Below are positions 1 through 64,000 of a stretch of 64,000 nt of DNA, piece after piece. Origin of the DNA: a bacterium. GTDB lineage: Bacteria > UBA8248. Positions within the stretch are counted from its first letter, which is position 1; each line of letters begins with the position of its first letter. The position numbers and the translations under genes are program-made. The notes under the pieces are model-generated. The model worked only from the letters and a program-made list of their open reading frames with translations, had not been told where the DNA came from and made no database searches. The DNA lies in the NCBI GenBank assembly GCA_965221165.1, contig CBDCRP010000003.1:992001-1056000 (forward strand). Direction: 5' to 3'.

Positions 1-2
1 GG

Positions 3-812
3 CGCGGCTATGCGACGGGGCAGAGCGGGGGGAGCAGCCTGGACGCCCTTCCGCGCCTCGGGGAGACCGAATCCGACATGGCGGTGGTCACTCTGGGGGT
101 CGGCCACCGCGCCGGACCGGACCTCTCCTGGGGCGCCGCGCTGAGCATCGCCCGCCATGAGAACGAACTCTCGGGCGCGAACCTGGACAGCGACGTCGTG
201 ATCGGCTCGCTGCACGGCGCGTGGCGCAGCGGGGGCCTACAGGTGAGCGTCGTCCTGAGCCTGGGACAGACATCGATCGATGTCGAGCGCTCGATAATCC
301 TCGGACCGGCGACGCGTTCCGAGCGCGGCTCCACCGAAGCCGCCCAGTTCGGGGGCGAATTCGATTTCGGGTGGCTCCTCGGCGCCTCCGAGGCTCTCCG
401 GCACGGCCCGTTCTTCGGTCTTTCCTGGCTCGAACAGGAGGTCAAGGGCTACCGGGAGAGCGGAGAGTCGTCCACTTCGATGAACTTCGCAGACTTCGAT
501 CGCAATTCCATCATCGCGCGCGGCGACTACCAGATGTCCTGGAACCTCGCCGGAATTCGTCCCCATGTCCGCGTCGCCTATGAGCGCGAACTCGAGGACG
601 ACCCCGTCCTCGTCTACGCGGGTTCGAACACCATGCCCGGACGCTTCGCGCTTCCGGGCTTTGCGCCGCCGCGCGATTCCGTGAGCGCCAACCTGGGCAT
701 AAGCGCAAAACTGGGCGAGCGCGCGAGCGGCCGCCTGGGCTACGCCGGACGCTTCGGTGACAACTCGCTCCGGAACCACCGCCTGTCTCTCGCAGTGCGG
801 ATCGTCTTTTGA
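3..812 (+). CDS. Autotransporter beta-barrel domain (EstA-like C-terminus), 5'-partial
   Basis: Frame is open back to the window edge. Amphipathic beta-strand pattern, GYRESG..SMNFADFDRNS motif, C-terminal Phe (RIVF). Confidence 0.75.
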   Translation, partial: RGYATGQSGGSSLDALPRLGETESDMAVVTLGVGHRAGPDLSWGAALSIARHENELSGANLDSDVVIGSLHGAWRSGGLQVSVVLSLGQTSIDVERSIILGPATRSERGSTEAAQFGGEFDFGWLLGASEALRHGPFFGLSWLEQEVKGYRESGESSTSMNFADFDRNSIIARGDYQMSWNLAGIRPHVRVAYERELEDDPVLVYAGSNTMPGRFALPGFAPPRDSVSANLGISAKLGERASGRLGYAGRFGDNSLRNHRLSLAVRIVF

Positions 813-902
813 TTTATGGATTCGGGGAAATTTCGAGAGGATGATACAGGATTCTTCCGCGGAACTTAGGGATGGGGGGTGAAGGAAAATGCGGCGCCTG
901 AA

Positions 903-1349
903 TCAGGTTTCCAGGTCCGGCTCGACGGCCTCATACGTCTCCTTCGTCATGATCAAGACGTTGCACTCGTTCTTTCGCCGGTATTCGACGCTGTCCATCA
1001 CCTGATTCACGAGGAACAGGCCCAGCCCGGCCAGGAGTTCGTCTTCTTCCAGAGAACTCTCGCCATCGGTTTCCGCCGTGGCCGACAGATCGAACGGCGC
1101 GCTGTTGTCCACGAGCACGACGACGAGTTCTTCTCCCTCGACACGCACGATAACCTCGATCCGATGCGTTTCGTCGTCATCGTACCCGAAGCTGATCCTG
1201 TTGGTGAGGATCTCCTCGATCGAAAGATTGACCGCATAACCGATTTGCGGAGCGTAGTTCCTCTGCGCGCAGAATTCGTCAATCTGCGCGGCGACGACGG
1301 CGATTTCCCTCAGATCGTTGACAAGCGAGATTTCAAGAGCGTCTTCCAA
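903..1349 (-). CDS. Anti-sigma regulatory factor (RsbW-like HATPase_c)
   Basis: LSIEEILTN N-box, DNSAPFD, GLGLFLVNQVMD..EY..N motifs. Confidence 0.85.
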   Translation of the reverse strand: MEDALEISLVNDLREIAVVAAQIDEFCAQRNYAPQIGYAVNLSIEEILTNRISFGYDDDETHRIEVIVRVEGEELVVVLVDNSAPFDLSATAETDGESSLEEDELLAGLGLFLVNQVMDSVEYRRKNECNVLIMTKETYEAVEPDLET

Positions 1350-1380
1350 TATCCCTCCCTCTCACAAAAAAGCGAGCCGC

Positions 1381-2829
1381 CTAGTCCTCTTTCAGGGAAC
1401 GACTGAAAAAGTCCGTCAGCGGCTTGGCGAGATAACTGATCAACGAGCGTTCTCCGGTCTGGATGTGCACCTCCACCGGCATACCGGGCGTAAGGGCCAG
1501 TTCATGAATCGCATTTCGCGGGTCCTGCTCCTTGTTCAAGGGGTCGACCGAATCGCCCGACTCCTCGGGCGAGGTTCCCGTCAACCAACCTATAAACCCG
1601 CTCAACGAGCCGCTCGAAGCTTCGGATTTTTCCGCCGGCCCGCCTGCTCCGTTCGCATCGGGTCTGCCCATCGCGAGATCGAGTTCGTACCACGACAGGC
1701 CGCTGTTCGGATCGATCACCGCATCCGCCGACACCCGAATCACATGGCCCGGGAACTCCGGCGTCACACGCGCGGGAAAGGAAGAAAACCGAAGCCGCGC
1801 CTCCTGTCCCGGATATACCTGATCCACATGAATCGGATTGAGCCGCGCCATCACCACCAGCCCCGAATCCTTCGGCACGACGTGCAGTATCGGCTCGCCC
1901 GGACGCACGACCTCGCGCGGAGCGACCACCTTCATGCCGAACACCTTTCCCGAAACGGGCGCCCGCACCTCCATGCGACCGAGGCGCTCGCGCACCAGCG
2001 CGAGACGGTCCAGTACCTGGTTCTCTTTGGCCCTTGCGTCGCGGGCCCATTCCTCCGCTTCCTCGATCCGCCGCGCGTCGACCTGTAGTATCTGAATTTC
2101 CAACTCCGAGATGCGGCCCCGGGCACCGGCGATGGAGGCGTCGTTCGTTCCCGCCTGGCCTTCGAGGCTCTTCGCCGCGCGCTCGAGCGCGAGAAGCCTG
2201 TCGAGCGAGGTCAGCCCCTTGTCGAACAAGTCGCGATAGGCATTGAGTTGGCGAAAGATGAGTTCCGTTTGCTCCTCCAGCGAGACGGCATGCGCTTCCA
2301 GCCCCTTGATTTCCTTGCGCGTCTGTCCGATGCGCTCGCGAAGCCGCGCGACCTCTCCGTTGCGCGAGGCCATCCGCGCGAGGAAGAGCCTTTCGTGACC
2401 GTCGAGTATGTCGCGCACCCTCGCGTCGGCCTCCGATAACGCGGCGAGTTCTTTCTCCCAGACTATCGTGTCCGCGCCCTTGAGCTCCGCCTCCAGGCGA
2501 TTGCGCCGGGCCGCCAACTCGGCGTATTGCGACTCGAGAATCGCCTCCTCCGAGCGCGGCAGCGCATCGTCGAAGCGCACCAATACGTCGTTTTTTTTCA
2601 CGGAATCGCCGTCGCGAACCAGAATCTGGCTTACGGTACCGCCGTCGATATGTTCGACTATCTGATTGCGGTTCTCTACCGCCAGCCGGCCCGAGGCGAT
2701 CACGGCCCCCGAGAGCGAGGCGAAAATGCTCCAGCCGAGGAGTCCGCCTCCCATCAGGGTCAGTGTCAGAAACCCCATGTTCAGCGCCTTGCGCGCAGAG
2801 AACCGCCGCTCGTTCGTCTGATTGCTCAT
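1381..2829 (-). CDS. HlyD/PrtE-family type I secretion membrane fusion protein
   Basis: N-terminal TM, GAVIASG, EHIDGGTV..ILVRDGD, coiled coil, RAPVSG, LTPGMPVEVHIQTGERSLISYLAKPL. Overlaps the upstream PrtD-like stop. Confidence 0.92.
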   Translation of the reverse strand: MSNQTNERRFSARKALNMGFLTLTLMGGGLLGWSIFASLSGAVIASGRLAVENRNQIVEHIDGGTVSQILVRDGDSVKKNDVLVRFDDALPRSEEAILESQYAELAARRNRLEAELKGADTIVWEKELAALSEADARVRDILDGHERLFLARMASRNGEVARLRERIGQTRKEIKGLEAHAVSLEEQTELIFRQLNAYRDLFDKGLTSLDRLLALERAAKSLEGQAGTNDASIAGARGRISELEIQILQVDARRIEEAEEWARDARAKENQVLDRLALVRERLGRMEVRAPVSGKVFGMKVVAPREVVRPGEPILHVVPKDSGLVVMARLNPIHVDQVYPGQEARLRFSSFPARVTPEFPGHVIRVSADAVIDPNSGLSWYELDLAMGRPDANGAGGPAEKSEASSGSLSGFIGWLTGTSPEESGDSVDPLNKEQDPRNAIHELALTPGMPVEVHIQTGERSLISYLAKPLTDFFSRSLKED

Positions 2830-4844
2830 GTCGCATCACCCTGATTCATAGGCGTTTCGGAACCTTTCGGCGGCGCGTCGGGCGCTTGCGTTGACTCATT
2901 TTCACCCGCGCCCGAAGGCGGAGCCGAGCCGCTCACGCGCGCGACGGCGCCGGCGATGAGTTCATCACGCCGACGCCTGACTTCAGAAACCTGCCCCTCA
3001 CCCGCAGGCGCGGGCGTTTTTCGCCCATCACGCGCAGGCGGGCGCACGTCCGCCCTCTCTTGCGGCAGGAGGGCCGCCTGTGCCGCCGAAGCCTCTTTAG
3101 GTTTCGGAGGCTGGATCGCTCCCCTCACCCGCGCGATGGCGCCGGCGATTTGCTCATCGCGCCCACGCTCGGCAGGCGCAGGCGGACGTGCGCGAACTCT
3201 TTCCTGTTGCGCGGGCGCGGGGCGCGCTTGCGCTCTTTGACGCGGAGGCGCAGGCGGCGCCGGACGGGCGGGCTGCTGCTGCGCCTGACCGCCGCCTCTC
3301 GCATCGCGGCGCGCAGGCGAGCGCTGCCGGGCAGCCGCCGGCCTGCCCTCCCCGCTCTCCGCCTTCCTCGCGCCGCCCTCCTGTAATTGCCGTACGGGCG
3401 CCGAGCGACCTCCCTCTCCCCCGGTGGCCGGGACGGGACGCCCGTTCTCCATCACGTACACGGTGTCGCACTGGGCGAACGCGCCGTGGCGATGCGCCCC
3501 GGTGCGTTTCGCCGCATCGACGATGTCCTCGTCTTTCGCATCTTCGGAGAAGCGGGAGATGTTCTCCGCCACGGTCCCATCGAACAAAACCACTTCCTGC
3601 GGCAAATACCCGATATATTTTCCCAGCGCCCCGCCGTACTGGTCGAGTTCCGCCCCGTCGAGGCGCACCGAGCCCGCTATCGGCCGCCACACCCCGGCGA
3701 GAGCGCGCGCGAACGTGGACTTGCCCGCGGCGGATCGTCCCGCGATACCCGCCGCCTATCCCGTTTCGAGACGGAAAGACGCGCCGCGAACAGCCGCCAC
3801 CCGCGCCCCGGGCGCTGCGACCATGAGGCCATCCGTCTCCAGAATCGCGCGTGGAGCGGGAAGCGTCGTCCGGGACGTTTCGGGCGGCGTCTCCCCCAAA
3901 AGGGCGGAGAGCGAACGCCACGAGGCCAGCGCGCGCTGAAGCGTCGGCCAATGCCCGACGGCCTGATCGATCGGGGAGAGCGCGCGCCCCAGGAGGATCG
4001 AGCCCGCTATCATCACCCCGGGCGTCATCTCGCCCTGAATCACGAGAAAAGCGCCGAGCCCGAGCATCATCGACTGGAGGAACAGGCGCAGCGTCTTCGA
4101 GAGCACGCTGTAAAAGCCGTTCCTGTCCGAGGCCGCCAGCGTCCTGTCGAGAACGATGTCACGCAAACCGCCCGAACGCGACACCACCGCGTCCTGCATG
4201 CCGAGACCCTGCACGGTCTCACCGCCCGCGCGCATCTGTTCGAGGAAGATGCCCGAACGAGCGCTCGCCTCCCCGACTTCCTGCTGGATATTACCCGTTC
4301 CCGCCTGGTTGAGAAGGGCGATTCCGGCGAGCAGACAGCCCGAGAAAACCGCCAGGAGGCCGAGCATCCAGTGGAATGAAAACAGCACGAACAAGAAGAC
4401 CGGCGTCCACGGCGCGTCAAAAAAGGCGAAAGGACCCGAACCCGAGGCGAAGCGCTGGATCGTTTCCAGATCGCGAAGGCCCGTCGCCGGGCGCGCGCGT
4501 TCGGCAGGCGACGTCGAGCGGGAAAGGATGGCCCTGAGCACGCGCGAGTCGAGCCGCGCCTGAAGCCGCGCGCCGGCGCGGGCGAGAATCCGTCCGCGCG
4601 CGTGATCCAGCACGCCCATTATCAGGAAGAGAAACGCCACGATGACGACCAGCGCCACCAGCGTCGCCACGGAACGCGAGCCCAGCACCCGGTCGTAGAC
4701 CTGCAGCATGAACAGCGGACCCGTCAGCATCAACAGGTTCACCACCACGCTGAAAAAACCGCACGAAACGAAGAGCCAGCGGCTCTCGGAGAGCACCGCC
4801 CGGATCTCCTTGTCCCCACTCCGGTTCTCTGCCCTTGCGACCAT
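2826..4844 (-). pseudogene. PrtD-family type I secretion permease/ATPase pseudogene (in-frame TAG plus internal deletion)
   Basis: LFMLQVYDRVL and FFDAPWTP TMD motifs. ORFs 3756-4844 and 2826-3692 are in the same frame, separated by TAG at 3756-3758 just before Walker A (GRSAAGKST). LSGGQ signature and Walker B are absent. Confidence 0.85.
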
Positions 4845-5305
4845 CTACAAACCACCTCACGTTCTCGTCGGCGAATTCGGAATCTTCATACGAATTCACC
4901 ACCCGCTTGCGGGTAGGTGTACCCCCAACCCCAGTTTTCACTCGTGATTTTGCAAACAAGGGGCCCTCTGTTGCGTCGCAGTTCACAGAATACACTTTCT
5001 CCAGCCGAAGCGCATCCCCGCTCCTTCCGTGAAGTCGACGCCGGCGTTTGCACCAGGTCGGGACGTTCAGATTCTCAAAACCGGCAGCGCCGGAGATCGG
5101 CGGCATCTTCCCAATCCCCGCACGAATCACCGTCATTGCCCCTGTTCCTTCGATGTTTCGCGCCGTATCCCTTCTCCCTCCCATTTTCGGTCCGGCGCCC
5201 GGGAGGAGTTTCGGGGTGGTGGGCCGCTCCGTAAGTTCAAGGTCTCGTTGTGGTAGTATATCCCCGGATAATCAGGGCATCTCACCACAAGGGAGAGGGT
5301 GCGTG

Positions 5306-5611
5306 ATGGATCAACCCGAAGCGAAAGAGCAGGAATCCCCCGAAATACCGGAAGGCGAAAAGCGCGAATCGAGGCGAAGCATGGTGCGGGTATACGTGAC
5401 GTACGCCGCCGCCATATTCCTGTTCGGCGGCGGCGCATTATTGGTGACAACGTTGTTCATCACCGGCAGAGTAGATGACGCCAAAGACCTGTTCCTGGCC
5501 ATCATGCCGGTCAGCGCGGCGGTGATATCCTACTGGTTCGCCACCCGCCGGCCCGCTTCTGCGGCCGGGGGTGGGGATACGAAAGCCGATGAACGGCAGG
5601 GGGGTGCGTAG
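5306..5611 (+). CDS. Small hypothetical membrane protein (2 TM)
   Basis: ATG at 5306 after GGGAGAGG; two hydrophobic helices. Confidence 0.6.
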   Translation: MDQPEAKEQESPEIPEGEKRESRRSMVRVYVTYAAAIFLFGGGALLVTTLFITGRVDDAKDLFLAIMPVSAAVISYWFATRRPASAAGGGDTKADERQGGA

Positions 5612-5653
5612 GCGAGAACCTGCGTGTTCTCCCTTGTGGTTTTGGAAGCGTCC

Positions 5654-5717
5654 TTACGGATGCGCGCCTTTCGTCAGCATCAAAATCCCCGCGATGCGCC
5701 TCGCGGTGTCGGTGAAG
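5654..5717 (-). pseudogene. Orphan 3' end of a second allele of the R-M gene (FTDTARRIAGILMLTKGAHP*)
   Basis: 5673-5717 matches 5931-5975 at 42/45 nt. Confidence 0.75.
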
Positions 5718-5729
5718 ACGGCGTATGAC

Positions 5730-5901
5730 ACTCCCCCTTTGAGGGGGAGTCGGCAAGGCGAGAACGCAAGCCCGAAGTCGCGCCGGCTTTGTTGTAGGGG
5801 CCGCATATATGCGGCCCTCTCGTCGGCATGCGGGTCGCATATATGCGACCCCTACAATGGATGTGGTTTCCGTTCGTCATTCCGGCATCCGCCGGAATGA
5901 C
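5730..5901. repeat. Mosaic of REP-like palindromes
   Basis: ACTCCCCCTTTGAGGGGGAGT, GTAGGGGCCGCATATATGCGGCCC...GGGTCGCATATATGCGACCCCTAC, GTCATTCCGGCATCCGCCGGAATGAC. Confidence 0.85.
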
Positions 5902-5923
5902 ATGAATTTTTGCTAGTGGAAGC

Positions 5924-8900
5924 TCAACCGGTCAACATCAAAATCCCCGCGATGCGCCTCGCCGTCTCGGTGAAGTGATGGACTTCCTCGGGCTTGAGAG
6001 GGCGCCCCAGGATGTCCTGTTCTCTATACGAGAGCCACTTCTTGAGCACTTGGTAGCCGCCTAACTTGTAGCTCCAGACAGCGGCGGGGACACATCGCCA
6101 AAAGGCGCGACCATTCAGATAGACATCAAAAGCCGTATCGCCGAGTACAAAGCGCGCATCGTCCAAGGCGGTGCGTTCCTCAATCGTATAGGCCCGCTCG
6201 ACGGCGCGGCCTTTGCCGGGCATCACGGCGTCCCCCGCTCCGAAGTGTCCCCATCCAGCCGTCACTGCGAAATCATCACTCATCATCTGGCCTTCCCGCA
6301 CCGTCTTGGGAACGGCGAGGACGGCCATCTCAGGTCTCAAGGGAGCCTGCGTAACGCAGGGAACGCTTGCGTCGGTATCCAGTAAGCGGGCGAGTTGGCG
6401 GCCCCGCGCAGCGGATTGGGCTAGCACTTCCGCAGCGTCTTTCGCCCCGCCGTTCGGCCAGCCGGGCAGGGGTATGCGAGGCCACTCCATTCTGAGCGCG
6501 CCCACGTTGGCCTCGCGGTAGGCGGGATCGTGCAGCGTGGCGAGGGTGTGATGAAACAAATCCTCCACGCTCGCGCCGATACGCTTCAAATAGCCTTGCG
6601 CCGATTCGGATAGATTCGGACGACGCTCAGAGTTTACTGAATTTAAGCCTTCATCGAAAAGCCATAATGGAACGTAAGTGGTGCTACTATCCATGTGATT
6701 GATGTCACCGATACTAAAGGCTACTGGCGGAGGTGACCATTCTTTACGTTGTTTCGCAGGCGTAGCCAACCATATATTTCCCTCGAATACGTGCGGCCTG
6801 TAATCAGCGCGCTTCTCATCAAGCAATTTTGTTTCCGCCTCCCAATAAAGCCAACGGTTGTCGAATGGTCGGTAAACATGGCGGATGAAACCGCTCTCGT
6901 TCGGACCACCTCGCGCAAGCAGCACGTTGCGTACGGATTGAGCGTTGAACCGCTTGGTGTTCTGCATTACGCGGGGATAAGACCGGGCGATTTCTTCATG
7001 ACTCAAACTTGGGTCGAAGTAGTCGGTTATGCGGGTTTTGAGGCGTTCAAGTTCGGTATCTACGAGAAACGAGTCACGGCTGGTCTTGACGCCGGGGAAC
7101 GAGGTGGGGAACAGATCGGGTAGAGCGGGACAGTTGAACCAGCCTTCACTCACTTTCGTCTTTACGGGGGTGAAGGGAAGACCTAGAAGAATAATTGGTT
7201 CGACGTTTTCATACATCGTTTCTGGTTTAGCCTCGGATGATTCCAGTAGTTTCTCTCGTTTGAATTTTGCTTCTCCCCACAGATGGCGGAAAGCGATCTC
7301 TCGGGCGGGGGCGTGCTCCGACTTGCGCACCAACGTCGCGACTGCCGTGCCGAGTTTGATGCCCCCTGTATTGTCTGTCGTAAAAACATTCCCGTCGGTG
7401 TTTCCGTCCGGTGTTTTTCCGCCACTGCGAATGTCCCCGTTCAGACAATCGATTCGCACCATGTCGAATACTTCCAGATAACGTTCGCGCATTCCAGTAA
7501 AGGAAGGTTTATCAAGTCATGAAAAGTTGGAAATGAAGCACACGACTCCCCGGCCCGTCTTTTCGACGATGCGCCGCTCCGCCATGCGAAAAAAACGCAC
7601 ATATGGGTCGTTCAATCCCGGACCCTTCTGTTTTCTTACGCGCCGCGTAATACGATAGGCTTCGGTTAGTTGCCGCTCCTCTTCCTCTAATGCCACGCTT
7701 GCGTAGCCGTTGTAGGGGGGATTGCCGAGAATCACGAGAACGGGCGTTTCCTGTTTCACCCGCTCCGCGCGGTCGCGCTCTTCCTCCAGTTCGGGGAAGG
7801 GCAGCGGTTTGTTTGCCCTGGGTTCCCAGCCAGTCAACGCGTTGGTGAGAAAAACGTCCGCGCGCTCCTCCTCCGCCAGCGGCGCGCCGAGTCCGTCCAA
7901 GGCGAGACCGACCTGTAAATGCGCGACGACGAAGGGAGCGGGCATGATCTCGAAGCCGAACACGCGCTTCAAGGCCGCTTCCTTCACCCGCGCGCCCGCG
8001 AGCGCGCCTACGCCCTGACCTTCGAGATTGGCGGCGATGCGCCTCAGCACTTCGGCCAGGTAGGCCCCCGTTCCGCAGCAGGGGTCGAGCACGTAGACGT
8101 TCTCGGCTGCGAGGCCATCGGCGATCCCCAGATCGTCTTTCAGCGCCTTGTCCACGCGGGCGACCATGTAGCGCACGACTTCCGTCGGCGTGTACCAGAC
8201 GCCGAGTTGTTTTCTCAAGGCGGGGTCGAAGGCCTCCAGAAACGGCTCGTAGAAATAGGGCACGGCCTCGCCTTCGTTGAAACGAGCGAAAAAGGCTTCC
8301 CTGTCCACGCGGTCGAGCGCGGCGGCGGTCCAATCCAGCACTTCGACCAGATTCAGAGAACGAAGGCGACCCGGGTCGGAGAGTTGCTGGAAGAGACTAC
8401 GCATCACCGGCGCGCGCAGGTGCCAGACGGACTCATGCCAGTTGAACTTCGCCGTAGGCTGAGGGGTTTGCCGCGCCCAGAGGACCCAGGCGGAAAACAC
8501 GCCGTAGAAGAGAGTCTGCACCAGCGTTGAGTGAAAAAAACGAATCCCTTGTTCGTCATCGAAGCGAACGCCCAGCGCCTCTTCCAATGCGGAACGCACC
8601 GCCTCAAGCTGGGGCGCATCGCCCGCCACTTCGACACGCGCAAGGCCGTCGCGGGCATAGGACGCCAGAAGCCACGCCAAATCCTTGGGTTCCGCTATCG
8701 CCGCCTGATGCGAAAGGGCGCGGGTCAAGTATTCGGCCAGTCCGGCGCCTACACTTCGGGCGAAGGCGCGGGGGGTATTCAGCCGCCGCTCGAAATCCTC
8801 CGCGTCCTCGGCGAGCCTGAAGGATTCCAGCTTCACCTGCTCGCCTGCTCGCTCGCCGAGCAGGAGAAAATCGTGCATGTTCGTCACCAGCACGAGGCGG

Positions 8901-9253
8901 TAGCGATTCCAGTAGTCGCTCACCTGCTCACCCTCCGCCGTGAGCCAGGCGTCATCCTCTGCGGGCTTCATCTCCACCACGCCGCGTTCGGGCGTCTGGC
9001 CCTCGCGCGGTCGGCCCCTTTGTATCTGCCGCGCCGCGTAGAGGCCGAAATCGGGCCGGCCCGCACCCTGATCCGCAAGCTCCGGGACGCAGAAAGCCTT
9101 GGGTCTCAGCGCGCCGCCGACCGCGTTCAGCAGGTTCGCGAGAGGGGTGTAGTATGACAGTTCTCCCGTCGCCCCGCCCGATGCGCGCGTGCGCGCGAGA
9201 TCGGAGAAGTAGGTTTCCACCGCCGCCGTCAAGTTTTGGTTCACTGTGCTCAT
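5924..9253 (-). pseudogene. Type IIG/ISP-like restriction-modification enzyme (nuclease-like N-terminus, N6-MTase, ISP-type C-terminal specificity domain) interrupted by an in-frame TGA
   Basis: PDF..VVEMK, GVWYTP, LDPCCGTG (motif I), GNPPY (motif IV), PGVKTSRD, YRPFDNRWLY, YKLGGYQVLKKWLSYRE. ORFs 7517-9253 and 5924-7492 share a frame: ISNFS*LDKPSFTGMRE. Confidence 0.85.
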
Positions 9254-9341
9254 GGCCTAAGTTTTCGCCGATTGTGCGGGGATGCGCAAGGGCGGGTCGT
9301 CCGATGAGGGAGGGATTGTTCCGACCGGGGGAGGGATTGCC

Positions 9342-9591
9342 GTAGTGGGGACAACCCCCCGTGGTTGTCCCTGCCCCCGTGGTTGTCCTTGTTCAAGGCG
9401 GACCCGATCAGGACAGGCGCGGGGGCCTGTCCCTACAAGGGCTCTCTCCAATCACGGCGATTCCCGCAGGAGTCTTGGCAGGGGACGCATACGTGCGTCC
9501 CGTATTTCACGGAACCAGGAGGGCCGCATATATGCGGCGCTCCCAAGAAGGGAGCGCCACCTACATGATGGCCGGCGAACCATCTTTCCTC
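9342..9591. repeat. GTAG-type REP mosaic, copy 1 of a local direct duplication
   Basis: GGGACAACCCCCGTGGTTGTCCC and GGACAGGCGCGGGGGCCTGTCCCTAC palindromes; 9373-9591 is repeated at 9811-9990. Confidence 0.85.
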
Positions 9592-9599
9592 CCCCGCGT

Positions 9600-9790
9600 T
9601 TGACCCCGCATTTCCCCGCATTTGCGGTCGGGGCATATCGGTCGCGCCCGTGTATGCCGGCGAAGCGGGCCGTCACGTCCGGGGATGAGTGAATATCCGA
9701 ATAAAAATGAAAAAAGGTGAAAAATAGTGAAAATATCTGAAAATAAGTGAAAATTTAACGCGTTGATTTTAATGTGGTTATGTGGATTTC
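9600..9790 (+). repeat. Phased 10-bp repeat element (CCCCGCATTT x2; TGAAAA-containing 10-mers x5)
   Basis: TGAAAA starts at 9708, 9718, 9728, 9738 and 9748. Related element in inverted orientation at ~27270-27750. Confidence 0.8.
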
Positions 9791-9810
9791 AAGGCGAAAG
9801 GGAGGCATGC

Positions 9811-9990
9811 GCCCCCGTGGTTGTCCTTGTTCAAGGCGGACCCGATCAGGACAGGCGCGGGGGCCTGTCCCTGCAAGGGATCTCTCCAATCACGGCGATT
9901 CCCGCAGGAGTCTTGGCAGGGGACGCATATATGCGGCGCTCCCAAGAAGGGAGCGCCACCTACATGATGGGCGGCGAACCATCTTTCCTC
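9811..9990. repeat. Copy 2 of the local direct duplication (39-bp internal deletion)
   Basis: Near-identical to 9373-9591 but lacks the segment between two GCATA motifs. Confidence 0.85.
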
Positions 9991-11062
9991 AGTCTGGACA
10001 ATCCCTCCCTCCCCGGTCTGGATTGATTTCCCGGATGAAGCGATCGGCCACTGCTCGCCAACTGTAAGAGGCCGCGCGCTCGATTCCGCATCGTCCCAGT
10101 TCTTCGCGTAATTCTTTGTTTTTCAGCAGATTGACGAGCGCATCGGCCAGGGATTCCCCATTGCCCGAAGGCGGCAGCAGAACGCCCGCATCGCCCACTA
10201 TCTCGGGCGTCGCCGCGAGGTCGAGCGCCACCACGGGCAGGCCCGCCGCCATGGCTTCCAGGAACACGATGCCGAAGCCCTCCTGAAGCGAAGGCAGGCA
10301 GAAGACGTCCGCCGCCGCGTATTCACGGAGCACGTCCTCATCGCCTGACACCTCGCCCAAGAGCGTCACGGCGCCCTCGAGGCCCAGTCTACCCACCTGT
10401 TTTTGAAGGAGACTCAAGCTCGGCCCCCCGCCGACGACGCGCAGCTTCGCCTCAGGAATGGCCGAGAGGACTCCGGGCATGGCCTGGATGAGGCTTTTGG
10501 TGTTCTTTCTGGGATATTGCCGCGCCACCGAGAGAATGGTGCAGCCTGCCGGACGCCTCATCCCGCGCACGCGCCCCCAATGGGCCGGGTGAATCCCGTT
10601 TCCCACGACGCCGACTTTCTCCGCCGAGAGTCCATAAGCCTCGCAGGCCACGCCCCGGCTGTATTCGCTGGTGACGATGACCCTGTCGGCACGGCGCGCG
10701 TTGGCCCGCTCTAGATGGGAGAGGGCGCGTAGATACTGACGCGGCGCACCGCGCTCGAAGCGCATCTCATCGGCCGAGATTCCGTGCAGATACACGATAA
10801 AGGGGGTTTTCAGGCTCAAATCGAAACCGTCGATGTCGAAACCCACGACGAGGTCGTAATCATCGGGCGATATTCGATCCTTCAACTCCAGATTGTACAG
10901 GAGCCTTTGGAGCAGAAGGCTCGACGCGCGCTCGTTGGGGCCGATAATCTTCACCATATGCCCGTTTGCTTCCAGCCCGCCCGCCAGGCCCGTGATGGCC
11001 GCCGCCGTGCCCGTGCCTTTCGCTATATCGAGGGTCCAGGAGTTCAAAAAAGCAATCCGCAA
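9989..11062 (-). CDS. Glycosyltransferase family 4
   Basis: DVFCLPSLQEGFGIVFLEAMAAGLPVV motif; TTG start after GGAGG. Confidence 0.92.
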   Translation of the reverse strand: MRIAFLNSWTLDIAKGTGTAAAITGLAGGLEANGHMVKIIGPNERASSLLLQRLLYNLELKDRISPDDYDLVVGFDIDGFDLSLKTPFIVYLHGISADEMRFERGAPRQYLRALSHLERANARRADRVIVTSEYSRGVACEAYGLSAEKVGVVGNGIHPAHWGRVRGMRRPAGCTILSVARQYPRKNTKSLIQAMPGVLSAIPEAKLRVVGGGPSLSLLQKQVGRLGLEGAVTLLGEVSGDEDVLREYAAADVFCLPSLQEGFGIVFLEAMAAGLPVVALDLAATPEIVGDAGVLLPPSGNGESLADALVNLLKNKELREELGRCGIERAASYSWRAVADRFIREINPDRGGRDCPD

Positions 11063-11137
11063 ATCTTCCCTCCCCAAAACAAAAGAGGGCGCAGCCCCGC
11101 GCCCTCTTCACCCGTCCTCACGATAAGGATGCTCTCC

Positions 11138-11470
11138 TTATAAGGCCTTATCCGATTTGGCCGCGAAGACGAAATCGCTCTCCGTCAAGCCGTCTATCTT
11201 ATGCGTCCAGACGGTGACCCGGACCTTCCCCCACGCCAGATGGATATCGGGATGATGACCCTGCTCCTCCGCCATCTCGCCCACGCGATTCGTGAAATCA
11301 AGCGCCGCCTGGAAATCGGGAAACCCGTATTCTTTTTCCAGATGGTGCTCATCCACCACGCTCCAATCGCCACCCAACTGTTCCTGGAGAGCGGAGAGAG
11401 CCTCTCCCTGAAGCGGGGGCACGCCACCTTTGCAAGGCACGCATTCCTTGGCCGCAAGCTCGCTGCTCAT
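11138..11470 (-). CDS. phhB: Pterin-4-alpha-carbinolamine dehydratase
   Basis: CVPCKGG, AEEQGHHPDIHLAWGKV...WTHKIDGLTESDFVFAAK. Confidence 0.93.
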   Translation of the reverse strand: MSSELAAKECVPCKGGVPPLQGEALSALQEQLGGDWSVVDEHHLEKEYGFPDFQAALDFTNRVGEMAEEQGHHPDIHLAWGKVRVTVWTHKIDGLTESDFVFAAKSDKAL

Positions 11471-11571
11471 GGGTTTTCCACTCCTCTATGCAGAATGATG
11501 AAATAACCTGGTTGTTCGCCTCGAAAGAACGCCTCATCATCGCGTCTTTCCCGAAAAGCCGCAAGGCCGCA

Positions 11572-12717
11572 TCATCCGCCTTTAAGCGCGGGCATCACCT
11601 CCCGGGCGAACTTCTCCATGCTGGATGCGGCTTTCTCCACGCCCAAGTTCCCGAAATGAAAATAAATGACCATGCCGCCGAAATCCATCTTTTCCCTTTG
11701 CGCCATCAACTCATCGCGCACCTCATGGGCGGTTCCCACGGCCGCCATTCCGTCGCGCATGAGTTGCGCGGGCGTTCTCACCTCCTCGCCGAGTAGTCCC
11801 AAAGGTTTCCCTCGCGCGTCCCCGGTTTCGGGGCCTGAAGGCGCGGGACCCGGCAAACTGCCCGGAAAACGGCGCCTGAGTTCCGCCAGAATCTCGGGCT
11901 GTGCTCCATAGAGATTTCGCCAGTAATACGAGAGAGCAGGCCCCGCCTCGTCAATCGCCCGGGAGCGGGAATCCGCCACGTAGACCTGATGTTCGAGCCA
12001 GACGTGCTCCGCTCCCGCCTCCCAGCCATGGGCGCGGCAGCGCTCGCGGTAATAGGCCGCTTTTTTGAGCAAATCATTGAAGGGTCGATGGCTCAGCACC
12101 ACGGGAGTTCTCATCCTGGCTCCCCAATCGAGCGAGGCCTCGGAATCTGCCGGAAAGAGAATCGGTGGATGAGGCTGCTGCCAGGGCCGCGTCCAGAGTT
12201 GGCAGCGCGGGTAGTGGAAATACCCGCCCTCCCAGTCGAAAGGCTCGGGCTCGCTCCAGGCCTTGAGAATGAATTCCCACGCCTCCTGAAAGCGCCCGCG
12301 GCTCTCGGCCGGATCCACGTTGTAGGCCAGGTATTCCCTGTGCGCGCCGCGCAGGAAACCGGCCACGATGCGTCCACCGCTCAACACGTCGAGCGCCGCA
12401 ATTTCTTCCGCCACGCGCAGCGGCTGAGGGTATAGCGGCAGGCAATAGCCGAGTATCGCGATTTTGGCCCTTTTCGTCCTCGCGGCGATGTGGCCCGCAT
12501 AGACGCCGGGCGTGGGCATCGAGCCGAAGTGCGTGCCGTGGTGTTCGTTCAGGCCGATGCCGTCGATTCCCGCCGCCTCCACGCGCTCCCAGAACCGAAA
12601 ATGCGCCTCCCAGAGCGCGTGGGCCTTCCGGGCGTCGAACTCCGACGCATCGTGCGGATAGCGCGTCTTTCCCTCGAGGTAGGGCCAGGGAATGGTGTCG
12701 AACGAATAGATTTCCAA
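11572..12717 (-). CDS. LLM-class (luciferase-like) flavin-dependent oxidoreductase
   Basis: NEHH, PLRVAEEIAALDVLSGGRIVAGF, PWQQPHPP. Confidence 0.9.
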   Translation of the reverse strand: MEIYSFDTIPWPYLEGKTRYPHDASEFDARKAHALWEAHFRFWERVEAAGIDGIGLNEHHGTHFGSMPTPGVYAGHIAARTKRAKIAILGYCLPLYPQPLRVAEEIAALDVLSGGRIVAGFLRGAHREYLAYNVDPAESRGRFQEAWEFILKAWSEPEPFDWEGGYFHYPRCQLWTRPWQQPHPPILFPADSEASLDWGARMRTPVVLSHRPFNDLLKKAAYYRERCRAHGWEAGAEHVWLEHQVYVADSRSRAIDEAGPALSYYWRNLYGAQPEILAELRRRFPGSLPGPAPSGPETGDARGKPLGLLGEEVRTPAQLMRDGMAAVGTAHEVRDELMAQREKMDFGGMVIYFHFGNLGVEKAASSMEKFAREVMPALKGG

Positions 12718-12987
12718 GCCCCGCTCCTCACCGAAAACCGGATTCGTGCACCCTCACCCGGCTCTTTTTAACATATTTCCTCATCCGGAATGATGGCGTC
12801 GACGCGATGGAGGCGTGTTCAATGGGTGTCAATCCCGACTGATGAGAAAGGGATTGCCCGGTTTTCCGGATACGTGGTTCATCGCGGATTTATGGATTTC
12901 GCTTTGTGGCCTTATTCACCAGGCTTATTTTCACCCAAACCTCATCAATAAATCCGACATCTCCCGTCTACGTCCGCTGCGCCGCCC

Positions 12988-13410
12988 TCAGCGCCTGAAA
13001 CCGGGTTTGTTCTTCACCCAAAGGGCCGCGCCCCGCAGCCTGCGGAACCAGGGATAAAAGGCGCGCACGCGCTTTGGATTCGAGGCGAACCACTTGACGA
13101 GCCCGCCCAACCAGCCGCCTCCGCTCGTCATCGTCCCGAGCGCCGTCATCGCCTCGGCTCCCTTGTGCCGCCGGCCACCGAAGACGAGAACCATCCCCTC
13201 CTCGACCTCGCAGCCTTGCGCGCGCAACCCGGCGACGAGTTCGGGCGCCCGGTTCGCGTCGATGAGCGTTAGAGGCCGACCGGCCTGCGTCTTGAACCTT
13301 GATTTTCGCGCATAAAAACTACAGAACGGGCATTCGCCGTCATAAAGCAGAAATTCGTCCTGCGAGGAAATATCGGCGGGTTCACTGCGCTCGGCCTCTG
13401 GTGAAGTCAT
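12988..13410 (-). CDS. DCC1-like (DUF393) thiol-disulfide oxidoreductase
   Basis: LLYDGECPFC motif; ATG at 13410 after GGAGGAGG. Confidence 0.8.
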   Translation of the reverse strand: MTSPEAERSEPADISSQDEFLLYDGECPFCSFYARKSRFKTQAGRPLTLIDANRAPELVAGLRAQGCEVEEGMVLVFGGRRHKGAEAMTALGTMTSGGGWLGGLVKWFASNPKRVRAFYPWFRRLRGAALWVKNKPGFRR

Positions 13411-13570
13411 GATTGCCTCCTCCGTTTCCACGTCCGTATTCTCCGCGCGGGAGGACATCGAAAGCAAGCGATAGCGCCCGCGCGGGACTATTCATAAGTT
13501 GGAGAGCAGAGTTCTCCGAGGAGGGGGGATTACCGACCGATGAGGCTTCTATTCCTCAGCCTGTTATCCC

Positions 13571-14266
13571 TCAAGTTTTGCGACTACGTGGTGGACGAGG
13601 AAAACCGCTGCTGAGGCCGTCGATATGTTCGAACAATTCCGGAGCGACCGTGCGCCAGAGCGGATCGAGAATGATACGCACGCCCTCTCGTCGCGCGAGT
13701 TTCGCTGCAGGAACGAAGTCGGCGTCGCCCGCGACGAGGATGATCGTATTCGCCTGTCGTTTAAGTGTGATCGACGTGATGTCTACCCCGATCCGCATAT
13801 CCACCGCTTTCTGGCGAAGGCCGAGAGCGAAATCGTCATCTTTAAGTTCGCTGACCGTAAGTTCGCCTTTCAATAGCCGTTTTTGCGGGGTTTCTTTCAG
13901 CACCCAGCCGCGTTCGCGTCGCACCTCGCCAAGCCGCACGGCGGTGTTGGGTGCGCGTCGCAGTTGCTCGAACAGGTCGTGCCTGAATTGCGCTTCATCG
14001 GTTTTTGCGTAGTCGATACTATGATTGCTGACGGGTTTGTGCTCCTTGCCGTCATAAGGGCTGGCGTCGTAATAGAAAACGCGATAGAGCAACGAGTTCA
14101 CATTGGCGGCGCAAGCGATCTTGTTCTCACGCTTCAGATGCGATGCTACCAATTGACGTATCGCCAAATTGACGGCTTTCGCGTCGTGATGTCTAATTTT
14201 CGGGCGGACTGTCGGAAGACGCTTGAGCAGATAGCCGCCGTCGATGAGAATTGCCACTTTCGCCAT
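13571..14266 (-). CDS. NYN-domain (LabA/DUF88, PIN-like) putative ribonuclease
   Basis: AILIDGGY, YRVFYYD, RQKAVDMRIGVDI, LVAGDADFVPAAKLARREG; the acidic catalytic residues are intact. Confidence 0.92.
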   Translation of the reverse strand: MAKVAILIDGGYLLKRLPTVRPKIRHHDAKAVNLAIRQLVASHLKRENKIACAANVNSLLYRVFYYDASPYDGKEHKPVSNHSIDYAKTDEAQFRHDLFEQLRRAPNTAVRLGEVRRERGWVLKETPQKRLLKGELTVSELKDDDFALGLRQKAVDMRIGVDITSITLKRQANTIILVAGDADFVPAAKLARREGVRIILDPLWRTVAPELFEHIDGLSSGFPRPPRSRKT

Positions 14267-14290
14267 AGAAACGCCGCCGGACATAAAGAC

Positions 14291-14361
14291 ATAAAAATGC
14301 CCCCAGGGATCGGCTGCGCTCATGATCGCTAGGAGCACAGCGTACTGCCAAGGGGCGAATC
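14291..14361 (-). ncRNA. Candidate structured leader/small RNA upstream of the NYN gene
   Basis: Outer stem GCCCCUUGG/CCUGGGGGC, internal loop CAGUAC/CGAUC, inner 9-bp stem GCUGUGCUC/GAGCGCAGC, then AUUUUUAU. Confidence 0.65.
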
Positions 14362-14367
14362 AAACTT

Positions 14368-14396
14368 AACATAAGACTTGTAGGCGCAAATGTCAA
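14368..14396 (-). promoter_or_regulatory. Sigma70-type promoter
   Basis: TTGACA (14396-14391), 17-bp spacer, TATGTT (14373-14368). Confidence 0.75.
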
Positions 14397-14454
14397 CTCC
14401 ACGTTTACTCATACATCGGAAGTCAAGCTCCCCCTTCCCCAGCCGGGCTTGCTT

Positions 14455-16221
14455 CTACCACCCTGCGGCGTAGGATTCGCGCCTCGGGTCGGCCCCGCCG
14501 AGGAGGTAGCCCGTCTCGGGGTCTTTCACGATCGCGCAGACGCTGCCCGCAGGCCAGTGGAAATCGGGCCACGAATCGATTCTGTAGCCCAATTCTGAGA
14601 GCGCGCCGCCCACGTCTTTCAGGAGCCGCGCCTCCGCGCGTGCGCTCGCGGGTTCGTAATCGTGGGGCCAGAAGGAGTCGGGGAAATTGTAGGTGGCGGC
14701 GCGGGGAGCTTCGACCGCCATCTGCGGCTGCATGCCGAAGAGCACATGGTTCAGGAAAACTTGCAACATGACCTGGGGCTGGGTGTCGCCCCCCGGCGTG
14801 CCCAGCGTCATGTAGAACGCGCCGTCTTTAAGCGCGAGTGCGGGGTTCGGCGTGAGCCTCGGCCGCTTCCAGGGGGCCAGGCAGCTCGGATGCGCGGGGT
14901 CGAGCCAGCTTTGAGAACCGCGTCCAGAAACGGTGGCGCCCACTCCGGGGACGAAGGGCATCGCGTTCGATGGGTCCGAGGGCGTACAGGAAAAAGCGTT
15001 TCCCGCTGAATCCACCGCCGTGCAGTAGGAAGTGTCGTGCTGGTATTCGGGCGCAGCTTCTTTTGGAACCCGGTGCGCGCCATCGCAACGCCACGGATGC
15101 GCGCCCCCCTGGTGCGCCCAGGGGTCTCCGGGTTCGGGCATATCGGCGAAGGCGGCTCCTGCCTCGACCCGCTTCGCCTGTTGCGCGGCGTATTCGCGCG
15201 AGAGAAGGCCGTCTATGGGCACGTCCACGAACTCCGGATCCCCGATGTAGGCTTCTCTGTCCGCAAACGCGAGATTGAGTGCGGCCATGATGGAGTGGAG
15301 ATACCCGGAGGAATTGTGGGCCAAGGATGCGAGGTCTAAATTGGCGAGAATGTTCATCGCTTCGAGCAGCGTCGGCCCCTGACACCACGGACCGCAGGCG
15401 TAGACCTGATGGCCCATAAATTCCGTTACCACCGGTTCTTCTTCCTGAACGTGGAAATCGGCCATATCACCCAGCGTCAGCAACCCGCCGTTTCGCTGGA
15501 TGAAATCGACCATTAGGCGGGCCGTCTCTCCGGTGTAGACCTCATCGCGCGCCGCGCGCACACCCCCGGCACGCCCCCCCGCCGCTTTTTGCTCCGCGCG
15601 CACCATGCGCCTCATGGTTTCGGCCAGATCGGGAATCCGCACCCGCCCGCCCACGGGGATGAGCTCGCCTTCGGGAAAATAGATGGGCCGCGCGGATTCC
15701 CACCGGGCGTAGGATTCTTCCGCCGCCTTGATGTGGTCGTACATGAAGTTGTGCATGGGAAAGCCGTCTTCGGCCAGGGAGATGGCGTCCTCACTCACTT
15801 CCGCGAAGGTCCTTGTGCCGTAGCGCTCAAGCGCCGTGAGCCAGGCGTCGGCCGCTGCGGGCGTGACGGCGCGCCGGACTCCGGGAGGAATCTCACCATT
15901 GCAGTTTTTCTCGAACCACTCGATGGAAGCCGCCTTGGGCCAGCGGCCCAGCCCGCTGATGGTGAGGACGCGCTCTTCTTTCGCCAGATAGATCATCGTG
16001 GGCGCGACGCCCAGGAACGAAACCATGTCGGTTTGCAGGACGCTCAGGCAAATCCCCGCCGCGACGCCAGCGTCTATCGCGTTCCCGCCTTTTTCCAGGA
16101 TTCTAAGGCCCGCCTGGCTCGCGTAATGATGGCCGGATACGACCATCGCCTCGCGCGCGATGAACTGCGGCCTGTGGGAGATGTATTCTTGGCCATCGGG
16201 TGTGGTGTGGCGAAACGCCAT
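14455..16221 (-). CDS. ggt: Gamma-glutamyltransferase family protein
   Basis: GGNAIDAGVAA, LAFADREAYIGDP, HDTSY (Thr nucleophile), GTPGGDTQPQ, GGADPRRE. Confidence 0.92.
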   Translation of the reverse strand: MAFRHTTPDGQEYISHRPQFIAREAMVVSGHHYASQAGLRILEKGGNAIDAGVAAGICLSVLQTDMVSFLGVAPTMIYLAKEERVLTISGLGRWPKAASIEWFEKNCNGEIPPGVRRAVTPAAADAWLTALERYGTRTFAEVSEDAISLAEDGFPMHNFMYDHIKAAEESYARWESARPIYFPEGELIPVGGRVRIPDLAETMRRMVRAEQKAAGGRAGGVRAARDEVYTGETARLMVDFIQRNGGLLTLGDMADFHVQEEEPVVTEFMGHQVYACGPWCQGPTLLEAMNILANLDLASLAHNSSGYLHSIMAALNLAFADREAYIGDPEFVDVPIDGLLSREYAAQQAKRVEAGAAFADMPEPGDPWAHQGGAHPWRCDGAHRVPKEAAPEYQHDTSYCTAVDSAGNAFSCTPSDPSNAMPFVPGVGATVSGRGSQSWLDPAHPSCLAPWKRPRLTPNPALALKDGAFYMTLGTPGGDTQPQVMLQVFLNHVLFGMQPQMAVEAPRAATYNFPDSFWPHDYEPASARAEARLLKDVGGALSELGYRIDSWPDFHWPAGSVCAIVKDPETGYLLGGADPRRESYAAGW

Positions 16222-16347
16222 GTGGAGCCTCCTCACTCCAGGAGCATAGAGTAGTCGATATCTTGCCAGATGTATTCAGAGGAACGCAAAGAGTCAGTTC
16301 CGACCGAAGAGGGAGGAAATGTCGCAGAAGCCGAGAAGAGAGAACCC

Positions 16348-16563
16348 GTCATTCCGGCGCATGTTGGTGGCAACCGTAAGGTTGACCAGAGAATTGATGA
16401 TTTCGTTTTTCCCTTTTCGCCGCCATTCCCACCCAATCATGGAGGGAATGAGATACCACCATATTTTCACTCGCATCAACTCTGGATTCCGGCATTCGCC
16501 GGAATGACAAATCAATTTCCTCCATCCCCGTAGCTGTAGGGGCCGTTCGCGAACGGCCCCTAC
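16348..16563. repeat. REP-like palindrome mosaic
   Basis: GTCATTCCGGCG..., GGATTCCGGCATTCGCCGGAATGAC, GTAGGGGCCGTTCGCGAACGGCCCCTAC. Confidence 0.85.
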
Positions 16564-17462
16564 GCGAGCGCTTGCTCCACGAAGCGCATGTCCACCGCCT
16601 GCTCGTATGAAACCCCCGTCTCAATCAGCCCACCGCTCAGGCACGCGGCCCGGAGCCACTCGAAGCTCTCTCGCGCGAGTCGGGGATTCTGGTTCCAAAG
16701 ACCGAGGCTTTTGTAGCGCGCGACCGCCTGAGCCAGAAGTTCGAAGTCCATATCCTCGAACCAGGACTTCACGAGCCGGGCAATCGCTTCGGCGTCATGC
16801 GCGGCGAGCCAGCGCTCGGTCTCCCGCATGGCGCGCGTCATGCCGAGGACGGATTCGGGCTGTTCCTTCAGGAATTCATCCGGCGCGTAAAACGCCGTAT
16901 AGGTGGTCAAACCCCGCTCCGCCGCCTGATACCAGATATGGCCCGCGCCCTCTCCCACCAACTCCTCCGCAAAGGGCTGAAACACCTGGATGACGTCGGC
17001 ATCGCCCCCGCGCAGAGCCTCTGCGTTCTCGCCCATCGTCCGGTTCGGGATTCTATCCAGGCCTTGCGGCTCGAGCCCGGCGAGGCGCAAGTCGTGTTGA
17101 AGGCACATCCAGGGGGTGGGCACCTCGCTCACCGTGGCGATTTTCGGACCCATCAGATCGCCCATCCGAAACGCCGGGTTCGGCTCCCGCCCGATGAGAA
17201 AAAACGGGTCTCGGCAGACGACCTCGCAGAAAACCTTGAGGTCGCAATCCGGATTTTTGTCATACGCCACCATGACGCGCATGGGGCCGCCCCAACTCAC
17301 CTGGGCGGCGCCTGCCATCAGCAGGTTCGCGGTCCGGGCGGGATCGGGCGAGGCTTCCAGGCGAACGTCGACGCCTTGCTCCTCATAGGCCCCCAACGCG
17401 AAGGCGGCGTAAAACGGCGTGTAGAAAACGGCCCTGAAATTCTCGAGCAGCGTGATACTCAA
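16560..17462 (-). CDS. NMT1/THI5-like substrate-binding protein (no signal peptide)
   Basis: RAVFYTPFY, WGGPMR, DVIQVFQPFAE motifs. Confidence 0.8.
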   Translation of the reverse strand: MSITLLENFRAVFYTPFYAAFALGAYEEQGVDVRLEASPDPARTANLLMAGAAQVSWGGPMRVMVAYDKNPDCDLKVFCEVVCRDPFFLIGREPNPAFRMGDLMGPKIATVSEVPTPWMCLQHDLRLAGLEPQGLDRIPNRTMGENAEALRGGDADVIQVFQPFAEELVGEGAGHIWYQAAERGLTTYTAFYAPDEFLKEQPESVLGMTRAMRETERWLAAHDAEAIARLVKSWFEDMDFELLAQAVARYKSLGLWNQNPRLARESFEWLRAACLSGGLIETGVSYEQAVDMRFVEQALA

Positions 17463-17472
17463 ATCGATCTCC

Positions 17473-18696
17473 TCATAAGATCGGCGTCAGGGTTTTGGCC
17501 ATCAATTCCCGCTCGTCTATCCCGAACACCCCGGCGAGCCAGTCGGCGGGTATCTCCTGGCCGATGGTGGGATTGTCGTGCTGGCAGTGGTCGGCGCCGG
17601 TCTCCTCTTGATCGACGAGCCGCAAAGTGACGTCCACCCCCGCCGTTCGGGCGGCCTCGTAGACTTTGCGCGCCTGGGCCACGCCGAGCACGTCGTATCC
17701 CCCGTGGACGATGAGATAGGGACACTTCATGCGCCCGATGTGTCCCTCCAGCGTATAGGGCGCGAGCTTCTCGACGGCTTCTTTCACGCTTTTCGCTCCG
17801 AATACCCATTTGATGGAATCGGCCAGGCGGTGGTCCTCACCAGCGTCGCGCCATAATTCCTGTAAACTCCAACCGGCGGTCTGGGAGATGGCGGCGACGA
17901 GCCGCCCTTCGTAGCAGGCCGCCCGGGCGGCGAAATGGCCCCCGATGCCTCCACCGCAGACGGCGATCCGCGAGGCGTCCACGTCTCCCCTCGCCTCCAG
18001 ATAGTCGATGCAGCGGCCCACCGGAACCTCGTAGTCGTGGCGGCTGGTGATGCCCCCCCGCCTGAGTGTGCCGCCCTGGCCGGGGCCGTCGATCATGAGG
18101 GTCGATATGCCGCGCTGTAAGAAACCCCGGCCCGCCATGAACCACATTTCATCCTTATAGGCGTCCAGGCCACCGAAGCAGATGAGGGCGGGTTGCTTTT
18201 CCACGCGAAAGGGAGCGGGCACGAAATAGGCGTCCAGATGCGTCCCGTTCTCGTAAGGAACGCGCACCACCTCGCCGGGAGGGGTGAGATGGCCGAGAAA
18301 CGCCTTCGAGCAGACTTCTACCTTCTCGAAGGTCTCGAGCCTGCGCGGATCGTCCGACTCGAGCCAGAACTCCGCACTCCGGTAGTAATCCACCGCGCGC
18401 AGCCAGCAGTTGCGCGCCGTCTGGATATGTCCCGCAGCGGCCGCCTCATCCCCGCGCGCGCGGTTGCGATCGCCCACGCGGGTCCACTCCACGTGCCAGC
18501 TCTCGTTGTCGCCCGGCGTCATGCGGCTCGCGGCCAGGAAACACTCGCTCACCGAGCCGCCGCCCTCCTGGGTCTCGCCCAGGGCGCGCCTGAACTGATA
18601 GGACATCCAAGGATGCTCGGGCCAGTGGTGCCAGCCGTAGGGTTCGTAGTGTGGTCCCCGGGATTCGTCGATCCGGTCGATCGCTCTTTCTTCCAT
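17473..18696 (-). CDS. Alpha/beta hydrolase (2,6-dihydropseudooxynicotine hydrolase/FrsA-like) lacking the nucleophile Ser
   Basis: YYRSAEF, GGLDAYKDE, DGPGQG, GADHCQHDN; nucleophile elbow reads CGGGIGG. Confidence 0.85.
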   Translation of the reverse strand: MEERAIDRIDESRGPHYEPYGWHHWPEHPWMSYQFRRALGETQEGGGSVSECFLAASRMTPGDNESWHVEWTRVGDRNRARGDEAAAAGHIQTARNCWLRAVDYYRSAEFWLESDDPRRLETFEKVEVCSKAFLGHLTPPGEVVRVPYENGTHLDAYFVPAPFRVEKQPALICFGGLDAYKDEMWFMAGRGFLQRGISTLMIDGPGQGGTLRRGGITSRHDYEVPVGRCIDYLEARGDVDASRIAVCGGGIGGHFAARAACYEGRLVAAISQTAGWSLQELWRDAGEDHRLADSIKWVFGAKSVKEAVEKLAPYTLEGHIGRMKCPYLIVHGGYDVLGVAQARKVYEAARTAGVDVTLRLVDQEETGADHCQHDNPTIGQEIPADWLAGVFGIDERELMAKTLTPIL

Positions 18697-18865
18697 GAGA
18701 AACCCTCCCTGTGGTCTGCCTGAATGGTGGAAGCGCTCGCCCGGTCGGCGGATGAAAGGGACTAGCCACACGCGAGCGGAATCAAAATCAGGGGCTGACG
18801 GTGAATCCATCCACCTTCATGCGAATCACGCAGCCGTCAAACGGCCCCCGAAGCGGCCCATCCCC

Positions 18866-20839
18866 CTATGCGGAAGCGGCTCCTCCGGCCACGGGAGCGG
18901 GCGTGGGTTCTCCCTCCTCGGCGAGGCGTCTTTTCTGCATGAGGAAAACCGCGCCCAGCATGACCGCGCCCGCCAGGTGGTTCAAATAGCCCGGCCAGAA
19001 CAAAAGCCCCGCCGCAATAAACAAAAACGCGCGCATCGGGGTCGAGAAGCGGAAATACATGAACCCGACCATGCCGGCAGCCAGGGCCTGGAAGCCGAGA
19101 AGCGCCGCGGCGAAAGTCTCGAGTGAGAGCCAGGGCTGGCGAATCAGCAGAATCGGGGTGAAGGCGAACATCAGGGGCAGGATGTACATGCCCTTCGCCG
19201 TGCGGAAAGACGCCCAGGCGGCCTTTGCCGGGTTGGCGTCCGCTATCCCCGCCGCCGTATAGGCGGGCACGCACACGGGGGGCGTGAAACAACTGTCCAG
19301 GCTGTACCAGAACACGATGAGGTGGGCGGAGATCAACGAGAGCTTGAACGGCTCTCCGAGTTCCAAAAGCGCGGGCACGGCCATGACCGACAAGACGATG
19401 TAGGCCGCGCTCGTCGGCAGTCCCATACCGAGCACGAACGAGGCCACGCCCACCAGGAGGATGCCCAGGAACAGGTTGTCGTTCGCCATGTTCGTGACCA
19501 AAGAGGAGAACTTGAGGCCCAGGCCGGTCTGGAAGAGCGCCCCCATGATGATGCCCACCGCGCCCACCGCCGCGCAAATGGGAAGGGATTGCACCGCGCC
19601 TTTCTCGAGCGCGAGGACGATGTTCCAAAGTCCCCTGCCTATTTCGCTCACTATTTCCTGGAGGCTCGTGCCCTCCCTTCTGGCTTTTTCCAGCAATACG
19701 AGTGCGCCCTTTAGCCCCGCCAGAAGCACGACGGAGAGAATGCCGGCGAGCCCGGCTAAGGGTACGGTTCTGCCCGTCATGAGGATTCCCAGAATCACGA
19801 GCGGGGGCAGAAGGTAGAACCACCCTCCTTTCATGATGGGTCCAAGAGGGGGTATCAACTCCCGGGGCATGCCCACCAGACCCCCTTTTCTCGCTTCTAA
19901 ATGCACGATCGCGTAGACGGAGAAGAAATACAAAACGGCGGGCAGGACGGATACCTTCACGATCTCCCAATACGATATGCCCGTGAACTCCACGATCAAA
20001 AACGCAGACGCCCCCATGACGGGCGGCATAATCTGCCCCCCCGTGGAAGCCGCCGTCTCGATGGCAGCCGCCGTTTCGGCCTTGAAGCCGGTGCGCTTCA
20101 TCATCGGGATGGTAAACGAACCCGTGGTGACCACGTTCGCGTTCGCGCTGCCCATGATGGTGCCCGTCATGGCGCTGGCGAAAACCGCCGCCTTCGCCGG
20201 TCCGCCGCGCAGCCTGCCGGCGATCGACACGGAGAGTTTCACGTAGAAATCGGCCGCCCCCATGCGATCCAGAAACGCGCCGAAGAGGATGAACAAGAAG
20301 ATATAGACCGAAAAGACGCTCATAGGCGCCGTCCACAGGCCGTCGTAGGTAAAGTACTGGTGATCGACGATGAGCATATAGGTGGCCCCTTTGTGCGCCA
20401 GATACAAGGGAAAATAGGGGCCGAAATACGAATAGACGATGAAGAAACACGATATCAGGGGAAGCGCCAGGTTGATGGTCCTTCGCGCCGCCTCCCAGGT
20501 GAGCAACAGGACCGCGGAGCCCAGGAACATATCGATGGGTTCGAGCGGGTCGACGTAATACAGGCGATCCAGAAAATAATCGGTGTACAGTACCGGGTAG
20601 GCGATGGAGGCGACCGCCAGGAGGCAGACGGCGGCCGACACGGCGGCGCGCCACCCGCCTCCAGCGGGTTTTCTGTAGATGATGAATATCAGGGACATCC
20701 CGAACAGATACGAAAGCGCCCTCTGGTACAGCGGCTCATACCCTCCCGTATAGGCTATCTGGATGTGATAGACGGACATCCCGACCGCTATCACCAGGAC
20801 GAGCCAGTCCAGAGAGGTCCTTCCCTTGTTATCGCTCAC
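18866..20839 (-). CDS. TRAP transporter fused 4TM/12TM permease
   Basis: GGPAKAAV, ASTGGQIMPPVMGASAF, LGMGLPTSAAY, TPPVC. Confidence 0.93.
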   Translation of the reverse strand: MSDNKGRTSLDWLVLVIAVGMSVYHIQIAYTGGYEPLYQRALSYLFGMSLIFIIYRKPAGGGWRAAVSAAVCLLAVASIAYPVLYTDYFLDRLYYVDPLEPIDMFLGSAVLLLTWEAARRTINLALPLISCFFIVYSYFGPYFPLYLAHKGATYMLIVDHQYFTYDGLWTAPMSVFSVYIFLFILFGAFLDRMGAADFYVKLSVSIAGRLRGGPAKAAVFASAMTGTIMGSANANVVTTGSFTIPMMKRTGFKAETAAAIETAASTGGQIMPPVMGASAFLIVEFTGISYWEIVKVSVLPAVLYFFSVYAIVHLEARKGGLVGMPRELIPPLGPIMKGGWFYLLPPLVILGILMTGRTVPLAGLAGILSVVLLAGLKGALVLLEKARREGTSLQEIVSEIGRGLWNIVLALEKGAVQSLPICAAVGAVGIIMGALFQTGLGLKFSSLVTNMANDNLFLGILLVGVASFVLGMGLPTSAAYIVLSVMAVPALLELGEPFKLSLISAHLIVFWYSLDSCFTPPVCVPAYTAAGIADANPAKAAWASFRTAKGMYILPLMFAFTPILLIRQPWLSLETFAAALLGFQALAAGMVGFMYFRFSTPMRAFLFIAAGLLFWPGYLNHLAGAVMLGAVFLMQKRRLAEEGEPTPAPVAGGAASA

Positions 20840-20863
20840 GCTCTCGCCTCTTCGCCAGGATGG

Positions 20864-21847
20864 TTACATCGAACCCCCGGCTTCCTTGTAGAAACGCTTG
20901 GCGCCCTCATGCAGGGGTATCCCGACGTTCATGCCCGCCTTCTTGGGGACCCAGTTCTTGTAGATCTTGTGGACGCCCCCGAGGAACTTGTGCTCGTTCT
21001 TCGCTATCTTGAGGATAGAGTAGACCACGTCGGCGCTCATCTTGGTCGTGGTGAACAGGATGCCCGAAAGCCCCATCGAGTCCTTGGGCTTGGGGTTGCC
21101 CTTGTACATGCCGCCCGGAATCTGGCAGGGCGTGAAGCCGTGGCTCGCCAACAGCTTCTTCACGTCGTCGGCCATGTCCAGGAACACGAGGTTCCGGCCG
21201 ATGGCCGCCTGGATGCCCGCGCCGTTGGGGTCGCCCGAATTATGGAAGTAGAAATCGATCTGGCGCGCCCTGATCGCGCGCGACATGCCGCCGGCGCCCG
21301 GGAAGGTGAGCTTGTAGCCGCGCTTGTTGAGCTTCTTATAACTCGACCCGTAGTGCTTCACGATCACGCTCGCAATGTACTCCGTGCTCGTTCCCTTCTT
21401 TGCCGGGGCCAGTTTGAGCGGCTTTTTCGACTTGATGATGTCGCCCCAGGTCTTGACCCCTGCGTCATACTGCTCCTTGGCGGCATACTGGTGGTAGCAA
21501 GAGGGCCAGAAAGCGGCGATGCCCCGGAGGTTCTTGTAGGACTTCTTGTAAGGAGTCTTTCCGGCCATCGCGGCGCCGGCGAAGCTCGAGAACGAATAGC
21601 CGAAATCCGCGCCTCCTCCTCCCACACGCGCCGGGTTCGCGCGCCCGCCGCCGGGCGTCACGTTGAGGATGAACTTTTTCTGTTTCCTGTTGACGATTTC
21701 GCTGAGGCCCGCGCCCAGCCTGCCCATCGTGCCGCCCAGGCTGCCGACCGCAACGTCGTATTTCGCAGGCGCGGCGTAGGCGTCGCCCACCGTCAGAAAC
21801 GGCAGGGTCAGAGCCAGAATTCCGAACATCATGACGATTCTCTTCAT
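20864..21847 (-). CDS. TAXI-family TRAP solute-binding protein
   Basis: Signal peptide, GSLGGT, C-terminal IPLHEGAKRFYKE; directly upstream of the permease. Confidence 0.9.
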   Translation of the reverse strand: MKRIVMMFGILALTLPFLTVGDAYAAPAKYDVAVGSLGGTMGRLGAGLSEIVNRKQKKFILNVTPGGGRANPARVGGGGADFGYSFSSFAGAAMAGKTPYKKSYKNLRGIAAFWPSCYHQYAAKEQYDAGVKTWGDIIKSKKPLKLAPAKKGTSTEYIASVIVKHYGSSYKKLNKRGYKLTFPGAGGMSRAIRARQIDFYFHNSGDPNGAGIQAAIGRNLVFLDMADDVKKLLASHGFTPCQIPGGMYKGNPKPKDSMGLSGILFTTTKMSADVVYSILKIAKNEHKFLGGVHKIYKNWVPKKAGMNVGIPLHEGAKRFYKEAGGSM

Positions 21848-22102
21848 TTTTCCTCTCCTTGATGAAGTGATGCAGGACTTCGACGATGTGGTTCAAAAAG
21901 CTCCCGCTCATCGAGACGCATTCCAGTGAGAACCAACCCACTCGCCGCGTTCTCAAAGAGCGCTCTTTTCTGTATGCTTGGGCCTGAATCTTACAGACGG
22001 GAGCGTTTCGCTGTCAATGAATCATGGGCGTCGAGCGAGCGTTTCAGTCTCTAAATCTGGAACGACCCGAAAAAATCGTTTTCTTCGATAAGGAGCAGGA
22101 AC

Positions 22103-22453
22103 ATGCCGTTTTACCGTTGGGAGGAGATGAAGCGAAAAAACCTGGCGAGGCCGTCCGATTCGGAGGGCAGCATCATCATCGGCGAGCGCGTCACCCTGAA
22201 CCGCTCGGTGAGCCGGCCGGGCAAGCTGGCCCGCCCGCACACGCACGATTGCGAACAGATCATCAACGTCGTCGAGGGAACCGCCTGGTTCCGGGTGGGG
22301 GATGAGGAAAAAACCGTCACCGCAGGCGACATCGTCCACATCCCCGAGGGGACCGAGCACGAGTTCAAAAACGAGAGCGACGGCGAATTCATCTACCTCT
22401 CGTTCAAGAACAAATCGGAGGGCTGGCCCCCGCCGACCGCGACGATGGACTAG
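22103..22453 (+). CDS. Cupin-domain protein
   Basis: PHTHDCEQ...GDIVHIPEGTEH; AGGAG RBS. Confidence 0.88.
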   Translation: MPFYRWEEMKRKNLARPSDSEGSIIIGERVTLNRSVSRPGKLARPHTHDCEQIINVVEGTAWFRVGDEEKTVTAGDIVHIPEGTEHEFKNESDGEFIYLSFKNKSEGWPPPTATMD

Positions 22454-23577
22454 GTTCTCGCTTTTAACCCCGCATGCAGATCTTCGGGGTCGATGGGGAG
22501 TTTGACGACTTGCCTGCGCTTGGCGGATAAATCGCACGCCATGCAGAGCATGAGGTTCCGGTGTCCCTCCGCACCCGTGGCGTGGGGCATGTCCGTACCC
22601 GTAAAGACGTGCGCGAGCCAGGCGATGGATTCATCGCGCATCGGACCCCAGAACTGCCCCTTGGACATATCCCCCGCAGGGTAGCTCTCGAGCAGATGCA
22701 CGTGGCGCTCCTCCCCCCGGTGGGAGGCCAGCGGGTTCTCGGACGCCATGATGAAATCGGCATGGGTGTCGTCGATGGTGAGCGCGCCCTCGGTGCCCAC
22801 CACGCTGATGGTGACGCCATAGGTCGAGGCGGGCCAGATGGTGGGCATCCCCCAGTTGCACTCCATGCTCCAGATGGTCCCATCGTCGAAGGTGAAGATG
22901 CTGAAGGTGGCGTCCTGCGTGCCGATTCCCGTCATCACCCTGGATATCGAGCGCGAGACGACCTCTACGGGCCTTTTTTCCGGCCCCATCACGAACAGCA
23001 TGACGTCCAGCGCATGGGTACCGGAGATCACCATGGGCGTAAGTGCGGAGCGATCCTCGTTTTTCGACAGCCGGGTGATGCCGACCTGGCGGTTTAACAG
23101 CGCGCGCGTCGTCGCGGAGGTAACCTCGCCCAATATCCCCGACTGCACGTGCTCGCGCGCCGTCAGCCAGCGCCTCCTGAAGCGCTGGGTGTAGCCCACC
23201 AGAAGCTCCACGCCCGCCGCTTCGGCGGCTTCCACGATTTTCGCCGATTCGGTCACGCTCGTAGCCAGTGGTTTTTCCACGAGTATCCTGTGGCCCTGCT
23301 CTATAGATTCCCAAAGCGGCTTCGCGTGCCATTCCTCGTCCGTGGCGATGATGACGGCGTTGACCTCGGGCCTCCGGATGAGTTGCGCGAAATCGGTCGT
23401 GAAAAAATCCGCCTCGAACTCCCCGGCCATCGCCCTTCCCTTTTTCTCGTCGATGTCGCAGCAGCCGAGCCACTCCGTGCCCGGGTATTCCCTCGCGCAG
23501 CGCGCGCGAATGCGCCCCACCCGGCCGCAGCCGACCACGGCCAGACCAATCGGGTTTTTCTCCCCTCCCAAAACCGC
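22450..23577 (-). CDS. Gfo/Idh/MocA-family oxidoreductase
   Basis: VVGCGRVG, LVEKPLA, GYTQRF, GTHALD. Start approximate. Confidence 0.9.
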   Translation of the reverse strand, partial: AVLGGEKNPIGLAVVGCGRVGRIRARCAREYPGTEWLGCCDIDEKKGRAMAGEFEADFFTTDFAQLIRRPEVNAVIIATDEEWHAKPLWESIEQGHRILVEKPLATSVTESAKIVEAAEAAGVELLVGYTQRFRRRWLTAREHVQSGILGEVTSATTRALLNRQVGITRLSKNEDRSALTPMVISGTHALDVMLFVMGPEKRPVEVVSRSISRVMTGIGTQDATFSIFTFDDGTIWSMECNWGMPTIWPASTYGVTISVVGTEGALTIDDTHADFIMASENPLASHRGEERHVHLLESYPAGDMSKGQFWGPMRDESIAWLAHVFTGTDMPHATGAEGHRNLMLCMACDLSAKRRQVVKLPIDPEDLHAGLKART

Positions 23578-23756
23578 CATCACCCTCTCCCGTAAATTTA
23601 TCAAGACGTATAAAAAACGCGCCGGAGTCCAATCCGACGCCTTTTGGATTCCCCTTCATACCAGCTTCGGGGGATGCGCGCATCTTCAACCGCCTTTACG
23701 CAGATCCATTCCGACTGAAAATAGGAGTTGCGCCTTCACATCGGACGGGACAACAC

Positions 23757-24070
23757 GCCGTAGGGACAGGCCCCCGTGCCTGTCCTGTGTTTGGAAGAAG
23801 TCCACGTAAGGACATTTAGGTTCGCCCGTACGAGAATCCCCGTACCGAAGGTTGTCGTCATTCCGGCGCATGCCGGAATCCAGAACGGACGAGGCGGGCA
23901 TGTTACGGCGGTTCATACCCCTTCGATGAAGTCGGAATGCCACCGGAGAATGAAAGTCGAAGGGCAAATTCCCTGGATTCCGGCATGCGCCGGAATGACG
24001 AACAAAAACGAATACCGGGCGCGGACAGGCACGGGGGCCTGTCCCTACCAACTCCCCCTCAAGGGGAGTG
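23757..24070. repeat. REP-like palindrome mosaic (nested inverted pairs)
   Basis: GTAGGGACAGGCCCCCGTGCCTGTCC ... GGACAGGCACGGGGGCCTGTCCCTAC enclosing a GTCATTCCGGC/GCCGGAATGAC pair, then ACTCCCCCTCAAGGGGAGT. Confidence 0.88.
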
Positions 24071-24118
24071 ATTCACCAAGCTAAACTCCGGGAGAAATAA
24101 TGATACACGACCCAAAAC

Positions 24119-24760
24119 CTACCGCCCCTCCCGCATGAACAGACCCGTGTCGGCGAGAGCCGCCTTGACGACCTCATCCTTTAGAGAACCGGCGGGTAGC
24201 GGCGCCCCGAAGCGCAGTCGTATCCGCTCCTTGAAGATGGGGATCATGAAGCCGGTGCGCATCAGTTCCGCGTTGTCGAGCCTTAATAAACCCTCCGCGG
24301 TCCGCCGGACCCGGATGCCGTAGAGAAAAAACTCCTTGCCCTTCACGAATAGGTAGGTGACCGGCCCGGGCGCGTGACGCAAGGCGTTCAGTTCCCGGTA
24401 ACTGCCCAGAGGAATATCCTCGGGCACGATGAAAAAGTGCTGCGCCGTGCAGCGCATGCAGGGGGCGCCGCCTGCTTTTTCTCTCTTCGAAGTCCTCACG
24501 CCCGAAGGCCCGGCGGTATTCATCATCCGAAGCGGGACGCCGCTTCGCCACTCCTGCGGCGCGTCCATATTCTCAGGCGGCGGGGGCAGTTGCTGTACGA
24601 CCGCATACAAGGCGGCTTTATCCTGGCGGTCCTGCGCGGGATAAATGCCGACGATTTGAGCGTCGGGAGTTTCCGAATATGCCACCAGCGAGGCAAGAAC
24701 CAGCGCCATCGCCAGAACCGCCGCTTGAAAAAAACGAAACCGCAAGGAGCGAGAATTCAC
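24119..24760 (-). CDS. Hypothetical exported protein with CxxC
   Basis: Signal-peptide-like N-terminus, PCMRC; abuts the upstream oxidoreductase stop. Confidence 0.6.
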   Translation of the reverse strand: MNSRSLRFRFFQAAVLAMALVLASLVAYSETPDAQIVGIYPAQDRQDKAALYAVVQQLPPPPENMDAPQEWRSGVPLRMMNTAGPSGVRTSKREKAGGAPCMRCTAQHFFIVPEDIPLGSYRELNALRHAPGPVTYLFVKGKEFFLYGIRVRRTAEGLLRLDNAELMRTGFMIPIFKERIRLRFGAPLPAGSLKDEVVKAALADTGLFMREGR

Positions 24761-25870
24761 TTATTCAAAATCCTCAGGCGATGCCGGGAGCGATACCGCC
24801 CGTCCGGTTTTGGCCGAATGATCCATCGCCAGACACAGCATCAAGTTATCGTGCGCCTCCCGCGCGGTGGTGTGCGGCGTGGGGACGCCCAGATAAATCC
24901 TGTCGAACCACGAGCGCGTCTCCTCGCGCATGGGGCCCCAGAGTTGATCGAACACCAGATCCCCCGGCGGATAGCTGGTGAGAAAACTCACGTTGCGCTC
25001 CTGTTTCAGGCGCGCCGATTCGTGCGGCTCCTCGGTGGCGAATACGATATCGCGGTGCGTGTCGTCTATCGTGAGCACGCCTCCCGTACCCACGATGCCC
25101 AGTTCGAGCGAATAGACCTCCGCCGGCCAAACGCGCGGCAGCGCCCAGCTCACGTTCATGCTCCATATCGTCCCGTCCTCATAGGTGACGATGGCGAAGG
25201 TGGAATCCTTCGTGAGGTAGGGCGCCATCGCCTTGTCCACCGAGCGCGCGTACACCTCCACCGGCCGCCGCCCCTCCAGAAGCCAGGAGCACAAATCCAC
25301 GCTGTGAGTGCCGGAGATGACCATGGGGGTGAATTTCGTGGGAAATTCGGTTTTGGTGGAATTCGCCACCGGGTTCATGCGGTTCAAGAAGGCGCGGCCC
25401 GTGACGGAGGAGACGTCGCCCAACTCTCCTGTGCGAATCTTCTCCTTCGCCACCAGAAAGCGGCGGCGGAACCTCTGCGTATAGCCCAGGACGGCATCGA
25501 TTCCCGCGTCGTCGATGGCGCGCACCAGCTTTTCGGACACGTCGGCATCCACCGCAAGGGGCTTTTCGATCAGCATCCGGTGGCCGCGCTCCACGCCGAT
25601 GAAGATGGGTTCGAGCCGCTCATTCGCGTATGTGGCCAAAACGGTGCTGTTCACCTCATCGCGCTTTAAGAGCTCGCGGTAATCCGTGGTAAAAAAATCG
25701 GCCTCGACATCTTCGGCCAGTTTTCTTCCCACCTTCTCGTTAATATCGCACAACCCCATCCATTCGACCGCCGCATTCTGGCGCGCGAATTCCGCTCGGA
25801 TGCGCCCGATCTTCCCGCATCCCACCACGGCCAGGCCGATGGGCCTTCTCGTCTCACTCGATAGGGTCAT
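24761..25870 (-). CDS. Gfo/Idh/MocA-family oxidoreductase (paralog of 22450-23577)
   Basis: VVGCGKIG, LIEKPLA, GYTQRFRRR, TPMVISGTH shared with the paralog. Confidence 0.9.
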   Translation of the reverse strand: MTLSSETRRPIGLAVVGCGKIGRIRAEFARQNAAVEWMGLCDINEKVGRKLAEDVEADFFTTDYRELLKRDEVNSTVLATYANERLEPIFIGVERGHRMLIEKPLAVDADVSEKLVRAIDDAGIDAVLGYTQRFRRRFLVAKEKIRTGELGDVSSVTGRAFLNRMNPVANSTKTEFPTKFTPMVISGTHSVDLCSWLLEGRRPVEVYARSVDKAMAPYLTKDSTFAIVTYEDGTIWSMNVSWALPRVWPAEVYSLELGIVGTGGVLTIDDTHRDIVFATEEPHESARLKQERNVSFLTSYPPGDLVFDQLWGPMREETRSWFDRIYLGVPTPHTTAREAHDNLMLCLAMDHSAKTGRAVSLPASPEDFE

Positions 25871-26038
25871 GGATATCACCTTGTTCAGAGAGCGCTGATT
25901 CCAAAGCCGGGCGCATCTTCCCACCCGAGCCCTTCGCGGCGCAAGCCGGGGTTCAAAGGCCGCCCTGGTTCCAAAAATTCGCATTTCATCGGAAAATGGG
26001 CCATTCTCTTGGTAACTAATCCCGAAAGGAGTGACACC

Positions 26039-26689
26039 GTGTCCCGCGTACCCATGCTCAAATCCGGCGCCGACGACCCCGTTGTGAACCACCTCTTCGA
26101 CCATGCGGGTGTTCTGCTGAACCGAATCCCCAACGCCTGGCGCGTGATGGCGAACCAGCCTTTCATCACGAAATTCATGCTGCCGCTCACCTCCTCACTC
26201 CTGCGCCAGGGCCTTGGTTCGGCCCTCGACACGAGGACGAAAGAACTGGCCATCATCAAGACCAGCCAGCTCAACAACTGCGCCTACTGACTGGCGCACA
26301 ACACGCCGGTTGGTCAATCGGTGGGAATCACGGAAATCCAGATAGCGGCCATCAGCGAGGGTGACTATAGCCCCTTCACCGAAAAAGAACGCGCCGTCCT
26401 GCTCTGGGCGGAACACGTCACTCTCAATACGGCCAGGGAGCGGGACGACGTCTTCGAGGAAGTCAAAAAACATTTCAGCGACACCGAAATCGTGGAACTC
26501 ACCATGGTCATCACCTATTTCAACATGAGAAACAAATTCAACGACGCGCTGGGCATTCCCATCGAGGCGCAAGAAGAGATCGACAGGAACAAGATTCGCC
26601 AAAAAAATCCCGATGACTTGAAAGCGTATCTGGAGGCCCTGCTCGCCGACTGGCCGGATGAATTTCCCGAAGCGGGAAGCGGAGCATGA
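26039..26689 (+). CDS. AhpD/carboxymuconolactone decarboxylase-like selenoprotein (CAYU)
   Basis: GTG after AAGGAG; KELAIIKTSQLNNCAY-UGA-LAH continues in frame into FSDTEIVELTMVITYFNMRNKFNDALGI; SECIS-like hairpin follows the UGA. Confidence 0.88.
26304..26323 (+). promoter_or_regulatory. Bacterial SECIS-like hairpin
   Basis: CGCCGGUU-GGUC-AAUCGGUG, 13 nt downstream of the UGA at 26288-26290. Confidence 0.75.
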
Positions 26690-26949
26690 CGAAAACCCTC
26701 ATCCGAAACGCGACTATTCTTTCGATGGACCCTGAAGTCGGGGAGATCGAAAGCGGCGACTTACTCATCGAGGGCGAGCGGATTTCCGAGGTGGGCGAGA
26801 ACCTCACAGAGACGGACGCGGAAACCATCGACGCGCAAGATATGATCCTCCTGCCCGGCCTCGTGAACGCGCACATGCACACCCGGCAGACCGCACTTCG
26901 CGGCCTGGGAGGCGACTGGGGCGGGCGCGGGGGGTTCGAGCCGAGCTAG
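26686..26949 (+). pseudogene. Amidohydrolase (SsnA-like) N-terminal fragment
   Basis: LIRNATILSMD, GDLLIEG, LLPGLVNAHMH; stops at 87 aa next to an IS remnant. Confidence 0.85.
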
Positions 26950-27217
26950 GAGCAGCACGCGGTAGTGGACGACGCGCGCGGTGCGGCGCGGTCTTGAGAA
27001 CATGAAGATACAGTCCTACCTGACGGCGGCGGCGATCAACCTCAAGCGGCTCGCCGCCGCGCTTGCTGCAAATCCGTGCGCCGTCCGGAAGGCCTGGAGC
27101 GCCCGAGAAGAGCCGCTGCATGTCCATCGCGCCCACGCACCGAGAATGGGCTTCCCGTCCGCCGCCGCGTGACCCTCCATACCGCCCGCTCCCAAAACCG
27201 GGTTATTCAACAACCCC
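26950..27217 (+). mobile_element. IS remnant: transposase C-terminus (IS1182/IS5-like) and right end
   Basis: RAVRRGLENMKIQSYLTAAAINLKRL; terminal GGTTATTCAACAACCCC resembles an IS inverted repeat. Confidence 0.7.
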
Positions 27218-27269
27218 GGGGAGGTCAGTCTTCCCGAGGAGGGGGAGACTGCGCCCTTGCCGCCCGGTG

Positions 27270-27750
27270 TGCAAATGCGGGGAAATACGGGGAAATGCGG
27301 GGGGCCGAAAAACTTTTTTTTATGGGAAAACCGGCGAAATTCGTTTCTTTTTTACTTCATGTATCCTTCGTAAATATTTGAAATATAGTATGTTATCGTT
27401 TTGATAAAATTTTCTGAATTTTTCACTTATTTTCACTTATTTTCACCTTTTTTCAGATATTTTCAGATATTTTCACTTGATATGATTATTTTCATTATCT
27501 TCCCATATGAAACGGCTACGAGGAATTTCGTCATTTCGCCGACCCTGCCCTTATCAAACGGCTACGAAAGATTTGCTTGCGCCATCGGCCCTGCCCTTAT
27601 GAAACGGCTCCTCTCCCTCATCGTCGGTATACCTTCCTTCTCGGTCGGTATATCCTCCTTCTCGGTCGGGTTTGACCCACGTCGCGCGCACGATATCGGA
27701 GTACGGGACTTCACGGGGTACGGCAAATGCGGGGAGATGCGTGGGCGAGG
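27270..27750 (-). repeat. Composite non-coding repeat element (10-bp, 46-bp and 21-bp periodicities around an AT-rich core)
   Basis: GGGGAAATGC-type 10-mers at 27271-27304; TTTCA every 10 bp at 27421-27475; AAACGGCT at 27510/27556/27602; GTCGG at 27623/27644/27665. Confidence 0.8.
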
Positions 27751-27878
27751 GGGTGGACGATTGCCTTTGCAGGGGCAATCCCTCCTCGGGACCTCGCGAG
27801 CCGCCCGCGTTCCCTTGAAATTGCCGCCATTCAAGTGAGATTGCCGTCACCCCCGCCCGCGCGATAATCCTCCCGTCT

Positions 27879-28874
27879 TTACGCTCGTCCGCCCGCGCGC
27901 TCGAAAATTTCTTGTAATTCCCCTGAATCCTGCGTATGCGCCAGCGCCACCATCAGAAGCGTCCGGGCCTTGATTCCGCTCAGATAGCCTGCGGATATCG
28001 CCCCGCGCTCGAGCAGGCTTAAGAAAGAACCCGCGTGGGCCTTCGCTCGGTGCGGCGCGCCCGCGAAGATGCGCACGCCTATCACCACGGGGATTCCCGC
28101 CGCAAGGGCGTCGCACAAGGCGTGATAAAAGGGAACGTTCACGTTGCCCGCGCCGACTCCCTCCACCACGACCCCGTCCACCCGCTCGCGGATGCAGGCG
28201 CGCACGAGCAGGTCGTTCACCCCCTGGGTCACGGTGAGGTGCTGCACGTTTTCCTTCACATGGCCGACCTCGAAGTGAAGACGCCGCTCGGGACGGTAGT
28301 GAAAGAAGACGCCCTCATCCGAAACGACGCCTATCGGCCCGCCGTCTCTCGACGCAAAGGCGTGGGGACGCTGGCTGTGCACCTTGATGACGTCGCGCGC
28401 GGCGAATATCTCGCCATCCAGCGCGACCAGCACGCCCCTCCCCCGCGCCTCGGGCGCTGCGGCGATTTTCGCGGCGTAGAAGATGTTTCTGGGACCATCC
28501 GCGTCGCGGGCGACGGAATTGCGCATGGCGCCCGTTATCACGACGGGCTTCTCGCCGCCCAGGGTGAGGTCCAGGAGATAGGCCGTCTCCTCCATGGTGG
28601 CCGTCCCGTGGGTGATAACCGCCCCTGCCGTCTCCTCGTCCGCCAGAATCCCGCGCAGGCGGTCGCGGAGACCAAAGGCCGTAGCCGTCTCCATGACGTC
28701 GCTGGTGACGTTCGAGTGCTCGACGACGCGCACCTGGGCCGCACCGCCGAGTTCTGGAACCGAGGCGATCAACTCCTCCGCACCCGCCGCCGGCGCGTTC
28801 TCCCCTCCCCGCGTGTCGTATTTCGACGATATAGTCCCTCCGGTCGTCACTATCGCAACGGACGGCTTGTTCAT
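27879..28874 (-). CDS. Asparaginase/glutaminase-family protein
   Basis: TTGGTI, HGTATMEETAY, PVVITGAMR, DGPRN, EGVGAGN. Confidence 0.9.
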   Translation of the reverse strand: MNKPSVAIVTTGGTISSKYDTRGGENAPAAGAEELIASVPELGGAAQVRVVEHSNVTSDVMETATAFGLRDRLRGILADEETAGAVITHGTATMEETAYLLDLTLGGEKPVVITGAMRNSVARDADGPRNIFYAAKIAAAPEARGRGVLVALDGEIFAARDVIKVHSQRPHAFASRDGGPIGVVSDEGVFFHYRPERRLHFEVGHVKENVQHLTVTQGVNDLLVRACIRERVDGVVVEGVGAGNVNVPFYHALCDALAAGIPVVIGVRIFAGAPHRAKAHAGSFLSLLERGAISAGYLSGIKARTLLMVALAHTQDSGELQEIFERAGGRA

Positions 28875-29022
28875 GGTTTCTCCTTTTCGGGATGGGGTTC
28901 GCGAACCACGGCCGCGCCTCCCGGGCGCAAGAGGCGAGCGCATTGTGGCCCCGTGGGAGTGGTGGCCGCAAGATCGATTTCGGGTTGGGGAGGGTCAATT
29001 CCGGCTAATGCGGGAGGGATTG

Positions 29023-29340
29023 CGTAGGGGCGGCTCGCGCTCTTTCGATGTTGCCGTCATTCCGGCGCATGCCGGAATCCAGAGAATTTATCTTTTGGCC
29101 TTTTGCTTTTCGCCTTCATTTCCATCCGAGCAAAGAGAATAAAACGCCGCAGCATCTTCACCCTCTCCGGCTCTAGATTCCGGCATCCGCCGAAATGACG
29201 GGGGTGTGAATCACTCCCCCCTTGAGGGTCGAGCTTCCCCGAGGAGGGGAAGTTCATCGGTGAAGTAAGGGCGCAAGCCCGTAAGCGAGCCCGTTGGGGG
29301 AGGTTCTGGTTTCGAGTAGGGGCGGCTCGCGAGCCGCCCG
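29023..29340. repeat. REP-like palindrome mosaic
   Basis: GTAGGGGCGGCTCGCG, GTCATTCCGGCGCATGCCGGAATCC, ACTCCCCCCTTGAGGG, GTAGGGGCGGCTCGCGAGCCGCCC. Confidence 0.85.
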
Positions 29341-29387
29341 ATTCTATTTGGAGAGCACCGGGAGCAGCGTAGTACAAACTCTAAATT

Positions 29388-30071
29388 TTATTTCAGGAAA
29401 TCCGCGCAAAACTTCTGTACAAATAGCAGCATTTGCTTGGTCTGTTCAGCGTCGTATTGATCATAGCGACCGTGCGCCGCATCATTTCTAAGATTCGCCC
29501 AAGATGTAATCTGCTTTTGGATCAGAGGACTATATAGCCCTTTTTTACAGAGCGACACATTCATGGGATCTATGGTGAGAGGCTTGCCTTTCACATTGAC
29601 TGTTTTTATTCCTTGTGAATCCGCAATTTTACGCAAGGCATTTTCGAGGACGGCACCAAGCAATACCGCAGCAGCATCTTTATAACCTTCCCCGAGGAGA
29701 TACTCCGCCATTTCAAGGAAATCCGAGAAAACCTCCGCTCGAATCAAGCTGCGGAAATCGGTTAACATTCCACATTCGATGTCATGTTTTACAGCTTTCA
29801 AAATCCCGACCATGTTGGCAACATGATTGTAATAACCACTATGCATCATGTCGAAATGAGGCGTTTCCAGAACAGATTGAAACATTTTAAGATGGTGGCT
29901 TTCAGAGCCGTATAATCGTGTAATTAGTTGCCCTCCACGCGCGGCGATTGATGTGAGTTCCTGAATCCGATCATAGCCAAGACCTGAATCAGAAGAAGCG
30001 GCATCTGTCGCCAGCCTTTCGCCTATGGCAACAATATCTTCTATTTCTCGATCGATTAAATCATGCATCAT
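29388..30071 (-). CDS. HEPN-like (DUF4145-type) domain protein
   Basis: YKDAAAVLLGAVLENALRK ... WANLRNDAAHG (Rx4H); lower GC. Confidence 0.7.
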   Translation of the reverse strand: MMHDLIDREIEDIVAIGERLATDAASSDSGLGYDRIQELTSIAARGGQLITRLYGSESHHLKMFQSVLETPHFDMMHSGYYNHVANMVGILKAVKHDIECGMLTDFRSLIRAEVFSDFLEMAEYLLGEGYKDAAAVLLGAVLENALRKIADSQGIKTVNVKGKPLTIDPMNVSLCKKGLYSPLIQKQITSWANLRNDAAHGRYDQYDAEQTKQMLLFVQKFCADFLK

Positions 30072-30152
30072 TTCACTCCAATTTCGGTATAGGACTTCTT
30101 AGGTGAACATAATGATGTGTCCGACCATCTCAACTTAATGGTGTTTCGTAGA

Positions 30153-30788
30153 TCAATTGCTGGACATGAGTGGAAAACTTCCTGACCAGAATACAGCAGT
30201 GATGGAAGCGACAATAGGGACAAAAAGATGCCAAAAATAAATATACCACCACGCGTATGAATTGACTTTGAGGACGCTACATCTAATTTCATCTAGCCGT
30301 TCCAGTATGATGTTGTGCTCTTGTTCATTACCGATTTTTTCTTTAACGATTCTTATAACGCTGTCTAACCTCGTTACAAGAGCAGTATCGGAGCCGAAAC
30401 CTGCGGCAGTAGTTACTTTGGCTTCAATGTTCCACCCTTGATAGCTGATATGGTCTCCGAACCAATTAACAACATGGCTTGTCAAAATAAATAGCATGAT
30501 AACTACTTGGGCAGTCAAATATTCCAGATCCGGCGGCAACCTTACCCCATAAAAATTCAAGTTCTCAAGCTGTACGCCATAGAATTTAATGAAAAAAATC
30601 GCGAATGATAGAGAAAGAAGAATGCGGCTTGTTCCGCGCGTCGGACGCGAAATAGCTTGTTGTCCCATAAAATGCATCTTTGAAACCTCATTTTGCAATC
30701 TATGTAAACGAGGGACTGAACCCCTCCAACTCTCTATCCTCGCCCATATCACCACTCCCACATTAGGCTCTGGCCTCTCGCCATTCAC
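30153..30788 (-). CDS. Hypothetical membrane protein (about 3 TM)
   Basis: Low-GC ORF with three hydrophobic segments; start overlaps the REase stop (or uses a downstream ATG). Confidence 0.6.
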   Translation of the reverse strand: MNGERPEPNVGVVIWARIESWRGSVPRLHRLQNEVSKMHFMGQQAISRPTRGTSRILLSLSFAIFFIKFYGVQLENLNFYGVRLPPDLEYLTAQVVIMLFILTSHVVNWFGDHISYQGWNIEAKVTTAAGFGSDTALVTRLDSVIRIVKEKIGNEQEHNIILERLDEIRCSVLKVNSYAWWYIYFWHLFVPIVASITAVFWSGSFPLMSSN

Positions 30789-31507
30789 CCTTCCCGCATG
30801 TTTACGAAAGCGTGCGCATGCGCACTCAACGAGGTGGCGAAGTTCCTGAAGCCGATTTCCGGGTCAGGCTCAGAATAGCGCCCACCCAAACCTTCATTTC
30901 TGTCCGACAGGATCAAACAGGCGGCATTATACAATCGCTCCCGAATCAGGCGTTCGCAAAACACCTCATATCGCCTAGCGTAGGATGCCTCTTTCAGTTC
31001 CCCGAATACCTCAAAATGGGGTTCCGATACCCGAACGGGATATCGTGAGCCATGCGCATCCTCCAACAGCATAAGCCAACCCATCCAAGGCTTTAATGAA
31101 GGTTTGAACGCCCCTTCACGATATGCGGCCAAGATATCAGTCGCGCTTCCCAGAGCTTCTTCGACCCGATTGTTGAAGTTGTTCCCGAACGAACCGACTT
31201 GAGACTTGAATTCGATGGTAGCCAGCAGTTGCCCATCGACTACGGCCACCAAGTCCCACTCTTTCGTGGGCCTGAAATAGCCGGGCAATACGGTTTGCTG
31301 AGTGTGAATCGTATGCTCCGGGAGGCCTGCGTCCTCTAGGATGGATGCGAGAAGGCGAATGAACCCATCGAGTTGCGCCCCGCCGGTTACGGCGCTTCTG
31401 CCGCTCGTATCCTTGACACCGGTCGTCGAACCTTGACTCTCGCCTTGTTTCAGCCGTGTCCGCCAGAAGTGCGCAACGGCGTCTGCGACTTTTTCCGAAT
31501 AATTCAC
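30785..31507 (-). CDS. PaeR7I/XhoI-family type II restriction endonuclease
   Basis: RSAVTGGAQLDGF, LPGYFRPTKEWD, IEFKSQVGSFGNNFNNRVEEALGSATD. Confidence 0.9.
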   Translation of the reverse strand: MNYSEKVADAVAHFWRTRLKQGESQGSTTGVKDTSGRSAVTGGAQLDGFIRLLASILEDAGLPEHTIHTQQTVLPGYFRPTKEWDLVAVVDGQLLATIEFKSQVGSFGNNFNNRVEEALGSATDILAAYREGAFKPSLKPWMGWLMLLEDAHGSRYPVRVSEPHFEVFGELKEASYARRYEVFCERLIRERLYNAACLILSDRNEGLGGRYSEPDPEIGFRNFATSLSAHAHAFVNMREG

Positions 31508-31519
31508 TTTACTACTTCT

Positions 31520-32491
31520 TCATCTCGATTCGGTACTGATTTCTGCGCGGGACAACAAGGAACCCGTCGATTTTCGGATTCTTTTTTCGGCGATATCCAA
31601 GTAATGCGGGTCTATTTCCACTCCTATGGAGTTTCGCCCCCACCTTGCGGCGGCGACCGTGGTCGTGCCCGTACCTATAAAAGGGTCCAGCACGGTATCG
31701 CCTGCGAAGCTGAACATTCTCACGAGACGCTCCGCGATTTCCTCCGGGTAGGGGGCGGGGTGATTCCGGGTGGATGCGCCCGTAACGCCGGACCAGATGC
31801 ACTGAAACCATTCTTTGTGGTTTTGGTCTGAAATCACGGAGAGGACTCGGTTCGTTACGGATGGCTTGCGGTATCCCCCGGGTTTGCGCTCCATCAGAAT
31901 GAACTCGATGTCGTTCTTGATAACGGCGTTCGGCTCATAAGGTTTGCCGAGAAAACCACCGCCGTTTCCCGATGCCTCGAACGCGGCGTTGGCTATCTTG
32001 TACCAGATGATCGTCGCAAGATTGTCATACCCTATCCTGCGGCAACGCTCCTGAATGGACGCATGAAGGGGGACAACCGTATGCCTTCCCTTGTTCCTTC
32101 GCCTCGATAGGCAGACATCCCCCACCACGCAGACGAGTCTTCCTCCGGGTACGAGAACCCGATAGCAATGCTTCCAGACCTTATCGAGTTCGTCCAGGAA
32201 ACTCTCATATTCTTCGATGTCTCCTAGTTGATCTTCATGTTCCCTGTATTTTTTGAGTGTCCAATATGGTGGAGAGGTGACAGCTAGATGAACGGACCCA
32301 TCGGGGATGAACGACAAATCACGGGAATCTCCCTGAAACAGCCTGTGTTTGGTCGGCAGTTGCCGGAGCACGTTTTCTATCTGCATCAGCAGTTGATGAT
32401 CTTTGGCGATGCGCGGAATGTCCGTCTGCGGGTTTTCCAGATCGCACACGGCATCGGGGAGAAAGGCTGAAAAATCCTGATTCACGCTCAT
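31520..32491 (-). CDS. N4/N6 DNA methyltransferase (beta class)
   Basis: VTSPPYW before HPAPYP and VLDPFIGTGTT. Confidence 0.92.
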   Translation of the reverse strand: MSVNQDFSAFLPDAVCDLENPQTDIPRIAKDHQLLMQIENVLRQLPTKHRLFQGDSRDLSFIPDGSVHLAVTSPPYWTLKKYREHEDQLGDIEEYESFLDELDKVWKHCYRVLVPGGRLVCVVGDVCLSRRRNKGRHTVVPLHASIQERCRRIGYDNLATIIWYKIANAAFEASGNGGGFLGKPYEPNAVIKNDIEFILMERKPGGYRKPSVTNRVLSVISDQNHKEWFQCIWSGVTGASTRNHPAPYPEEIAERLVRMFSFAGDTVLDPFIGTGTTTVAAARWGRNSIGVEIDPHYLDIAEKRIRKSTGSLLSRAEISTESR

Positions 32492-33483
32492 CGGTTATGC
32501 TCTCGTCGCCAAATAGGACAAATCTTGTGGCGTGTATGTTGCGCCCCGTGCCTTGCCGGATGAAAGTTCAGCCACAGAGATTCCTGTCTTTTCCCCTTCG
32601 ATGAATTGCACGTCTTGGTCGGCGCATCGATTCTCACCCAATTGGTGAACAAGTCGTCATAGAGGTCCGTCCTGTATCCAGATACGACTGCCCTTCCCCG
32701 AATGGAATGGAGCATATCGGCGAGTGCTGTGTGTTCCTCGTTCGTCATCTCGTAGCCATATGCGTTCGAGTCGTTGCGGCTCTCGTGCACATACGGGGGA
32801 TCCAGGTAAAACAACGTGTCTTCCGTGTCGTAGCGTTCGATGAGTTCCAGTGCGGGGACGTTTTCAATCTGCACCCGCAGAAGCCTTTGGACAATCTCGG
32901 GCAGAGCGTCGATGGCGCCCAGCCAGCGTGAAACCGCTCCGGCCATACCCGCGCGGGAGGTGAGCACGCAATGGGCCCATCGTCCTTCGCTGCTCGTCTG
33001 GGCCAGGCCGGTGCGCGTTTGTCTGGCCCTTACGTAAAACCTTCTCGCCCTTTCCATGCTTGGCAGGTCGGGTTCGAAACGACATGCCTTGACGAGTTCT
33101 TCCCGTGAAAACGGCGTGAGGCTGATCGCCTTGATCAGTTCCTCCCCGTGGTTCCTCAATGTTTCGAAGAAATTGACCAGTTCCGAATCGAGGTCGTTGT
33201 ATGTCTCCACCAAACTGGGTTTCCGATTGATCAGAATCGCCGCCGAACCGCCGAACACGTCACAAAAATGCACGGCGTCCTCCGGCAGATGAGGCAGAAT
33301 GAAGTCGAGGTGCGAGAATTTTCCGCCATACCAACCAAAGGCGATCATCTTCTTTCGCCTCCGGCTCGCGTTCTTGACTATCCGCCTGCTGTTGATCGCC
33401 CTCTGCATTTCATATCCTTTTGAACCATTTGCTTCCGTCGATTCACCACTAGACTCAATAGGCGTTATTTCGCTGCGCTTCAT
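32488..33483 (-). CDS. D12-class (Dam-like) DNA adenine methyltransferase
   Basis: WYGGK, DVFGGSA, YNDLD, FYLDPPY. True start may be further downstream. Confidence 0.9.
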   Translation of the reverse strand: MKRSEITPIESSGESTEANGSKGYEMQRAINSRRIVKNASRRRKKMIAFGWYGGKFSHLDFILPHLPEDAVHFCDVFGGSAAILINRKPSLVETYNDLDSELVNFFETLRNHGEELIKAISLTPFSREELVKACRFEPDLPSMERARRFYVRARQTRTGLAQTSSEGRWAHCVLTSRAGMAGAVSRWLGAIDALPEIVQRLLRVQIENVPALELIERYDTEDTLFYLDPPYVHESRNDSNAYGYEMTNEEHTALADMLHSIRGRAVVSGYRTDLYDDLFTNWVRIDAPTKTCNSSKGKRQESLWLNFHPARHGAQHTRHKICPIWRREHNR

Positions 33484-33587
33484 TATCGCTCGGGGTCTCG
33501 TTCGGGCGTGGAATAATCCTGTTCACCCATACTAATGGGGATTTACCTTTTCGTCAAGCACTTTCGTATAATTATCGTCTCATATTC

Positions 33588-34358
33588 TCACACAAACCGC
33601 CTCACCCCCGGGAACACCTCCTCCCGTCTCAAATCCGTCTCGTCGTGGCCGGCGAAGATGAGGTCGGTCGCATCGGCGAGGTCCTTGACTTTATCGAGCG
33701 CGCGCAGCGCGTCGTCCACGTGGATGTGGATGCCCGGCGGTATCATGGATTCGAGGCTCCGGTAGAGATAGGCCGCGTCCACGGCCAGCACCGCCCAGCC
33801 GCGCGCCGTGCGGAAGCGGATAATCTGGTGGCCCGGCGTATGGCCGCCCACCCGGTGGACGTGCACGCCGTCGGCAATCTCCGCCTCCCCGTCCACGAGT
33901 TTCATACGGCCGGCCTCATGGAGGCGTTCGGCTTCGGCCAGATCGCCCAGAAAATGGTTGATGAAGTGGTATTCCGCCGCTTCGCTCCGCCAGAAATCGA
34001 GCTCGCGCCTCTGGAGATAAAAGCGCGCACCCGTGAAGAGTCTCGGCGACATGAAATGATCCCAATGAAGATGGCTCACGATTAAAGTCTCGACATCCGA
34101 GGGTTTGATGCCGAAATGGCCGAGCAACTCCCGCTGTTGGCGGTAGTCGGCGTAATCGGGATTGCGCGCCTTCTGGGACTCCTCGCTGAAGCCGGTGTCG
34201 ATAACGATGGGCGCGCCGCCATTCTCAGGCGTGAGAATCCAGAAGAAATAGGGGAGCGTGCGCGTCCTCCCCGATTCGCTCAAGTAAAGGAGCCAGGAGG
34301 CGTCGCACGCGCGCGAGCCCTGGCACAGGGCGTAGAGGTGATAGGTCGTCTCGCTCAA
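33588..34358 (-). CDS. N-acyl homoserine lactonase-like MBL-fold hydrolase
   Basis: IDTG, SHLHWDH, GHTPGHQ, DAAY, GHD; TTG after GGAGG. Confidence 0.88.
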   Translation of the reverse strand: MSETTYHLYALCQGSRACDASWLLYLSESGRTRTLPYFFWILTPENGGAPIVIDTGFSEESQKARNPDYADYRQQRELLGHFGIKPSDVETLIVSHLHWDHFMSPRLFTGARFYLQRRELDFWRSEAAEYHFINHFLGDLAEAERLHEAGRMKLVDGEAEIADGVHVHRVGGHTPGHQIIRFRTARGWAVLAVDAAYLYRSLESMIPPGIHIHVDDALRALDKVKDLADATDLIFAGHDETDLRREEVFPGVRRFV

Positions 34359-34501
34359 GTCGAAACCTCCATGTTTATCGAGAAATCGCGCGAAAATTGG
34401 TCTTCGTTGTTCGATGGCGATGATTATGCCATTATTTTCCGAACATAAAACGCCCATTTCGGTATTTCGATTTTTGAGAACCATCCCGAAGGGTCTGTGT
34501 T

Positions 34502-36847
34502 TTGGATAATACCCTCATCATCGTTTTCTTCCCATTCGCAGCCGCCCTCATCATTCCCTGGTTCGCAGAGCGTTTCAGGAAACACGCCGCGTGGTTCGCC
34601 ATGGTTGCGCCCATCGTCAGCACCTGGGCGCTCTTTGACCTTTATGGCGAATGGGCGGCCGGCGGACAGAAGACCATCACGCACGCCATCGCCTGGGTCC
34701 CTGCGGCGAACGTGGAAATATCCTTCATGGTGGACGGCCTGAGCCTCATGTGGGGATTTCTGGTGGCGGGCATGGGCGCGCTCATCGTCTTGTACTCGCA
34801 CTGGTATCTGCACGCGCACGAGGCGCTCGGGCGCTACTACGGCTTTCTCATCGCGTTCATGGGCTCGATGCTGGGCGTGGTGTTCGCAGACCACCTGATA
34901 TCGCTGTTCATCTTCTGGGAACTCACGAGCATCACCTCGTTTTTCCTGATCGGCTTCTGGTCGGACAGGGACGCCTCGAACTATGGCGCGACGAAAGCCA
35001 TCCTCATCACGGGCGGCGGGGGCCTCGCCATGCTGGGGGGATTCCTGCTCCTGGGCGACATGGCGAACGAATGGCGGCTTTCGCAACTGGTGCTGACGCC
35101 CGGCATCGCGAAAGAAATATCGCTCGGCGTCTTTTTGCTGATCATCCTGGGCGCGGCCACCAAGAGCGCGCAGTGGCCCTTCCACATCTGGCTGCCGAAC
35201 GCCATGGAAGCGCCCACGCCCATCAGCGCCTTCCTGCACTCGGCCACCATGGTGAAGGCGGGCATCTATCTGCTCTCGCGCTTTTATCCGATTCTGGGCG
35301 CGCACCCCGCCTGGGGCTACGTGGTGACGGGCTTCGGCATGACGACGATGATAGCGGGCGGCCTGCTCTCGCTCAGGGCTTATGACCTGAAGGCGATTCT
35401 GGCGTATGGCACCATCAGCCAACTGGGCTTGATCGTCACCTTCCTGGGTTACGGCGGCAAGGGAGCCGTCATCGGCGCGACGCTCCACCTCTACAACCAC
35501 GCGGCGGCCAAGGCGGCGATGTTCATGACGGTGGGCATCATCGACCACGAGGCGGGCACGCGCGACGTGAGGCTCCTGGGAAATTTAAGAAAGCTCATGC
35601 CGAAGACGCACGTCTTGGCAGTCATCGCGGCGCTTAGCCTGATCGGCATTCCGCCCATGGGCGGGTTCATCACCAAGGAGATGCTGTATGAGGCGAGTTT
35701 ACGCCCCGGCGGCCCCGGTAGCTGGGGCTGGTTCTGGCCGTATTTGACCGTTCTGGCGGGCGTGTTCACGGCGCTTTATCACCTGAGATTCTTAAGCGAG
35801 CCCTACTGGCAGGCGGCGGAAGGAGAAACGCCCAAACATCCCCATGACCCGCCATTGGGGATGCTGGCCGCGCCTGCGATTCTCGTTCTCATGGCCCTGG
35901 CCTTTGGCCTCGCGCCGGGCTTGATCGAGCACTCCCTCGTAGCACCCGCAGCGGAGGCCACCCTGGGCGGCGGAGCGCATCTTGAACTCCATCTCGGCCT
36001 CTGGCACGGGGTGAACTTAGCCCTAATCATGTCGGTCATCACGATGGCGCTGGGCTTGGCGCTCTACTTCGGCTTCGCGCACGTAAAGACCGCGCTGGAC
36101 GCCGCCGCCCGCGTATGGGGGAATGCCCCCGCTCCGAACAGAATCTATGACGCCTCGATCGACTGGCTGCGCAACGGCACCTGGGAGATTCTCCTCCTGA
36201 TACAGGACGGGAATCTGAGGCGCTACATGCGCTTGATGCTGGTCCTGCCCACCGCAGCCGCCCTCTACCTGGTCTGGCGGATGGATTGGGGGACAAAAAT
36301 CTTCCCTGAGAATTTCGCGGGCGCGTCGTTTCTGCTCGTCGTGATCGCGATGATGATCATGGCCGCCGCCCTCGCCACGGCGCTCTTTAAGCGAAGAATT
36401 TCGGCGATCCTCGCTCTCGGCACGATGGGCTACGGCATCTCGGGGCTGTATCTGCTCCTGAAGGCGCCCGATCTCGCGCTCACGCAGATCATGATCGAAT
36501 CGGCCTCGGTCGTGCTTTTTCTGCTCGTGTTCTATTACCTGCCCGAGCTCAAGCCCGTTCCGCGCTCGGCGGCGAAGAAGGTGCGCGACTGGGGCATCGC
36601 GGTCGCTTTGGGCGTCTGCGCGACGCTCGCCATGGCCGCCGCCATGAACACGCACAAGTTCCGCACCATTGCGGATTACTTCATGCGCACGAGCAAGCCG
36701 GTGGCGGGCTTCAAGAACGTGGTCAACGCCATCATCGTCGATTACCGGGGATACGACACCCTGGGCGAGATCACCGTGCTGGTCATCGCAGGCATCGCCA
36801 TCTACGCCATCGTGCGGCTGGTGGGAGACATGAAATGGGATCACTGA
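34502..36847 (+). CDS. mrpA: Mrp Na+/H+ antiporter subunit A
   Basis: [54 protein letters not shown]. Confidence 0.95.
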
Positions 36848-37260
36848 TTCTGCGGACGATAGCGCCCGCCGTCCTGCACCTGACGCTGCTGTTCTCGTTT
36901 TTTCTGCTCATCTACGGCCACAACCAGCCCGGCGGCGGGTTCATCGCGGGCCTCATGACGTCGGTGGGCATCGTGCTCCAGTGGGTGGCGGTGGACGCCG
37001 AGGAGGGCTGGCGGCGGTTCAACTGGCCCTATGAGGGAATCTTCGTGGCCGGGCTTGCGCTCTCCACCCTCACGGGGGTGTGGGGCTACATAAAGGGAGC
37101 GTATCTCAAAAGTTCGATATATCACTTCTCCCTGCCCTTCATCGGCGACGTGGAGTTGTTCACCGCCTTTTTGTTCGACGTGGGCGTCTACGGCGTGGTG
37201 GTCGGGGTGGTGATGTCCATCCTCACTAACCTGTGCGCGCAGGAGACGGAAGACTCTTAG
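36835..37260 (+). CDS. mrpB: Mrp subunit B
   Basis: [19 protein letters not shown]. Confidence 0.93.
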
Positions 37261-37345
37261 GGGATACAGAAGAAGCCCGCGGAACGGGCGGCGGCATGAA
37301 CCCCCGCCTCCTCCCCGGACGCAAAGGCGCGAAGGAGATATTAAA

Positions 37346-37696
37346 GTGCTCTGGATACTGGCGATGATCATCGGCGTGCTGGTGACGGTGGCGTCCTACC
37401 TCATCATGCAGCGCAGGATCATCCAGGTGGTGCTCGGCATGGCGGTGCTCAGCCACGCGACGAACCTGATGATCGTCGCCTCCGGCTGGGTGGGGGACGG
37501 GAAAGCGCCCATCGTCCCGAAAAAAGGCGGCCCGCTCGACCCGTTCACCTACGTCGACCCCCTGCCCCAGGCCATGGTGCTGACCGCCATCGTCATCAGC
37601 TTCGCCGTGACGGCGTTTCTGCTCGTCCTGGCGTTTTTCACCTACCGCAAGTTCCAGACCGACGACATCGACGAGATCAGGAGGCTCAGGGGATGA
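37346..37696 (+). CDS. mrpC: Mrp subunit C
   Basis: DPLPQAMVLTAIVISF. Confidence 0.95.
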   Translation: MLWILAMIIGVLVTVASYLIMQRRIIQVVLGMAVLSHATNLMIVASGWVGDGKAPIVPKKGGPLDPFTYVDPLPQAMVLTAIVISFAVTAFLLVLAFFTYRKFQTDDIDEIRRLRG

Positions 37697-39168
37697 ACGC
37701 CATCTTCCCGCTGTTCGTCGTCTGGCCGCTGGCCACGGGCACGTTCCTGTTCCTCATCCGCAAGAGGAGCGTACTCCAGGAATCCCTGAGCACCCTTGCG
37801 CTGCTGGTGAACCTGATTCTTGCGGTCGCGCTTTTGAGCGCGACGGCGGACGGCACGATATTCGTCCACAGAATGGGCCTATGGCCCTTCCCCTACGCCA
37901 TCGTACTGGCCGCCGACAGGCTCACCGCCACGATGTTGTGCCTCTCCGCCTCCATCGTGGGCGCGTGCGCGGTCTTCGCGAGAAGCTATCTCACGGACGA
38001 TCAGCGAAAAGAGGCCTTTCACCCCCTGCTGCACTTCCTGCTGATGGGGATACAGGGGTGCTTCATCACGGGCGATCTGTTCAACCTCTTCGTTTTCTTC
38101 GAGGTCATGCTCATGGCCACCTACGCGCTGCTGGGTTTCTACTACAACCTCGATCAGCTGGAGATGGCCTTCAAGTACACGTGTCTGAACCTCATCGCAT
38201 CGGCCTTTTTCCTGCTGGGCGTCTCGCTTCTCTACGCCCAGGTGGGCACGGTGAACATGGCCGACCTGGCCGAGAAGATAAAACTCCTGGGGCCGACTCC
38301 CCTCATCGTGGTCACCGCCCTGGTCTTCGTGTTCGTATTCAGCGTCAAGGCGGCGATTTTCCCCATGCACCTGTGGCTGCCCTCCGCGCACTCGATATCG
38401 CCCACCCCCATCAGCGCCATCCTGGCGGGCGTGCTCGTCAAGGTGGGCATCTACGCCATCATCCGCTGCGCCACCCTCATCTTCCCGGCGGCGTTCCTGA
38501 TACTCCAGCCGGGGCTCATCGCCCTGTGCCTTCTGACCATCGCCATGGGAGCGCTCGGCGCCCTGCCCCAGACGAGCCTAAAGCGCATCCTGGCCTACAG
38601 CACCATCAACCAGCTAGGCTACATCGCCTTCGGCATCGCACTTCTCTCACAGGCGGGACTCGCGGCGGCGGTTTTCTACATCGTCGGCCACGCCTATCTG
38701 AAAAGCGCGATGCTCCTGGGCGCGGGCCTGAACCAGAAACTCACGGGCACGGTGGATCTGGACGAGATGGGCGGCATGATGGGCAAGGCGCCTTTCGCCA
38801 GCCTGCTCATGCTCGTGGGGTTCCTGTCCCTGGCGGGCTTTCCGCCGTTCACGGGCTTTTTCGCCAAGCTCTTCGTGCTCCAGGCGGGCTTCTCCCAGGG
38901 CGCGATTCTCGCGACGGGGATAGCCCTGGGATTCGGCGTGATATCACTTTATTATAATTTCACGACGTACCAGCGCTACGCCTGGGGAACGGGCGGCGGC
39001 GAGGTCGGCGCCGCCGGTGCCGGCATCTACGGCTCGGTCGCCTTTCTTTCGGCCTTCGCGGTTCTATTCGGCCTGGGCGCCTTCTGGCTCTTCGAGTGGG
39101 CGCAACTCGTGGCCGCCCAGCTCACGAGACCGGAACTATACATCGCCGCCATGCAGAAAATCGGATAA
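37693..39168 (+). CDS. mrpD: Mrp subunit D
   Basis: TGDLFNLFVFFEVML, KAAIFPMHLWLP, KRILAYS. Confidence 0.95.
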   Translation: MNAIFPLFVVWPLATGTFLFLIRKRSVLQESLSTLALLVNLILAVALLSATADGTIFVHRMGLWPFPYAIVLAADRLTATMLCLSASIVGACAVFARSYLTDDQRKEAFHPLLHFLLMGIQGCFITGDLFNLFVFFEVMLMATYALLGFYYNLDQLEMAFKYTCLNLIASAFFLLGVSLLYAQVGTVNMADLAEKIKLLGPTPLIVVTALVFVFVFSVKAAIFPMHLWLPSAHSISPTPISAILAGVLVKVGIYAIIRCATLIFPAAFLILQPGLIALCLLTIAMGALGALPQTSLKRILAYSTINQLGYIAFGIALLSQAGLAAAVFYIVGHAYLKSAMLLGAGLNQKLTGTVDLDEMGGMMGKAPFASLLMLVGFLSLAGFPPFTGFFAKLFVLQAGFSQGAILATGIALGFGVISLYYNFTTYQRYAWGTGGGEVGAAGAGIYGSVAFLSAFAVLFGLGAFWLFEWAQLVAAQLTRPELYIAAMQKIG

Positions 39169-39179
39169 GGGAAGGCCTG

Positions 39180-39653
39180 ATGTCGCTCGCCACGCTCGCA
39201 TTCACCATCGCCACCATCTGGATATTCCTGCACGGAAGCGCGACGCCCGGGCATTTCTTCGTCGGGTTGATCATGGCGGCCTTCATCATCCGTTTTCTCA
39301 AGAAATCCTACTACCAGGACAGGGCGTTTTTTCGTATCGGCAGCTATTTCAGATACTTGAGAAGTTTTATCTGGGAGTTGTTCATCGCCAACTTCCAGGT
39401 GCTGAAAATCGTGCTCTCGCCCCGGTTGTCGATTCGCCCGGGCATCATCCCCTACAAGACGATGTGCAAGACGCCCCTGGGCGTTACCATGCTGGCCAAC
39501 TCCATCACCCTCACGCCCGGCACGCTGAGCATCGACGTGTCCGAGGATCACGAGACTATTTTCGTCCATACGCTGGACATCGACCATCCCGACGAGGTGG
39601 CGGAAAGCATCCGGGAGGGCTTGGAGCGTCCCATCGTGGGAGCCGTGGAATGA
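39180..39653 (+). CDS. mrpE: Mrp subunit E
   Basis: LANSITLTPGTL, FVHTLD. Confidence 0.93.
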   Translation: MSLATLAFTIATIWIFLHGSATPGHFFVGLIMAAFIIRFLKKSYYQDRAFFRIGSYFRYLRSFIWELFIANFQVLKIVLSPRLSIRPGIIPYKTMCKTPLGVTMLANSITLTPGTLSIDVSEDHETIFVHTLDIDHPDEVAESIREGLERPIVGAVE

Positions 39654-39919
39654 TACAGGCGGCCGTTCAGATAAGCCTCGTCATGCTGGGACTCTCGGTG
39701 GTCCTGGCGTTTATCCGCCTCGTCAAGGGACCCACGACTTCGGATCGCGTGGTGGCGGCGGACACCCTCGCCACGAACGTTCTCGGCGTCATCACGCTGT
39801 TCGCCATTCAAACCGGGAACAAGCTGTTCATCATCGCCGTGCTCGCACTGGCTATCCTGAGCTTCGTCGGCACCACGGTGTATGCGAAGTTTCTCGAGAG
39901 GGGGAAAATCATTGAGTGA
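39650..39919 (+). CDS. mrpF: Mrp subunit F
   Basis: RLVKGPTTSDRVVAAD; ATGA overlap with mrpE. Confidence 0.93.
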   Translation: MIQAAVQISLVMLGLSVVLAFIRLVKGPTTSDRVVAADTLATNVLGVITLFAIQTGNKLFIIAVLALAILSFVGTTVYAKFLERGKIIE

Positions 39920-40286
39920 CGTTCTCGCCGCAGCCTTGTTGCTGGGAGGCGCGTTCTTCATGCTGGTCGCCAGCGTAGGCCTCCTCCGCCTGCCCGACGT
40001 CTATTGCCGCATGCACGCCGCCACCAAGGCCACGACTTTCGGCATGGGCGGCATCCTCCTGGGCGCGAGCATCATCTTTCAGAGCGTCACCGTCACGACG
40101 CAGGCGTTTCTGGCCGTTTTCTTCCTGTTCCTGACGGCGCCCGTCGCCGCGCACCTGATATCGAGGGCGGCCTACAAGCGCGGACCCGACCTGTGCCCCG
40201 AGACCACGCACGATGAATACGGGAAATATCTGGAGGGGCGAAAGGCGGAGGAAAACCCCTCGCCCGGGGGTGGGAACGAGGGATAA
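39912..40286 (+). CDS. mrpG: Mrp subunit G
   Basis: GLLRLPDVYCRMHAATKATTFG, LTAPVAAH. Confidence 0.93.
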   Translation: MSDVLAAALLLGGAFFMLVASVGLLRLPDVYCRMHAATKATTFGMGGILLGASIIFQSVTVTTQAFLAVFFLFLTAPVAAHLISRAAYKRGPDLCPETTHDEYGKYLEGRKAEENPSPGGGNEG

Positions 40287-40475
40287 CGCATCGCCGACGC
40301 CATCGAGCGCCTGCCGCTCATCGTGTATCCCTCCTCCATCGGCGGCATACATTGCGCCACTTTTGAGACGTTTTTTATGATATAATCATGCAACCTGAGA
40401 TAAACCTTATTCATTGAGAATCGTTAACGCTTCAAGACACGAGTCCCCTTAGAGAAAACGAGGAGGAATAATCCA

Positions 40476-41825
40476 ATGGCAACAAAAAAAACGACTTTCT
40501 GGATCATCGCCTTCGGCTTTGCGCTAGCCGTCCTGGCGGCGCCCTTCGGCGCAATCGCGCTCGAGAAGAAACTCGTCATCGTCACGTCCTACCCGCCGGA
40601 TACGACGACCACCGTCAAAAAGGCTTTCGAGAAGAAACATCCCGGCATCAAGGTCGAGATGCTCAAGAAAAAGACCACGGCCGGCATCAAGTATTTACAG
40701 GAGACCGCCTCCAACAACAGGTCCGACATGTTCTGGGCCTCAGCACCCGACGCTTTCGAAGTGCTCAAGGGCGACAACCTTCTGCAGAAGTACAAGGTCA
40801 AGATCAAGGGCATTCCCAAGAATGTGGGCGCCTTCCCGATCAACGACCCCGAGGGTTACTACAAGGGGTTCGCGGCATCGGGCTACGGCATCATGTGGAA
40901 CACCCGCTACCTCAAGGCCAAGAAGCTGCCGGCGCCGAAGACCTGGGCCGATCTGGCCAAACCCGTCTACCACGGCCACGTCGGCATGAGCGCGCCGTCG
41001 CGTTCCGGCACCACCCACCTGACGGTGGAGACTCTCTTGCAGGGCAAGGGCTGGGAGAAAGGCTGGGCCGAGTGGAAGGCCATCGCCGGGAACTTCAAGA
41101 CCGTCACCGAGCGCAGCTTCGGCGTGCCCGACGGCGTCAACTCGGGTCAGTTCGGCCTCGGCATCGTGATCGATTTCTTCGGCCTCTCGTCCGAGGCTTC
41201 GGGATTCCCGGTCATGTTCATCTATCCGCCGGTGACGACCCTGGTGCCCGCCAACATCGCCATCGTCAAGGACGCGCCGCATCCCAAGGCCGCCGCGGCA
41301 TTCATCGAATTCCTGCTCTCGCCCGCTGGCCAGGAAGTCCTGCTCGACCCGAAAATCAGGCGACTGCCCGTGAACCCGGCGACCTACGCCAAAGCGCCCG
41401 CCGGCTTCCCCAACCCGTTCAAGGACAAGTCCATCGGCGCCGCGGTCAAGTTCGACCTGCAACTCTCCAAAAACCGCTACAACGTCATCAACTCCCTGTT
41501 CGACGTGATGGTCACCTACCGCCTCAAGGATCTGCGCGCGGCCACCAAGGCGATCCAGACCGCAGAGGCGCAAATGGGCGGCAAGTCCAACATGGCGGCC
41601 AAGAAGCTGATCGACGAGGCCAGGGCGCTCGTGACCAAAGTGCCCATCACCGCCGCCCAGGCGAGCAAAAAGGACTTCAACCGCATATTCAAGAAGAAGC
41701 GCAAGAAGGCGACCACCAAGGTGACCGGCCGCCAGGCCGAGATCGAGCAGGGCTGGGACACCCAGGTCAAGGCCAACTACGCCAAGGCGAAGGCCCTGGC
41801 CGAGAAGGCGGCGTCCATGCTCTAA
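40476..41825 (+). CDS. ABC transporter substrate-binding protein (Fe3+/PgtC-like family)
   Basis: Signal peptide, DMFWASAPDAF, PSRSGTTHL; GGAGG RBS. Confidence 0.88.
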   Translation: MATKKTTFWIIAFGFALAVLAAPFGAIALEKKLVIVTSYPPDTTTTVKKAFEKKHPGIKVEMLKKKTTAGIKYLQETASNNRSDMFWASAPDAFEVLKGDNLLQKYKVKIKGIPKNVGAFPINDPEGYYKGFAASGYGIMWNTRYLKAKKLPAPKTWADLAKPVYHGHVGMSAPSRSGTTHLTVETLLQGKGWEKGWAEWKAIAGNFKTVTERSFGVPDGVNSGQFGLGIVIDFFGLSSEASGFPVMFIYPPVTTLVPANIAIVKDAPHPKAAAAFIEFLLSPAGQEVLLDPKIRRLPVNPATYAKAPAGFPNPFKDKSIGAAVKFDLQLSKNRYNVINSLFDVMVTYRLKDLRAATKAIQTAEAQMGGKSNMAAKKLIDEARALVTKVPITAAQASKKDFNRIFKKKRKKATTKVTGRQAEIEQGWDTQVKANYAKAKALAEKAASML

Positions 41826-41858
41826 CCCTCGTTTTGCGGGATCGAGGAAGGGGGGAGA

Positions 41859-43574
41859 ATGTCCTGGGACGCGATGGCGCGCGGCCAATGGGGACCCGCG
41901 GTGGTGGCCCTTATCGTGGGGCTGTTTCTGTTCGCTTTCCTCGTCGTGCCGGTGCTCAACGTAATCTACGTCGCTTTCCAGGACCCCAACACGGGCGCGT
42001 TGACGCTCATCAATTTCGTCGACTTTTTCAGGACCAGCCTGTTTCAGGAATCCTCCATCAACTCGATCTACGTCGCCTTGATGTCGGTGGTGCTGGCGTC
42101 GTGCTTCGCTCTGCCGCTCGCCTATTTCACGACGCGCTTCCACTTCGGAGGCGCCCTCCTGATTCAGACCCTCGGCGTGATCCCGCTGATCATGCCGCCC
42201 TTCGTCGGCGCCGTGGCGATGCTCTTGCTGCTCGGCGAGAACGGATCGCTCAACCTGATGCTGGACGAGTGGTTCGGCTTCACCATCCCGTTCATGGAAG
42301 GGCTCAACGGCGTCATCCTGGTCGAAAGCATCCACTATTTCCCGTTCATCCTCATCAATCTCTCGGCCTCGCTCAACAACATCGACCGGGCGATGGAGGA
42401 ATCGGCCCAGAACCTCGGGTCCAGCGGGGTGCGCCTGTTCCGCCGCATCGTGTTTCCGCTGGCCATGCCCGGCTACGTCGCCGGCGCGTCCCTGGTATTT
42501 CTGAAGGTGTTCGACGACATCGGCACGCCGCTGCTGCTCAACGTCAACAACATGCTCGCGCCCCAGGCCTACCTGCGCATCTCTTCCATCGGCATCTCGG
42601 ACCCCATGGGCTACGTGATCTCGGTAATCCTGGTCGTATTCTCTCTGCTGGCGCTGTGGACCTCGTTTCTGGCGCTGCGGGGCAAGGATTACGCCACCGT
42701 GCAGAAGGGCGGAGGAGGGTTGATGAAACGCGACCTCAGACCCTGGGAGAAGGCCGCCTGCTACGGCGTCGTCGTCTTCATCCTATTGTTGGTGCTCTCG
42801 CCGCACTTCGGCCTCGCCGTCTTGTCTTTCGGCACGGTGTGGTCGTTCAGCGTCCTGCCCGACGCCTACACCGCCGCGCACTACTTGCGGGTGATCTCGA
42901 CCTCCTCGGAGTTCATCACCAACACGCTGCTCTACGCCGGCCTCGCCGCCACTATCGACGTCGTATTCGGCACGGCCATCGCCTACATCGTCTGGCGCAC
43001 CAAGCTGGTCGGCCGGCAATGGCTCGACTACGCCGCCATGGGGGCGGTGGCGATTCCCGGCGTTGTTCTGGGCATCGGCTATCTGCGCACCTTCTACCAG
43101 TTTAACGTGCCGATCATCGACAAGCCCCTGGCGTCGTGGTGGGTGATCATCGTCGTCGCCCTCGCCATCCGGCGGCTGCCCTACGCGCTGCGCGCCTGCG
43201 TCGCGGCTCTGCAGCAGATCAGCGTGATGCTCGAAGAGGCGAGTGAGAACCTCGGCGCGACCAAGGGCCGCACCATCCGCCGAATCGTCGTGCCGCTGAT
43301 GTCGGGCGGCATCGTCGCCGGCTTCGTCACGAGCTTCGCCACCGCATCGGTCGAACTCTCGACGACGATCATGCTGGTGTCCCAGGAATCGGACGCTCCG
43401 CTCGCCTTCGGCATCTACGAGTTCATGCAGTCGGCGGCGGGCCGTGGCCCCGGTGCGGCTCTCGGCATCATCGCCGTGGTCATCGTCGGGATCGCCACCT
43501 ACGTCTCGCACCGGATCATCCAGCGCAAGGATATGCAGCGAACGCCCGAGATGGCCGTCGTCGCGGGAGCCTGA
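41859..43574 (+). CDS. ABC transporter permease (FbpB-like, duplicated domain)
   Basis: Two EAA-type motifs (MEESAQNLG, LEEASENLG). Confidence 0.93.
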   Translation: MSWDAMARGQWGPAVVALIVGLFLFAFLVVPVLNVIYVAFQDPNTGALTLINFVDFFRTSLFQESSINSIYVALMSVVLASCFALPLAYFTTRFHFGGALLIQTLGVIPLIMPPFVGAVAMLLLLGENGSLNLMLDEWFGFTIPFMEGLNGVILVESIHYFPFILINLSASLNNIDRAMEESAQNLGSSGVRLFRRIVFPLAMPGYVAGASLVFLKVFDDIGTPLLLNVNNMLAPQAYLRISSIGISDPMGYVISVILVVFSLLALWTSFLALRGKDYATVQKGGGGLMKRDLRPWEKAACYGVVVFILLLVLSPHFGLAVLSFGTVWSFSVLPDAYTAAHYLRVISTSSEFITNTLLYAGLAATIDVVFGTAIAYIVWRTKLVGRQWLDYAAMGAVAIPGVVLGIGYLRTFYQFNVPIIDKPLASWWVIIVVALAIRRLPYALRACVAALQQISVMLEEASENLGATKGRTIRRIVVPLMSGGIVAGFVTSFATASVELSTTIMLVSQESDAPLAFGIYEFMQSAAGRGPGAALGIIAVVIVGIATYVSHRIIQRKDMQRTPEMAVVAGA

Positions 43575-43576
43575 CC

Positions 43577-44659
43577 ATGAGAGCAGAAACCGCCGCCAGC
43601 GTCGTCATCGAACAACTGAGCCTCGCCTACGATACGACCGAAGTCCTCAAGGACATCGACCTGCGCATCGAACCGGGCGAGTTGTTCACCTTCCTGGGTC
43701 CGTCGGGGTCCGGCAAATCGACCCTGCTGCGCGCGGTCGCCGGCTTCGGCCCGGCGCCTCGCGGGCGCATCTTCATCGGCGAGGACGACGTGACCCGGCT
43801 GCCGCCCTGGCGGCGCAACGTCGGCATGGTGTTTCAGTCCTACGCGCTGTGGCCGCACATGACGGTGCGCAAGAACGTCGCATTCGGCCTCGAGGAGAGA
43901 AAGACGCCCGCCGCCGAGATTCCGAAGCGGGTCGACGCCGCACTGGATATGGTCGGGCTTCTCGAACTGGGGGAGCGGCGTCCCTCGCAGCTATCCGGCG
44001 GGCAGCAGCAAAGGGTCGCGCTGGCCCGCACCATCGTCGTCGAGCCCCGGGTGCTGTTGCTCGACGAACCCCTCTCGAACCTCGACGCCAACCTGCGCAT
44101 ACAGATGCGCCGCGAGATTCTGGATCTGCAGCGGGAGCTCAAGCTGACCACCATCTTCGTCACCCACGATCAGGAAGAGGCCAACACGATCTCGGACCGG
44201 ATCGCGGTGCTCGACGCCGGGATACTGCAACAGGTGGGATTGCCCATCGAACTCTATGACGAGCCTCTCAATCGCTTCGTAGCCGATTTTCTCGGCACCG
44301 CGAACCTCATCGACGGACGGGTCGAGACGACGGCGGAGGGCGCGCGCTTCGTGGCGGCCAGCGGCATCACCCTGCCCCTGGCGGGTGACGCCCATGCGCC
44401 GGGCGAGAACCGAACCGCCATGTTCCGGCCCCAGGACATGGTCATCGCCGCGCCGGAGGAGACTGTCGCCGGGCTCGCCTTCACCGGCCGGGTGGGGCAC
44501 CGCGAATTCCTCGGCAATCTCCTGCGCTACACCGTGGCGGTCGGCGGCGACATGCTGTTGGTCGACGAGACCCACCACTCGGACGGCCGCGCTTTCTCCG
44601 TCGGCGACGACGTCGTCATCGGCCTCGACGTCGAACAGGTCCGCATCCTGAAGCGCTGA
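43577..44659 (+). CDS. ABC transporter ATPase (FbpC/PotA-like with TOBE domain)
   Basis: GPSGSGKS, LSGGQQQR, LLLDEP, VTHDQEEA. Confidence 0.95.
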   Translation: MRAETAASVVIEQLSLAYDTTEVLKDIDLRIEPGELFTFLGPSGSGKSTLLRAVAGFGPAPRGRIFIGEDDVTRLPPWRRNVGMVFQSYALWPHMTVRKNVAFGLEERKTPAAEIPKRVDAALDMVGLLELGERRPSQLSGGQQQRVALARTIVVEPRVLLLDEPLSNLDANLRIQMRREILDLQRELKLTTIFVTHDQEEANTISDRIAVLDAGILQQVGLPIELYDEPLNRFVADFLGTANLIDGRVETTAEGARFVAASGITLPLAGDAHAPGENRTAMFRPQDMVIAAPEETVAGLAFTGRVGHREFLGNLLRYTVAVGGDMLLVDETHHSDGRAFSVGDDVVIGLDVEQVRILKR

Positions 44660-45072
44660 GGCGGACGGTCGTAAAATTTCCCCGGACCGCCGCAGCGGTT
44701 CACAGCCCCAATCTGTGCCTCGCAACCACACACGATGACCCGGAGAAGCAAAAGACGCAGGAAACCGGCGCGGCCGAGGATGCGGATGTCTGATGAGACC
44801 GGGGAAACAGGTTGAGCAAATACCGCCCGAGCAGGATGAAGCAAAGAAAATATCGAAAACGAGGCGCTTGAATTTGATCTTCTCACCGAATTGGGCTACA
44901 TGAATTCCGGGCGCGGCGGAGTCCAAAGCCGATACCCCGAAATTCATGAATCCGTAGCCTGGGGGAAGGCGTTTTTTGTTGACTCAGGCATATTGTTGAC
45001 CTACCATTTTGATGGTTTTGGGGGCTTATTTGTGTATCGGCTGCAGTAACGAGTCTTTTTCAGGATAGTGCG

Positions 45073-46251
45073 ATGGCAGAATTGTCGATACCAACCGCCT
45101 ATCGCGAAGGTTATGAAAGGGTTCGCGCGGTACATCCGGATCTCGCCGCAAAGTATATCGAACAAACAACCATTGATGATCCCTTCGCCGATGCCGTCAT
45201 CGACGCACTCGCCGCGTTCGCCCCTGAAGACGCCAACCGCTTCATCAAGGCATGCATGCAGCAAGACGAGAAGGTTCTGGCGGATGCGCCGGACGTGCTC
45301 CACAACTTTTTCGATGATCTGGAAAAGAAACCGGTGTGGTTCGACCCGCAAGCGCTCTACCCCGGCTACCGCGCCTTCCACGCCCATTCGGATCTGTTCA
45401 TCCCCGCGTTCTTCCTGGTCTCGGTGCGAAGCGCCTCCACCCTGATCGGCAAGTCGTTCTACGCCAGCGGAAGGGTTCTGGGCGGTTTCGGCATGCGCCG
45501 GATCCGGCAGAACACGAGGCACTTCATTGAAATCATGCTCCCCGACGCGCTCGAGCGTCAGGGAGACGGCTGGAAACTCTCCGTCCGCATCCGGCTGGTG
45601 CATGCGCGGCTCAGACGATTGATTCGCGACGAGAGCGACTGGGACGAATCCGTATACGGCGCGCCGCTCAGTTCCGCGCACATGGCGCTCGCTTCCGCCA
45701 ATTTCTCCGCGACCATGCTCTCGCATGCCGAAATTCTCGGGGCGAAGCTGGATGAAGCGACGCGCAACGGCTTCATGCAGGCATGGAGATACGCTTCGTA
45801 TCTGATCGGAACGCCCGAACGCCTTTTGTTCGAGGGCGACTATGAAAAAACCCTGGAATTCGCCCGTATCGCGACTTTGTGCGAGCCGCCGCCCAACGAA
45901 GAGTCGGCCGCCGTTGCGAACGCCATGATCAGCGTCTTGCCCCTGATCGCCGGCAAAACCGGTTTCGCCGAGCAGGAAGCCATGGTAAGGCACGTATGCA
46001 GGGTCTCCCGAGCGGTGCTGGGCGACGAACTCTCGGACAAACTCTCATTGCCCAAGATGCACACCAAGGGGTTGTTGCAATGGATGAAATGGTCTCGCCG
46101 GGTACAGGGGGCGGCCCACAATATAGCGCCTGACCTCGGCAAGAAGTGGCAGGGAACCAATTTCGCCTTTCTGCTCAAGGCGTCGATGCTCGAAGAGTTG
46201 AGATACCAGTTGCCGGACCACCTCGACACGGAAAAAGCCGCCCCGTGGTGA
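45073..46251 (+). CDS. Oxygenase MpaB/DUF2236 family protein
   Basis: DDPFADAVI, GDGWKLSVRIRLVHARLR, WDESVYGAPLS, WRYASYLIG. Confidence 0.85.
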   Translation: MAELSIPTAYREGYERVRAVHPDLAAKYIEQTTIDDPFADAVIDALAAFAPEDANRFIKACMQQDEKVLADAPDVLHNFFDDLEKKPVWFDPQALYPGYRAFHAHSDLFIPAFFLVSVRSASTLIGKSFYASGRVLGGFGMRRIRQNTRHFIEIMLPDALERQGDGWKLSVRIRLVHARLRRLIRDESDWDESVYGAPLSSAHMALASANFSATMLSHAEILGAKLDEATRNGFMQAWRYASYLIGTPERLLFEGDYEKTLEFARIATLCEPPPNEESAAVANAMISVLPLIAGKTGFAEQEAMVRHVCRVSRAVLGDELSDKLSLPKMHTKGLLQWMKWSRRVQGAAHNIAPDLGKKWQGTNFAFLLKASMLEELRYQLPDHLDTEKAAPW

Positions 46252-46484
46252 AGCCCCCGGCATCCTCCCCGTATTCGTACCGAGCACCGGAAGGTGCGGT
46301 TCGACGATGGTGTCGAACATTCTGAACGTGCATCCGCGTGTTTTGAGCCTCCCGGATTTTCCGCTACGCCGCAACGCCATCCTGAAATCCCCCGAAAAGA
46401 CCGACCGGGCTTGCCATTCCCGCGCCGATGGTGGATTCTCCCCCGAAATTCAGAGTCGCATCATGAAGTCTGGAGTCAAAACGA

Positions 46485-47357
46485 ATGTCGGAACCAAAGA
46501 GCGTTTTCATCGAAAGGGGGGGCGTGCGGCTGCACGCCCTGGACCACGGAGGCGGGGGGGAGGACAAACCCGTCATCCTGATGCTGCACGGCGCTGCGGC
46601 CCATGCGCGCTGGTGGGATCATATCGCCCCCCGTTACAAGGACATGTTCCGGCCCGTGGCGACGGATCATCGCGGCCACGGGGACAACGAATGGCTGAGT
46701 GAATACGTCTTCGAGGACCTTCTGCGCGACGTGGCCGCCTGGGTGGAATGGGCCAAGGCGGCCAGCGGGAGGAAACCCTGGCTCTTGGCCCATTCGATGG
46801 GAGGCGTCATCGCGCTCAACCTCTTCGCTCTCGCGCCTCCCGACGTGGAGGGCCTCGTCATCGTGGATTCTCCGCTCAGGACGACGGACGCGATTCTCGC
46901 CGAGGTGCGCGCCTTCGGGAACCGGCCGGCCAGACCCTGGGCATCACGGGAGTTGTTCGTGGAGAAATTCAGGCTCCTGCCCGCATCGGACAAGGTGAAA
47001 CCCGAGACCATCGCCCACATCGCGCGCCACGCCGTGAAGCCCAACGGCGACGGCGCGTGGACGGTGAAGGCGGACAGGAGTTTTCACGCCACGCGCCCCG
47101 AGACGGATCAGCGCGCAGGCTGGCTGCGCGTCAAAATCCCCGCCCTGCTCGTGGCGGGAGAACTCTCGGATCGACTGAAATCAGACTCGCTCGACTGGGT
47201 GCGGGAGAAAGTACCCCACGTGGAAACCACCGTGATTCCGGGCGCGCACCACCACGTGTTCATGGACGAACCCGATGCGTTCATCCGCGTCACGCGCGAG
47301 TTTTTGGAGAGGATGATTCCCCGCGCGAGCGAGCGGAGCGCACCCCTAACGGCCTGA
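46485..47357 (+). CDS. Alpha/beta fold hydrolase
   Basis: MLHG, DHRGHG, AHSMGG, GAHHHVFMD. Confidence 0.9.
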   Translation: MSEPKSVFIERGGVRLHALDHGGGGEDKPVILMLHGAAAHARWWDHIAPRYKDMFRPVATDHRGHGDNEWLSEYVFEDLLRDVAAWVEWAKAASGRKPWLLAHSMGGVIALNLFALAPPDVEGLVIVDSPLRTTDAILAEVRAFGNRPARPWASRELFVEKFRLLPASDKVKPETIAHIARHAVKPNGDGAWTVKADRSFHATRPETDQRAGWLRVKIPALLVAGELSDRLKSDSLDWVREKVPHVETTVIPGAHHHVFMDEPDAFIRVTREFLERMIPRASERSAPLTA

Positions 47358-47447
47358 AATCTTATACGCCCCCTATTTCCAGCCGCGCCTTCCCGGGACC
47401 ACCACGGAATGACGGATCAAAATCCTACTCCGTGAATCGAAATGAAC

Positions 47448-48128
47448 CCGTAGTGACAACCCCTCCTCGGGGTTGTCCCACAGGCCTCTGTGCCTGTCCG
47501 ACGAAGGACAACTTCGGAGGGTTTACCATCGCTCCCGCAAACCGAAACAGACGGGCGGATGCGTAGATCCGACCCTGCCCAAACCTTGATCCGGCGAACC
47601 GAAATATGTAGGTGGCGGTTCCTCCTCGGGACCGCCCCACGCATATATGCGACCCATCGTGAAATACATCCCCGACACGCCGAAGACGACACTCGTGGAA
47701 ACTCGCCCCCGCTCAGACGGGCCGCATGTATGGGGTTGTTGAAAAGTGCTCCAAAAACAGGGAATGGATTTCTCAGTCGACATACGCTTATGAAATGACT
47801 CCCCCCCTTGAGGGGGTTGTTGAAAAAACCCTCCTCGGTCGGAATTGACCACCGCCGTCATTCCGGCGAAAGCTGGTGACAACCGAGAGGTTGGCCATTG
47901 CCGAGCGGAATAACAATACTCCGGCTTTTCATCTCCCCGTAATTGGCAGGAATCAATCAGAAAATAAAAACAAAGGCAAAACACATGGATTCCGGCTTTC
48001 GCCGGAATGACGAACAAAGCCGCACCGCCTCGTAGTGACAGCCCCTCCTCGGGGCTGTCCCACTGTCCCTCCTCGGGGCTGTCCCACAGGTCGCGACCTC
48101 GGACAGGCACAGGGGCCTGTCCGCTACG
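47448..48128. repeat. Large REP-like mosaic containing isolated IS-end-like sequences
   Basis: GTAGTGACAACCC..GGGTTGTCCC, GCATATATGC, GTCATTCCGGC/GCCGGAATGAC; GGGGTTGTTGAAAA at 47732 and 47813. Confidence 0.8.
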
Positions 48129-48206
48129 GACCCCCCTCCCCGGTCGGCTCCATTCGCCGAATCACGAAATCATGACTTTTTCAACAATCCCCTGCAGGAC
48201 ACCTTC

Positions 48207-49886
48207 TTACTCCGTCACGGCGAGGGGCGCCATGGCCTCGATGTCGCTCACGCAGTCGATGACGACGGGCCTGTTCGCGCTGAACGCCTGGTCGAGCGCG
48301 CTCTTGAGCTCACCCGGTTTTTCCACCCGGATGCCCAGCGCGCCCATGGATTCGGCGATTTCGGCGAAATTCACTTCGCTGAGCTTCCAGAGCTCATAGG
48401 CCTGCTCGGTCTGCTCGCCGCCGTAGGCGCGATCGAAGCCGCGCTTGGACTGGTTGCCCGAAGCGTTGTTGTTCACCAGCGTCACCGCGTTTATCTTCCA
48501 GCGCACGGCGGTCTCGATCTCCGAAAGATGATACCAGAAACCCGAATCGCCGTTGAAGGCGAGCACCGGCCTCTCGGGAACGGCGCACTTGGCTCCGAGG
48601 CCCGCCGAGAAGGCCCAGCCCAGGTGGCCCGCGCTGCGCATGTAGCTTTGATCCGGATGCGAGAGGTCGTACATGCCGCCCATCCACATGCCCGAATGGC
48701 CCGTATCGCCCAGCACGATGCAGTCCGAAGGCAGCGAATCCGTCAACTCCTGGCAGATGCGCTCAGGGCGCATGGGGGCAGCGTCCGATTCGAGATATTC
48801 CCTGAACTCATCACGCCATCCCTGGACGAATCCTTGGGCTTTATCCACCCAGTTCGCTCGCGAGGCTGCGGATTCCGCGTTTGCCGCGTCGGCCATTTTC
48901 TGCAGGCTCACCCTGGCGTCGCCCAGAACCGCCGCTTGCAAGGGATAGTTGCGGGCAAGGGCTTCCGGTTCGATGTCCAGTTGTATGGCGGGCGTGCCGA
49001 TGGGGGGCACGGCCCAGAAGTGCGTCGTCATGCCGCCCGTCTCGGTGCCGACGAAAAAGACCAGGTCGGCGGCGTTCACGACCCTGTTCGCGCTCTTTCT
49101 CGAATAGGTGCCCACCACGCCGACGGAGAGCGGGTGATTTCCCGGAATGTTGTCCTTACCGTTCAAGGAAGTCGCCACCGGTATGTTCAGCTTCTCGGCC
49201 AGGACGATGAGTTCTTTCGACGCACCCGATGAACGCACGCCGCCGCCTGCGACGATGACGGGGCGCTCTGCCTTTTCCAGCAGTTCGACCGCTTTTTTCA
49301 CGCGCGCCGGCTCGGGTTCTGGCCGATAGGGGGGAAGCTCCTTGAAATCCTCTTCGATGATCACCTCCATCTCGGCCTCTCCGATGTCGAGCTGGCCCTC
49401 GTTGCCCGCGAATTGCAGATGCACCGGCCCCGGACACCCCGAGGTGGCCACTCGGAAAGCCTGGCGGAGCATGTCGGGAAAGCGCGAGGCGTCGTCCACC
49501 GTGGCGTTGAACTTCGTCACCGGCTCGAAGGCGGGAACGTCGTCCACTTCCTGATAAACCTTTCTGAACTTGGTCTCGGGCACGCGCCCGCCCGTGAAGG
49601 CCAAGACGGGGGATTTCGCCAGATAGGCGTCCCGCAGGCCCGCCGCCAGATTCAGCGCGCCGATGACCTGCGCCATGCAGACGCCGGGCTTCTTGCCCGC
49701 GCGCGCGTAGCCGTCCGCCATGTAGGCGGCGGATTTCTCGCCGTGCGTCTGGATTCTGGCGATGTTCGTGCGCTCTTCCATCTCGGCCATCGAGCGTCTG
49801 AGAACGGCGGGAACCAAAAACGTGTGAGTCACGCCATAACCCTTGAGCATCTCGGCCATGACCCGGGCGCCTGTCATTTTAGGCAT
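48207..49886 (-). CDS. Thiamine-diphosphate-dependent enzyme (acetolactate synthase-like)
   Basis: EKSAAYMADGYAR, PGPVHL, GDSG-x24-NN TPP motif; AGGAG RBS. Confidence 0.92.
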   Translation of the reverse strand: MPKMTGARVMAEMLKGYGVTHTFLVPAVLRRSMAEMEERTNIARIQTHGEKSAAYMADGYARAGKKPGVCMAQVIGALNLAAGLRDAYLAKSPVLAFTGGRVPETKFRKVYQEVDDVPAFEPVTKFNATVDDASRFPDMLRQAFRVATSGCPGPVHLQFAGNEGQLDIGEAEMEVIIEEDFKELPPYRPEPEPARVKKAVELLEKAERPVIVAGGGVRSSGASKELIVLAEKLNIPVATSLNGKDNIPGNHPLSVGVVGTYSRKSANRVVNAADLVFFVGTETGGMTTHFWAVPPIGTPAIQLDIEPEALARNYPLQAAVLGDARVSLQKMADAANAESAASRANWVDKAQGFVQGWRDEFREYLESDAAPMRPERICQELTDSLPSDCIVLGDTGHSGMWMGGMYDLSHPDQSYMRSAGHLGWAFSAGLGAKCAVPERPVLAFNGDSGFWYHLSEIETAVRWKINAVTLVNNNASGNQSKRGFDRAYGGEQTEQAYELWKLSEVNFAEIAESMGALGIRVEKPGELKSALDQAFSANRPVVIDCVSDIEAMAPLAVTE

Positions 49887-49986
49887 TCGCGATTTCTCCT
49901 TGTCTGTACACAAAAATTTTTCAGGACGACGAAATATGAAACCACCCGTTTCGGGTTTTTCAGGGAATACCGGATAGAATTATCAG

Positions 49987-50904
49987 CTAAGGGCGAGAAA
50001 ATCCAGCGCCCAGGGCATCGCGCACGGCGTCGGGAATCTCGCGCATATCCTCCACCACGACCGCTCCCGCCTCTTTTAACAGCGCCTTTTTCCGCTTAGG
50101 CGAACCCTCGCCGCGCTCGATGATGGCCGCCGCGTGGCCGAAGCTCACCCCGCTCGGGGCGGACTCAGTAATCATGCCCGCGATGAAGGCGACCACCGGC
50201 TTGGTGAAGCCGCCCTCGCCCACGAGAAGCGCCGCGTCTTCTTCCGCGCACGAGCCCGGCTCACCGAACAGGACGACGCACTCCGTATCGGGATCGTCCT
50301 CGAACAAGGGCATGAGTTCAGAAAAAGGAGCGCCCACCATCGCGTCCCCGCCCACGCTCACGTAGGTGCTCTGGCCGATGCCCTCACGGGTCAAGAGCCA
50401 GCAGGTCTCGCTGCCCATCCCCCCGCTTCTGCTCAGCACGCCCACCGGCCCCCTTTGGAACAGGAGGTTCGTGACGGGCAAATCACCGCCCGTGCCGCCC
50501 ATCTTGGCGCGCCCGGGGCTGATGACGCCCTGGCTGTTGGGGCCCACGAGCCGCACCCCCGCGCGCCGCGCATGGGCGATCATCCGCGCCACGTCGTGCC
50601 GGGGCACGCCCTCTGCGCATACGAGGATCATCGCAACACCCGCCTGCGCCGCCTCTATCGCCGATTCCGCCGCCGCCGCGGCGGGCACGAACAAGACGGC
50701 GGCGTCCGCGGGATGCTCATTCAAGGCGGATGCGAACGAATCATAAACGGGCGCGCCGTCGCAATCCTCGCCCCCGCGTCCCGGCACCACCCCCGCCACC
50801 ACGCGGGCGCCGTACTTGCGCATGAAGCCGGTGTGGACGCGCGCCTGCCAGCCGGTGATTCCCGCCACGACGACGCGCGTGCTCTCATCGAGGAGGATGC
50901 TCAA
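49987..50904 (-). CDS. Succinyl-CoA ligase alpha-like CoA-binding subunit
   Basis: GITG, LVGPNSQG, SRSGG, FGEPG, FGHAAA phospho-His. Confidence 0.9.
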   Translation of the reverse strand: MSILLDESTRVVVAGITGWQARVHTGFMRKYGARVVAGVVPGRGGEDCDGAPVYDSFASALNEHPADAAVLFVPAAAAAESAIEAAQAGVAMILVCAEGVPRHDVARMIAHARRAGVRLVGPNSQGVISPGRAKMGGTGGDLPVTNLLFQRGPVGVLSRSGGMGSETCWLLTREGIGQSTYVSVGGDAMVGAPFSELMPLFEDDPDTECVVLFGEPGSCAEEDAALLVGEGGFTKPVVAFIAGMITESAPSGVSFGHAAAIIERGEGSPKRKKALLKEAGAVVVEDMREIPDAVRDALGAGFSRP

Positions 50905-52148
50905 GGCGTACCTCCCGCGCTCGTCCACGACTCACCGCGTTTGACCGCCTCGACCTGGGAGACGATGCGCTCGGCCGCTTCTTCGAGCGTCACCTCATCG
51001 CCCAGATACTGAAGGCCCGGGCATGTTCGGGCGATCTCCCGCGCCTCCTCCCCTCCCGCTCCCGCGAAGCGCACGATGAAGGGGAATTGGGCGAGGTCGA
51101 CCCTCGTCTCCTTAACGGCGCGGGCGATGGCGCGGACTTTGAGCTGCACGCGAGAGAAACTCGTGATGTTGCTCCCCGCGAGCGCGCCCTTCACGTTCGG
51201 CATCCCGAGAATCTCCTTGGTGATCTCGAAATACTTTTCCTCCAGGGGACCGGGCGTGATGTCGAACGCCGTCGCAGGCTTTCCGCCCAGGCGCTCCATC
51301 GTATCCAGGAGATAAAGACCTCCCCCGCCCCCGCTCCAGAGGAGAGCGATTTCTCCGCCATCGATCTCCGTGAAGCGCGCCGTGTTGAACGGAGGGATTC
51401 CGGCGTCTATCTCCGCCACCCTCGCCTCCAAGGGCGTTGGCGGACGCCAGCCGCCCTCTGATCCCTCATCGAGCAGCGTTTTGAGTTCAGAGTGTCGAAA
51501 CAAGGCGTCCGCATCCAGATCGAGTACGCACGCGGCGGCTATGACTTCATCCTGATCGGTGAGAACGAGTGGGTTGACCTCCAGTACCCGCGCCTCGGTC
51601 CGGCGAAAAAGCGCGTAGCAGGCTTCCAAAGCGAGGGCCGCCCGATACAGGCCCTCTCCGTGCACGCCGCAGGCGCGCAGGAAGGAGATGCACCTCTCCT
51701 CGCTCAGGCCGTCCAGTATATCGACCTCGAGCCGCTTGAGTGCTCCCGGGTTTTCCTCCAGAAGCGTTTCGATCTCCACCCCGCCCTCGGTGCTGAACAT
51801 GACGAGCGGCCCGCGCGACGCGCCCTCGAAGGCGATGGAAAAATACCACTCCTGGGATATCCCTACCCTCTCCTCCACCAGAAGGCGTTTCACCGGGAAA
51901 TGGTGCACCACGCGGCCCAGGAGTTCCCGGGCTGCGCTCTCGGCCTCATCGGGCGTATCCGCAGAGAGGATCGCGCCCGCCTTGCCGCGCTTGCCCACGG
52001 GAACCAGCGCCTTCACCATCACGGGGCCGCCGATTGCGCGCGCAGCTTCCACCGCTTCATCGGGCGTATGCACCGAGCGGCCACGGGGCACGCGCACGCC
52101 CGCATCGCCTAAAAGCGCTTTGGCCTTGTCCTCGAACACGCGGGGCAT
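50901..52148 (-). CDS. Succinyl-CoA ligase beta-like ATP-grasp subunit (divergent)
   Basis: VKALVPVGKRGKAG, STEGGVEIE, LEVNPL, SGGGGG. Confidence 0.88.
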   Translation of the reverse strand: MPRVFEDKAKALLGDAGVRVPRGRSVHTPDEAVEAARAIGGPVMVKALVPVGKRGKAGAILSADTPDEAESAARELLGRVVHHFPVKRLLVEERVGISQEWYFSIAFEGASRGPLVMFSTEGGVEIETLLEENPGALKRLEVDILDGLSEERCISFLRACGVHGEGLYRAALALEACYALFRRTEARVLEVNPLVLTDQDEVIAAACVLDLDADALFRHSELKTLLDEGSEGGWRPPTPLEARVAEIDAGIPPFNTARFTEIDGGEIALLWSGGGGGLYLLDTMERLGGKPATAFDITPGPLEEKYFEITKEILGMPNVKGALAGSNITSFSRVQLKVRAIARAVKETRVDLAQFPFIVRFAGAGGEEAREIARTCPGLQYLGDEVTLEEAAERIVSQVEAVKRGESWTSAGGTP

Positions 52149-52180
52149 ATCTATCGCACCGAAACAGGAAGGGGGGACGT

Positions 52181-52978
52181 TTACAGGATGGCCACGGGGC
52201 GGACGGGCGAGCCCGTGCCGCCGCGTATCTTGAGCGGCATGCAGACGAAGAGAAATTCATGCGCCCGGGCCCGGCTCAACTCCTCGAGCACGGCCACTTC
52301 GAGCAGGTGGATTCCGTTGTCCACCAGCATGTGGCAGTGCACGGGCATCGTGGGAGCGGGCAGCACCTCGACCGCGAAGTTATCGCTCCCGACCATGAAG
52401 ATGCTCTTCTCCGAGAGCCACTGCGCGGCGCTTAAGTCGATTCCGGGCATGCCGCCTTTTTGGAAATAATAATCCCGGCCCGGCCAGTGGCGCATGTGGC
52501 CGGTGCGCACCAGGACGACGTCGTCCTCCTCCACCCTCACCCCCTGGGCGGCGGCGGCCGCTTCCAGTTCTTCCTTCGTGATGGGGCGGCCCGCTTCGAG
52601 CACGTCTTTTTTGAAGTGCGCCGCCATGTCGATCATCACGCCGCGCCTCACCACGGGCGCCACGCTCTCGATGCCGTGGGCTTTTAAGCCCTCGGTCTTG
52701 CTTTGAAACTCGACGGCGTCCAGGCCGCCGTGGAGCTTCATGTCCCGTGAGACGTGGCCGAGCGCGTCGATGTGCGTACCCGTGTGGCCGGTGCAGAAAA
52801 TCGCCTCCACCGCCGAGCACGCACCGCCTGAATACATGAAATCGCCGTGTTCCCTGATCATCGAGTACCCGAACGGGCCGTGGAGCGGCACGTGCGGCAT
52901 TCCGGGGAAAAGCTCGACGCCCAAATCGAACACTTTACTGCCGCGCGCGATGGCGCGTACGTCTTCTATGTTCATCAT
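52181..52978 (-). CDS. Cyclase-family (kynurenine formamidase-like) protein
   Basis: HTGTHIDALGH, VRTG, GSDN, PLKIRGGTGSPVRPVA. Confidence 0.9.
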   Translation of the reverse strand: MMNIEDVRAIARGSKVFDLGVELFPGMPHVPLHGPFGYSMIREHGDFMYSGGACSAVEAIFCTGHTGTHIDALGHVSRDMKLHGGLDAVEFQSKTEGLKAHGIESVAPVVRRGVMIDMAAHFKKDVLEAGRPITKEELEAAAAAQGVRVEEDDVVLVRTGHMRHWPGRDYYFQKGGMPGIDLSAAQWLSEKSIFMVGSDNFAVEVLPAPTMPVHCHMLVDNGIHLLEVAVLEELSRARAHEFLFVCMPLKIRGGTGSPVRPVAIL

Positions 52979-53077
52979 AACCTCAATCAAGAGTTCATGA
53001 GCAGGCAGGCCGATGGGCCGAGCCAAATGCAAAACCACAGATCAAGCCGACGATGTGGCCGGTAATCCGGAAACACA

Positions 53078-53677
53078 TCAAGATGAGCATCTATTCACTA
53101 AATTTCCCCTCAAACCATACGTTCTTAAAATTTTCGTTCCAATTTTTTCAGTTTTTTCGCTTGTGGAAATTTTCCAGCCAACACATTCCGTCGGGATGGG
53201 ATTTCGGGAAAGGAATGCGCTGCATTGGGCTTCGGCCTTGAACAAGGGATATCTTGAATCACGAAATCTTCGATATTTCTTTTTCGATAATTCATTATAC
53301 AGGTCATTCAAGCAACGGACGCGTTTCAGCGCTTCTTGACGGTCTAATTTTAGTGGAACAGGTTTTGGGGCCTTTGATCTGCCGAGGTTGCTAAAAAATT
53401 TGTCCAAGTCCATCCCAAGCCGATGATTCCAGCTTTCCGCCTTCAGCCTCTGCTCAGGGTCGGTATAATAATCGATAACCGCGGCCACTTTCGCGTCTTC
53501 GTCATATGCTCCCCATGCTATCACCGATGCCCGCATCAAGACTCCCGGAGATTTTCGGTATTCCTGCTTGGTGAACCGCAGATGCTGATGTCTGTGTCGA
53601 TCCATTATGTTATTAACCGCTCCACATGCCGAAAGAGTGAACATACATGTGGCTGCGAGCGCTAGAATTTTTAGCAT
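53078..53677 (-). CDS. Hypothetical lipoprotein
   Basis: Lipobox LSAC after a hydrophobic stretch; lower GC than the flanks. Confidence 0.6.
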   Translation of the reverse strand: MLKILALAATCMFTLSACGAVNNIMDRHRHQHLRFTKQEYRKSPGVLMRASVIAWGAYDEDAKVAAVIDYYTDPEQRLKAESWNHRLGMDLDKFFSNLGRSKAPKPVPLKLDRQEALKRVRCLNDLYNELSKKKYRRFRDSRYPLFKAEAQCSAFLSRNPIPTECVGWKISTSEKTEKIGTKILRTYGLRGNLVNRCSS

Positions 53678-53848
53678 TGGGAATTCCCCCATGGTGGTTG
53701 TGTCGCAGAAGTAATGAAATTTCAACACCCACGGACCGATGGTCCGGAACGTATTCTGCCATCATAGCTTTGCGTCTCCCCATCGGGCAAGGTAAACAAG
53801 GATGGTGCTGAAAACGCGTTTCATCAATACCCTCTGGAGCGGCGGCGC

Positions 53849-54271
53849 ATGAATTATTGGGCGTACGTTCATCCGGCTTTTCAGATTGCGACGCTCTCGC
53901 TGGGCCTCGTCGTTCTGGCGAACGGCTTGCGCGTGAGGCGCTCCCGCAAGGGAGGAGCCGGACCCGAAACGGCGCGCATCGCCCGCTTTCACATGCGGCT
54001 CGGGCGGTGGTTTATCGCTTTTTTCTCCACAGGCTACGCGCTTGGCCTCGGCGGGATGCGCTTCGCCCTGGAAGGGCCCCTCTACGAGACGGCGCACAGC
54101 TATTTCGCCACCCTGGCCCTGGGCCTGTTCTGGACGACGGCTTATCTGGGCCGAAGGCTGAGAAGAAATTTGAAAAACGACGACGTAAGGCAGATTCACT
54201 CCTATTGCGGCTTTCTGGCCGTTTTCATCGCCTTGTTCGTCGCTTTTCTGGGGATGCGGCTGCTCCCCTAG
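53849..54271 (+). CDS. 4-TM membrane protein (DUF4079/cytochrome b561-like)
   Basis: Four TM helices, each preceded by His (VHP, FHM, AHS, IHS). Confidence 0.7.
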   Translation: MNYWAYVHPAFQIATLSLGLVVLANGLRVRRSRKGGAGPETARIARFHMRLGRWFIAFFSTGYALGLGGMRFALEGPLYETAHSYFATLALGLFWTTAYLGRRLRRNLKNDDVRQIHSYCGFLAVFIALFVAFLGMRLLP

Positions 54272-54510
54272 TCCACGGATTCTGATACAACGCCTTTGAA
54301 GCCGCCGCTTCAAGAGGCAGGGAAATTCTCCATGGCCTTATTCCCGTTTTCATTGTTGTCTTCATCTCCCATGAATATCACGGGCGGCAATCAGACATTT
54401 TGCCCGGCGCAAACCTTTCGTGTATCCTCCAGTCAATCAGCACTCAAAATTGAAAAAATGCCGTCTACCGAAAATTCGCATCGAAGCTATCCCTCAAGGG
54501 AGGAAGAACT

Positions 54511-55410
54511 ATGCTGAGAAAATCGAGGTTCATCCTGTTCGCCGCGTTCCTGATCGCCTCGGTTTGGGCGGCCCTTCCATCCGAGGCGGCGAACCCGTGC
54601 GCGAAGAACCCTTGCGCGAAGACGGCGAAGAATCCCTGTGCGAAAAATCCTTGCGGGGCCAACCCGTGCGCGGCAAAAAACCCTTGCGCAGGAAACCCAT
54701 GCGCGAAGACGGCGAAAAATCCCTGTGCGGCCAAGAATCCTTGCGCGAAAAACCCTTGCGCCAAGAACCCCTGTGCGAAAAACCCCTGTGGGGGGAACCC
54801 TTGCGCGAAGGCGGCGAAAAACCCCTGTGGCGGAAATCCGTGCGCGAAAAATCCCTGTGCGGCGAATCCGTGCGGCGGCAACCCGTGTAATCCCTGTGCG
54901 GGCGGCGCGGCCCGGGCGAGGAGCGAGGCCGTCATGCTCGTCGGCCGGGTCACCGGCTACAGCAAGGGCTACCTCGGCGTGCGCACCTCCGCCGGTAAAA
55001 ACGTGAGCGTCCACGTGGTGAAAACCACGCTGGCGCACCGGGGGCCAAAAGCGATCAGCGCAGCCTCCATCAGGGCCGGAACCCGGGTGAACATCTCCAC
55101 CCAGGCCAGGGGCGGCTACTACAAGGCGAACTTCATCTACGCGCTCGCAGGCGGCGGGGGCAATCCTTGCGGGGGCAACCCGTGTGGCGGAAATCCCTGC
55201 GCGAAAGCTGCGAAAAATCCCTGTGGAGCAAACCCATGCGCGGCCAAAAACCCGTGTGGCGGGAATCCTTGCGCGAAGACCGCCAAGAATCCTTGCGGGG
55301 GAAACCCATGCGCGGCCAAAAACCCGTGTGGGGGTAATCCTTGCGCCAAGAAAAACCCGTGCGGTGGAAATCCCTGCGCAGCCAAGAACCCCTGCGCGGC
55401 GAAGCGCTAA
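54511..55410 (+). CDS. Exported Asn-Pro-Cys repeat protein with central small beta (OB-fold/DUF5666-like) domain
   Basis: GGAGG RBS, signal peptide, 19 NPC repeats + ~80-aa domain + 14 NPC repeats. Confidence 0.85.
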   Translation: MLRKSRFILFAAFLIASVWAALPSEAANPCAKNPCAKTAKNPCAKNPCGANPCAAKNPCAGNPCAKTAKNPCAAKNPCAKNPCAKNPCAKNPCGGNPCAKAAKNPCGGNPCAKNPCAANPCGGNPCNPCAGGAARARSEAVMLVGRVTGYSKGYLGVRTSAGKNVSVHVVKTTLAHRGPKAISAASIRAGTRVNISTQARGGYYKANFIYALAGGGGNPCGGNPCGGNPCAKAAKNPCGANPCAAKNPCGGNPCAKTAKNPCGGNPCAAKNPCGGNPCAKKNPCGGNPCAAKNPCAAKR

Positions 55411-55488
55411 CAACGCCTCCCCGCGCAAGACGGAAAGGAGTTTGATTTTTATTGAGGTTGGAATTTTCCATATCCCAGCAAGGAGAAA

Positions 55489-56346
55489 ATGATGAAGACA
55501 GCTAAGTGGGGCATCATTCTCGCCGTGGCCTTAGGCCTCATGATTCCAGCGGCCGCTCAGGCGGCGGAAAAGAAGGCCACCATCACGCCGCCGCCCTTTT
55601 TCTTCACCCAGCAACGCGACGCCAGCGTGAAGGACTCCGTCGCCCGGGGCAAGAAAGTCTTCAGAGACATAGGCTGCGTGGGCTGTCACCCCCGTGGCCG
55701 CACCGTCGGCGGCACCGCGGTGGACATCATGGGCTTCAGGAACCCGGTTCCCATTCCCACCCTCAAGGGAGCGGCGGATCACTTCCCGCGCCTAAGTCCG
55801 GCGAGCCAGGTGGTGAGCGTCGGGCAGTTCAACGACCTTTGCTCCACGACGTTCATCGGCAATCCGCCCATGGACCCCTATTCCCAAAAGTACAAGGATT
55901 TGGAATCCTACGTGGTTTCACTCTCGCGCGCGCGATACAAGCGCATGCTCGACTGGGAGGCGAAGCGCAAGGCGTTCATGAAGACGGTGCAGCCCGCGGC
56001 CGGAGGCGGAAACCCATGCGGAGCCAACCCCTGCGCGCCGAAGAATCCCTGCGGAGGTAATCCTTGCGCCAAGAATCCATGCGCGGCCAAGAACCCATGT
56101 GCAGCGAAGAACCCATGTGCAGCGAAGAATCCCTGCGCTAAAAATCCGTGTGCCAGCAACCCGTGTGCGGCCAAAAACCCGTGTGCGGCGAAAAATCCTT
56201 GCGCGGCGAAGAATCCATGCGCAGCCAAGAATCCTTGTGCCGCCAAGAACCCCTGTGCCGCCAAAAACCCCTGCGCGAAAAACCCTTGCGCCAAAAACCC
56301 GTGTGCGGCCAAGAACCCATGCGCGAAGAATCCATGCAAAAAATAA
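55489..56346 (+). CDS. Exported c-type cytochrome (SoxA/TsdA-like domain) with C-terminal NPC repeat tail
   Basis: AGGAG RBS, signal peptide ending AQA, CVGCH, 20 NPC repeats. Confidence 0.88.
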   Translation: MMKTAKWGIILAVALGLMIPAAAQAAEKKATITPPPFFFTQQRDASVKDSVARGKKVFRDIGCVGCHPRGRTVGGTAVDIMGFRNPVPIPTLKGAADHFPRLSPASQVVSVGQFNDLCSTTFIGNPPMDPYSQKYKDLESYVVSLSRARYKRMLDWEAKRKAFMKTVQPAAGGGNPCGANPCAPKNPCGGNPCAKNPCAAKNPCAAKNPCAAKNPCAKNPCASNPCAAKNPCAAKNPCAAKNPCAAKNPCAAKNPCAAKNPCAKNPCAKNPCAAKNPCAKNPCKK

Positions 56347-56480
56347 TGGGGGCTTAGCCGACATAATCGGATGAGCATCCGGCGCGCTCGCGTTCAGGAC
56401 GCGCTTCCTCCCATCGAGGGGGGAGGCGGCCTGCGCGCCTGCGTCCTGCACCGCCCAACCCGACGAAAGAGGACGGGAGT

Positions 56481-57281
56481 ATGAAAGTTCTGAAGATAAT
56501 GGGTTTATGGATCATCCTGGCTCTCGCGTGGAGCCTCATCGCGCCCGCCGCCTCCCTTGCCGCCAAGAGAATACCCCCCAAGCCGGAGACGGCGAAGCAA
56601 AACGGCGCAGACTACTGGCTGGGCAAGGAAATCTATGAGGAAATCTGCTTCTCCTGCCACGGCAGCAAGGGCGACGGGAAGGGCCCTAGCTGGCGAAGTT
56701 CCAGGCCCAGGCCGCAGGTATTCATCAGCTCCTACATGAAGCGCATGACGGATGATTACATCTTCACCATCGTGAAGTTCGGCAAGATGAACGTCTTGAA
56801 AAACCAGACGAAGGGTCACAAGATAAAAAACGGCGTCCCCACCGCCATGCCCTCGTTCGGAGAGGTTCTCGAAGACGATCAGATTCGAAAGCTCATCAAA
56901 TGGGAGCGCGGCTTCACGAGCGGAAAACAGCCCAAGGATGAGGAGAGCAAGGAAATCTTCATCGACGCCTGCTCCCAGTGCCACGGCAAAAAGGGCCAGG
57001 GCAACGGAACCCGTCCCGTGGAGGATCAGGACTCCGAAAAGCCGTTCATCAGCCATATCCAGCCGCCGCCGATGAACTATCACCTAAAAGAGCAGATGGC
57101 GCGCTTCGACGACGAGTTCCTCTTCTGGCTCATCAAGCTCGGCCGCATCGACGTCACCGAGATGAAAAAGTTCGACTTCATGAAAGCCTACGGCCACGTG
57201 CTGAGCGATGAGGAAATCTGGGCGGTCGTCCAGTACGTTCGCGAAACGTTCATCAACGGGAAGCCGCGAAAGAAAAAATAG
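56481..57281 (+). CDS. Exported diheme class I cytochrome c
   Basis: CFSCH and CSQCH; distal Met motifs AMPSF and FMKAYG..LSDEEIWAVVQYVR. Confidence 0.9.
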   Translation: MKVLKIMGLWIILALAWSLIAPAASLAAKRIPPKPETAKQNGADYWLGKEIYEEICFSCHGSKGDGKGPSWRSSRPRPQVFISSYMKRMTDDYIFTIVKFGKMNVLKNQTKGHKIKNGVPTAMPSFGEVLEDDQIRKLIKWERGFTSGKQPKDEESKEIFIDACSQCHGKKGQGNGTRPVEDQDSEKPFISHIQPPPMNYHLKEQMARFDDEFLFWLIKLGRIDVTEMKKFDFMKAYGHVLSDEEIWAVVQYVRETFINGKPRKKK

Positions 57282-57517
57282 GCGAACGCCGCGCGCCTGC
57301 GCAGCATGAATTACACGGCGACGGCCTCCCTCAACCCTATCCCCTGTTCCGCGTGACGCCCGGAGAGGTCGCCGACCGGGAGCGGGCATAGGCCCCTTTG
57401 CGGGGCGAGACGAGCCGAGCGGTTTGTGAGAAAATATACGTGTCGCCCGAAACTTTAGTGCACCGGGGAGTTCAAGGCCTGTGATTTGAACGTCGACCCC
57501 GGCGAAGGAGCCTTATC

Positions 57518-57753
57518 ATGCGTTTGAACGTCGAAGCATCGCGAGACGAGGTAACCGCCTTTTGCGAGCGCTGGCAGGTTACGCAACTCGCCATCTTCGG
57601 CTCGGCGCTCAGGGAGGACTTCGGGCCCGAGAGCGACGTCGACCTCCTCGTCAGCTTCGAGGAAAGCGCGCGCCATACGCTGTTCGACATGGTCCGGATG
57701 GAGAATGAATTAAAGGCGATATTCGGGCGCGAGGTCGATCTCGTCAGCCGACG
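57518..57753 (+). pseudogene. Minimal nucleotidyltransferase (MntA-like antitoxin), 3'-truncated
   Basis: FGSALREDFGPESDVDLLV...FGREVDLVSRR, then reads into unrelated antisense sequence to 57943. Confidence 0.75.
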
Positions 57754-57852
57754 AACGCCCGAGCGAATCAGGCCCTGGGTTTCCTCATCGTCGGCCGGCT
57801 CGGTCTTCAGGCGCCCGACTCGCACAAGATTATCGAGTTGCGGATGCGTCAT
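57745..57852 (-). pseudogene. N-terminal fragment of the partner (putative HEPN-like toxin) of the HTH-nucleotidyltransferase
   Basis: MTHPQLDNLVRVGRLKTEPADDEETQGLIRSG, GGAG RBS, overlaps the upstream gene; cut after ~36 aa. Confidence 0.6.
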
Positions 57853-58426
57853 CTTCTCCTCCGATGAGCATCACATGGTCACCAGCGAGTACGCTCTTCA
57901 GGAAAGTGTTTCCGGCGGCGCGCCGTTCCTTGAACTCCTTTGACGTATAAAGCATGGGACTGATCCTGCGGTCGAGCCTCGTCTCCACTGGTGAGAGCAC
58001 GGCGTAGACTTCCTCCAGCGTCACGCCGTCGGCGACGACGAGCAAGTCGATGTCGCTAGCCGCCGTATCGCTCCCTTTCGCGATCGATCCGTAGACCAGG
58101 GCGAAGTCGATACGTTCGGTGAGCGGCTCCAACGCCTCCCGAATCGGCTCCACCACGGCAACCGTCTTGCATACGATGCCGCTCAGTTCCTCGAACACCG
58201 GACAATCCGGGTTGGCCTGATAATGTTTCTGCCTCCCGATAGAAGTGACGGTCACCAGCCCGCTGGATGTGAAGCGCTTGAGTTCACGCTGCACCGCCCC
58301 GGAGCCGGAACCCGTCAGCCCAATCAACTCACTGGCGAAGAAGCTCCGACCGGGCTGACCGAAAAGCAGCGCCAGCAGACGTTGCTGAGTGGTGGTGAAA
58401 AGCGCATCTGCAAGACTGGTGGGCAT
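57830..58426 (-). CDS. wHTH + nucleotidyltransferase protein (antitoxin/regulator-like)
   Basis: LADALF..TQQRLLALLFGQP, GAVQREL, VYGSIAKGSDTAASDIDLLVV. Start may be 58492. Confidence 0.85.
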   Translation of the reverse strand: MPTSLADALFTTTQQRLLALLFGQPGRSFFASELIGLTGSGSGAVQRELKRFTSSGLVTVTSIGRQKHYQANPDCPVFEELSGIVCKTVAVVEPIREALEPLTERIDFALVYGSIAKGSDTAASDIDLLVVADGVTLEEVYAVLSPVETRLDRRISPMLYTSKEFKERRAAGNTFLKSVLAGDHVMLIGGEDDASATR

Positions 58427-58485
58427 AGCGGCTCTCTCGGAAGCCTTGCGGCGGGTCGGGCGAGAAACTCGTGTTGGCGTCAGGT

Positions 58486-58520
58486 TACCCATAATGGGTA
58501 TTATTATGCCCGATATGGGC
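58486..58520. promoter_or_regulatory. Tandem palindromic operators
   Basis: TACCCATAATGGGTA and TGCCCGATATGGGCA, 20 bp apart. Confidence 0.65.
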
Positions 58521-58683
58521 AAAAAGTAAATGGGGATTCCGGTTTCCGTCCACGCCTTGTCCGAGCTGCCCTGATCTTTCGCTGCGCAAGAATCTTTGGA
58601 TAGCCCCCTCCCCTTGCCGGGTCGCCTCCCCTCTGCTAGTTTCTGGGGAAAATCCATCCATTCTTTTCAGGAGGACGTACACG

Positions 58684-59205
58684 ATGGCGGAATTCACCGT
58701 AGCCAATTTCAGGGACGTGTCCGGGGGTCTGCAAGAGGGTCAATTCGCAGTCGGCGAGAGGAAGAAGGCGAGCGGTCTGGCCGATCTCGACCCCATCTAC
58801 AAAGATTTGCTGGATAAACCGATCACGGTCACGCTGGGCCTCATCGGCCCCGACGGGCGGGTGAACATGACGCCCATGTGGTTCGACTACGAGGGCGACA
58901 CGATTCTGGTGAACACGGCCTCGCACCGGGCGAAATGCGGATGGATACGAAACAATCCGCAACTGACGATTCTTCTCGTGAACCCCGAGAACCCCTACCA
59001 CTGGATGAGCATCAAGTGCACGGTGGTGAACGAGATACGAGAGGAGGAGCCGGGCGGCGAGAAGGCGACCGAGCAACTCGACCGCATCTGGACGAAATAT
59101 ACCGGCGCGGACCCGCCCTATGCGCTCAGGGACCCGGTAATCGATGAGAAGCGCGTGCTGTTCGAATGCCGTGTGGACAGGGTGGCCACGTTCGGACAAC
59201 CGTAA
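58684..59205 (+). CDS. Pyridoxamine 5'-phosphate oxidase-like (PPOX/F420-type) protein
   Basis: GPDGRVNMTPMWFD, VNTASHRAK, NPENPYHW; AGGAGG RBS. Confidence 0.85.
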   Translation: MAEFTVANFRDVSGGLQEGQFAVGERKKASGLADLDPIYKDLLDKPITVTLGLIGPDGRVNMTPMWFDYEGDTILVNTASHRAKCGWIRNNPQLTILLVNPENPYHWMSIKCTVVNEIREEEPGGEKATEQLDRIWTKYTGADPPYALRDPVIDEKRVLFECRVDRVATFGQP

Positions 59206-59271
59206 TAATAAGGACGGGCAAGGCGGGCACGCTACTTTCGTATAGTCCGGCGAGGGTGGCGGTGTTCGCGT

Positions 59272-59739
59272 TTACTCTCTCTTGTTACTTGGCGATGAGA
59301 TAGAAACGTCTCCAGTCACGCTATCGAGTTCCCAAAACTCCACGTCAAGTGGAATCATGTGGAATTGCGTACGCATGAAATAGGACAACAGTGTTTCGCC
59401 TGTAGTTTCTCTTACGCTCCGCTCAACAAGGAAAATCTTCCGATAAGTCACGGGGGCCATGTGAAAATAGAACATGGCTTCAGCCCAGTTTTTCATCTTT
59501 GCACTCGGAACCTTGTTTCCCGCAGTCCAAGTTTGTGATTTACATTCTACGATGACTTTCGGACACTCTGCTCCCAAATCGAATGCGTGCTCCTTCTTTA
59601 ATGACCCGATCCCCACCGCCACCTTGTGGTTGGGATCAAGATCGAGGCCATGCTTAGTCAGTACCGTTTTGGCCCGCTCCTCAAATTCGCGTCCAACATG
59701 CGCATTACTGACCGCGCCCTCACGTTGAAAATTGGCCAT
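59272..59739 (-). CDS. Hypothetical PD-(D/E)xK-like protein
   Basis: GREFE...HAFDLG...IVECKS; lower GC. Confidence 0.6.
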   Translation of the reverse strand: MANFQREGAVSNAHVGREFEERAKTVLTKHGLDLDPNHKVAVGIGSLKKEHAFDLGAECPKVIVECKSQTWTAGNKVPSAKMKNWAEAMFYFHMAPVTYRKIFLVERSVRETTGETLLSYFMRTQFHMIPLDVEFWELDSVTGDVSISSPSNKRE

Positions 59740-59868
59740 ATCTTCCCTCTCGTTTTTCGTGTGTTTCGATGCTCAAACTGGTGGCTTTCACGCTGGAGAA
59801 CTTAAACAGTGGCTATATGTTTGTGAAGCGAATTTTGTGAAAACCCTCCCTCATCGGTCGGGTTTGAC

Positions 59869-60999
59869 CTACCAGACGCAGCCGCGCGCCGCTACGGGGA
59901 TCACCGCTTCCAGGACGCCCTCCTCCATTCCGCCGCGAACGCCGTGGTAGACGTCGTAGAGGTTGATGGTCGGGTCGCAATGGCTGGGCTGGAACAGGAG
60001 GGTCTCGCCGATTTCAGGACGCCTCGAAGCCGGGGAGAGTTCCACCACGCCGTGCTCATCGGACGCCCGCGCATGCACGGCGCCTTCGAGTTCGAGACAA
60101 GGGGCCAGCCCGCTGTCCGAGGCGAGCGCCTTGTGGCCGGCGTCCATCACCACGCGCCCGGGCCCGGGCGCGCTCACCACGGTCGTCAGCACGAAAAGGC
60201 TGGGTCTGAAGTCGTCATAAGTGTCGGAACCCTCGCCGCCGATGCTGCGGTAGTGGGAATCCATGAAAAGATAGCTGCCCGCCTGAAGCTCGTTCAGCAC
60301 GCCAGATTCCGCGTCCCAGCGCCACGAACCCGTGCCGCCGCCGCTCCTAATCTCCATCGGAAGCCCTACCGCCTCGAACGCACTGATGGTCTCGCGCATC
60401 AACGCGATGGCCCCGGCGTAGACCTCGCGCCGCTCTTTGAATCCATCCACGTGCTGGGCTCTGCCCTGGTAGGCCTGAATCCCCTTGAGTTCGAGTCCCC
60501 TCGCCCCCTCTACGCGCCGGGCCAGCTCCACCGCAGCAACGCCCGGCGCCACGCCGCAGCGCCCCTGGCCCACGTCCACGTCGACGAGCACGCCGATTTC
60601 CGCCCCCGCCGCCGTCACGGCTTCCGAGAGCATCGCCACCCCCTGGGGGTGATCCACCACTACCATCAGCCGCGCATGGCGCGCGAGCGCTGCCAGGCGC
60701 TTGAGCTTGGAGACGGCCGTGACCTCGCTGCTCACGAGCACGTCCTCCACACCGCCCTCCACCATCACCTCGGCCTCGCTCACTTTCTGGCAGCACACGC
60801 CCACGGCGCCGAGAACCATCTGCTTACTCGCGAGCCAGGGACTCTTGTGCGTCTTGGCGTGGGCGCGGAGCCCCACGCCCGTCCCCTCCAGGCGCTTCGC
60901 CATCAACGCGAGGTTCTCCTCCATGACGTCCAGGTCGACTATCAGAGCGGGCGTTTCGATTTCGCGCACCGGCGTTCCGATGCTCTGGCTGTGGGGCAT
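59869..60999 (-). CDS. DSD1-family PLP enzyme (D-threonine aldolase/D-serine dehydratase-like)
   Basis: TPALIVDLD, RAHAKTHKS, GRCGV, SGGGTGS, ELQAGSY, SDEHG, HCDPTINL. Confidence 0.92.
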   Translation of the reverse strand: MPHSQSIGTPVREIETPALIVDLDVMEENLALMAKRLEGTGVGLRAHAKTHKSPWLASKQMVLGAVGVCCQKVSEAEVMVEGGVEDVLVSSEVTAVSKLKRLAALARHARLMVVVDHPQGVAMLSEAVTAAGAEIGVLVDVDVGQGRCGVAPGVAAVELARRVEGARGLELKGIQAYQGRAQHVDGFKERREVYAGAIALMRETISAFEAVGLPMEIRSGGGTGSWRWDAESGVLNELQAGSYLFMDSHYRSIGGEGSDTYDDFRPSLFVLTTVVSAPGPGRVVMDAGHKALASDSGLAPCLELEGAVHARASDEHGVVELSPASRRPEIGETLLFQPSHCDPTINLYDVYHGVRGGMEEGVLEAVIPVAARGCVW

Positions 61000-61157
61000 G
61001 AGAAATCCTCCTCCAGGGGAAATCTTTTTCACGAAAACAAAGAATATCACCTGAAAGACACGGCGGGAACCGGCTTGCCCGCCATCCTTTCATGACGCAT
61101 GATGCGTTTTTATTTTTCACTCAATTTGTCCTACTCGAATTCGGAGGGTTTTTCTTC

Positions 61158-62048
61158 ATGCGCACGAAGGCGGACGATCTCCTCGAGGGCGCCATCGACG
61201 TTCACGCCCACATCTTCCCCCAGGTATTTTTAGAGGAACCCGGGCGCGTGCTGGATCATGAATGGGCCGAACTCGCGCGCGACGTCGGCATGCGCGGCTT
61301 CGTGATGAAGAGCCACCTGTGGCCCACCATCGCGCAGGCGAGGATCCTGAACGAGGTCTATCCGGGCGTCACCGCCTTCGGCGCCATCACCCTGAACGCC
61401 AACGTGGGCGGGCTCTCGCCCTTCGCGGCGGAAAGCGCGGCGCGCCTGGGCGTGAAGGTCATCTGGATGCCCACCTACTCCGCGGCGAACGACATCAAGG
61501 TGGGGGCCTACAGCAAGCGCATCGCGGAGGCCTATCGGCAGCCGCCGCCCGCGCAGGGCCTGAGCGTTCTGGACGCGAGCGGCGCGGTATGCCCGGAGGC
61601 GGACGCCATACTGGAAATCGCCCGCGACGCGGACGTGACCGTGGCCACCGGCCATTTGTCCGCGGATGAGGGCGTCGCCCTGGCGAGGCGGGCGAAAGAA
61701 ATCGGGGTAAAAAAATTCATCTTCACCCACCCGATCATCTTCATCGTGGACGCGAGCGAGGCGCAACTGCGCGAAGTCGCGGACCTGGGCTACATCGTCG
61801 AGTTCACGTGGATATCGGCTTTTCCGATGTGGCGCGATCTGGACCCCATGAAAGTGGCGGAAACCGCGCGCGCCCTCGGCCCCGAGCGATGCGTGATGAG
61901 CACGGACGCGCAACTCGACCTGAACCCCCCGCCGACGGAAATGCTGCGCATGTTCATCGCCACGATGCTGCGCCTCGGTTTCGAGGAAGAGGAGATACGC
62001 TGGATGGTCCAGCGAAACCCCGCCTGCCTGATGGGTCTCGAAGAATAA
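61158..62048 (+). CDS. Amidohydrolase-fold protein (DUF6282-like)
   Basis: GAIDVHAH, MKSH, WMPT, ATGHLS, FTHP, STD; GGAGG RBS. Confidence 0.82.
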   Translation: MRTKADDLLEGAIDVHAHIFPQVFLEEPGRVLDHEWAELARDVGMRGFVMKSHLWPTIAQARILNEVYPGVTAFGAITLNANVGGLSPFAAESAARLGVKVIWMPTYSAANDIKVGAYSKRIAEAYRQPPPAQGLSVLDASGAVCPEADAILEIARDADVTVATGHLSADEGVALARRAKEIGVKKFIFTHPIIFIVDASEAQLREVADLGYIVEFTWISAFPMWRDLDPMKVAETARALGPERCVMSTDAQLDLNPPPTEMLRMFIATMLRLGFEEEEIRWMVQRNPACLMGLEE

Positions 62049-62145
62049 GAAAAGCGTTCGGACAACAAACCCCCTGCGGGCGCGCGGAGAAAAACGCCGC
62101 GCCCCGGCCAGACTCGTCTCCATTTTTTCCTTGACTAGTCAGGAA

Positions 62146-62166
62146 AATCTTTACAGAATCTTCATA
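62146..62166 (+). promoter_or_regulatory. Putative OmpR-type direct-repeat binding site
   Basis: AATCTTTACA-G-AATCTTCATA (11-bp period) upstream of the regulator. Confidence 0.45.
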
Positions 62167-62228
62167 TTGTATCGCCGCCTTCGTTGATACCATATCAACG
62201 CGTTTTTTAGGCGGAGGAAAACAATACC

Positions 62229-62939
62229 ATGAATGAAAAAGGGTCCATCCTGATTGTGGAGGACGAGAAGAACATCGCATTGCTCATCGAAAAGTCTTTG
62301 AGCCGAGAAGGTTTCCACACCATCATCGCTCATGACGGGCTGCGGGCTCTCGAACTGGCGAGCGAGTTCGAACCGATTTTCGTCGTGCTCGATCTGATGC
62401 TCCCGAACATAGACGGCTGGGAGGTTTGCAAGCGGCTCAGACGCGAGTCCGATGTCCCCATCCTGATGCTCACGGCGAAGGAAGGAGAAGTGGACAGGCT
62501 CTTCGGCTTCTCGCTGGGCGCCGATGATTACGTCGTAAAACCCTTCAGCCCGAGGGAACTCATCGAGCGCGTCAAGGCCATCCTCAGGCGCATGAAACAC
62601 ACGCTCAGGTACAAGAAGACGGAACTCTCTTTCGGCAATCTGCTCATGGAGCCCGAAAAGCACAAACTCACCCGAAACGGCGAACCCATATCGCTCACCC
62701 CCTCGGAATACGTTCTGCTCCTAACGCTCATGAGCGCGCCCGGGCGTGTTTTCACTCGCCATGAACTGCTCACCAGGCTCTACCGAACGTCGGACGCCGT
62801 GGTCGATCGCGTGGTGGACGTCCACATCGGAAAACTTCGGCAAAAAATCGAGTACGACCCCACCAATCCCCACCTCATCCTCACGATGCGCGGCGTGGGA
62901 TATCGTTTTGCAGACAAGGAAACGCAAGGAGACAATTAG
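62229..62939 (+). CDS. OmpR/PhoB-family response regulator
   Basis: IVEDE, LDLMLP, GADDYVVKPF, VDVHIGKLRQKIE, RGVGYRF. Confidence 0.95.
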   Translation: MNEKGSILIVEDEKNIALLIEKSLSREGFHTIIAHDGLRALELASEFEPIFVVLDLMLPNIDGWEVCKRLRRESDVPILMLTAKEGEVDRLFGFSLGADDYVVKPFSPRELIERVKAILRRMKHTLRYKKTELSFGNLLMEPEKHKLTRNGEPISLTPSEYVLLLTLMSAPGRVFTRHELLTRLYRTSDAVVDRVVDVHIGKLRQKIEYDPTNPHLILTMRGVGYRFADKETQGDN

Positions 62940-62940
62940 C

Positions 62941-64000
62941 ATGAAGAGTCGTTTGCTCTGGAAACTTCTGTCCATCAACCTGCCCGTCATCGGGCTGGTC
63001 ATTCTGATCGTCTGGTTGTCGATCGATTTCCTCGCCGCCGATTATTTCTCCGCCTTGATGCGCAAGTACAACATCTCGCCCACGGAAACACACCAGATGT
63101 TCCTGGACGCCGTGCATCGCTACATCATCAATGCGAGCCTGCTCTCCCTGACGCTGGCGGTTATCTTGAGCTTCTTTCTCACCAGAAGAGTGCTGCGCCC
63201 ACTCTACGCGATGGCGGAGGTATCCAGAAAAGTATCGCAAGGCGATTTCACCGCGCGCGCGGACATTGCATCGAATGACGAGGTAGGCAAGTTCGGGTTG
63301 ATGTTCAACCAGATGGCCGACAATCTGGAAAAAACCGAAAACCTCAGAAAAACCATGCTGGCGGATATCGCCCATGAGCTGAGAACCCCGCTCACCACGG
63401 TGCGCGGCTATCTCGAAGGTCTGGCCGACGGCATAATCCCGCCCGCCAAAGAAACGTTCGCCATGCTGAAGGAGGAAATTTTGCGGCTCGTGCGCCTGGC
63501 GCAGGATTTCCAGCAACTCACCCGGGCCGAAGCCGCCAAAGCCTATCTCCGGCGAGAGAAAATCCGGCTGCCGCACCTGGTGAAGCGCGTCATCGAGCTT
63601 CATCGGCATGATTTCGAGGCCAAAGGCATACGAGTGAGCGCGGATCTCGACAGCGGTGTGTCCACGGTGCTGGCGGATAGGGATCAGATTCTCCAGGCTC
63701 TGGGGAACCTCGTTCAGAACGCACGGCAATATACGCCCGAGCAAGGGGAGTTCCGCGTCCGGACGGAGGAGTGCGAGAACGGGGTGAAGCTATTATTTTC
63801 AAATACTTGCAAGAATTTCTCGAAAGAAGACGTCGGCCTCATCTTCGAGAGGTTCTACCGCGCGGAAAAATCGCGCTCTCGCGAAAGCGGGGGCGCGGGC
63901 ATCGGCCTGGCGATAGTGAAAGGTCTCATCGAGGCGCATCGAGGCGAAGTGGGCGCCTCATACGATGGAGACGTCATCAACATCTGGTTCAGCCTTCCCG
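62941..64000 (+). CDS. HAMP sensor histidine kinase (BaeS-like), 3'-partial
   Basis: Read from the sequence: MKSRLLWKLL, two TMs, ADIAHELRTPL, NLVQNA, FERFYR, GAGIGLAIVK. No stop before the window end. Confidence 0.93.
   Translation, partial: MKSRLLWKLLSINLPVIGLVILIVWLSIDFLAADYFSALMRKYNISPTETHQMFLDAVHRYIINASLLSLTLAVILSFFLTRRVLRPLYAMAEVSRKVSQGDFTARADIASNDEVGKFGLMFNQMADNLEKTENLRKTMLADIAHELRTPLTTVRGYLEGLADGIIPPAKETFAMLKEEILRLVRLAQDFQQLTRAEAAKAYLRREKIRLPHLVKRVIELHRHDFEAKGIRVSADLDSGVSTVLADRDQILQALGNLVQNARQYTPEQGEFRVRTEECENGVKLLFSNTCKNFSKEDVGLIFERFYRAEKSRSRESGGAGIGLAIVKGLIEAHRGEVGASYDGDVINIWFSLP

Follow-up and report, generated by a model that had tools for sequence, protein, structure and literature searches.

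A widespread hairpin RNA family upstream of NYN nuclease genes: a candidate RNA-nuclease module

Ribonucleases E and III and PNPase (rne, rnc, pnp) regulate their own synthesis via leaders, and Regnase-1, which has an NYN/PIN-like catalytic domain, cuts a stem-loop in its own mRNA. Among bacteria, NYN proteins of the LabA/DUF88 type are abundant. The pertinent section of a PIN-superfamily survey lists the LabA/DUF88-type group as 'function unknown' (PMC5499597). Type III toxin-antitoxin loci are recognized by a promoter at the start of the antitoxic RNA, tandem repeats, a palindromic terminator and a toxin of the ToxN, CptN or TenpN family, as set out in the passages on locus criteria of Blower et al. 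2012 (PMC3401426). According to these passages and to abstracts on the subject, every type III antitoxin described is a repeat array that its toxin processes. HEC-09, an NYN protein embedded in helicase-methylase systems, provided no phage protection in one published test, as stated in the relevant portion of bioRxiv 10.1101/2024.01.29.577857.

The window analysed here is a stretch of 64,000 nucleotides of bacterial DNA. A first-pass annotation had described in it a promoter, a hairpin of two stems (P1 and P2) with an internal loop, a U tract and, ~25 nt further on, an NYN nuclease gene, and had interpreted the arrangement as a type III-like RNA-antitoxin system. All of these sequence elements were found on the minus strand where they had been placed, with the distance from the U tract to the NYN ATG measured at 24 nt:

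14396-14391, minus strand: -35 hexamer TTGACA, from the promoter scan, also present in the orthologues L010-L012
14373-14368, minus strand: -10 hexamer TATGTT, separated from the -35 hexamer by a 17-nt spacer, promoter score 10/12
14356-14299, minus strand: two-stem hairpin of 58 nt, from fold and covariance
14356-14348, minus strand: 5' arm of P1, GCCCCUUGG, pairing with CCUGGGGGC, from fold and pair counts
14347-14342, minus strand: 5' strand of the internal loop, CAGUAC with AGUA core, from column counts
14341-14333, minus strand: 5' arm of P2, GCUGUGCUC, pairing with GAGCGCAGC, from fold and covariation
14332-14322, minus strand: apical loop of 11 nt, CUAGCGAUCAU, with conserved G-Y-R-A-U-Y-A-U
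14321-14313, minus strand: 3' arm of P2, GAGCGCAGC, from fold and covariation
14312-14308, minus strand: 3' strand of the internal loop, CGAUC with GA core and free fourth base, from column counts
14307-14299, minus strand: 3' arm of P1, CCUGGGGGC, from fold and covariation
14298-14291, minus strand: U-rich tail, AUUUUUAU, forming with P1 an intrinsic-terminator-like end
14295-14280, minus strand: tandem duplication of 8 nt in the spacer, UUUAUGUC twice, specific to the window genome
14266-13571, minus strand: NYN (LabA/DUF88-like, COG1432) gene of 231 amino acids plus stop, ATG at 14266, Pfam NYN match at 6.9e-10

The 3' end of the -10 hexamer lies 11 nt before the first base of P1, and transcription is predicted from the sequence to start at ~14360-14362, a few nucleotides before P1. 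The cassette is neighboured by a GGT (gamma-glutamyltranspeptidase) gene upstream, whose stop precedes the hairpin by 99 nt, and by a DCC1-like gene. The UUUAUGUC duplication is absent from L010-L012; contigs of runs X1 and X5 are shorter by 7 nt at the site of this duplication. RNA data covering part of the stretch came from a single run in the form of contigs, and uncovered parts were not counted as evidence. One 318-nt contig of this RNA library covers 14349-14025, starting 7 nt inside P1 and continuing across the terminator into NYN. This is a weak hint of RNA expression, as the contig derives from a relative at a depth of 3 with DNA carry-over possible, and contigs are uninformative on ends, strand and abundance.

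Searches with the window protein identified NYN as its only Pfam domain (PF01936, residues 150-199, 40 bits at a gathering cut-off of 24.2), and a sequence alignment with 21 relatives demonstrated invariance of D9, D156, D162, D181 and D183, candidates for the acidic active-site residues of the PIN-like fold that the first-pass annotation had called intact. NCBIfam and PADLOC yielded weak NYN matches only, the Protein Atlas, searched with a stored homologue, returned only clusters named 'NYN domain-containing protein', and a sequence search among solved structures gave no relevant relative. The only NYN model of PADLOC-DB 2.0.0, PDLC01154, which is not equated with HEC-09, matched ~40 residues of the window protein (E 2e-4). 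NYN relatives with 59-98% identity are spread over many phyla.

The isolated 66-nt piece of the RNA folded exactly to the P1/P2 structure (-29.7 kcal/mol, z -2.97; 2 of 200 shuffles were equal). With longer flanks included the fold energy was unexceptional (z -0.13 to -0.61), and the case against a chance hairpin is made by conservation and covariation, not by energy. A covariance model built from the window hairpin family, R1, was applied to 81 loci, namely the window and 80 genomes of many phyla. Exactly one match was obtained at each of the 81 loci, just upstream of NYN and on the NYN strand, with E-values between 1.8e-24 and 1.5e-7. Covarying stems upstream of homologous genes had been suggested as a test of the RNA, and they were clearly demonstrated: 15 of the 18 base pairs change on both sides and 90.7% of cells are paired over the 81 loci, values attained by none of 500 shuffles, with slid controls reaching 30-62% paired. 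For P2 alone, changes on both sides were seen in 9/9 pairs, and 95.8% of cells are paired. The AGUA/GA loop, expected to be invariant, turned out to be near-invariant (78-81 of 81 per column), with A 79, G 78, U 81 and A 81 in the AGUA columns and C 76, G 78, A 81, a free base (U 36, C 23, A 15, G 7) and C 74 on the 3' strand. A pseudoknot between the two GAUC words was considered and rejected, as the loop partner column is this free one and the loop A is invariant.

The sequences of P1 and of the loops are extremely conserved across phyla. Among 22 distant relatives AGUA is retained in most, and P1 covaries freely there between GC, AT, CG and TA types. Hairpin length in relatives ranges from 54 to 83 nt; 34 long forms carry an extra hairpin, P3, with covarying pairs, inserted in the apical loop. 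An internal promoter (TTGGCA-18-GATCAT) within the hairpin was ruled out, since the long forms insert 9-25 nt between its hexamers. In the alignment, 97 G-U cells stand against 14 A-C cells, which assigns the fold to the NYN-sense strand and makes a DNA-level operator or cruciform unlikely. Translation of the hairpin as an N-terminal extension of NYN from GTG 14338, as called in the database protein P0058, was likewise ruled out by the out-of-frame spacer, gaps of 5-51 nt, an 8-nt indel relative to L010 and the RNA-type covariation of the stems. Comparison with Rfam 15, also suggested beforehand, gave no match to the element at E up to 10 (window 13000-15000) or at E up to 1 (10 related loci). 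Two sub-threshold matches, sX7 at 13435-13531 of the window on the plus strand (E 0.43) and BSnc120 at L143 (26 bits at a cut-off of 114), were taken as chance. The hairpin belongs to a widespread RNA family, a new candidate for which the comparative support is very strong.

The sarcin-ricin/loop E (bulged-G) consensus consists of AGUA opposite GA(A/C) between two helices. As had been pointed out for the window, the AGUA/GA internal loop of the hairpin matches the consensus at the sequence level. AGUA faces GA(N) with helices on either side, the motif is near-invariant, and distant relatives mostly have the canonical GAA. The flanking C/C next to P2 differs in not being a Watson-Crick pair, and the likeness is one of sequence alone.

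The surroundings of the hairpin are conserved as well. A promoter-like hexamer pair was present at the matching place in 42 of the 81 loci under a strict rule, compared to 2/81 control windows inside the ORF, and in 42/42 of these loci the 3' end of the -10 hexamer lies 10-13 nt before the first P1 base. At least 5 T within the 8 nt after P1 were counted in 69/81 loci, and judged by eye these T counts showed no clear difference with respect to restriction-modification context. The gap between P1 and the NYN start measures 24 nt at the median and 5-51 nt overall. A plain terminator had been raised by the first-pass annotation itself as the alternative to a functional RNA, and the position 99 nt behind the GGT stop, the U tract at its end and the unexceptional energy of the flanked fold would agree with a GGT terminator or a chance hairpin unrelated to NYN. 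This explanation is already contradicted and hardly tenable: the GGT gene and the hairpin are separated by a promoter, genome G013 keeps promoter and hairpin behind a different upstream gene, and the RNA stays in 80 loci of many phyla as neighbours vary. As the element accompanies NYN into differing contexts, it is not the GGT terminator.

Compared to the type III systems ToxIN, CptIN and TenpIN, as far as the passages in PMC3401426 describe them, the locus shares at the sequence level a constitutive-type promoter, a noncoding RNA, a hairpin terminator and an endoribonuclease-type gene predicted to be expressed from read-through. It further shares the lack of a protein antitoxin, the occurrence on plasmids and mobile elements and the existence of partial or decayed loci. 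A promoter at the RNA start is found in the window and in the 42 loci mentioned above, and P1 with the U tract would be the terminator between RNA and gene. Type III antitoxins consist, according to the same source, of tandem repeats of ~35 nt folding to pseudoknots, whereas here the RNA is a single hairpin, 54-83 nt long and with an internal loop resembling loop E, whose basal stem would itself serve as terminator, and the protein is an NYN/PIN-like nuclease from outside the ToxN, CptN and TenpN families. Tandem Repeats Finder (13400-14700, minimum score 30) detected no tandem repeats of antitoxin type, only the 8-nt unit in two copies. The claimed type III-like layout consequently holds for the order of promoter, RNA, terminator and nuclease and fails for the repeats and the toxin family; because tandem repeats and a ToxN-like toxin are missing, the locus is not a formal type III member.

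Nevertheless, we tentatively propose that the locus represents a self-contained RNA-nuclease module in which the hairpin RNA holds the NYN nuclease in check, a reading of the sequence that we consider the likeliest of those compared, plausible though still short of probable. A sigma-70-type promoter would fire a few nucleotides before the 58-nt hairpin, and the basal stem together with the U tract would act as an intrinsic terminator at which most transcripts stop, yielding a discrete RNA of ~65-70 nt (up to ~95 nt in relatives). A minority of read-through transcripts would carry the NYN ORF, starting ~24 nt further on. The NYN protein would recognise the RNA via the AGUA/GA internal loop and the GYRAUYAU loop, and the RNA in excess would keep the nuclease inactive. 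The start of transcription, its termination, binding of the RNA by the protein, inhibition and toxicity are all steps that we infer. The proposal is supported by the layout of promoter, hairpin with U tract and nuclease ORF, which agrees with three of the published type III criteria, and is weakened by the missing repeat array and by a nuclease outside the type III toxin families.

Distribution of the cassette argues in the same direction. Relatives were found in 163 plasmid records (129 conjugative) and in 50 contigs of viral origin. A broader covariance model for distant NYN relatives, R2, matched at the expected place in 39/50 viral and 2/3 plasmid loci, whose NYN is only 35-46% identical; one RNA match per NYN locus, extending to these distant viral and plasmid relatives, supports the module. 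Within the genus of the window, the RNA model matched 7 of 23 genomes (G000 included) and an intact RNA-NYN pair is present in 4/23. Two of these genomes, G016 and G018, have kept promoter and RNA and lack NYN, and in a third, G001, both RNA and NYN are decayed. Conversely, no NYN of the window subfamily without the RNA was seen in the sample (0/81). Such asymmetric decay, and likewise the accessory and mobile distribution, would be in line with an RNA that restrains the nuclease, with the qualification that RNA-only loci may be recent deletions. In one other family, 3 of 121 genomes gave a model match: one is decayed, one is false, and the centre genome alone has the cassette intact. The L070 cassette has an IS3 frameshift element on each side. 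Against flanks of 86-91% identity, 1-2 of the 58 motif positions are changed, and so small a number of sites does not suffice to demonstrate selection. Several model matches were discarded: as false, that at G058/L113, which falls on a simple terminator, and that at G072/L121, which falls within coding-like sequence; as weak, one in the window at 62694-62756 (16.5 bits, E 0.06) and two further ones in G016.

No protein antitoxin had been noticed near NYN, and at the family level this holds: the neighbouring genes include no protein family that is universal among the cassettes, which again favours an RNA in this role. While about 59 of the 80 cassettes sit amid unrelated housekeeping genes, 21/80 are flanked by res and mod of a type III restriction system, with res upstream and in the same orientation. 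N6_N4_Mtase was identified in 12 of 74 downstream neighbours, the downstream gene at L033 matches PADLOC MTase_III (1325 bits), and plasmid relatives lie between helicase and methylase genes. The window cassette itself is not embedded in restriction-modification genes. By the embedded-defence-gene criterion, as given in the part of Payne et al. 2024 used here, NYN counts as embedded in 21/80 loci and not in the window. With HEC-09, in the portion of bioRxiv 10.1101/2024.01.29.577857 that describes it, these loci share an NYN gene which lies, in the same orientation, within a DNA-modification defence system, with helicase or restriction genes on one side and methylase genes on the other, and HEC-09 differs by an extra N-terminal domain and by having no RNA mentioned in that portion.

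The restriction contexts support the proposed module, and they would equally suit an RNA that is the substrate or working partner of NYN. The enzyme would then process or carry the hairpin as an RNP, for example as a specificity or guide element or as a post-transcriptional controller of the flanking restriction-modification genes. Besides the position between res and mod or, on plasmids, between helicase and methylase genes, the extreme sequence conservation of P1 and the loops across phyla and the promoter retained by stand-alone RNA copies would fit such a role. However, most cassettes are found among the unrelated housekeeping genes mentioned above, and P2 as the sole variable part covaries like a plain spacer helix, leaving no variable 'guide' segment; we therefore consider this function quite unlikely.

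A close rival to a nuclease restrained in trans is a cis-acting autoregulatory leader. The hairpin would be an operator or attenuator, and NYN would bind or cut the 5' end of its own mRNA, thereby limiting its own synthesis and that of downstream operon genes; the RNA may mimic the real cellular target of the enzyme, and no toxin-antitoxin behaviour is implied. As in the rne, rnc and pnp leaders and in Regnase-1, there is a conserved hairpin in the nuclease's own mRNA which is presumably recognised by the gene product. The RNA is always located between promoter and start codon at the gap given above, and the 81/81 co-occurrence would be equally expected. At L064 the start codon follows P1 by 5 nt, so that the G-rich 3' arm would double as ribosome-binding site. 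In L033 and on a Thermus plasmid the NYN stop overlaps the methylase start codon; there the element heads an operon, which looks like an operon with its leader rather than a toxin gene and counts against the module. The same applies to one provirus, in which a second RNA copy lies 17 nt before the integrase ORF, as fits cis-regulation. These two findings favour the autoregulatory alternative, which the first-pass annotation had also named; the comparative test it had proposed came out in support of its claim.

On the other hand, no antiterminator pairing was seen, the conserved structure in its entirety being the terminator and already very stable at -29.7 kcal/mol. In G016 the RNA keeps its promoter and stands alone, facing a convergent gene, and hence leads nothing. 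With one RNA copy per genome in 8/8 genomes checked, a regulon is not apparent in most hosts. Unlike the leaders of rne, rnc and pnp and Regnase-1, the hairpin doubles as a terminator right behind the promoter, stand-alone promoter-RNA units exist in two genomes, and the cassette is accessory and mobile instead of housekeeping. Taken with the evidence for it, autoregulation appears to us a real, if somewhat doubtful, possibility.

A sister NYN subfamily shows this layout with another conserved RNA at 62 of 66 loci, a parallel which supports the module proposed here. Its terminator sequence is freely variable and the conserved module fixed, which makes a conserved antiterminator unlikely. Similarly, the part consulted of bioRxiv 10.64898/2026.10.21.760802 describes lineage-specific structured RNAs beside the PIN-superfamily nuclease PhoH2 (PIN-PhoH), with RNAs differing by protein clade; protein family and RNAs are others than here, and a term look-up found NYN, DUF88 and LabA absent from its main text. 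In the literature covered, which included this preprint and PMC5737381, whose supplementary motif lists may hold such a case, we found no paper tying an NYN gene to an upstream structured RNA.

The sister subfamily also bears on the idea of a riboswitch or ligand-sensing leader, in which the loop-E hairpin would bind a small molecule and tune termination before NYN. Highly conserved unpaired nucleotides framed by covarying stems, and a 5' leader position with a terminator-like stem, would be expected of such an element. Nevertheless, it consists of a single near-continuous hairpin without junction or pocket-like architecture, P1 is conserved in sequence within the subfamily, which is unusual for the closing stem of an aptamer, and the folds computed gave one fold only, with no separate expression platform. 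The gene controlled would be a nuclease on mobile elements and not a metabolic or transport gene, and the homologous protein of the sister subfamily comes with a very dissimilar RNA, as co-evolution of protein and RNA would explain more readily than a common ligand. A ligand-sensing function is therefore very improbable.

Going beyond an RNA that holds NYN in check, the cassettes might form a new, type III-like class of abortive-infection modules with an RNA antitoxin. The AGUA/GA loop of the hairpin would then imitate the sarcin-ricin loop of 23S rRNA, or some other loop-E site. Once supply of the short RNA ceased, for instance because a phage blocks host transcription, the nuclease would be freed to cut the rRNA site that is mimicked. 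Sister NYN subfamilies would use different decoy RNAs, and the module would have been repeatedly recruited between res and mod of type III restriction systems as a further layer of defence. We regard this extended scenario as unlikely. The failure of HEC-09 to protect against phage, although it is only a distantly related NYN, weakens the more general module.

The dedicated covarying RNA provides a first concrete handle on what one large NYN clade may recognise, namely a loop-E-type hairpin, and opens the way to biochemical work. If the RNA restrains the nuclease, type III systems would no longer be confined to repeat arrays and ToxN-like toxins, nor mainly to the Firmicutes and Fusobacteria that supply most published cases, and would reach into many phyla as well as onto conjugative plasmids and into proviruses. 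Should the RNA be an autoregulatory operator instead, it would represent a new widespread protein-binding leader, one that governs type III methylase genes at a fifth of the loci.

Two plasmid leaders may be mentioned separately. On a Campylobacter plasmid the leader resembles the motif by eye (UUGGCAGUAAC...), a tentative observation as it scored 8.4 bits, was missed by R2 and has a differing minimum-energy fold. The leader on a Thermus plasmid lacks AGUA and shows the same P1 and U tract (16-20 bits). Among cultured and harmless bacteria, carriers of the cassette with the canonical motif are Rubellimicrobium thermophilum DSM 16684, Albidovulum marisflavi WL0002, Cognatiyoonia sediminum DSM 28715 and Phaeovulum veldkampii DSM 11550.

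The NYN gene of the window lies on the minus strand, and its surroundings comprise the following features:

14455, minus strand: stop at the end of the gamma-glutamyltranspeptidase (GGT) gene (Pfam, 1.5e-101)
14396-14391, minus strand: -35 hexamer TTGACA of a sigma-70-like promoter (whole pair 10/12)
14373-14368, minus strand: -10 hexamer TATGTT, after a 17-nt spacer
14356-14299, minus strand: hairpin
14298-14291, minus strand: AUUUUUAU, the U tract
14266 (ATG) to 13571, minus strand: NYN ORF of 231 aa, starting 24 nt beyond AUUUUUAU
Next gene downstream of NYN: DCC1-like thiol-disulfide oxidoreductase (Pfam)

The 231-aa protein scored 40 bits against Pfam NYN (cut-off 24.2), and the hairpin motif is single-copy in the genome. 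Folding a 66-nt piece alone exactly reproduced the two-stem structure drawn in the first-pass annotation, with P1 of nine pairs including an adjacent U.G wobble and U.U mismatch, an internal loop of CAGUAC opposite CGAUC, P2 of nine pairs and an apical loop of 11 nt. This fold has an energy of -29.7 kcal/mol (z -2.97), and 2 of 200 shuffles folded equally well. With longer flanks the fold energy was unremarkable (z -0.13 to -0.61), and therefore energy alone is insufficient to carry the case. The spacer from the U tract to the NYN start includes an 8-nt tandem duplication (UUUAUGUC twice; 14280-14295, minus strand), which is missing in the three orthologues' loci and in contigs of the sequencing runs X1 and X5. 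The intergenic spacer that separates NYN from the DCC1-like gene (13435-13531) contains two copies of UCCCGCGCGG and, on the plus strand, a sub-threshold Rfam match to the Xanthomonas sRNA sX7 (20.5 bits, cut-off 55, E 0.43), which is probably due to chance.

Orthologues of the NYN protein (86-98% identity) were detected in three genomes of the same genus, and promoter and hairpin are kept in all three; they are retained in genome G013 even though its upstream gene differs. Among the four sequences of the genus all stem substitutions preserve pairing (G-C to G-U, U-G to U-A), and no loop position differs. As judged from these sequences, the hairpin belongs with the NYN gene and not with the upstream gene.

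The NYN proteins form a large family, 7434 of 8000 scored candidates being at E <= 1e-3. In a search covering prokaryotes at one genome per species, 346 NYN relatives were obtained, the best 80 of which (59-98% identity) were used; according to their record titles these derive from Nitrospinaceae, Latescibacterota, Binatia, Alpha- and Gammaproteobacteria, Chloroflexota/Dehalococcoidia, Acidobacteria, Myxococcota, Rhodothermales, Nitrospirales, Limisphaerales and others. The proposed structure was imposed on 32 short-form upstream elements, resulting in an alignment (A2) with 89.9% of cells paired and two-sided changes in 11 of 18 pairs (P2, 8 of 9); none of 500 shuffles reached these values, and slid partners gave 32-60%. 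The covariance model derived from A2 (R1) found exactly one match in each of 81 sources (the window and the 80 loci), always on the NYN strand and just upstream of NYN (E 1.8e-24 to 1.5e-7). In the 81-row alignment fitted to R1, 90.7% of cells are paired compared to 30-62% in slid controls, and 15 of 18 pairs, including all nine of P2, show two-sided changes. G-U cells in the stems outnumber A-C cells by 97 to 14, and the fold therefore belongs to the NYN-sense strand. The internal loop reads A (79 of 81 rows), G (78), U (81), A (81), C (74) on its 5' side and C (76), G (78), A (81), N, C (74) on its 3' side. Thus, covarying stems and an invariant AGUA/GA loop, which the first-pass annotation had proposed to look for with a covariance model of homologous upstream regions, were both found, the model matching in every source and the loop being nearly invariant (each base in at least 78 of 81). 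In the apical loop, the positions G-Y-R-A-U-Y-A-U are nearly invariant across the 81 rows. In about 36 loci, the long form, an extra hairpin (P3) is inserted in the apical loop; P3 also covaries (34 sequences). The hairpins are 54-83 nt long. We are confident that the motif is a real structured RNA and that it goes specifically with a clade of NYN nucleases. Rfam 15 gave no match to it in the window or in related loci, and no description of an NYN-linked structured RNA was found in the main texts of the literature searched; the RNA is apparently undescribed so far.

Ahead of P1, 42 of 81 loci have a pair of promoter-like hexamers that satisfies stringent limits (9 or more of 12 positions matched, neither hexamer below 4, spacer 16-18); of 81 control windows taken from within the ORF, 2 pass. 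All 42 have 10-13 nt between the end of the -10 hexamer and P1, and many of the failing loci resemble promoters with other spacing. At least five T follow within 8 nt of P1 in 69 of 81 loci. That the motif is a mere terminator is extremely improbable in our assessment. The gap from P1 to the NYN start is short (median 24 nt, range 5-51, 81 loci), and as it offers no space for a separate promoter, NYN would presumably be made only from transcripts passing the hairpin. The RNA-library evidence consists of a single low-depth contig of a close relative, which corresponds to 14349-14025, beginning 7 nt inside P1 and extending across the U tract into NYN. It is consistent with transcription that starts close to the predicted position and reads through, with the limits that DNA carry-over is possible and that ends and abundance are not readable from contigs.

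More distant NYN relatives were found on 163 plasmid records (38-46% identity; Campylobacter 134, Xanthomonas 14, Aeromonas 8, Thermus 2, others), 129 of them predicted conjugative, and on 50 IMG/VR contigs (29-65% identity), several classed as proviruses. Despite very different sequence and G+C content, their upstream regions have a common design: P1, (N)AGUA(N), P2, loop, P2', (C)GA(A)N, P1', U tract. With filters off, R1 matched where expected in 22 of 25 plasmid and viral sources; by our own count, 274 of 300 cells in these rows are paired (91.3%). P1, nearly constant in the window's subfamily, covaries freely in them (closing pair, for example, GC 9, AT 8, CG 1, TA 1). With a broader model, R2, matches fell at the predicted position in 39 of 50 viral loci, and likewise in the plasmid loci of Xanthomonas and Thermus. 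The core shared across the family is the AGUA/GA internal loop. AGUA opposite GAA or GAC is also the sarcin-ricin or loop E consensus, which the motif resembles at the level of sequence only.

A sister subfamily of NYN proteins (196 aa, 36-43% identical; loci L013, L014, L015, L024 and L133-L202), four of which occur in the window's genus, has a leader of its own, in the order promoter, conserved element, separate strong terminator of variable sequence and start codon. The conserved element, (U)AUCCGCUAC-GCYCG-UAGG-CGRGC-AUGUAU, forms a covarying hairpin and gave no Rfam match above threshold. Its core was present in 62 of 66 metagenome loci with enough upstream sequence, and two of the four misses are spurious protein matches. 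The order promoter, conserved small RNA, terminator and NYN is therefore a rule for the clade, with RNAs specific to each subfamily, a pattern that RNA-protein co-evolution would produce. Sister locus L186 is without the usual leader and carries a different hairpin with GGGGGCGAUCAUCC, recalling the GCGAUCAU loop of the window motif.

Within the window's genus the RNA-NYN pair is intact in four genomes. In G018 (L109:1175-1242), the GGT ... DCC1 synteny, promoter and RNA are intact, and about 90 nt stand in place of NYN. G016 (L108:1500-1572) has, in a different context, the promoter and an RNA identical to that of the window; the U tract and 12 nt of spacer are also kept, and the gene beyond them is convergent. 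G001 (L112:1495-1690) retains a mutated RNA (AGUA to GGGA) and a 30-residue NYN remnant. A 1593-nt DNA contig of run X4 (record 12; window 13416-14514) consists of the GGT end, 1262 other letters, the motif (14291-14364), 149 other letters where NYN is expected and then 13462-13416; it thus has an insertion in front of the motif and lacks NYN behind it. The RNA can therefore persist after the nuclease gene is lost, as a stand-alone unit of promoter, RNA and terminator. In none of 81 loci was the reverse seen, an NYN gene lacking the RNA. Such an asymmetry, based on small numbers, is to be expected of a protein that is harmful when the RNA is missing; alternatively, the RNA-only loci might be the product of recent deletion.

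No universal neighbouring protein family was found by all-against-all comparison of the flanking ORFs and a Pfam scan of 74 downstream ORFs; likewise, the flanking ORFs yielded no candidate for a protein antitoxin, in agreement with the first-pass annotation. Twenty-one of 80 cassettes immediately follow a gene whose product of ~950 aa has ResIII and restriction-endonuclease domains, and N6_N4_Mtase was present in 12 of the 74 downstream neighbours. At L033, the downstream gene scored 1325 bits against the PADLOC type III methyltransferase, and its start overlaps the NYN stop. The same overlap occurs on a Thermus plasmid (helicase, hairpin, NYN, N6 methylase), and on a Campylobacter plasmid NYN follows an SNF2 gene. 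Record titles place the restriction-embedded loci in Alphaproteobacteria, Dehalococcoidia, Nitrospirales and Binatia. A 2024 preprint (bioRxiv 10.1101/2024.01.29.577857) describes defence genes nested inside DNA-modification systems, among them HEC-09, a distantly related NYN protein that gave no protection against the tested phages; an RNA is not mentioned there.

As to mechanism, we infer, tentatively, a type III-toxin-antitoxin-like pair, in which RNA terminated at the hairpin and produced in excess would restrain the NYN nuclease. Of the type III-like assignment made from the sequence, the layout (promoter, RNA, terminator, nuclease gene) stands, whereas two defining features are lacking: the repeat array is absent at the window locus, and a protein matching Pfam NYN is found instead of a ToxN-type toxin. 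Only slightly less likely is that the motif is an autoregulatory leader recognised by NYN. This reading is favoured by the translational coupling (stop/start overlap) of NYN to the methylase in the restriction-modification-embedded loci and by provirus L218, where a second motif copy (2438-2501; 31 bits with R1, 49 bits with R2) lies 17 nt ahead of a 368-aa tyrosine-integrase ORF (2519-3625). However, each of eight whole genomes checked has one motif copy, which argues against a general regulon. The L218 copy lies ~250 nt after the NYN stop and is the only one found ahead of a non-NYN gene. A processed or working RNP is unlikely, and a leader sensing a ligand very unlikely.

The distribution of the cassette is patchy, with R1 matches in 7 of 23 genomes of the window's genus (its own included) and, in another family, in 3 of 121, namely the centre genome itself, one decayed cassette and one false match. 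In the Gammaproteobacteria MAG locus L070, the NYN cassette has an IS3-family frameshift pseudoknot on either side (1777-1893, plus strand; 4617-4733, minus strand), and on the Xanthomonas plasmid L203 one lies next to the cassette (3941-4057). These match Rfam ALIL at 97-115 bits and suggest transposon-borne spread. About 750 nt upstream of the cassette, this Xanthomonas citri plasmid also carries a C4 antisense RNA (1661-1753, minus strand; RF01695, 66.9 bits, above the gathering score). Intergenic DNA of the window's genus repeatedly contains REP-like elements, which are GC-rich palindromes (GGGACAGGTCGCGACCTGTCCCTACA and variants), as follows:

L011, ~200 nt upstream of the NYN start: REP-like element, GGGACAGGTCGCGACCTGTCCCTACA type
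L108:1405-1435: REP-like element, GGGACAGGTCGCGACCTGTCCCTACA type
L109:1085-1125: REP-like element, GGGACAGGTCGCGACCTGTCCCTACA type

One such element is thus also present at the G018 site where NYN is missing.
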